From: a virus
Taxonomy: Duplodnaviria > Caudoviricetes
Virus record (IMG/VR): IMGVR_UViG_3300025701_000035
Span: 1 to 32,508 of that record
DNA: 32,508 nucleotides
Strand: one strand, 5' to 3'
Below are positions 1 through 32,508 of this stretch, in pieces; the stretch's first letter is position 1; the number at the start of each line of letters is the position of its first letter. Position numbers and translations under genes: made by a program. The notes below the pieces were generated by a model that was not told the origin of the DNA, searched no databases, and saw only the letters and a program-made list of their open reading frames with translations.

Positions 1-894
1 GTTTCCTTTATCACCTTTAGGCCCTTGAATACCTTGAATACCTTGGTTACCATTAACACCTGAAGTACCACTACTCCCGTTAGCACCATTGTTTCCTTTA
101 TCACCTTTAGGTCCTTGAATACCTTGGTTACCTATAGGTCCAATATTACCATTAACCCCAGAGGTACCGTTATCACCTTTAGGTCCTTGAATACCCTGAT
201 TACCATTGTTTCCATTTCTCCCAGAAGTACCACTACTTCCATTAGCACCATTGTTTCCATTGTTACCATTCCTTCCAGAAGTACCATTATCACCCTTAGG
301 TCCTTGAGGTCCTTCAAAACCACCCCTACCAGCACTACCAGAAGTACCATCGGATATATACCTAGTCGCTATTTTACCAGTACTTGAGTTATATACTAAG
401 TATTGTGGTAAATTATTATCGTTTGTTAAACCAGTAAGATTAACGTTACCAGTAATAGCGGCATTACCAGTCACACGTAAGCTAGTACCATCGAAAGTCA
501 AATTTTGTTCACCATTCACGGACGAAGCACTACCAGTGGCTGTAACTATTCTATTATCGGCATTATTACTTATTCTTATGGTTTCAACAGAACCAGAACT
601 ACCTTTATATTCGATAGCGTTTTTACTACTGTTAAAGTATACCGAACCAACCCTAGCGTTTGTAGGTATTGATGCTACTACTGGAACCGTAAGTTCAGAC
701 CTAACATCTACCTTACCTTTGGCTACCGACATCAATAATTGATCATCATCATCGTAAAAACCTAAAGTACCATCTTTGCTATACTTTAACTCAATATTAT
801 TTGTTGTACTACCTGAAGTGTACGAAAAGTTAAGGGTACCTGATTCGGGTACTATCTTTACCGTATTACCTGCTTTGCTTACTAAATTTCCCAT
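1..894 (-). CDS. Collagen-like (G-X-Y) tail fibre/structural protein, N-terminal part, runs off the left edge
   Basis: Not in the ORF track because there is no stop in the window. ATG at 894 reads MGNLVSKAGNTVKIVPESG...NNADNRIVTATGSASSVNGEQNLTFDGTSLRVTG...GPQGPKGDNGTSG...GIQGPKGDKGN, open to base 1; TATTTATTA motif at 908-916 upstream. Confidence 0.85.
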   Translation of the reverse strand, partial: MGNLVSKAGNTVKIVPESGTLNFSYTSGSTTNNIELKYSKDGTLGFYDDDDQLLMSVAKGKVDVRSELTVPVVASIPTNARVGSVYFNSSKNAIEYKGSSGSVETIRISNNADNRIVTATGSASSVNGEQNLTFDGTSLRVTGNAAITGNVNLTGLTNDNNLPQYLVYNSSTGKIATRYISDGTSGSAGRGGFEGPQGPKGDNGTSGRNGNNGNNGANGSSGTSGRNGNNGNQGIQGPKGDNGTSGVNGNIGPIGNQGIQGPKGDKGNNGANGSSGTSGVNGNQGIQGIQGPKGDKGN

Positions 895-925
895 TTTTAA
901 TTATATATAATAAATATTTTTCTTT

Positions 926-3900
926 TTATTTTCTAACGTACTCTAATCTTGGATTATCAACATCCTTTCTATTTGCGTGTACTATGTAGTAAGCATTAAC
1001 ATCACCACAATCACAACCAACCTTAATTTCTTTAACTGAAACTTCTTCAACATAATGTTGACAAGAACTACCAATTGACGTAAGTTGTACTGATATAGAA
1101 TCTTCGTGTACTAAACCAGACCAATAATCTGGTAATTCTATAAGACCATTAGTAACCTTACCTCTTACATACACACCATTTTCTGGGCCTTCCAGAACAG
1201 CGTATTGTAATCTGTGTTCCCCACCTTTAGTCGGGTGAACTATATCAAAGAACTTTTGGTTAGCAGTAATTATATCCAAATCAATGATACTATTAAGTCC
1301 GTTACCACTTATACCGTCAGGCTGTGCCGTAAATGGTACATCCCAACCCTTAAACTGATCACCAGTCCAAAAAACTAATTCGTCTGGATTGGATGATGCC
1401 ACATCTACCGCAATACTATCATTTAATACTATAATACCATTAGAAGCACCGACATCAATTCTTCTACTCGTATTCAAAGAACCACCACCACTTAAACCAG
1501 CACCAGCAATTACATCGACATAAGACCCGCTAGTACCTACGTTACCAGATAAACCACTAGTACCATCATTACCAGACGATCCAGCTGTACCAGAACCTCC
1601 AGATACACCAGAAGCACCACCTACACCAGCTGTACCATTCGAACCAGAAGACCCAGACGTACCAGACACTCTCGATATCCCTTTATTACCGTTATTACCT
1701 GACGTACCGTTAGAACCAGTTGAACCTGAAGACCCTGAAGCCCCACTAACTCCGTTATTACCACTATTACCAGACGTACCGTTAGTACCATTTTTACCAG
1801 ATACACCGTTATTACCATTAAGACCACTAAATCCGTTTAAACCAGTTGTTCCGTTAGTCCCATCAATACCAGATACACCGTTATTACCATTAAGACCACT
1901 AAATCCGTTTAAACCAGTTGTTCCGTTAGTTCCATCAATACCAGATACACCGTTAGCACCGTTATTACCTGATGTACCATTAGACCCCGAAGACCCAGAT
2001 GCACCACTATTTCCGCTAAACCCATTCATACCGTCCGTACCATGAGATCCAGACGAACCAGACGTACCAGACACTCTCGATATCCCTTTATTACCGTTAT
2101 TACCAGATGTACCATTAGAACCAGTTGAACCAGAGGTTCCACTTAAAGCAGAAACTCCTTTATTACCAGCCACACCATTCGTACCATTTGTACCATTAGA
2201 TCCTGAATAACCAGATAAACCACTAGCACCATTATTACCGTTAGAACCAGATGTTCCAGATGTACCAGATAACCTTGATGCACCGTTACCTCCAGTCACA
2301 CCATTCGTACCAGATGTACCAGAAGATCCAGATGAACCTGATAACCTAGACAAACCTTTATTACCGTTATTACCTGACGTACCATTAGAACCAGTTGAAC
2401 CAGAGGTTCCACTTAAAGCAGAAACTCCTTTATTACCAGCTACACCAGAAGTCCCGTTAGAACCTGATGTACCAGTTGATCCTGATAATGCTGAAGCACC
2501 GCTGTTACCAGCAACCCCGTTATTTCCATTTGTACCTGAAGAACCTGATGTTCCACTTACAGCAGACAAACCTTTATTACCGTTATTACCTGATGTACCG
2601 TTAGAACCAGTTGAACCAGAGGTTCCAGACAACCTTGATATACCGTTACCTCCAGTCACACCATTCGTACCAGACGTACCAGAAGATCCATTAGATCCCG
2701 ATAATGCTGAAGCACCACTGTTACCAGCTACACCATTATTCCCATTTGTTCCTGAAGACCCAGATGTCCCACTTACAGCAGAAACACCCTTATTACCAGC
2801 TACACCAGAGGTTCCATTAGAACCAGAAGTACCTGTTGAACCCGATAGTGCTGATGCACCACTGTTACCAGCAACCCCGTTATTTCCATTTGTACCTGAA
2901 GAACCTGATGTTCCACTTACAGCAGACAAACCTTTATTACCGTTATTACCTGATGTACCGTTAGACCCAGTTGAACCAGAGGTTCCACTTAGAGCAGAAA
3001 CTCCTTTATTACCATTATTACCATTAGTACCGTTAGAACCAGAGGTTCCAGATAAACCACTATTACCATTACCACCGTTATTCCCGTTTGTTCCTGAAGA
3101 ACCGTTTGAACCAGATAGTGCTGAAGCACCACTGTTACCAGCAATACCTGCTGTACCATTTGTACCAGAAGATCCATTAGATCCTGATAGTGCTGAAGCA
3201 CCGCTGTTACCAGCTATACCATTATTTCCGTTTGTACCCGAAGAACCAGAGGTTCCACTTAGAGCAGAAACTCCTTTATTACCAGCTACACCAGAAGTTC
3301 CGTTAGAACCAGATGTACCAGTTGAACCAGATAGTGCTGAAGCACCACTATTACCAGCTACACCATCATTTCCATTTGTACCCGAAGAACCTGATGTACC
3401 AGATAGTGCTGAAACACCTTTGATTCCATTATTACCTGACGTACCATTAGACCCAGTTGAACCAGAGGTTCCACTTAGAGCTGAAGCACCACTATTACCA
3501 GCTATACCTACTGTACCATTTGTACCTGAAGATCCGTTTGAACCCGATAGTGCTGAAGCACCGCTGTTACCAGCGACTCCATTATTCCCATTTGTCCCTG
3601 AAGATCCAGACGTCCCGCTTAAAGCGGATACACCTTTATTACCAGCTACACCAGAAGTTCCGTTTGAACCAGATGTACCAGTCGACCCTGATAGTGCTGA
3701 AGCGCCGCTGTTACCAGCAATCCCGTTATTTCCGTTTGTACCCGAAGATCCGTTTGAACCCGATAGTGCTGAAGCACCGCTGTTACCAGCGACACCAACG
3801 GTACCATTTGTACCAGAAGATCCATTAGACCCTGATAGCGCTGAAGCACCGCTGTTACCAGCTACTCCGTTATTTCCGTTTGTTCCTGAAGACCCAGAGG

Positions 3901-4552
3901 TTCCGCTTACAGCAGAAACTCCTTTATTACCAGCTACACCAGAAGTCCCATTAGAACCTGATGTACCAGTTGATCCTGATAGTGCTGAAGCACCGCTGTT
4001 ACCAGCAACTCCATTATTTCCGTTTGTACCTGATGTACCATTAGAACCAGATAATGCACTTAAACCACTATTACCAGCAATACCGTCATCACCATTTGTC
4101 CCTGAAGAACCAGATGTACCACTTAAAGCGGATACGCCACTATCACCATTTAGACCAGAAGTTCCGTTAGAACCAGAAGATCCTGAAGATCCCGAAACAC
4201 CACTCTGACCAGAAGATCCAGCTGTCCCACTAGTACCAGAAACTATTTCAGAAAACTGAAACTCACCAGTATTATTGTTGTATGAAACGAAATGTGTAGG
4301 ATTTACGTCTTCTGTTAAACTAGAAACACTAAGGGTATCTAAAGAGACATCCTTAGTGTTTTCAAATTCACTAGTCACACTATTATAAGCTAGTAAATCC
4401 CCATTTTGAGGATTTAATAGTACGATATCGTTAAGATCCCCTATACCGAGGTCTTCAATTACCGTTTTAATATTTTCGAAGTTAGTATCTAACTCTGTAT
4501 ACGAGAGCGCTCGACCTAAATCATTTCTAAGGTATATTGTTACTGTAGCCAT
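926..4552 (-). CDS. Gly/Ser/Asn-rich G-X-X repeat tail fibre-like protein (1208 aa)
   Basis: N-terminal LRxxLGRALSYTELDTNF anchor-like motif; ~900 aa of GTSGSSGTNGNNG repeats; C-terminal KFFDIVHP...LEGPENGVYVRG...IELPDYW domain, which I recognise from phage fibre C-termini. Confidence 0.85.
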   Translation of the reverse strand: MATVTIYLRNDLGRALSYTELDTNFENIKTVIEDLGIGDLNDIVLLNPQNGDLLAYNSVTSEFENTKDVSLDTLSVSSLTEDVNPTHFVSYNNNTGEFQFSEIVSGTSGTAGSSGQSGVSGSSGSSGSNGTSGLNGDSGVSALSGTSGSSGTNGDDGIAGNSGLSALSGSNGTSGTNGNNGVAGNSGASALSGSTGTSGSNGTSGVAGNKGVSAVSGTSGSSGTNGNNGVAGNSGASALSGSNGSSGTNGTVGVAGNSGASALSGSNGSSGTNGNNGIAGNSGASALSGSTGTSGSNGTSGVAGNKGVSALSGTSGSSGTNGNNGVAGNSGASALSGSNGSSGTNGTVGIAGNSGASALSGTSGSTGSNGTSGNNGIKGVSALSGTSGSSGTNGNDGVAGNSGASALSGSTGTSGSNGTSGVAGNKGVSALSGTSGSSGTNGNNGIAGNSGASALSGSNGSSGTNGTAGIAGNSGASALSGSNGSSGTNGNNGGNGNSGLSGTSGSNGTNGNNGNKGVSALSGTSGSTGSNGTSGNNGNKGLSAVSGTSGSSGTNGNNGVAGNSGASALSGSTGTSGSNGTSGVAGNKGVSAVSGTSGSSGTNGNNGVAGNSGASALSGSNGSSGTSGTNGVTGGNGISRLSGTSGSTGSNGTSGNNGNKGLSAVSGTSGSSGTNGNNGVAGNSGASALSGSTGTSGSNGTSGVAGNKGVSALSGTSGSTGSNGTSGNNGNKGLSRLSGSSGSSGTSGTNGVTGGNGASRLSGTSGTSGSNGNNGASGLSGYSGSNGTNGTNGVAGNKGVSALSGTSGSTGSNGTSGNNGNKGISRVSGTSGSSGSHGTDGMNGFSGNSGASGSSGSNGTSGNNGANGVSGIDGTNGTTGLNGFSGLNGNNGVSGIDGTNGTTGLNGFSGLNGNNGVSGKNGTNGTSGNSGNNGVSGASGSSGSTGSNGTSGNNGNKGISRVSGTSGSSGSNGTAGVGGASGVSGGSGTAGSSGNDGTSGLSGNVGTSGSYVDVIAGAGLSGGGSLNTSRRIDVGASNGIIVLNDSIAVDVASSNPDELVFWTGDQFKGWDVPFTAQPDGISGNGLNSIIDLDIITANQKFFDIVHPTKGGEHRLQYAVLEGPENGVYVRGKVTNGLIELPDYWSGLVHEDSISVQLTSIGSSCQHYVEEVSVKEIKVGCDCGDVNAYYIVHANRKDVDNPRLEYVRK
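1530..4240 (-). repeat. Coding tandem repeat region (nested repeats of 9-nt G-X-X triplets, with longer duplicated blocks)
   Basis: Recurrent blocks such as GNSGASALSG and GNKGVSALSG; near-exact 72-nt duplication around 1798-1950. Confidence 0.9.
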
Positions 4553-4576
4553 TTATTTATGTAATTTTAGTACACA

Positions 4577-4584
4577 TATAAATA
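4577..4584 (-). promoter_or_regulatory. TATTTATA putative phage late promoter (one of 13 sites)
   Basis: 24 nt upstream of the fibre gene ATG on the coding strand. Confidence 0.65.
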
Positions 4585-4615
4585 GTACGCAACTGCGTTA
4601 AGTTTTAGTTTTTAC

Positions 4616-7090
4616 TTAAAATTTTTCTACCTTAAGAGTTACTTTCGGTCTACCCAAACTAACATTCATAGTTATAGATATAGAACCAGACTTAGGTAAT
4701 CTTTTATTTAACATCTCATCTGATATAGGGTCCTCTATATACTTGCGTATCGTCCTATTTATTTCTCTAGCACCATAAATCTTATCATACCCTTCATTTA
4801 AAATGAATAACTTAGTTTTTTTATCGACTCTAAGCTTAAAACCATTTTCTGATAACCTTTTAGCTAAATTCTTAATTTGTATATCAATAATCTTAGTTAT
4901 ATCATCTTCACTTAAATAATTAAAATGTATTATCTCATCTAAACGGTTAATAAATTCTGGTTTAAAAGTACGCTTCATGTTCTTATCGATTATACTCTTA
5001 ATATTCTCTAAATCATCTGTTTTAGAAGAAGAATCACTAAACCCCATTTTCGTACCGAAATCCTGAACCTCTTTCAATCCTATATTGGAAGTCATTATGA
5101 TTAACGTATTTTTGAAGTTAATCTTTCTACCATTAGCATCAGTAAGAAAACCCTCGTCCAGTAATTGCAACATAACATTGAAAATATCTGGGTGAGCTTT
5201 CTCTATCTCATCAAAAAGTATTAGGGAGTAAGGTTTATTCTTAACTTTCTCAGTTAACTGACCACCCTCGTTATAACCAACGTATCCAGGAGGGGCACCT
5301 ATAATCTTACTTATATTAAACTTTTCTGAATATTCAGACATATCCAATCTTATTATAGAATCAGAAGAACCAAAAACACTTTCAGCTAAAGACTTAGCTA
5401 ATTCGGTTTTACCAACCCCAGTAGGTCCAATAAAAAGGAAAGAACCTATCGGTTTAGATTGTTCTCTAAAACCAGTTTTATTTCTTTTTATAGAGGACAC
5501 AACCTTTTCGATAGCCTCACTTTGACCAATAACTGAACCAGACAAAGTATCACTCATTTTAAGTAGTTTATTTATATCAGATTCGGTTACCCTACTAACA
5601 GGTATACCAGTCATCATAGAAACAACATTAGAAATCATTTCTGGTTTGATAACCACCCTAGATTCATTAATACTCAATCTCCAAGAAACATTAGCTTCTT
5701 CTAACTTAACTAATAATTTCTTCTCTTTATCCCTTAAACCAGCAGCTTTTTCAAAGTTCTGTGATTTAACCACACTAGACTTCTCATCTCTTATCTCCTT
5801 TATAGCTAATTCTAGATCTTTAATTTCTTTTGGTGTTTTAGTTGATACCTGAGCCCTAGAACCAACCTCATCCATAATATCGATAGCTTTATCAGGGAAC
5901 TCTCTGTTGGTTATATACCTATCAGCTAGATTTACAATTTCATCTATAGATTCATCTAAATACTCAACCTTATGGTAATCCTCGTACTTATTTTTTATAT
6001 TTTTAAGTATCTCTTTAGTTTCCTCCAAAGAAGTTGGGTTAACCATAACTTTTTGGAATCTTCTATCTAAAGCACCATCCTTTTCGATATGTTCTCTGTA
6101 TTCGTCTATAGTAGTAGCACCTATACATTGTATTTCACCCCTAGCCATAGCTGGTTTAAATACGTTAGCAGCATCTAAAGATCCAGATGAATTACCAGCA
6201 CCGACTATGGTATGAATCTCATCTATAAATAAAATAACATCAGTATTCTCCTTAACCTCATCTATTACCGATTTAATTCTCTCCTCAAATTGACCTCTAT
6301 ACTTGGTACCCGCAACTAAAGAAGTCATATCTAATGTTACAACTCGTTTACCGATCAAAGTCCTAGGACATTCACCATTAGCTATCTTAATAGCTAAACC
6401 CTCAGCTATAGCAGTCTTACCCACACCTGGGTCCCCTATCAATATAGGGTTATTCTTCTTCCTTCTACTTAATATTTGACAAACCCTGTCAACCTCATGA
6501 GATCTACCTATAACTGGGTCTAATACATCCTCTAAAGCTAATTTGGTTAAGTCTCTACCAAAACCATCTAACATAGGTGTTTTACTTTTAGAGTTTTCAT
6601 TAGTCTTCCTTCTAATTCTAGGTGACTCATCTTCGTTCGGTGTTATATTCATATTTGTTTTATTTGTTAATTGTTTTATTTTTCTATATACAAATGTTTT
6701 TGTTAGACCAAAATCTTTAAACAACTTAACGAAAGCAGAATCTACTTCCATTGAGATCTTAAAAAAAGTTTCTACTGTCACGTACTCTTCAGTCTTTTTC
6801 TTCAAAACACTATTTCTTATTACATCGTGTAACTCAGTTTCAAATGGTAATATGGTACTAGAACCATCAGCTAGACCATCTGACGTTCTTTTTATTAGGT
6901 TATACATGTCATCTATAAGTAAGTCGAAATCAGTTACCTTATTTTTAACTATTTCTCTAACCATATTATCTGTAACTAGTATACCGTAAACAACATGTTG
7001 TAATCTAAGTAATGAGTCATCATATTTTAACGCTAAAGACTGCCCTTTTGTAAAAGCCACCCTAAGTTCGTTAGTCATTCTTTCCTTCAT
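4616..7090 (-). CDS. clpC: ClpC-type AAA+ chaperone/protease ATPase subunit
   Basis: Two Walker A motifs (GDPGVGKT, GPTGVGKT), Walker B FIDEIH and FDEIEKAH, UVR-like middle domain (QNFEKAAGLRDKE), MGF ClpP-docking loop. Start moved to ATG 7090 (MKERMT) because a host-type promoter lies at 7109-7139. Confidence 0.92.
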   Translation of the reverse strand: MKERMTNELRVAFTKGQSLALKYDDSLLRLQHVVYGILVTDNMVREIVKNKVTDFDLLIDDMYNLIKRTSDGLADGSSTILPFETELHDVIRNSVLKKKTEEYVTVETFFKISMEVDSAFVKLFKDFGLTKTFVYRKIKQLTNKTNMNITPNEDESPRIRRKTNENSKSKTPMLDGFGRDLTKLALEDVLDPVIGRSHEVDRVCQILSRRKKNNPILIGDPGVGKTAIAEGLAIKIANGECPRTLIGKRVVTLDMTSLVAGTKYRGQFEERIKSVIDEVKENTDVILFIDEIHTIVGAGNSSGSLDAANVFKPAMARGEIQCIGATTIDEYREHIEKDGALDRRFQKVMVNPTSLEETKEILKNIKNKYEDYHKVEYLDESIDEIVNLADRYITNREFPDKAIDIMDEVGSRAQVSTKTPKEIKDLELAIKEIRDEKSSVVKSQNFEKAAGLRDKEKKLLVKLEEANVSWRLSINESRVVIKPEMISNVVSMMTGIPVSRVTESDINKLLKMSDTLSGSVIGQSEAIEKVVSSIKRNKTGFREQSKPIGSFLFIGPTGVGKTELAKSLAESVFGSSDSIIRLDMSEYSEKFNISKIIGAPPGYVGYNEGGQLTEKVKNKPYSLILFDEIEKAHPDIFNVMLQLLDEGFLTDANGRKINFKNTLIIMTSNIGLKEVQDFGTKMGFSDSSSKTDDLENIKSIIDKNMKRTFKPEFINRLDEIIHFNYLSEDDITKIIDIQIKNLAKRLSENGFKLRVDKKTKLFILNEGYDKIYGAREINRTIRKYIEDPISDEMLNKRLPKSGSISITMNVSLGRPKVTLKVEKF

Positions 7091-7108
7091 ATTATAATTT
7101 GTTTTAAA

Positions 7109-7139
7109 CAAAGATAGCATTATACTTTACAATATCAAA
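7109..7139 (-). promoter_or_regulatory. Bacteroidota-type sigma-A promoter for clpC
   Basis: Minus strand TTTG(7139-7136)-N19-TATCTTTG(7116-7109), matching the -33/-7 consensus TTTG / TAnnTTTG. Confidence 0.7.
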
Positions 7140-7173
7140 AATTATTCTACCTTTTATTCAAATATAAATATAC

Positions 7174-7410
7174 ATGGAAAAGATTACAATCTATTTTAGA
7201 AGTGGTGATGTTAAGGAATATACTGGTAAATTAACCAGTACTAGTCTGACTGGTAACAACTTAATGGTCACAGAAAAAGAGACAACAAAAACTGAAGAAG
7301 GTGATTTGTTGGTTACAACAACTAAATTATATAGTCTAGACACTATAGACCGTCTAGTTAAAATAACGCCTACTAGAACATTTGAATATACATATGCCAG
7401 TGACAAGTAA
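7174..7410 (+). CDS. Small hypothetical protein (78 aa)
   Basis: ATG ORF with A-rich leader, overlapping the next gene. Confidence 0.7.
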   Translation: MEKITIYFRSGDVKEYTGKLTSTSLTGNNLMVTEKETTKTEEGDLLVTTTKLYSLDTIDRLVKITPTRTFEYTYASDK

Positions 7411-7636
7411 AGAGTATTTAGGTGAAAACATAGTAGCCAAGTACGAGAGTTCGAACATACAACAAGGGACATACAATATCCCATCTAAAAAATTGATAGT
7501 GGTATTTAAGAGTGGCGCCTCATATGAATATGATGATGTACCTCACGATGTATTCGCTGAATTAAACCTATCCGAAAGTCAAGGTAAGTACTTTAATACT
7601 AAAATATCTAAAAACTATACTTACAGAAAGCTATAA
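7394..7636 (+). CDS. KTSC domain protein
   Basis: SSNI...Y...KKLIVVFKSGASYEYDDVP...F...SESQGKYFN is the KTSC pattern; ATG at 7394 preferred over TTG 7382. Confidence 0.88.
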   Translation: MPVTSKEYLGENIVAKYESSNIQQGTYNIPSKKLIVVFKSGASYEYDDVPHDVFAELNLSESQGKYFNTKISKNYTYRKL

Positions 7637-7637
7637 C

Positions 7638-8105
7638 ATGGAATTTAAGATATCTAATGACTCTAGTGTGCAGATAACCCTAAATGAGGTTGTAAAAGTA
7701 GCTGTAAATGGTGACTATGGTTACCGAGTAGAGTGGTTTTACGATAACGAATTTCTAGGTGATATGTATTTAAACGGAGGTACCTGGGGAAGTATGTTGA
7801 TGCCAGAGATAGGCGATTGGGTGATAAAATTATATTCTGAAAACAATGAATTAGTTAAAACCTATAACTTTGAGTTAGATAATAGTGATTTATTGGTAAT
7901 TTTCGATAATGATGGTAATAGTGACGAAGAATTCTACACGCGCATTAAAGAATACGCTTTAGGTTTAACCAATGATTTAAATGTGAATCTACACGTATAC
8001 TTTAAAGGATCTGAATTATGTGATTTTTATGATACCAATATAAAACCATTAAGATTGAATGATAAAATAAGTAAGTTTGATATGATATACAATAAAGTTA
8101 TATAA
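7638..8105 (+). CDS. Hypothetical protein (155 aa)
   Basis: Tightly packed ATG ORF in the operon; weak resemblance to N-terminal parts of phage glycosyltransferase-like proteins (unverified). Confidence 0.7.
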   Translation: MEFKISNDSSVQITLNEVVKVAVNGDYGYRVEWFYDNEFLGDMYLNGGTWGSMLMPEIGDWVIKLYSENNELVKTYNFELDNSDLLVIFDNDGNSDEEFYTRIKEYALGLTNDLNVNLHVYFKGSELCDFYDTNIKPLRLNDKISKFDMIYNKVI

Positions 8106-8767
8106 TGGATAATCTAGTTAAAATATACGAAAAAACTTTATCTAAAGAGGTGTGTGATTTTATAATCAATGAGTTTGAAACATCTAGTGAACAAAGTGAA
8201 GGTATAAGTGGTGCTGGTGTTAATAAATCAGTTAAATCATCTACAGACCTTATGATACACTTAAACCTAGATAACGATAATTGGTTATACATATACGACT
8301 ATCTGAGAGAAAATTTATTGTCTAATCTAGTTGATTACATCACACAAAACCCATTCATGACCATAAACGGTGATTTTAAATCTAAATCTTCTGCGGTTAT
8401 GAGTGCACAATCCTGTTATGTAGCAGGTAATAATGGTGTACCACATATGCAAATGCAAAGATATATAGATGATCAAGGGTACTATGCTTGGCATCACGAG
8501 AACGAAGGAGGGTCAACCTCCAAAAGAGAATTATTCTTTATATATTACCTTAACGATGTTGAGGGTGGTGAAACTGAATTTAAATTCAATCAACAAAAAG
8601 TTAAACCAGAAACTGGTAAATTAATTATGGCACCAGCCCTATGGACACATAAACATAGAGGTAACCCACCATTAAAAGGTCAAACTAAATACATTATCAC
8701 TGGTTGGATAGAAAAAACAGATGACCATCAGATAGCTCAAGAATTTGCTGATGATTATCTAATATAA
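8105..8767 (+). CDS. 2OG-Fe(II) oxygenase (prolyl-hydroxylase-like)
   Basis: WHHE...YYLNDVEGGETEF...KPETGKLIMAP...WTHKHRG...KYIITGW motifs. Confidence 0.9.
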   Translation: MDNLVKIYEKTLSKEVCDFIINEFETSSEQSEGISGAGVNKSVKSSTDLMIHLNLDNDNWLYIYDYLRENLLSNLVDYITQNPFMTINGDFKSKSSAVMSAQSCYVAGNNGVPHMQMQRYIDDQGYYAWHHENEGGSTSKRELFFIYYLNDVEGGETEFKFNQQKVKPETGKLIMAPALWTHKHRGNPPLKGQTKYIITGWIEKTDDHQIAQEFADDYLI

Positions 8768-8803
8768 AAGGTTTTTTTATTAAAATACGTGTATTTATTA
8801 CAT

Positions 8804-9550
8804 ATGGATGGTATTATAAAAAGTTTTAATGTGAACGACAGTTTAGCTCAAGATATTTGGGTTAACCATGATTCCGATAATTTTAAAGAAGTTAAATTAG
8901 ATAAAGATATCAGAGATAGATTAATATCTATAACTAAAGACTTTATGGATAGTATGGGTATAGAAACTGTTGTGGTTGAAGATATCATTATAGTAGGTAG
9001 TATAGCTAATTATAACTGGTCTAAGTATTCAGATATCGACTTACACGTAGTTATAGATAAAGAAAAAGTAACAGATGACACCTTATTAGCTGATGAATTT
9101 TTTACTGCTAAAAAAGAGTTATACAACATAAAACACGATATAAGTATAAAAGAGTTTGACGTTGAGTTATACGCACAAGACATCAAGGAGACAGTAGATT
9201 CAGATGGTATATACAGTGTATTATACAACAAATGGATTAAAACTCCCACCAAAGATAAAGGTGAGGGTGTTATAGATAAAAAGGGTATAATAAAAAAAGT
9301 TAAAGATTTCGATAAAAAATTAACTAATATAATTAAAGAAACAGACCCAGAAGCTAAGATATTAAAAATAGATAAATTAAAAGCTAAGATAAGAGCCTAC
9401 AGAAAAAGTGGTTTAACCAAGGGTGGTGAGTATAGTACAGAGAACTTAGTATTCAAATATCTTAGAAGATCTAAGTACCTAGAACAGTTAAGGGATTTAG
9501 GGATAGACATTAAAGATGAGCTATTATCATTAGAAAATGAAGTATATTGA
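8804..9550 (+). CDS. Pol-beta superfamily nucleotidyltransferase
   Basis: GS...SDIDLHV catalytic signature plus a third acidic residue (DVELYAQD); ATG at 8804 directly after TATTTATTA. Confidence 0.8.
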   Translation: MDGIIKSFNVNDSLAQDIWVNHDSDNFKEVKLDKDIRDRLISITKDFMDSMGIETVVVEDIIIVGSIANYNWSKYSDIDLHVVIDKEKVTDDTLLADEFFTAKKELYNIKHDISIKEFDVELYAQDIKETVDSDGIYSVLYNKWIKTPTKDKGEGVIDKKGIIKKVKDFDKKLTNIIKETDPEAKILKIDKLKAKIRAYRKSGLTKGGEYSTENLVFKYLRRSKYLEQLRDLGIDIKDELLSLENEVY

Positions 9551-9570
9551 TTTTTTTAATAAAAGGCTTA

Positions 9571-9578
9571 TATTTATA
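9571..9578 (+). promoter_or_regulatory. TATTTATA putative late promoter
   Basis: Upstream of 9613 on the coding strand. Confidence 0.65.
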
Positions 9579-9612
9579 AGAAGAATAACACTTATTTAAT
9601 AAATAGAAAATT

Positions 9613-9981
9613 ATGAGACCAGTAGGTTCAGAGAAAATAGTAAACCCAGACGAAAAATTGTTAAGAATTTTAGAGATTGCTGGTATAAATAAAGACAGTA
9701 TGAATGAAAATGTATCTAAAACTGGTACACCATCAGATGTCTTACACGAAGCATTAGCCTCTGACGGTACCGAATATGGTATTGTACAGGAAGAAAAACA
9801 TGTTTACATAAAGGTTAAAAAAGAATCTGGTTACGAATATATTAGTGGTGTTCAAAACATACACGAACATTCTTACAGATCATACGCAGAAGCACTTAAG
9901 CATTTAAATATGATGTTTAAACAAATCAACGAAAATGTTGGTCATTCTGAAAATATAGATGTTTTAAAAAAAAAAGTCTAA
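9613..9981 (+). CDS. Hypothetical virion/head-associated protein, N-terminal part (probably continues via -1 frameshift or indel)
   Basis: Ends in TTA AAA AAA AAA GTC TAA; the -1 frame is open from 9975 to 10556. Confidence 0.75.
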   Translation: MRPVGSEKIVNPDEKLLRILEIAGINKDSMNENVSKTGTPSDVLHEALASDGTEYGIVQEEKHVYIKVKKESGYEYISGVQNIHEHSYRSYAEALKHLNMMFKQINENVGHSENIDVLKKKV

Positions 9982-10556
9982 CTGAACGTTACGTTTTAAA
10001 AATTAAAGGAGCTGAATCTGATAATACGGATTCGGCTTCTTCTATTAATAACGATTCTGAATCGACTTCAGAGTTTGATGATACCGAAGATTTAGGTACT
10101 GATTTTAAACCAGAATCACCAGAAGATATGGGTGTTGACATGGAAACTGAATTAACTGATGATTCAGATATGATGGACACCGAAACCCCAGAAGATACCG
10201 AAGGGATGGTTGATGACGAAGAGATTGTAGATGATGAGATGAGTGATGAAGAACCAACTGAAGAACCAGCTGACGAAGAGAATATACTTAAATCTATACA
10301 GAAATTAACTGGTAAATTAGCTCAAAAAATGAGAAGTGGGTCTGAAGAACTAGAATCAAAGGATTACAAATACGTAGTTAACTCTATATTATCAGCGGTA
10401 GATATGAATAAAGTATCTGAAGACGATATGTCTGATATGTTAGATAAATTAGAAACCAAAGAGTCAGAATCAGAAGAACAAGAAATATCCGAAGAACCAA
10501 TACACAACAATAGAAGACTTACGAAATCTATAATAGACGAATTTATAAATAAATAA
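9975..10556 (+). CDS. Acidic C-terminal continuation of the 9613 protein (-1 frame)
   Basis: Stop-free from 9975 (SLTERYVLKIKGAESD...) through the track ORF 10128-10556 (IQKLTGKLAQKMR...DYKYVVNSILSAVD). Confidence 0.7.
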   Translation, partial: SLTERYVLKIKGAESDNTDSASSINNDSESTSEFDDTEDLGTDFKPESPEDMGVDMETELTDDSDMMDTETPEDTEGMVDDEEIVDDEMSDEEPTEEPADEENILKSIQKLTGKLAQKMRSGSEELESKDYKYVVNSILSAVDMNKVSEDDMSDMLDKLETKESESEEQEISEEPIHNNRRLTKSIIDEFINK

Positions 10557-10557
10557 A

Positions 10558-10589
10558 TTTGTTTTTATCAAACGTTTAACTTATTTTTG
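10558..10589 (+). promoter_or_regulatory. Bacteroidota-type promoter for dNMP kinase
   Basis: TTTG(10558-10561)-N20-TATTTTTG(10582-10589). Confidence 0.7.
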
Positions 10590-10607
10590 TATAAAAATAT
10601 ATTAAAT

Positions 10608-11168
10608 ATGATAATAGGTGTTTTAGGTAAAAAAAGGTCTGGTAAAGATACAACAGGTGATTATTTGGTTAATAATAAAGGTTTCACTAAATATAGCTTT
10701 GCTAACCCAATAAAAAGGGGTGCGATGGAATTATTCGGGTTTACCGAAGATCAAGTATTTGGCGACTCTAAAGATGAAATTGACCCTTCTTGGGGTATAA
10801 CCCCTAGATTAGTACTACAGATAATGGGTACTGAAATATTCCAATACGACATACCAAAACACATACCAGAATTAAAAGCTTTAGGTAGATCATTCTGGGT
10901 GAAAAGATTCCAACAATGGTATGAAAAAAATAACGATTTAGATGTGGTTATATGTGACGTAAGGTTTCAACACGAAGTAGACGCTATACTTAATATGGGT
11001 GGCGTTATTTGGTCGGTTAATAGACCAAACTTAAATAATGTAGACGGTCACGCCTCAGAGAAGGAAATGGACTCCATAACTGGTATAAATAAAGAAATTA
11101 TTAATAATGGTACTTTAGAGGACCTATATTTAAAGGTAAATAATTCTTTAAGTGATTTACAAGAATAA
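10608..11168 (+). CDS. Deoxynucleoside monophosphate kinase (T4 gp1-like)
   Basis: MIIGVLGKKRSGKDT P-loop, SFANPIK, TPRLVLQIMGTE, ICDVRFQHE, HASE, IINNGT; ATG at 10608. Confidence 0.9.
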   Translation: MIIGVLGKKRSGKDTTGDYLVNNKGFTKYSFANPIKRGAMELFGFTEDQVFGDSKDEIDPSWGITPRLVLQIMGTEIFQYDIPKHIPELKALGRSFWVKRFQQWYEKNNDLDVVICDVRFQHEVDAILNMGGVIWSVNRPNLNNVDGHASEKEMDSITGINKEIINNGTLEDLYLKVNNSLSDLQE

Positions 11169-11505
11169 TTTAGCAGAACTATTATCGGTACACGACTTTA
11201 ATGTTGATAGAAGTATAGCAGAAACTCTATACCACTCTTTTAAAGATGAAATATCTTGCAAAAGAGATATACACCTAGGTATATTTAGTATGTTTGATAA
11301 ATTTAATCCCACCTTCGTATTTATTTACGATAAATCAAATGGTGTTAGTCTAGAAGGTATTAGGTTTTTATTACTTAAAACCCAGGTAGAAGATTTCATG
11401 TTAGACACCTTCGACTTCATTTTTAATGGTAGTGATGATTATTCTGATGCAGAATGGAAGAGTGGAACTATAAGTGATTATGATGAGTGTTTTATTAGGT
11501 TGTGA
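11152..11505 (+). CDS. Hypothetical protein (117 aa)
   Basis: GTG ORF overlapping the kinase end. Confidence 0.6.
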   Translation: MIYKNNLAELLSVHDFNVDRSIAETLYHSFKDEISCKRDIHLGIFSMFDKFNPTFVFIYDKSNGVSLEGIRFLLLKTQVEDFMLDTFDFIFNGSDDYSDAEWKSGTISDYDECFIRL

Positions 11506-11779
11506 ATTTATTTATCCTAACCAGTAACTTACCATCACCTTTTATAACCCTATGCCAATCATGTCTCTTTATAGATAAAGACTTATTATTACACAATTTA
11601 ATAGGTAGTTCGTTATCAAATTGAAACATCCAACCTTCACCACAGTCAATTACCTCAACCAACCTATCCTCTTTATCTCTATGCCACATCAATTCGATAG
11701 GGTCTATATCATCCCCAAACTCTCTAATGATACAACCAGACTTTAACTCGGTATCGATATAAGGTTTACCAGTACCCAC
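11495..11779 (-). CDS. Small cupin-like phage protein
   Basis: ELMWHRDKEDR...GWMFQFDNELP...HDWHRVIKG, with His-containing cupin-like motifs. Confidence 0.75.
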   Translation of the reverse strand: MGTGKPYIDTELKSGCIIREFGDDIDPIELMWHRDKEDRLVEVIDCGEGWMFQFDNELPIKLCNNKSLSIKRHDWHRVIKGDGKLLVRINKFTT

Positions 11780-13337
11780 TAAAGTTAGATTTTAAACCTA
11801 ATAAACTTGCGTATCTAGGTAGTCTACAAGACCAGTATGATGCCTTAGTTCTATCCTTCTTATTAGCACAGTCATGTCTGGCCGCAAATGATTTCCTAGC
11901 CTTAGGGTCGTTTAGTTTAACAGAAAGACCAGTAGTATCACCAAAAGAAACTTTCTTTATACCACCATTAGGTTTCCTAACGTAAACATAGAACTTCTTA
12001 GAACCACCTCGCTTTGGTTTGTTTAATTTAACATCCCTACCTTTATATTCAGCCTCATTTACACCATCAACAATACCCAGTAAAACTTTTCTAGCTTTAG
12101 CATCCAAATCTGAAGGTTTAATTAATTTAGCTGGTATTGTCTTCATATTAGAACCCAACGCTCTTTGAGCTCTATGGTTACCATCTAAAATCCATTGAAT
12201 CTCACCAACCTCGTTAACCATAATTAATATAGGGTATTGTTCGGAAACTTCAACCTGTTCAACTCTATCCAGCTCCTCAGGGTTACCATCCCAACCTAAC
12301 ACTACATCCGCTAATTTATCCGTCGGATAATCCTTTTTAGGTATATCTTTAGTCATAACTAAAATATCCTGTAGAGTGATCTTTTCACCCTCGTCATTTT
12401 CCCAAGAAGTATCTGAACCCTGTTCAGCTAAAATAGGGAGATCTAAGGGTACTTTAAGACCATTATACTCACCAAAGGTACCTAGACTAGTATTTTCAAA
12501 AAGAAATGAATCAAAACCGTCTAAATTAAGTGATCCTCTCTCCCACATCTCTCTAGCTTCTCTAATTAAATCCATGTGCTTATAACTACCAGGTCTATAA
12601 ATATTTTCTATCAATGGTATATTGTTATCTAAATGATATGTTATACTTTCGTTTAACTCTACCATATCAGAAAGAACATCTAATTTCTCGTTAAGTCTCT
12701 CTTCAATTTTTAACTCTAAACACTCCTCACAAACGAACTCTGATTCAGAAAATAGTGATTCAAACTCTTTATTGTTGTACATATCGTTAATAACCTCAAA
12801 TACGAAAAAAAGATCTTTATACTTAGGGTTAACCTTAACACTATACATGTCATTCTTTTTTTCCATCATAGGTTCACCGAAGTTATCCTTAGCCATTGAT
12901 ATATAAAAACTAGGGTCCTCACACTCTGGTGAAATTGAGAATAATTCGGAAACAACCTCTAAATCAACATCACCGTTAGATTTAGTGAAATCCAATACAG
13001 GCAACTTACGTATACCTATTTGCATAGCCATTATAGCTCTATGTCTACCATCACTATTCCTAACATCGGTCTTATCTAGCGAATATAAAGTTAAAGGGTC
13101 TAGTTTACCACCATTACTAACATGTGCGATAAGATCATTAATATTAGACCTAGTCTCATCAGTCATCTCCAATGGTTTAGCCTTCGATAAGAACTCATCT
13201 GGTGTCATATAAACCATTTCACCACCCCTAGCTTTATAATCAGAATCACCATACCACAACCCGATATCCTCTAACGGGTATTCTTTATAAAACCCTTCGT
13301 TTAATGAATCTAATATATCTTTTTTAGTAACAATCAT
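11766..13337 (-). CDS. Modular protein: two ParB/Srx-like domains, acidic domains and a C-terminal basic Cys domain (DUF6321-like)
   Basis: YMTPDEFL...DGRHRA and YPILI...ILDGNHRA motifs; C-terminal KKFYVYV...KKVSFGD...ARKSFAARHDC...ASYWSCR; modules bounded by LNE/VSE/LAE/VNE. Confidence 0.8.
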   Translation of the reverse strand: MIVTKKDILDSLNEGFYKEYPLEDIGLWYGDSDYKARGGEMVYMTPDEFLSKAKPLEMTDETRSNINDLIAHVSNGGKLDPLTLYSLDKTDVRNSDGRHRAIMAMQIGIRKLPVLDFTKSNGDVDLEVVSELFSISPECEDPSFYISMAKDNFGEPMMEKKNDMYSVKVNPKYKDLFFVFEVINDMYNNKEFESLFSESEFVCEECLELKIEERLNEKLDVLSDMVELNESITYHLDNNIPLIENIYRPGSYKHMDLIREAREMWERGSLNLDGFDSFLFENTSLGTFGEYNGLKVPLDLPILAEQGSDTSWENDEGEKITLQDILVMTKDIPKKDYPTDKLADVVLGWDGNPEELDRVEQVEVSEQYPILIMVNEVGEIQWILDGNHRAQRALGSNMKTIPAKLIKPSDLDAKARKVLLGIVDGVNEAEYKGRDVKLNKPKRGGSKKFYVYVRKPNGGIKKVSFGDTTGLSVKLNDPKARKSFAARHDCANKKDRTKASYWSCRLPRYASLLGLKSNFSGYW

Positions 13338-13404
13338 AATACCCTCTTTAGTTATAAATATAATTAAAGTTAAGTAAATTTTTTTTTAAATAAATATATT
13401 GTCG

Positions 13405-13412
13405 TATATTTG
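13405..13412 (+). promoter_or_regulatory. Bacteroidota -7 element (TATATTTG), 4 nt before the ATG
   Basis: Matches TAnnTTTG; -33 TTTG not evident. Confidence 0.55.
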
Positions 13413-13416
13413 AATT

Positions 13417-13773
13417 ATGAAATACTTGGAAGCAGAATTGTACGAAAGTAAAGAGTGTGAATATACTTCACCCGTTTTAGTTAACCTGGATAAACTAATA
13501 TCTAGGTTAAAGTCTGACACCCCAGAATATCATATAGACATTGATACTAAAAACGTATATTCTATTAACAGAGTTAATGATTGTATAAACCACATCAAAA
13601 AAAATATTAACAAAAAAGGTTCGTTAGAACTACCATCATTAGGGTTCCAATCTAATAAGATAGGTGTTATAGATGGTAGACACAGGATAATAGCCAACAA
13701 AAAAATTGGGTATACCCACATTTATGTAGATATACCCAATTCATATAAAGATATATTATTAAATCTTAATTAA
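13417..13773 (+). CDS. ParB/Srx-like N-terminal domain protein
   Basis: LELPSL...IGVIDGRHRIIA...GYTHIYV. Confidence 0.75.
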   Translation: MKYLEAELYESKECEYTSPVLVNLDKLISRLKSDTPEYHIDIDTKNVYSINRVNDCINHIKKNINKKGSLELPSLGFQSNKIGVIDGRHRIIANKKIGYTHIYVDIPNSYKDILLNLN

Positions 13774-14395
13774 ATTTAACCATACTTTTCAATTTATCAC
13801 TACCAATACCTTCAATAGACTCTGGACTAACTTCCATAAACCAAACATCACCATTTTCATAAGCTTCTTGGTCACCAGAATCAATATCATTACTGTTATT
13901 TAAATAACTAGCCATAGCACCTAATAGTTCACCTTGATCAATATAACTCTTCCAATCGTTTATAGCGACCATATATCGACCATCCTCATCTTCATCTTCT
14001 TCTTGAGGTATATCTAAAAAGTCAGATAACTCATCATATATATCATATTTACCATCAGTGATAGCTTCATTAATAGTGTAATAATATTTACCACTAGATT
14101 TATCCATCAATAGCATCTCATCCCCATCATAACCAACACCAACAATGTCACCCTTAACGTACTCACCCTGTCTAGTACTACCACCATCATCATTCCATGG
14201 GGCGCTAGGATCTGCGTCAGCTCCAGCTGGGTAGTTATAATTATCGTACTCTTCAACCTTATCGGCTAAACTCTCGAATATGTTTTTTAACTGATCTTCA
14301 GATATCTGTTCTTTAGTATCATTTTTAGAAGACTTCTTATTTTCTAAAATACTCTTCATTTGAGATTCAGTTATTTTATAGATTTTCTTACCCAT
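13766..14395 (-). CDS. Acidic hypothetical protein, putative head internal protein
   Basis: N-terminal MGKKIYKITESQMKSILE; NYPAGADADPSAPWN; TATTTATA upstream. Confidence 0.8.
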   Translation of the reverse strand: MGKKIYKITESQMKSILENKKSSKNDTKEQISEDQLKNIFESLADKVEEYDNYNYPAGADADPSAPWNDDGGSTRQGEYVKGDIVGVGYDGDEMLLMDKSSGKYYYTINEAITDGKYDIYDELSDFLDIPQEEDEDEDGRYMVAINDWKSYIDQGELLGAMASYLNNSNDIDSGDQEAYENGDVWFMEVSPESIEGIGSDKLKSMVKFN

Positions 14396-14419
14396 AATGT
14401 TTTATTTATAAATATACTC

Positions 14420-14974
14420 TTATTTCATTAAATTCTGGAACTCGTAAATATTATTCGGTAACTTACTTAAGTACTCAAAACCATAGAAAGCACTCATATT
14501 AGTATGCTGACGTATACTACTGTTTATAACCAATGATTTATGGCTGTAACTATTCACGACACTCTGTGCAGCGTAACCACAAACAATGTACTCGGTATCG
14601 GTAACTCTACATATAAAAAAAGATTTACTGTAAATAGGGTAATAGAAGATAGGGAACTCACCCATGTTAAATCCGATAACATCAACCCACCTACCACTAT
14701 ACCTTCTAAATTGATCAATAACTGGGGTTTCCATATCATCATAGTTAATAATAGGGAAATCTATTGCTTTAGATATTGCGGTTATTTCACAAACCAAATT
14801 GAATATCTTTCTATATTTATCCTTATCCGACACCAATTCATGAACCCCCAAATCTTTGAATATCAATTTCTTTATATAGGAGACACAGTTATGCACGTCC
14901 TTATCACCCAAGACCACTTTTTTGAAATTATGTTCTTGCTCACCGAAAACTTCATCGAATTTTAATATACTCAT
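14420..14974 (-). CDS. Hypothetical protein (184 aa)
   Basis: ATG ORF directly after a TACTTTTG element. Confidence 0.75.
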   Translation of the reverse strand: MSILKFDEVFGEQEHNFKKVVLGDKDVHNCVSYIKKLIFKDLGVHELVSDKDKYRKIFNLVCEITAISKAIDFPIINYDDMETPVIDQFRRYSGRWVDVIGFNMGEFPIFYYPIYSKSFFICRVTDTEYIVCGYAAQSVVNSYSHKSLVINSSIRQHTNMSAFYGFEYLSKLPNNIYEFQNLMK

Positions 14975-14978
14975 AGGA

Positions 14979-15026
14979 CAAAAGTAGAAAAAAGTTTGTT
15001 TTAAAACAAATAATTATTTAAGTTTG
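14979..15026. promoter_or_regulatory. Symmetric divergent pair of Bacteroidota-type promoters
   Basis: Plus: TTTG(14995)-N20-TAAGTTTG(15019-15026). Minus: TTTG(15010-15007)-N20-TACTTTTG(14986-14979). Central palindrome TTTGTTTTAAAACAAA at 14995-15010. Confidence 0.75.
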
Positions 15027-15030
15027 TCCC

Positions 15031-16434
15031 ATGGAAAATAAATACACTAAAGAACAATTGAACTTTATAGAGTTCGGTGGACCAGAATCGGTTATATTAT
15101 CAGCAACTGCTGGTAGCGGAAAGACACACTCTACTGTAGGTAGGTTAAACCATTTGTTAGAAAATGGTGTTGATCCATCAAGAATTATATTCTTTTCATT
15201 CACAAACGATGCCGTTAATGAATTAAGGAATAGAATAGATGGTCAGGTTAAGATAACCACTATACATAGTTTTACCAGCAGTGTGTTAGGTAAGTTAGGT
15301 AAATTCAAACCTATCGTAACTTTTTATGATTTTATTTCGTGGTATAGAGATAATATGAAACCATCTTTTAAAGAACCAAAATCAGTAAGAGAACAATATT
15401 ACGGTAACCTAGAGAGGTTTTATGAGGACGGTAGTAGTATATCATCAAGTTTCTCATCATATAAATTACAATTTTACGATGGTGTTAAGTCCCCTAAACC
15501 AAATTTCTACGAATATTACACAGCTTTCTTGAAAGCTACTAATAGTAGGGACTTTTCTGATATGTTAATTGATACCGAAAAATTATCTAAAGACCCAAAC
15601 CACAAAGGTTTCTTTAATGGTATGTACGACTACATATTTATTGATGAGTACCAAGACACCTCAACTTTACAAATGAAGATATTATTAGCTATAAACGCTA
15701 AACAATACTATATAATAGGGGATAAAAACCAATCGATATACGGCTTCTCTGGAGCTAATTGTAGTAAGATAGAGTCATTACTTAAAGAAAAGAAAACTGT
15801 TGTAGAGTTAACCCTAACCAAGAACTTTAGGTCACATAAAAAAATAGTGGAGAATGCTAATAAGTATAGTTCATTAGAAGCTATACCAGAATCTAAAAAT
15901 GATGGGTTTGTTGATGATAAGTTTATAAACAAAACTAAGTTATTCAGTATGATGGGTGACGGCAAACCATTAACAGTACTAGCTAGAACCAACAAGGTCA
16001 TAAAAGATATAGAAAAGAGATGTTTTAAGAAAAAGTTACCCCTAAAATACTTCAACTATCTAACTAAAACCGATATAGACAGAATAACCAAAGGTGATAT
16101 GACTGATTCTATTAAAAAGAAAATAAGAGACATCCTACCCTATTACGGTAAAGATGTAAATCAGTTACTAGAATTCATAGAATCTAATAAAGACTCCGAA
16201 GTCTTTATAACCTCAATACATAAAAGCAAGGGTCGTGAATTCCCTAGATGTGTTGTAGTAAACTCGTCAGATCCAGAAATGTTACTAGAGCACGGTAGTA
16301 TGACTCATGATTTAGACGAATACTCATTTATAACCAATGATGGATTACTTATTGAGGAGAGTAGGAACGTACACTACGTTGCCGTCACAAGACCTAAAGA
16401 GGAATTGTATTTTATGATATACGATGATGTATAA
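15031..16434 (+). CDS. UvrD/Rep-like superfamily 1 DNA helicase (compact)
   Basis: ATAGSGKT, SFTNDA, TIHSF, IDEYQD, GDKNQSIYGF, NFRS, SIHKSKGREF, YVAVTRPK motifs. Confidence 0.93.
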   Translation: MENKYTKEQLNFIEFGGPESVILSATAGSGKTHSTVGRLNHLLENGVDPSRIIFFSFTNDAVNELRNRIDGQVKITTIHSFTSSVLGKLGKFKPIVTFYDFISWYRDNMKPSFKEPKSVREQYYGNLERFYEDGSSISSSFSSYKLQFYDGVKSPKPNFYEYYTAFLKATNSRDFSDMLIDTEKLSKDPNHKGFFNGMYDYIFIDEYQDTSTLQMKILLAINAKQYYIIGDKNQSIYGFSGANCSKIESLLKEKKTVVELTLTKNFRSHKKIVENANKYSSLEAIPESKNDGFVDDKFINKTKLFSMMGDGKPLTVLARTNKVIKDIEKRCFKKKLPLKYFNYLTKTDIDRITKGDMTDSIKKKIRDILPYYGKDVNQLLEFIESNKDSEVFITSIHKSKGREFPRCVVVNSSDPEMLLEHGSMTHDLDEYSFITNDGLLIEESRNVHYVAVTRPKEELYFMIYDDV

Positions 16435-16436
16435 AA

Positions 16437-16470
16437 AGAAAAACCACCATTATTTAATGGTGGTTTTTTC
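16437..16470. terminator. Bidirectional intrinsic terminator
   Basis: AAAAACCACCATTA-TT-TAATGGTGGTTTTTT between convergent genes. Confidence 0.85.
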
Positions 16471-16487
16471 GTTGTTTAATTTTTATT

Positions 16488-17123
16488 TTATGAATTAATA
16501 ATGGTTTTCATTCTATTAATGGATTCATAAACAGCCCCAGACTCTATATCATCATAGTTCTTCATAGCCATTTCACCATCTTTTTCATCCTCCATTTGTT
16601 TAATCATTTCTTCGATCTCATCGATACCTTCACTAGCTTTATTAGAGAAGTCAGTTAGCTTATCATAAGCTCTTTTAAGCCAATCCTTTACAGAACCAAA
16701 CCAATTAGTAATCGCTCCTTCATATACCTTAGAACCGTCTATAGTAAGTTTACCCTTAACTTTACCAGCAACTTTAGACTCCTCTAAAATTTGGTTCAGT
16801 ACTTTTTTGGTATTTTCATTTACTTTAGTCAAAGCTGTATCAAACGCCTGTTTATAAGAAGTGGTAAGTCTTTCTGATTGCTGAGTAATCTCAACTAACA
16901 AACCATCTAATTCAACCTTAAGTTTTTTACCTGGATCAACCTGACCATCAAACATAGCCATAACCTCTGGTACTAATTCGCTTTTAGTAGCCTCCAATTC
17001 AGATACAGACTCTTTGTATAAAGCTAGAGCTTCATCCAATTTGATTTGTATATCCTTTAATTCGTTTATTTTATTCTTAATGGATTCCTCCATATTTGGG
17101 TTAAAAACTTCGTTAATCTCCAT
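16488..17123 (-). CDS. Coiled-coil hypothetical protein, putative head internal protein
   Basis: Helical; C-terminal VYESINRMKTIINS resembles the shared peptide; TATTTATA upstream. Confidence 0.8.
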   Translation of the reverse strand: MEINEVFNPNMEESIKNKINELKDIQIKLDEALALYKESVSELEATKSELVPEVMAMFDGQVDPGKKLKVELDGLLVEITQQSERLTTSYKQAFDTALTKVNENTKKVLNQILEESKVAGKVKGKLTIDGSKVYEGAITNWFGSVKDWLKRAYDKLTDFSNKASEGIDEIEEMIKQMEDEKDGEMAMKNYDDIESGAVYESINRMKTIINS

Positions 17124-17197
17124 AATAATGTCTTGTATTTCTATATAAATATAAACCTTTTAAATAAAAGTTTAATATATATAATAAAGAGTGTGTT

Positions 17198-17362
17198 ATG
17201 ACGTATTTTTACAACAAATCAGACGAAAAGAAAGAAGCTATCGGTGTGGTTAATATTAATGATAGTAGATTAGAAGCCGCTAAATACTTCGCTAAAATAA
17301 AGAGATTACCTTTAAAGGATTTTCTTAAGATATTCTCTGTAGAAAAAAATATTAAAAAATAA
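17198..17362 (+). CDS. Small hypothetical protein (54 aa), below the ORF-track cutoff
   Basis: MTYFYNKSDEKKEAIGVVNINDSRLEAAKYFAKIKRLPLKDFLKIFSVEKNIKK*, ending 2 nt before the endolysin ATG. Confidence 0.7.
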   Translation: MTYFYNKSDEKKEAIGVVNINDSRLEAAKYFAKIKRLPLKDFLKIFSVEKNIKK

Positions 17363-17364
17363 TT

Positions 17365-18246
17365 ATGGTATTAAAAATAGGTTCTAGAGGTCAAGAGGTT
17401 AAAGAGTTGCAAGAATTCTTAGACATAAAAAGTGATGGTGTATTCGGGAAAGTAACGCACAAAGCTGTAGAAGAGTGGCAACATAAAAATGGGTTACTTA
17501 CAGATGGTATTGTGGGGCCAATAACCATGTACGCAATGGGTTTCGCTACAACTGACAACCAAGAAACAGTATACACTACCCCTAACGGGTTAATAGTCAA
17601 CCGACACTTCTTACCAGAGGGAGAATACAAAGAAGGTCCAATAAACGCAGAATATGTATTCCTACACCATACAGCTGGATGGAATAACCCTTATAAAACC
17701 ATTGATAATTGGGGTAGAGACAAGAGAGGTGCTATAGGTACCGAATTTGTTTTAGGTGGTCAGAAGATTACTGATGGTAATTCTGATTATGACGGTGTTA
17801 TGGTCCAAGCATTCCCTGAAGGTAATTACGGTTGGCACTTAGGTAAAAACGGTTCTCAACACATGCATGTAAATTCAGTCGGTTTAGAGGTTAATAATTT
17901 TGGTTACCTCAAAGACGGTAAGACATATGTTGGTACTAGAGCTCACGAATCACAGATTGTTACCCTGGCAAAACCATTTAAAGGGTATAAACAATGGCAT
18001 AAATATTCGGATGATCAAATAGAAGGTATTAGGTTATGGGTTTTATGGATTGGTGAAAGAGACGGTATAGATATTAGAGAAGGGTTACCTAAATGGGTTA
18101 AAGAAAAGGGTGCAGACGCATTCGAATTTAATTCAGATGCGTATTATGGTAAAGTTAAAGGTCTTTTAACACACACTAACACGAATAAAGGTAAATTTGA
18201 TATGTTCCCACAGCAGGAGTTATTAGATATGTTAGTTAGTCTGTAA
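17365..18246 (+). CDS. Endolysin: peptidoglycan-binding domain plus N-acetylmuramoyl-L-alanine amidase (Amidase_2-like)
   Basis: LKIGSRGQEVKELQ...DGVFG...WQ...GLLTDGIVGPIT PG-binding motif; FLHHTAG, GWHLG, SVGLEV, LTHTN...KFD amidase Zn ligands. Confidence 0.88.
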   Translation: MVLKIGSRGQEVKELQEFLDIKSDGVFGKVTHKAVEEWQHKNGLLTDGIVGPITMYAMGFATTDNQETVYTTPNGLIVNRHFLPEGEYKEGPINAEYVFLHHTAGWNNPYKTIDNWGRDKRGAIGTEFVLGGQKITDGNSDYDGVMVQAFPEGNYGWHLGKNGSQHMHVNSVGLEVNNFGYLKDGKTYVGTRAHESQIVTLAKPFKGYKQWHKYSDDQIEGIRLWVLWIGERDGIDIREGLPKWVKEKGADAFEFNSDAYYGKVKGLLTHTNTNKGKFDMFPQQELLDMLVSL

Positions 18247-18285
18247 ATTATTTATCATAAGTTAGAATATTACATCTATTTTTAT

Positions 18286-18293
18286 TAGTTTTG
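18286..18293 (+). promoter_or_regulatory. Bacteroidota -7 element (TAGTTTTG), 4 nt before the ATG
   Basis: Matches TAnnTTTG. Confidence 0.5.
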
Positions 18294-18297
18294 TTAT

Positions 18298-18486
18298 ATG
18301 GGATTTAATAAAACATATATAGGACTAAAAAACATCATAGATAATAAAGATGATTTAAAAAGGGTATTTAATCGAAATTCAAATGTTTACATATTTAGTG
18401 ATAGCACCTCTAATTTAATATACGAACTATACCTTAAATCTGAATTTAAATTAATTGATAGTATTATAGAAAAATCATGTAGTTAA
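18298..18486 (+). CDS. Small hypothetical protein (62 aa)
   Basis: ATG ORF MGFNKTYI following a -7 element. Confidence 0.65.
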   Translation: MGFNKTYIGLKNIIDNKDDLKRVFNRNSNVYIFSDSTSNLIYELYLKSEFKLIDSIIEKSCS

Positions 18487-18522
18487 GGCTTTGATGATAT
18501 ATTTATCTAAAAACAAAACAAC

Positions 18523-18777
18523 ATGAATTTAAACGCTTCAGAGTTCCTTAAAGACTTACAGGTAGAACTAGAAAATATATTACACGAATACATTTCAAAT
18601 TTAGAGGAGATACCACCAGATCAATTTAAATATGATGTAACAGAATCTATATTAGGTAAAATTAGTGGCGCTCTATATGAAATAGATACAATATTATCCG
18701 ACTTAGAAAGTGGTTACTACTCAGAATTTTTAGACAATAACGACGAGGACTCTTACGGTTCCGATAACGACTATTAA
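18523..18777 (+). CDS. Small acidic hypothetical protein (84 aa)
   Basis: ATG ORF, A-rich leader, TATTTATC upstream. Confidence 0.7.
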   Translation: MNLNASEFLKDLQVELENILHEYISNLEEIPPDQFKYDVTESILGKISGALYEIDTILSDLESGYYSEFLDNNDEDSYGSDNDY

Positions 18778-18789
18778 TATTTTAAAGTA

Positions 18790-19977
18790 ATGAATGTAGG
18801 TATAACATTAAATGTTCAAAAAGAAGGATCTCTATTCTCAAATGGGTTAAAGCAAAACTGTCTTATGCTATACGATGTGTTCGATAGAATAGAATCTGTA
18901 ACCAAAATATATATAATTAATACAAACCCAAAACTTAAAGATGAAGAGTTAAATAAGATTTCATGGATTAAGAATTATAATATATTAGGATGGGATAAAA
19001 ATACTAAAGATAATATAGATGTACTAATAACTTTAGATACAGTACCATCAGAAAAAGATATTAAATTCTTTAAAAGTGGTGGTAATAAAAAGGTGGTGGG
19101 TTATAAAGGTGGGAATACCTTTGTTATGCACATGGAGAATATATTATTTAATGGTAGATTTGGTAAAAAAGATGAACCTAATCACGGGGTGGTGATATCA
19201 GAACTATTTGATGAAGTTTGGATGGTACCCCAACAAGAATTCCATAACAAACAATACTTTGAAATAACTCATAATTGCGAGGCCAAGTCAGTACCTTTTG
19301 TATGGTCACCTAAATTCGTAGAAGAATTAGCACCTAAAGTAACTAAAGATGGTTTAACACCATTTTTTGATGATAAGGAGTTCGACAAATGGAAAATAGC
19401 CTCAATAGAACCAAATCTAAGTGTTTTAAAGAACTTACTACCAATAATACACTCTTGTGAGTATGCTTACAAAATAAACCCAGAAGCGATACAAGAGGTT
19501 AGTATAACAAATGCAACTAAATTAATTAAAAACGAAACTTTAATTGACATAGTTAAAACATTTCAACTACACAAAGATAAAAAAATTATATTCGATCATA
19601 GATACAATATAGTTTACCTATTATCTAAATATGCTGATATGATAGTATCAAATCAATGGGGTAACGCTCTTAATTACGCTTATTTAGATACAGTATATTT
19701 TGGTACACCACTAATACATAATGCACACCTATGTAAAGATATCGGTTATTATTATGAAGATTTTAATATTAAAGACGCTGGTGACTTAATATTAGAAGTT
19801 ATAGATAAGAGAAAGTCCGATAAAGATTATACAGAAAGAAATAGAGAAATAATAAAGAGGTATACTATTGATAATCATGTTATGATAGAACAATATGAGT
19901 TACTACTTAAGAATCTATTTGAAAAAAACGAAATCGACGGTAAGAGTTACGATTGGAAAACCAACACACTTAAATAG
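18790..19977 (+). CDS. DUF2827-like protein (possible glycosyltransferase fold)
   Basis: VGIT...SLFSNGLKQN, FDEVWMVPQ, VPFVWSP, EPNLSVLK, SNQWGNALNYAY...PLIHNA...GYYY motifs, as I recall them from DUF2827. Confidence 0.75.
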   Translation: MNVGITLNVQKEGSLFSNGLKQNCLMLYDVFDRIESVTKIYIINTNPKLKDEELNKISWIKNYNILGWDKNTKDNIDVLITLDTVPSEKDIKFFKSGGNKKVVGYKGGNTFVMHMENILFNGRFGKKDEPNHGVVISELFDEVWMVPQQEFHNKQYFEITHNCEAKSVPFVWSPKFVEELAPKVTKDGLTPFFDDKEFDKWKIASIEPNLSVLKNLLPIIHSCEYAYKINPEAIQEVSITNATKLIKNETLIDIVKTFQLHKDKKIIFDHRYNIVYLLSKYADMIVSNQWGNALNYAYLDTVYFGTPLIHNAHLCKDIGYYYEDFNIKDAGDLILEVIDKRKSDKDYTERNREIIKRYTIDNHVMIEQYELLLKNLFEKNEIDGKSYDWKTNTLK

Positions 19978-20033
19978 TGTTATTAAATACTGTATCTATC
20001 GATCAAACCACAATCATTCCGTAAAATTTAAAC

Positions 20034-20064
20034 AAAAAAAAAGGGTGGAATTTCTCCCACCCTT
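20034..20064 (-). terminator. Intrinsic terminator of the 22479-20089 gene
   Basis: Minus strand AAGGGTGG-gagaaatt-CCACCCTT followed by a T run. Confidence 0.8.
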
Positions 20065-20088
20065 ATTATAGTCTATTTATTTAGTCTA

Positions 20089-22479
20089 TTATTTTCCGTC
20101 AGCTGGGTATTCAGTAACATAAGCAACCGCTTTGTTTACCGCTAATAATACACCTACACCTGTAGATAACATATATACTTGAGCAGACTCACCTTCTTGA
20201 AGGATTAGTTCAGCAGTACCATAAGGGTTACCAAATAGTTGGTTGAATCTAACTATAAATTCAGATGATCCAGTACTATCACCAGCTAAATCAGCTATAA
20301 CTATAGTACTAATAGTACCAGCAGTAGCAGCAGTAAAGTCGATGTTCCCGTTAGTTACAGCAGGCGCGTCAACGACCATTATAGCTTCAGCAGAACCAAC
20401 AACCACATATGATGCACCAGTTATATCAAGCTTATTACCGTCGAATATATATCTTGGGTTCTCAGCTAAATACTCTACGTCATCAATGTTACCTTGTAAT
20501 ACTGTATCAGCAGAAGCTCTAGCAACTAATTCAGTTGATAATGCAGCGTCGTTAGACGTTTCATAATCAGATAAGTCACCAGCAACAGCGTCGATGTTAT
20601 CTTGTAATACAACATCAGCAGAAGCTCTAACAACTAATTCAGTTGACAATGCAGCATCGTTAGACGCTTCATAATCAGATAAGTCGGTAGCAACGGCACT
20701 AATGTCATCTTTTAACACAACATCAGCAGAAGCTCTAACAACTAATTCAGTTGACAATGCAGCGTCGTTAGACGTTTCATAATCAGATAAGTCACCAGCA
20801 ACAGCGTCGATGTTATCTTGTAATACAACATCAGCAGAAGCTCTAACAACTAATTCAGTAGACAAGTTATCTTCGATAACTCCTTCAGCAGCGATAGCTC
20901 TTGCAGTTTCAACAGAAACAGCTTCACTTACTTCGATGTCTGTAGCGAAATCATTGTTAAGGTTATCTATTCTAGTCGTCAATGAAGCATCTCCAGATAT
21001 TCTTGCAGTCTCTTCAGCAGTGATATCAGTAGATAAATCGTTGTCAGCAGCAGCTCTATCCACTAATTCAGTTGATAAGTTATCAGCAATAACTCCTTCA
21101 GCAGCTAGTGCTCTTGTTTCTTCAGCGTCAATGTTACCTTGTAACACAACATCAGCAGAAGCTCTAGCAACTAATTCAGTTGATAAGTTATCTTCGATAA
21201 CACCTTCAGCAGCTAATGCTCTAGTTTCTTCAGCATCAACGTCAGCGATTCTATCAGCAACTTCAGTAGACAATGCAGCATCGTTAGATGTTTCATAATC
21301 AGATAAGTCAGAAGCGATTGAACCTTCAGCAGCGATAGCTCTAGTTTCTTCAGCATCAATGTTACCTTGTAATACAACATCGGCAGCAGCTCTATCTACT
21401 AATTCAGTCGATAAGTTATCTTCAATAACACCTTCAGCAGCTAATGCTCTAGTTTCCTCAGCATCAATATTACCTTGTAATACCGTATCAGCAGAAGCTC
21501 TAGCAACTAATTCAGTTGACAATGCAGCGTCGTTAGACGTTTCATAATCACTTAAGTCAGAAGCAATTGATCCTTCAGCGGCAATAGCTCTAGCAGTTTC
21601 AACAGAAACAGCTTCACTTACTTCGATATCCGTAGCAAAATCATTGTTAAGGTTATCTATTCTAGTTGCCAATGAAGCATCTCCAGATATTCTTGCAGTT
21701 TCTTCAGTAACAATTTTACCTTCTAACACTGTATCAGCAGAAGCTCTATCTACTAATTCAGTTGATAAGTTATCTTCGATAACTCCTTCAGCTGTTTCAG
21801 CTCTCAATTGCTCAGCATCAACATCAGCAATTCTGTCTGCAACTTCAGTTGATAATGCAGCATCGTTAGATGTTTCATAATCAGCTAAATCAGAAGCGAT
21901 TGAACCTTCAGCAGCGATAGCTCTAGTTTCTTCAGCATCAACGTCAGCTTCTCTATCAGAAATTTCCTGAGTTAAGTCACCAGCAACACCATCGATGTTG
22001 TTTTGTAATTGAGTATCAGCAGAAGCTCTATCAGCAACCTCAGTTGATAATGCAGCATCATTAGACGCTTCATAATCACTTAAGTCAGTAGAAACACCAT
22101 CAATGTTACCTTGTAACGTTGAGTCAGCAGCAGCTCTATCTACTAATTCAGTAGACAAGTTATCTTCGATAACTCCTTCAGCAGCGATAGCTCTTGCAGT
22201 TTCAACAGAAACAGCCTCACTTAATTCGATGTCTGTAGCGAAATCAGCACTAAAATTGTCTAATCTAGTATCTAATGAAGCCTCAGCAGCATCACTAGTA
22301 GTTTTATTGTCAGTAATTACTGTCTCTAAAGATGCATCTACCGACGCACTAAGAGCTTCTTCAGCACTTACTCTTGTTTCCAAAGATGTGTTCAAGTCTT
22401 CTAAGAACTCGAAGTTACCATCTAATTGGGTGAAACTTAACGCTTGTGTTAAGTTCTTTCTTAAATTTAAATTTGCCAT
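20089..22479 (-). CDS. Acidic coiled-coil repeat fibre-like protein (796 aa)
   Basis: N-terminal LRKNLTQALSFTQLDGNF; repeats EETRA(I/L)AAEG, DLSDYETSNDAALSTE, RASADxVLQGNID; beta-rich C-terminal domain. Confidence 0.85.
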   Translation of the reverse strand: MANLNLRKNLTQALSFTQLDGNFEFLEDLNTSLETRVSAEEALSASVDASLETVITDNKTTSDAAEASLDTRLDNFSADFATDIELSEAVSVETARAIAAEGVIEDNLSTELVDRAAADSTLQGNIDGVSTDLSDYEASNDAALSTEVADRASADTQLQNNIDGVAGDLTQEISDREADVDAEETRAIAAEGSIASDLADYETSNDAALSTEVADRIADVDAEQLRAETAEGVIEDNLSTELVDRASADTVLEGKIVTEETARISGDASLATRIDNLNNDFATDIEVSEAVSVETARAIAAEGSIASDLSDYETSNDAALSTELVARASADTVLQGNIDAEETRALAAEGVIEDNLSTELVDRAAADVVLQGNIDAEETRAIAAEGSIASDLSDYETSNDAALSTEVADRIADVDAEETRALAAEGVIEDNLSTELVARASADVVLQGNIDAEETRALAAEGVIADNLSTELVDRAAADNDLSTDITAEETARISGDASLTTRIDNLNNDFATDIEVSEAVSVETARAIAAEGVIEDNLSTELVVRASADVVLQDNIDAVAGDLSDYETSNDAALSTELVVRASADVVLKDDISAVATDLSDYEASNDAALSTELVVRASADVVLQDNIDAVAGDLSDYETSNDAALSTELVARASADTVLQGNIDDVEYLAENPRYIFDGNKLDITGASYVVVGSAEAIMVVDAPAVTNGNIDFTAATAGTISTIVIADLAGDSTGSSEFIVRFNQLFGNPYGTAELILQEGESAQVYMLSTGVGVLLAVNKAVAYVTEYPADGK

Positions 22480-22545
22480 TTGTTTTTTTTGGTTTTTTTA
22501 AAGTTTATTATTTTATTATTGTTACATATAAATATCTGGCTATAA

Positions 22546-23121
22546 TCAAAAATACATAAAAGTCAAGTATTTTTCTAAAATATTTTTTTTAGTTTCTTCG
22601 TCTGAAGAATACCAAACATAAACCGTAGAATCCTTAGATTTCTTTAGTCTATCATCTAATATGTTGACCTTGTGCTTAATAATAGGTATATGGGTCTCAT
22701 CTATAGTTATATTAGGTATACCAAGCTCATCAGCGACAGAGATAAGTTGTAATAAATCTTTATTTTCGACTGCCTCAACAGCCAATTCAAATAAATTAGT
22801 TAACTTAAGTTTAACATCCTCCTCAACCCCAATTAATTTATCTGGATGGGTTTTTGTGACGATTTTACGATAAAGCTTCTTTATATCTTTACTCATCTCA
22901 ACATCATCATCAATAACTTCCTCAGTAGACACCTCAGCCTCTAAAGGAGTTATAATCTCATCCTTTTTAGGTTTAAGGCCTCTAGACTTAGCCAGTTCCT
23001 CAGCTTCTTTCATAAACGTAGATAATAACTCTTCGTGAACAGAGTCTACCATATTTAACTCATCCTCCATAGACCTTATTTTACTAAGCAAACTCTTAAC
23101 CTCTAATTCCTTTAATCCCAT
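22546..23121 (-). CDS. J-domain (DnaJ-like) protein
   Basis: DIKKLYRKIVTKTHPDKL...F HPD motif flanked by coiled coils. Confidence 0.8.
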   Translation of the reverse strand: MGLKELEVKSLLSKIRSMEDELNMVDSVHEELLSTFMKEAEELAKSRGLKPKKDEIITPLEAEVSTEEVIDDDVEMSKDIKKLYRKIVTKTHPDKLIGVEEDVKLKLTNLFELAVEAVENKDLLQLISVADELGIPNITIDETHIPIIKHKVNILDDRLKKSKDSTVYVWYSSDEETKKNILEKYLTFMYF

Positions 23122-23125
23122 ACTA

Positions 23126-23185
23126 TATAAATACCTATAAATAGGTTTGAGTATCCAACTTTTAATATAATATCATATATTTATA
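23126..23185. promoter_or_regulatory. Divergent TATTTATA putative late promoters
   Basis: Minus copies at 23126-23133 and 23136-23143 (J-domain gene); plus copy at 23178-23185 (23202 gene). Confidence 0.65.
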
Positions 23186-23201
23186 TTAAAATATATTATA
23201 C

Positions 23202-24479
23202 ATGAAAAAGCTAGTAATTAACGAAGAGATCGTTAGAATGAGACAAATGATGGGTATTAACGAGAATACTATTAAAGAAGATAATGTAGGTGAAGAAACT
23301 GTTAGTGAAGACATGTCTTCATTGGAGGACGTTATCGTACATCTAATGAATACACATAACATGGATTATGATGAAGCTAGTGTTTTTAGTAAAGAATTTG
23401 AGGATAATTTACCTGTAACACATAAGGATGTTGAAGATTTCTTCACTGACTTAAGTAACTCTGATTCACCAGAAGTACCTGGTTTTGAGGGTACTATGGA
23501 TAAATTAAATGACCTTAGTATATTTAATGAAGAGGAAACGGAAGATCCAGTAAACGAGATAGGGATGTTTCATGATGCTAGAATGGGATCCGACGATTAC
23601 TTAACCCCAAAAGAAACTGAATCACCAAGACAATGCTCATTAACTGGTGAAGGTATGGACGCAGGTTGGGTTCACGAAGATAGAGACAAATATTTTAAAT
23701 ACGAAAAGGATGTTGTTGATTACATAAAAGGGTTAATGACTTATAACAGAGAAAGTATCAAAGATTTAACTGATGACGAAATTCTAGAGATAGGTTATAA
23801 CAAATATAATGTATACTATACAGAATGGGAAGAAGATGATGTATCTGAAAATGATGAGGTAAAAAAGAAATTTAAAGACGAGTACGGAAAAAAGAAAGGT
23901 GAGGCGATATACTACGCTACCGCTAACAAACAAGATAGAGACCCAGAAACTTTCGAGAAAAATGAATCCTTTGATCCATTAGATGCTTATGAAGAAGGTG
24001 AATCTGATTGTTGTGGTGCCCCAATTTTTATGGGTGATATATGTTCAGATTGTTATGAACATTGTAGTGTGGCGGAATTGGATGAAGAGTCAGCTATAGG
24101 TGGATGGGATTTAGCTATGGAAGCCATGGATACACTAGAAAGTGAAATTAAAGAAGAAGAACAATCATGGTTAGCTATGAGAAGTGGTAAAGAAGGTAAG
24201 GTTTATGAGAATAGAACTTATGAAGGTAGAGCTTACGCACAAGAAACCTATTTTGAAACTCAGTCTGGTGCATTAGAGTCAGCAGAAGAATACGCACTTA
24301 ATAGAGGTTATGAGGCTAATATGGCTAGCTTCTACCCAGAACATATTAAATATGGGCAAACTGTAAGTTACAGTGTAGAACTAAGTAAAAATGGTAAACC
24401 AGTAAAAAACAAAATGTTACAGATATCACTTTATAGAATGGATTCTGGTAAATATGAATTAACGAACTACATCAACTAA
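23202..24479 (+). CDS. Modular acidic protein with Zn-finger module, putative head cargo polyprotein
   Basis: N-terminal INEEIVRMRQMMG; modules KKKFKDEYGKKKGEAIYYATANK, SDCCGAP...CSDCYEHC and a C-terminal YRMDSGKYEL domain, separated by xxE sites. Confidence 0.8.
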   Translation: MKKLVINEEIVRMRQMMGINENTIKEDNVGEETVSEDMSSLEDVIVHLMNTHNMDYDEASVFSKEFEDNLPVTHKDVEDFFTDLSNSDSPEVPGFEGTMDKLNDLSIFNEEETEDPVNEIGMFHDARMGSDDYLTPKETESPRQCSLTGEGMDAGWVHEDRDKYFKYEKDVVDYIKGLMTYNRESIKDLTDDEILEIGYNKYNVYYTEWEEDDVSENDEVKKKFKDEYGKKKGEAIYYATANKQDRDPETFEKNESFDPLDAYEEGESDCCGAPIFMGDICSDCYEHCSVAELDEESAIGGWDLAMEAMDTLESEIKEEEQSWLAMRSGKEGKVYENRTYEGRAYAQETYFETQSGALESAEEYALNRGYEANMASFYPEHIKYGQTVSYSVELSKNGKPVKNKMLQISLYRMDSGKYELTNYIN

Positions 24480-24488
24480 TTTAACTTC

Positions 24489-25046
24489 ATGAAAAAAGAT
24501 TTACTAACAGAAGAGATTTCTAAAATAAAAGATATGATGGGTATCTCAGAAGAGATGGGTACACCACAATCACAAAACCCTACAGGGGCCGCTAAGAAAA
24601 AATGGGATTCTGGTGTGGCTAGATCTGGTCCAGGTAACCCAGTGGTAGATAATAATAGTTCGTATAGTATTAGAACAAATCATGGTAAAGGTAACCCTAT
24701 AGAATTAGGTGAAGCTGATGATAAAGAAGATTCTTTAGAAGAGTTTTCGGAGAATAGAATGTCTGGTGCCAAAAAAATAGCAGATAACGCAAAAGAAAAG
24801 GGTGGTTCATCAATATTAACATACCACCACTTCGACGTTAAGTTACCTTACTATGATAAAGCAGCAAAAGGAGAATTCAACGTAGAGGAGGCAACTAAAG
24901 AGTATGACGAACTATTAACCAAGTTAATGTCATCGTCAGAAGGTGAAATAACCATAGACGAGATAGAATTCCAGGAATTAGTTGGTAAAATAGAGGTATT
25001 AGGCGAGTTAATTAGAAAAGAATCTAAATTAACTCAAAAGAAATAG
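24489..25046 (+). CDS. Hypothetical protein with LTEEISKIKDMMG peptide
   Basis: ATG ORF with the shared N-terminal peptide; overlaps the convergent ORF by 23 nt. Confidence 0.8.
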   Translation: MKKDLLTEEISKIKDMMGISEEMGTPQSQNPTGAAKKKWDSGVARSGPGNPVVDNNSSYSIRTNHGKGNPIELGEADDKEDSLEEFSENRMSGAKKIADNAKEKGGSSILTYHHFDVKLPYYDKAAKGEFNVEEATKEYDELLTKLMSSSEGEITIDEIEFQELVGKIEVLGELIRKESKLTQKK

Positions 25047-25788
25047 TAACCAATTGATTAGCAACAAAATTAGCATCTGACGCTGTCACTAAAACCACGG
25101 AGTTTGCAGGACCCATGAAAAAAGAACGACTCAACTCACTCCCTTCTTCCAAACCTAAACCAGTGGCTGTGTAGACAGCAGAGTCACCGTTCTGAGTAAA
25201 AGTTATTCTATAATTAGCGTTGGCTATAGTATTGAAATAAGATTCCGTATTAACACCCTCAATATCCGCCACATTCCAATATACGGAATCTAAATCGAAT
25301 TTGTTAGGGTTCAACGTACCTTCAGTACCAGCACCAGACAATACTGGGAATATAACTCTACCAGCCGATGGTGGTTCGTAAGGTAATGTAACCAATTCAA
25401 AAGAATACCCACTAACAATAGGTTTTTGATCATTCAAAATGACATAGGTACCAGAAATAGATGCTTTAGCCCCGCTAACCGTTGTATGACCACCAGTTGA
25501 ACCTGGTAATTTGTTAATTAACCCTATTAAAGAATCGTCAGTTAAATCCGAAGATTTCCAAAAAGTCGGCTTATCTGGGATAACCATACCAGTATCACCA
25601 CCAGTAGTTCTACCAAGTAGGTTAGCAGAAGTGGTATCACTAACTATAACGTAACCATCTGAGTAATCTACACCACCATACCAATCACCAGAACTATAAT
25701 CATGTTCACCGTCAGATATGGCTATATTATTTACTTGTGTTGTACCATCTATAGGTCCACCACTATTAACCGAAATATCGTTTATCAT
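25024..25788 (-). CDS. Beta-rich hypothetical (probable virion structural) protein
   Basis: Gly/Thr/Ser-rich 254 aa ORF, last gene of the minus-strand operon. Confidence 0.7.
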   Translation of the reverse strand: MINDISVNSGGPIDGTTQVNNIAISDGEHDYSSGDWYGGVDYSDGYVIVSDTTSANLLGRTTGGDTGMVIPDKPTFWKSSDLTDDSLIGLINKLPGSTGGHTTVSGAKASISGTYVILNDQKPIVSGYSFELVTLPYEPPSAGRVIFPVLSGAGTEGTLNPNKFDLDSVYWNVADIEGVNTESYFNTIANANYRITFTQNGDSAVYTATGLGLEEGSELSRSFFMGPANSVVLVTASDANFVANQLVTISFELI

Positions 25789-25795
25789 TACCTAT

Positions 25796-27070
25796 TTAAT
25801 TTTTAAACAAACCCTTAAAAGAGTGTAATTTTTCTAATGAATTAGTTTTATATATAAATTCTTCAAGTACTTCAGACAATTCATCTAAAGTTAATTGTAA
25901 GTCATCTAATTCCTCAACGATACTCTCTAACATCTTAAGTTTATCAGAAAGATTTCTGAAATCGAAAGCGTCAACCACATCATAATAATACTGAAATTTC
26001 TTATACGTTTTACTGTATTCGTATCTCATATCATCATGGTAATTATTAAAAGTACCTTTGTTGTCGTATATATCCATTAGAGTACTGTTAAGCACTATAT
26101 TTTTATATTTACCTATAGAACTTATAGCTTCATCCCTAACTCTAGTAGCGTCAACTATAAATTCGTCTATCTTATCATCAGAATAACCAACAACCGATGC
26201 TTCAGAAATAGAAACAGGGTTATCTTTAAAAGAAGATGGGGTTATCCAGGATTCCTTTTTAAAGAACTTTATTAATATAGCTGCTATTAAACCTCCTGGT
26301 AAAATAGATATTGCCGCTAAACCAGATAATTTTAGAAGGTCCTTAAGTTGCGTACCTATCTCTTTTAAATCCTCATCACTAAGTCTTTGAGTACCAGAAG
26401 CGGCTTTAATTAACTTAGTTATAGCTTCTAAAGTTTCAACACCTTCCTGCTTTAAGTTATCCTTTATTATACCAAGTTTAGATTTAAGTTTAGATATATA
26501 ACCCCTTAAATTAGAATCCTCCATCACATACTCCTCAGAGATAGCTTTAGCCTCTAACTCGTTTATCTGGAATATTTTATCGGATGGTTGGTTTATCATC
26601 TCAACTTCTTTAGCCATATAAACAGGTGTTTCGTCATTTTTATATACAAAAGAATCGTATTTATAAGGGTTATATGTTATAACCTTAGAACCAGTTGATT
26701 GTGGTATGTCGTCAGAAGGATGTTCCTTATAATCCACTAAAGTACCAATAACAAATGCGTGAACATTTTTTCTCTTTTCATCCCTAACCTTATCCTTTCC
26801 ACCCTGTCTAACTCTGAACTCAACGTCTTTAAGTTTAACGTAATCAGAATAAGACTTAACCAGTCCTTTATAAGTTACAGAAAAAACGTGTTTGTGTAGG
26901 TTATAATAAACCATCACCTTTTTACCAATAAGTTCATCATCAGAAACTTCACTAGAATCATCAGATGTGTCATCCTCAGTATCAGCGAACATATCTAATT
27001 GATTCTCTGTTAAACCCATCATCTCATGGATTCTATATAACTCTTCGTTTAAACTATTCTTATTAACCAT
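25796..27070 (-). CDS. Modular protein: shared peptide, conserved phage domain, LETM1-like segment and helical domain
   Basis: ATG 27070 MVNKNSLNEELYRIHEMMG; VYYNLHK...KRKNVHAFV...YNPYK domain; QLKDLLK...AISILPGG...PSSF segment. Confidence 0.8.
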   Translation of the reverse strand: MVNKNSLNEELYRIHEMMGLTENQLDMFADTEDDTSDDSSEVSDDELIGKKVMVYYNLHKHVFSVTYKGLVKSYSDYVKLKDVEFRVRQGGKDKVRDEKRKNVHAFVIGTLVDYKEHPSDDIPQSTGSKVITYNPYKYDSFVYKNDETPVYMAKEVEMINQPSDKIFQINELEAKAISEEYVMEDSNLRGYISKLKSKLGIIKDNLKQEGVETLEAITKLIKAASGTQRLSDEDLKEIGTQLKDLLKLSGLAAISILPGGLIAAILIKFFKKESWITPSSFKDNPVSISEASVVGYSDDKIDEFIVDATRVRDEAISSIGKYKNIVLNSTLMDIYDNKGTFNNYHDDMRYEYSKTYKKFQYYYDVVDAFDFRNLSDKLKMLESIVEELDDLQLTLDELSEVLEEFIYKTNSLEKLHSFKGLFKN

Positions 27071-27071
27071 A

Positions 27072-27581
27072 TTATATTCTTTCAATATTAATTCTATCTA
27101 AAATAAAGATACCATTATCACCCGAAAACACTATTTCCTCTGGTGAAACAGATACGCTACCACCTTCATGGTAATCTAAATCACTAAAAATAGATTCATG
27201 GTTATTAGATAACCAATCAACCAATCTATCCTCATAACCATCACCTAAATTAACACTCACTATCACACCTTTATCTAGGTTGGCGAAGGTTAAATCAGTA
27301 CTGGTTTTAGACTCAACTTCAGCTAATTGTTTCAAGTTACCCACTAACATATCATAATCATCCATGGTTAAAACACCATTCTTTGATCCAGATATCGCTT
27401 TTTCAGCCAAATCATGTAAATCCATATCAGTCTTAGCATCTTCCTTAGCGTACTCGAGGGTACGTATAAATAAAGGTACATCCATAGTCACCGTATCAAT
27501 CTCATCTTTAGTATTAGGTGTAGAAATACCCATCATATTACGAATATTTTCTATTTCTTCATTTAATAAACCATTAACCAT
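27072..27581 (-). CDS. Hypothetical protein with LNEEIENIRNMMG peptide
   Basis: DTVTMDVPLFIRTLEYAKEDAKTDMDLH domain followed by LAE and a second module. Confidence 0.8.
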   Translation of the reverse strand: MVNGLLNEEIENIRNMMGISTPNTKDEIDTVTMDVPLFIRTLEYAKEDAKTDMDLHDLAEKAISGSKNGVLTMDDYDMLVGNLKQLAEVESKTSTDLTFANLDKGVIVSVNLGDGYEDRLVDWLSNNHESIFSDLDYHEGGSVSVSPEEIVFSGDNGIFILDRINIERI

Positions 27582-27594
27582 ACTTATATTTTAA

Positions 27595-27652
27595 TATAAA
27601 TATATATAATTAAAGCAATATTTAATTTAACCGAATAAAACCACTATTTATA
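27595..27652. promoter_or_regulatory. Divergent TATTTATA putative late promoters
   Basis: Minus copy at 27595-27602 (27581 gene); plus copy at 27645-27652 (27665 gene). Confidence 0.65.
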
Positions 27653-27664
27653 ATAAAAAACTGA

Positions 27665-29542
27665 ATGAATAACCCGTTTAACGTACTAGATAGCAAGTAT
27701 CCAGACATAAGATTTGAACTATACACAAAAGAAAAGGATAAGAGTGTTTATCTGACTGGGTTTATAGTACCACAATCAATGAGAAATCAAGGTGTGGGTT
27801 CCGACTTTATGAATGACCTAATAAAGATAGCTGATGGTGACGGATGGAAGATAACACTAACACCATCATCCAGTTACGGAGGTAATGTGAATAGGTTAAA
27901 GAAATTCTATAAAGACTTTGGTTTTGTTGAAAATAAAGGTCAAAATAGAGACTTTACACACAAAGAAGATATGTACAGAGAACCTAAAAATATGGGTACA
28001 GAAGAAACAATAACCGAAAAGGTTGTGGGTGACAAAATAGAATGTAATAAATGTGATTGGAGCTGGGATATTAAAGACGGTGGTGATGACTTATATGTTT
28101 GTCATAAATGCGGTAACGACAATACACCAAAACTTAATGAAAATGTTAATAGGTTAAAACAAATAATCACGTTAACTGAAGAAAAGAAACCAAAAGCTGA
28201 TAGATGCCTTAGGATAGCTAGAAGAAAATATGATAAACCCTCAGCATATAGGTCTGGAGCTATTGTAAGATGTAGAAACGGTAAGATATGGAAAGATCTA
28301 AAAGAAGATGACATAAATGAGGCACCAGAGGATATAAAGGAACTACTATACCAGGCACACGAAGCTATAACAAGCGTGGAAGGTGAAGATTACGCACCAA
28401 ATATCCATGAACTAGAAGGTTGGGTTAAAAATCATATAAATGAGTACAATACATTTACAGGTGAAGAGGTAGCACAACACATCAAAGACATAACACCAGA
28501 AGAAAGTGATATACCAGACCACTTCATAGATGAGTTCATTATACCTAACGACGGATGGGTTCTAAAACAAATAAATCTTAAAGAATTATTAAACGATAAA
28601 GATTTTAAAGAATATTACGATTCAGGCGATGAAAGATACGAAGACGAGGAAGTTAATGCCGATGATTTATACAACGATTTAGTGGTATATAATGGTGAAC
28701 TATTAGACGGTTACTCTAGAGCAGCAAAAATGATACGCTCTGGTGAAAAAGTGGCTGGCGCATTCGTATTAGAACCAGAAGATATAAACGAAGCCAAAAA
28801 AACTGATTATTCAAAAGAGAAAAAAGACGGACTACACGGATGGTTCTCCAGAAGAGGTGGTGGTGGTAACAAAGGTTGGGTAGACTGTAATACATGTAGA
28901 ACAGTAAACGGTAAAAAGAAATGTAAGGCCTGTGGTAGAGAAAAAGGTGAGAAAAGATCTAAATACCCATCCTGTAGACCAACACCAGGATCATGCGGAA
29001 CACCTGGTAAAGGTAAAAAATGGGGTAAGACTAAAAAGAATGAATCTATTACCGAAAACATTAATGAAGAAGATATGGAAAAGAAAAGAATAGCATTATT
29101 ATTCATAGTGATAGATAATAAAGTATTATTATTTAAAAGAAGTCCAGAGGAAACAACAAACGCTGGTAAATACGGAATGCTTGGTGGTCATATAGAAAAA
29201 GGTGAAACCCCAGAAGAAGCTTTAGTTAGAGAGGTTAAAGAAGAAGCTGGTGTAGAAATCGAACCAGAATCATTTAAAAAACTAAAAACATACGAAATGG
29301 ATAATGTACAGTTAAATGTTTTCCACACAAATGAATTCGATGTAGAGAATATAGAACTGGATAAAAAAGAACACGTAAGTAAAAAATTCTTTACCTTAGA
29401 AGAGCTGGATGAAATGTCACCAGAAGAATGTATAGAAACTAACAAGGAAATAGCTAGAGACTATAACGAAAAAGCGACTAAGAGTAACGAACTAAATGAG
29501 GACATCCAAAGAGTCAAGGAATGGTTTAAAATACTAAACTAA
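27665..29542 (+). CDS. Multidomain protein: GNAT acetyltransferase, Zn ribbon, basic module, ParB-like, basic Cys module, NUDIX hydrolase
   Basis: RNQGVGS...FYKDFGF (GNAT); CNKC...CHKC; LLDGYSRA; GLHGWF...GWVDC...CGR...YPSCRP; GGHIEKGETPEEALVREVKEEAG (NUDIX box). Confidence 0.85.
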   Translation: MNNPFNVLDSKYPDIRFELYTKEKDKSVYLTGFIVPQSMRNQGVGSDFMNDLIKIADGDGWKITLTPSSSYGGNVNRLKKFYKDFGFVENKGQNRDFTHKEDMYREPKNMGTEETITEKVVGDKIECNKCDWSWDIKDGGDDLYVCHKCGNDNTPKLNENVNRLKQIITLTEEKKPKADRCLRIARRKYDKPSAYRSGAIVRCRNGKIWKDLKEDDINEAPEDIKELLYQAHEAITSVEGEDYAPNIHELEGWVKNHINEYNTFTGEEVAQHIKDITPEESDIPDHFIDEFIIPNDGWVLKQINLKELLNDKDFKEYYDSGDERYEDEEVNADDLYNDLVVYNGELLDGYSRAAKMIRSGEKVAGAFVLEPEDINEAKKTDYSKEKKDGLHGWFSRRGGGGNKGWVDCNTCRTVNGKKKCKACGREKGEKRSKYPSCRPTPGSCGTPGKGKKWGKTKKNESITENINEEDMEKKRIALLFIVIDNKVLLFKRSPEETTNAGKYGMLGGHIEKGETPEEALVREVKEEAGVEIEPESFKKLKTYEMDNVQLNVFHTNEFDVENIELDKKEHVSKKFFTLEELDEMSPEECIETNKEIARDYNEKATKSNELNEDIQRVKEWFKILN

Positions 29543-29544
29543 AC

Positions 29545-30294
29545 ATGAAACCAAATCTATTCATAGTATCGTCAGCAATCTACGTGGGTAACGAAGAAAC
29601 ACCCAGAAGATTCCTAGAAACGATAGGTACACTGAATAGTATAATCTCGAATAACCCAAATAACAAAATAGTGGTACTAGAAAACTCTAGTAAACCATTA
29701 AACAGTGTATTCATAAAAGAATTGGAAGCCAGAGCCGAAGTATTCCACTATGGCCAGGACCCAGAAATGTCAAACATAGACCAAAAAGCCGAAGTAATCG
29801 CAAACCAAACAACGATTAAATACAATGACCCTAGTATAAACGCAAAGGAGTATATTAAAATGGGTTACCTAAAGAATAAAAAAGAATGCTATGCAATGCA
29901 TAAGTTCTTATCAGAAAACGACCTGTCTGGGTTCGGTAGAATATTTAAAATGTCTGGTAGATATATTCTTAACAATGAATTCGAAGAAACGAATCATATA
30001 GAAGAAATATCGGCAGTGGTTAGAGAAACCAATCAACCAATTGAATACATGCAAACCGATCACCTATGTTATACCACATTATATAGTTTCGACCCTAAAA
30101 TACAACCAAAAATGATTAATGTGTACCAAAACATAATATGGTACATGGATGAAAGATATGAACTAGATATCCCAGTAGATATTGAACACGGGTTACATAA
30201 ATTCACAAAAAAATTAAAAGTAAATAAGTTAAAAAGGTTAGGTATTATGGGGATAACCAATAAATCGGGCAACTCATTAATGACCCTAGTATAA
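29545..30294 (+). CDS. Hypothetical protein, possibly glycosyltransferase-like
   Basis: FIVSSAI...R...T..TLNSI...IVVLENS, RIFKMSGRY and IEH motifs resembling proteins in viral sugar-modification clusters (from recall). Confidence 0.55.
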   Translation: MKPNLFIVSSAIYVGNEETPRRFLETIGTLNSIISNNPNNKIVVLENSSKPLNSVFIKELEARAEVFHYGQDPEMSNIDQKAEVIANQTTIKYNDPSINAKEYIKMGYLKNKKECYAMHKFLSENDLSGFGRIFKMSGRYILNNEFEETNHIEEISAVVRETNQPIEYMQTDHLCYTTLYSFDPKIQPKMINVYQNIIWYMDERYELDIPVDIEHGLHKFTKKLKVNKLKRLGIMGITNKSGNSLMTLV

Positions 30295-30435
30295 TAATAA
30301 ATGTACTTTTACTAAAAAACGACATAGTTATAATTAAAGGTATTAGTACTACCTTATAAAAGAAAACCTAAATATAATAGGAAAACAGTTCCGAAAGGAA
30401 TAACACACCATTATTATTTATATTATTGTGAAATT

Positions 30436-30476
30436 ATAAAAAAAAACACTTACTTAACGGTAGGTGTTTTTTTTAT
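30436..30476 (+). terminator. Intrinsic terminator (possibly bidirectional)
   Basis: A9-CACTTAC-ttaacg-GTAGGTG-T8; the G-U pair favours the plus strand. Confidence 0.8.
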
Positions 30477-30609
30477 TCGATACAATCCCAAAAAAAGGGG
30501 GCTGGGGGTTTTTGGTACGACCGAAGGGAGTTCGGGTCAAAGAACGATTCACTATTAACCATTATAAAGCACCCCATATAAACCCATAATCATCTTTTTT
30601 TTCAAATTA

Positions 30610-30640
30610 CTTGCCGTTATCAATATTTTAGTTATATTTG
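30610..30640 (+). promoter_or_regulatory. Bacteroidota-type promoter
   Basis: CTTG(30610-30613)-N19-TATATTTG(30633-30640). Confidence 0.7.
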
Positions 30641-30656
30641 TACAAACAAAATTGTT

Positions 30657-31388
30657 ATGAGCAAACCAGGTTACGTTTATATTGCAAGGATTATAGATCA
30701 CGGCGGTCAATTCGTAAACGGGTACCATAAAATCGGACTGTCAAAGCAATATAAGATAAGAGAAACCCAACTAAACTCAACACACCTACCATTCGACGTA
30801 TTAATGATAAGAGTATTCAAAACAGATGATATGAATAAACTCGAATCAATATTACACGTCTGTTTCGATGATTACAGGGTTATAAAAGAATATGACGACA
30901 GAAGAAACATAACAACAGAATGGTTTAACGTGGATGATATCGAAACATTTAATGAAAGGGTGGATAAAATGATTCAACTACTCGAAATAAATGAAATGGA
31001 TATAAACCTGTCAATAGATAAAGACAACACACTAACACAACAACAAAAGTTAGAAACCAAACAGAATATAGGCAGAGCCAAAAGTACAAAACTAAAAGTA
31101 ATCACGGAGGATAAAACATTTATGGGGGAAACATCAAAGGAAACATATGTGGATGTAATGAACAACCTAACAAAAGATATGGACCCAGATTATATAATGG
31201 AAAACTTCTCAACATTCTTTAAAAGGGTTAAAGAAGACTTTACTGAGTCAATGAACGAGTATAATAAAGTGTTAATGGAAAATGGACTATACATGTCAAC
31301 ATGGGGTTCAAATAAACTTAAAATAAGAAGAATAAAAGCCCTATCAAATTTATTGGGGGTTGATAATATTAAATGTGAACTAATATGA
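30657..31388 (+). CDS. T5orf172/GIY-YIG family nuclease-domain protein
   Basis: GYVYI...YHKIGLS...R...LN...LPF...LESILH...EWF pattern with an additional C-terminal domain. Confidence 0.8.
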   Translation: MSKPGYVYIARIIDHGGQFVNGYHKIGLSKQYKIRETQLNSTHLPFDVLMIRVFKTDDMNKLESILHVCFDDYRVIKEYDDRRNITTEWFNVDDIETFNERVDKMIQLLEINEMDINLSIDKDNTLTQQQKLETKQNIGRAKSTKLKVITEDKTFMGETSKETYVDVMNNLTKDMDPDYIMENFSTFFKRVKEDFTESMNEYNKVLMENGLYMSTWGSNKLKIRRIKALSNLLGVDNIKCELI

Positions 31389-31798
31389 AAGAAAAAATAG
31401 GTATAACATGCTCATGTTTTGATTTATTACACGCAGGGCATATTAAAATGCTGGAAGACGCAAAAAAAAGATGTGATAAACTAATAGTGGCACTACAAAC
31501 AGACCCAACTGTAGATAGACCAGGAAAAAATAAACCCGTACAGTCAATTGTTGAAAGGTACATACAATTGGAAGGTTGTAAATGGGTTGATCAAATAGTA
31601 CCATACACAACCGAAAAAGATCTTGAGGATATATTATTGTCATTTGATATCGATGTAAGAGTCATTGGTATTGAATATAAGAATAAACCATTCACTGGTA
31701 AAGATATATGTGAAGATAGAAATATTGAATTGGTTTATAACACTAGAGACCATAACTGGTCATCATCAGAATTAAGAAAAAGAATTAAAACAACATAA
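31385..31798 (+). CDS. tagD: Glycerol-3-phosphate cytidylyltransferase-like (TagD family)
   Basis: ITCSCFDLLHAGH (HxGH), KPVQSIVER, R.IG.EY, RDHNWSSSELR. Confidence 0.85.
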   Translation: MKEKIGITCSCFDLLHAGHIKMLEDAKKRCDKLIVALQTDPTVDRPGKNKPVQSIVERYIQLEGCKWVDQIVPYTTEKDLEDILLSFDIDVRVIGIEYKNKPFTGKDICEDRNIELVYNTRDHNWSSSELRKRIKTT

Positions 31799-31801
31799 GA
31801 C

Positions 31802-32056
31802 ATGAAAGCAACATTAGAATTTAACCTGGAAAACCAGACAGAAAGAATAGCACATATGAGATGTGTTAAAGCAAATGACATGGCAAACGTGTTGTTTGAT
31901 ATTATAGGAACTGCAAGAGTTAAAGTTGAAGAGAGGTTATCTGCCGATCCAGACTTGGATGATAAAAATGTTTTTGATGGAGTTGATGAAGTATTCATGG
32001 AAGTATTCACATTGATGTTGGAATACGGAATAGATATTAACGAACTTGTAGACTGA
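31802..32056 (+). CDS. Hypothetical protein (84 aa)
   Basis: MKATLEFNL... ATG ORF in the operon. Confidence 0.75.
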   Translation: MKATLEFNLENQTERIAHMRCVKANDMANVLFDIIGTARVKVEERLSADPDLDDKNVFDGVDEVFMEVFTLMLEYGIDINELVD

Positions 32057-32057
32057 T

Positions 32058-32282
32058 ATGGTTAATGATGAAGAACTGATCGAGCTGATCACACAGTATA
32101 AAATGTTGGAATCAGAATATACGATAATATTTAATCATATATCTGATAAGGTTAAACACCTCGATAACCCCGTACTTAGGTTTATTGAAGTGGCCGAAAA
32201 TTATAAGCACCCCGAATTATTAATAACCATGTTGAATCGTGGCGATTATACAGAATTACTATGGGGGATAATTAACCCATAA
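32058..32282 (+). CDS. Hypothetical protein (74 aa)
   Basis: ATG ORF 1 nt after the previous stop. Confidence 0.6.
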   Translation: MVNDEELIELITQYKMLESEYTIIFNHISDKVKHLDNPVLRFIEVAENYKHPELLITMLNRGDYTELLWGIINP

Positions 32283-32290
32283 TTACAGAT

Positions 32291-32491
32291 AAAAAATTCC
32301 CCAGATATTTTTTTGAAAAATGGTTTCTTAAATACATGTGGGTCCCTTTCTGGTAGGATCAAAAATTCTGAATAAAATTTTCCCCAGATATTTTTTTGAA
32401 AAATGGTTTCAAATATAACAATGGGTCCTTTTTAGGAAAGACCTAAAATTTCAGAAAAAAATACCCTCAAAAATTTTTTTAGAAAAAGTTC
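32291..32491. repeat. Degenerate ~83-bp tandem repeat with identical 31-bp core
   Basis: TTCCCCAGATATTTTTTTGAAAAATGGTTTC at 32297-32327 and 32380-32410; degenerate third copy from ~32461. Confidence 0.85.
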
Positions 32492-32508
32492 ATACGGATG
32501 TCTGAGCC

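Follow-up and report, generated by a model that had tools for sequence, protein, structure and literature searches.

The window analyzed here is a whole viral contig of 32.5 kb (32,508 nucleotides; 11% complete). Close to its end, one open reading frame encodes a protein of 625 aa in which seven mutually unrelated modules are strung in a single chain. The reading frame and its modules are real, and were delimited as follows:

27645..27651 (+), TATTTAT element upstream of the ORF start, candidate late promoter judged from sequence
27665..29542 (+), multi-module ORF of 625 aa, from the ORF list and its translation
27665..28018 (+), GNAT-like module, aa 1-118, with ITE at its end (weak Pfam match; RNQGVG motif)
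28019..28141 (+), CxxC-CxxC zinc-ribbon-like module, aa 119-159, with LNE at its end (sequence)
28181..28321 (+), basic module 1, aa 173-219, ending in LKE..INE (pI 9.9; weak DUF5872 match)
28322..28444 (+), small acidic module, aa 220-260, with INE at its end (alignments of relatives)
28445..28792 (+), ParB/sulfiredoxin-like module, aa 261-376 (DGYSR), with INE at its end (predicted structure)
28793..29056 (+), basic Cys-rich module 2, aa 377-464, with ITE at its end (pI 10)
29069..29500 (+), NUDIX hydrolase, aa 469-612, preceded by ITE-N-INE and with LNE at its end (Pfam; Nudix box)

Only three modules are enzyme-like, the NUDIX module firmly and the GNAT-like and ParB-like modules weakly. 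The NUDIX domain named in a preliminary description of this DNA was borne out by a Pfam match above the cut-off (aa 475-584; E 1.4e-17) and by an intact Nudix box (GX5EX7REUXEEXGU), while no NCBIfam subfamily cut-off was reached. The CxxC...CxxC module of that description is likewise present in the sequence, and it occupies several different positions among relatives. For the proposed GNAT, the acetyl-CoA motif RNQGVG is intact and close stand-alone relatives exist, but the Pfam match (aa 28-89) remained below the cut-off (E 0.002). The proposed ParB-like domain was predicted as a fold with a pLDDT of 88 (aa 261-371), and its top structural matches were ParB, sulfiredoxin and related proteins; the scores were weak, however (Foldseek E 0.017, no match at E of 0.001 or below and none in Pfam; VIA match with Z 6.6, rmsd 2.8 and 69 aligned residues). 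The remaining four are small modules without annotation, and two of them have a pI near 10. Basic module 1 matched DUF5872 weakly (aa 180-204) and was also found in the cultured Immutovirus; the small acidic module (aa 220-260) matched no family; basic module 2 matched no family and yielded a poor model (pLDDT 60) with no useful fold match. Comparison with the Atlas for fold or family returned unnamed viral clusters only, and no peptidase domain was matched in the 625-aa protein.

It had been suggested that nearly every domain boundary carries (I/L)xE. This broad motif was observed 16 times against 9.3 in shuffled sequences (p 0.015), and the narrower (I/L)(N/T)E nine times against 1.15 (p 0.001, the lowest value that 1000 shuffles allow), i.e., a ratio of about 8. 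All nine narrow sites lie outside the module cores, and at least one is present in each of the seven gaps that separate or follow modules (p 2.7e-5 relative to the outside-core share of glutamate; this and the preceding p-values are flattered by core limits set after the motif and the BLAST ends had been seen, and by the post hoc choice of the narrow motif). In contrast, six of the 16 broad sites fall within cores, as do two V-x-E sites inside folded cores. The suggestion thus holds better for the narrow form than for the broad one, and the form that proves informative is hydrophobic-(N/T/S)-E. In likely early genes of a complete 299-kb relative, (I/L)xE exceeded shuffles 1.2-1.3 fold and (I/L)NE 1.6-1.7 fold. 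The sites are encoded by varying codons, and the joins are not marked by any family of DNA repeats, which rules out a DNA-level recombination repeat and places the join signal at the protein level.

Relatives of the 625-aa protein were found in fifteen viral loci, across which the modules are reordered, dropped or isolated: the GNAT has a gene of its own in L003, L004, L006-L011 and L015, and L013 and L014 have stand-alone basic modules. A query with aa 115-465 matched 1187 proteins, of which 120 were listed; after removal of one near-identical copy, the remaining 119 were reduced to 69 relatives. A larger set of 171 relatives resulted after the 150 best of 1436 distant matches had been added. 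The relatives are non-independent samples. In the motif-blind BLAST alignments of the 69 relatives, among the matches listed, starts accumulated at aa 157 (10), 172 (8), 257 (5) and 372 (18) and ends at aa 260 (7), 368 (8) and 457 (7); alignment ends thus cluster at module joins. Instead of the fixed domain order that would speak against a shuffled payload, at least 17 module orders were counted in the 69 relatives among the matches listed and at least 23 in the 171, the best 150 of 1436 distant matches included, next to the stand-alone modules. One arrangement dominates, however: basic module 1 preceded basic module 2 in 111 of the 171 relatives among the matches listed.

The motif follows the modules through this shuffling. 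In the 69 relatives, among the matches listed, [ILMV][NTS]E occurred six times in 12,626 core residues, and it lay at most 20 aa upstream of the NUDIX module in 21 of 21 cases (shuffled 1.8) and of the ParB-like module in 10 of 12 (shuffled 1.9). After the helical module, no enrichment of the narrow motif was found in the same matches (3/36 against 2.5). Among the matches listed for the 171 relatives, the ParB-like module started 1-3 residues past a hydrophobic-x-E in 17 of 18 cases, with nine different tripeptides, and only two of four internal GNATs had an upstream site. The motif is kept at module starts regardless of the module that precedes. An enrichment at linkers over domains, as the preliminary description had anticipated, was thus seen in the protein itself and in its relatives.

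Two relatives, P0072 and P0160, contain an internal leader remnant (MEITKGELEEE), which suggests that such genes may grow by fusing whole tagged genes. Pfam searches of 24 hand-picked relatives returned ART-PolyVal in six (four above the cut-off), ArdC-N in one and SAM lyase in one. Both basic modules occur, with 72% identity and with hydrophobic-x-E sites between them, in the cultured Flavobacterium phage immuto, so that the cargo idea developed below is testable now; in immuto_2-6A, the two are encoded by gene 187, whose sites are ILSE, LKE and LQE. A second multi-module protein is encoded in the window at 11766-13337 (-), with two ParB-like parts and a basic C-terminal module; it holds seven [ILMV][NTS]E against 2.0 expected, is preceded by TATTTAT and is without the LNEEI tag, and its modules occur in the cultured phages Immutovirus, Melnitz and HTVC008M. 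The nucleotidyltransferase-like gene at 8789-9550 (+), 52% identical to that of the 299-kb relative, appears by eye to be fused to basic modules in P0102.

A tag of 13 residues, LNE-E(I/L)xR(I/M)KxMM, is found twice in the 625-aa protein and in five other genes of the window:

28133..28180 (+), internal tag LNE-NVNRLKQIIT-LTE, aa 157-172, between two predicted cut sites (29.7 bits; 13-residue spacing)
29492..29539 (+), C-terminal tag LNE-DIQRVKEWFKILN (11.4 bits; alignment)
23202..24479 (+), gene with N-terminal tag INEEIVRMRQMMGINE (tag profile)
24489..25046 (+), gene with N-terminal tag LTEEISKIKDMMGISE (tag profile)
25796..27070 (-), gene with N-terminal tag LNEELYRIHEMMGLTE and a Phage_L5_gp82 module (tag profile; Pfam)
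27072..27581 (-), gene with N-terminal tag LNEEIENIRNMMG (tag profile)
16488..17123 (-), gene with C-terminal tag VYESINRMKTIINS (tag profile)

The stretch from LNE to LTE and the terminal peptide, which had been listed as separate items, are both present, but they are really two copies of this one shared tag. The tag profile was built from 24 peptides, solely from relatives of the 625-aa protein. At 12 bits or more, it matched six proteins out of 35 in the window and eight out of 377 in the 299-kb relative (shuffled null 0.2); the tagged genes of the relative at this threshold lie in its late-gene half, outside the small-gene arm at 186-258 kb. Over 144 loci, 35 distinct tags were collected (18 N-terminal, 12 C-terminal and 5 internal), some of which were training members of the profile and a few low scorers of which may be chance. 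Of the 23 non-terminal tags, 19 are followed by a second hydrophobic-x-E (shuffled 10.6), which in 12 lies at exactly 13 residues. Since the tag is usually bracketed by two sites, cutting would excise it wherever it is located. Such sites also sit before modules that do not start with the tag helix.

The helix half of the tag was compared with the C-termini of the clade's scaffold proteins. For 54 of 61 scaffolds, the best match was among the final 16 residues, and 57 of 61 C-termini scored above the 95th percentile of other C-termini, with only 13 above the 99th; the likeness of the tag to the scaffold's C-terminal helix is suggestive only. An Immutovirus peptide that looked tag-like by eye had a profile score of -0.7 and was not counted as the same tag. 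The gene at 13766-14395 (-) starts with a leader of a different type (KIYKITESQMKSILE), which is shared with several late genes of the relative and is possibly a second tag family.

No match to head genes, the protease included, was found within the 32.5-kb contig. The complete 299-kb relative has matches to Portal_T4, Peptidase_S77 (gp21) and the Gp23 capsid as well as a T4-type scaffold gene, and the window genes match its 139-183 kb region in the same order, just past the capsid gene, with identities of 63% for ClpB, 73% for gene 9613, 75% for dNMP kinase and 64% for UvrD. As the contig itself is without head genes, the link to the protease runs via this syntenic relative; the gp21-like protease expected elsewhere in the genome was found there, and not in the 11%-complete contig. 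Named phages are distant, with a capsid identity of 33-34% at best. Among the side features of the region, the window genes at 926-4552 and 1-894 (-) are collagen-like, Gly/Ser/Asn-rich fibre genes, and their counterpart in the relative encodes 5316 aa and adjoins the capsid gene.

T4 gp21 cleaves after L/I-X-E (PMC9026906). Of 72 distinct capsid sequences of the clade, 67 have INE|A at the predicted propeptide end, four have LNE|S and one has LNE|A, so that (I/L)NE is present in 72 of 72. T4 gp23 is shortened by 65 residues (from 521 to 456 aa) in the same region, and in the KVP40 record the mature capsid protein is annotated as starting after LNE62. L/I-X-E thus lies at the expected processing points, and the same tripeptide motif is present at the joins and at the clade's predicted capsid cut site. 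In 64 scaffold proteins of the clade, the narrow motif was counted 364 times, with 196 expected. In 51 clade proteases, His94 and Ser159, which we take to be the catalytic residues, are invariant. The proteases (L024:9623-10339 and related) carry INE/LNE sites at their N-termini, and their C-termini are also tag-helix-like, with 29 of 49 above the 95th percentile. The window gene at 20089-22479 (-) encodes an acidic repeat protein of 796 aa with many STE/AEE repeats, in which (I/L)xE occurs 3 times against 11 expected; this depletion might reflect avoidance of the protease.

The position just after the relative's capsid gene and an upstream element common to head and tail genes place the 625-aa protein in a late or virion gene context. 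TATTTAT also precedes the protease, tail tube, sheath and scaffold genes of the relative, and it stands before 62 of 62 scaffold genes. It was considered as a tag-specific element since it precedes 7 of 8 tagged against 44 of 369 other genes genome-wide, but within late-region loci the counts were 9/21 and 386/846; it marks the late region and not tagged genes as such. An RNA run, with eight contigs at 99% identity, three of them within the gene, was set aside as expression evidence owing to possible DNA carry-over. A reverse-strand bS21 gene lies upstream in 26 of 80 related capsid loci, a context described for predicted Bacteroidetes phages (PMC9723584, in its available text). The bS21 gene of the 299-kb relative itself is located far from the head genes, at about 291 kb (G001 C1 291049-291288; L034:9049-9288). 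In one arm of this relative, 59 of 153 genes are preceded by TAnnTTTG, presumably the Bacteroidota -7 promoter. The bS21 context and this promoter together make a host among the Bacteroidota likely.

We favor the reading that the 625-aa protein is head cargo whose modules are freed by the gp21-type protease at the (I/L)(N/T)E joins, which is somewhat better than an even proposition from the sequence comparisons. The protein would be synthesized late in infection, and its short helical tag would draw it into the prohead by binding the head core or shell, as the similar C-terminal helix of the scaffold may. There, the protease would cut after the glutamate of each join, excising the tag and freeing pieces of about 13.7, 4.7, 5.6, 4.7, 13.4, 9.7 and 16.8 kDa. 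The basic pieces would likely remain associated with the DNA. Entry into the next host is possible for the enzyme pieces (GNAT, ParB-like and NUDIX); this last step is the weakest of the mechanism. Such genes likely grow via in-frame fusion of whole tagged genes, with selection keeping the cut site. The parts of the proposal differ in strength. Packaging of the protein in the head is likely, and, given packaging, cleavage at most joins can be expected with good confidence. Action of the enzyme pieces in the next host is put at slightly less than an even chance; an effector role has indirect support in the ART-PolyVal, ArdC-N and SAM lyase matches among the hand-picked relatives, and the four small unannotated modules may instead serve as filler of the core or as counter-ions to DNA. 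The general form, in which a position-free tag copying the scaffold helix loads any fused gene and the protease frees injected effectors, is offered tentatively and is rather doubtful as a whole.

Packaging through the tag might also be followed by trimming of the tags only, leaving a largely whole, uncut polyvalent protein whose internal sites are leftovers of fusion. The internal leader remnants in P0072 and P0160 are in keeping with such an origin, and so are known cases: Alt is trimmed by T4 gp21 at ITE-6 and LTE-619, its two ends only (PMC5694885), and in SPN3US, according to the available text, 42 of 53 head proteins are uncut and cleavages remove propeptides (PMC10052503). However, most joins keep the tripeptide without a leader, and their varied middle residues and codons fit selection for cutting, so that this alternative is considered unlikely. 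A role as prohead core or filler like T4 gp67/gp68 is quite unlikely. Here, the protein would be cut, its acidic pieces would exit and its basic pieces would neutralize DNA, with no role in the next host. The four small unannotated modules, the two pI values near 10 and the resemblance of the tag to the scaffold end would suit this, as would the cleavage of T4 core proteins into many fragments (PMC9958956). On the other hand, a filler explains neither the intact Nudix box and GNAT motif, nor the avoidance of cores by the sites, which spares the domains, nor the anti-restriction-type domains in the relatives' strings. N-x-x-E helix caps are common. A protein that is never packaged and acts in the infected cell, with (I/L)NE as helix cap or composition of acidic linkers, as the mild (I/L)NE excess in likely early genes might indicate, and with a tag that binds another partner, is very unlikely given the about eightfold (I/L)(N/T)E excess in the 625-aa protein, the same tripeptide at every clade capsid propeptide end, the sites before modules lacking the tag helix and the late-half location of the relative's tagged genes.

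Searches of openly accessible main texts yielded no report of this 13-residue tag, of shuffled polyproteins cut by a gp21-type protease (examples of which may figure in the architecture files of PMC5512222) or of virion proteomics for Immutovirus or bS21 phages. If the cargo reading is true, the prohead protease of a tailed phage would not only trim propeptides but process a genuine polyprotein, and the cargo system in its general form would be a natural, evolvable cassette for the delivery of multiple payloads. With tag and site as a simple criterion, likely injected proteins can be picked from the many unannotated genes of this abundant and uncultured group of phages. How proteins are targeted to the T4 core has been called unexplained (PMC9958956), and the scaffold-like tag is a testable lead on it.

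Among known systems, the internal proteins of T4 (IPI, IPII, IPIII and Alt; PMC9026906, PMC5694885, PMC9958956) are similar in that the clade has a T4-type portal, capsid and S77 protease, that a short peptide is common to unrelated proteins and that cuts are predicted after L/I-X-E. As far as the available texts go, however, the T4 signal is an N-terminal 10-mer on single-domain proteins, whereas here a different 13-mer, in most cases flanked by a site on either side, occurs at N-terminal, internal or C-terminal positions, and the cargo consists of many modules that are shuffled within one chain and separated by sites. In four neighboring window genes and in many relatives the tag is N-terminal; in the 625-aa protein the tags start at aa 157 and 610, and because it lacks an N-terminal signal, the protein was not filed under T4 capsid-targeted cargo. 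phiKZ gp175 and SPN3US gp245 share a Glu-specific prohead protease acting on internal head proteins with several sites, but there the cuts clear long propeptides, the phages belong to another group and the SPN3US motif is A-X-E (PMC10052503, available text). The bS21 freshwater Bacteroidetes phages (Chen et al. 2022; PMC9723584, available text) resemble the clade in genome size and in the bS21 context of the capsid loci, and differ in that the closest complete relative has bS21 at 291 kb and the window has neither bS21 nor head genes.

Polyvalent proteins (Iyer et al. 2017; PMC5512222) likewise combine unrelated activities per chain, mosaic order and a late-gene context, and the 625-aa protein, with disparate domains in one mosaic chain, shares this feature. 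The GNAT and ParB-like modules here and ART-PolyVal and ArdC-N in relatives are activities of that kind; in the 625-aa protein itself, the hub domains MPTase, ArdC-N, ART-PolyVal, DdrB-ParB and MuF had no Pfam match. The available part of PMC5512222 proposes injection of polyvalent proteins and itself draws the polyprotein analogy, with 'prohead protease' occurring there only within a reference title, and that of PMC7824862 mentions polyvalent proteins without a head-protease release mechanism. In the systems of PMC5512222, embedded zincin-like peptidases are proposed to effect release, whereas here the head protease would act in trans on a defined motif, which would explain how one class of polyvalent proteins is released. 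The cargo reading thus brings together capsid targeting as known from T4 and the concept of polyvalent proteins.
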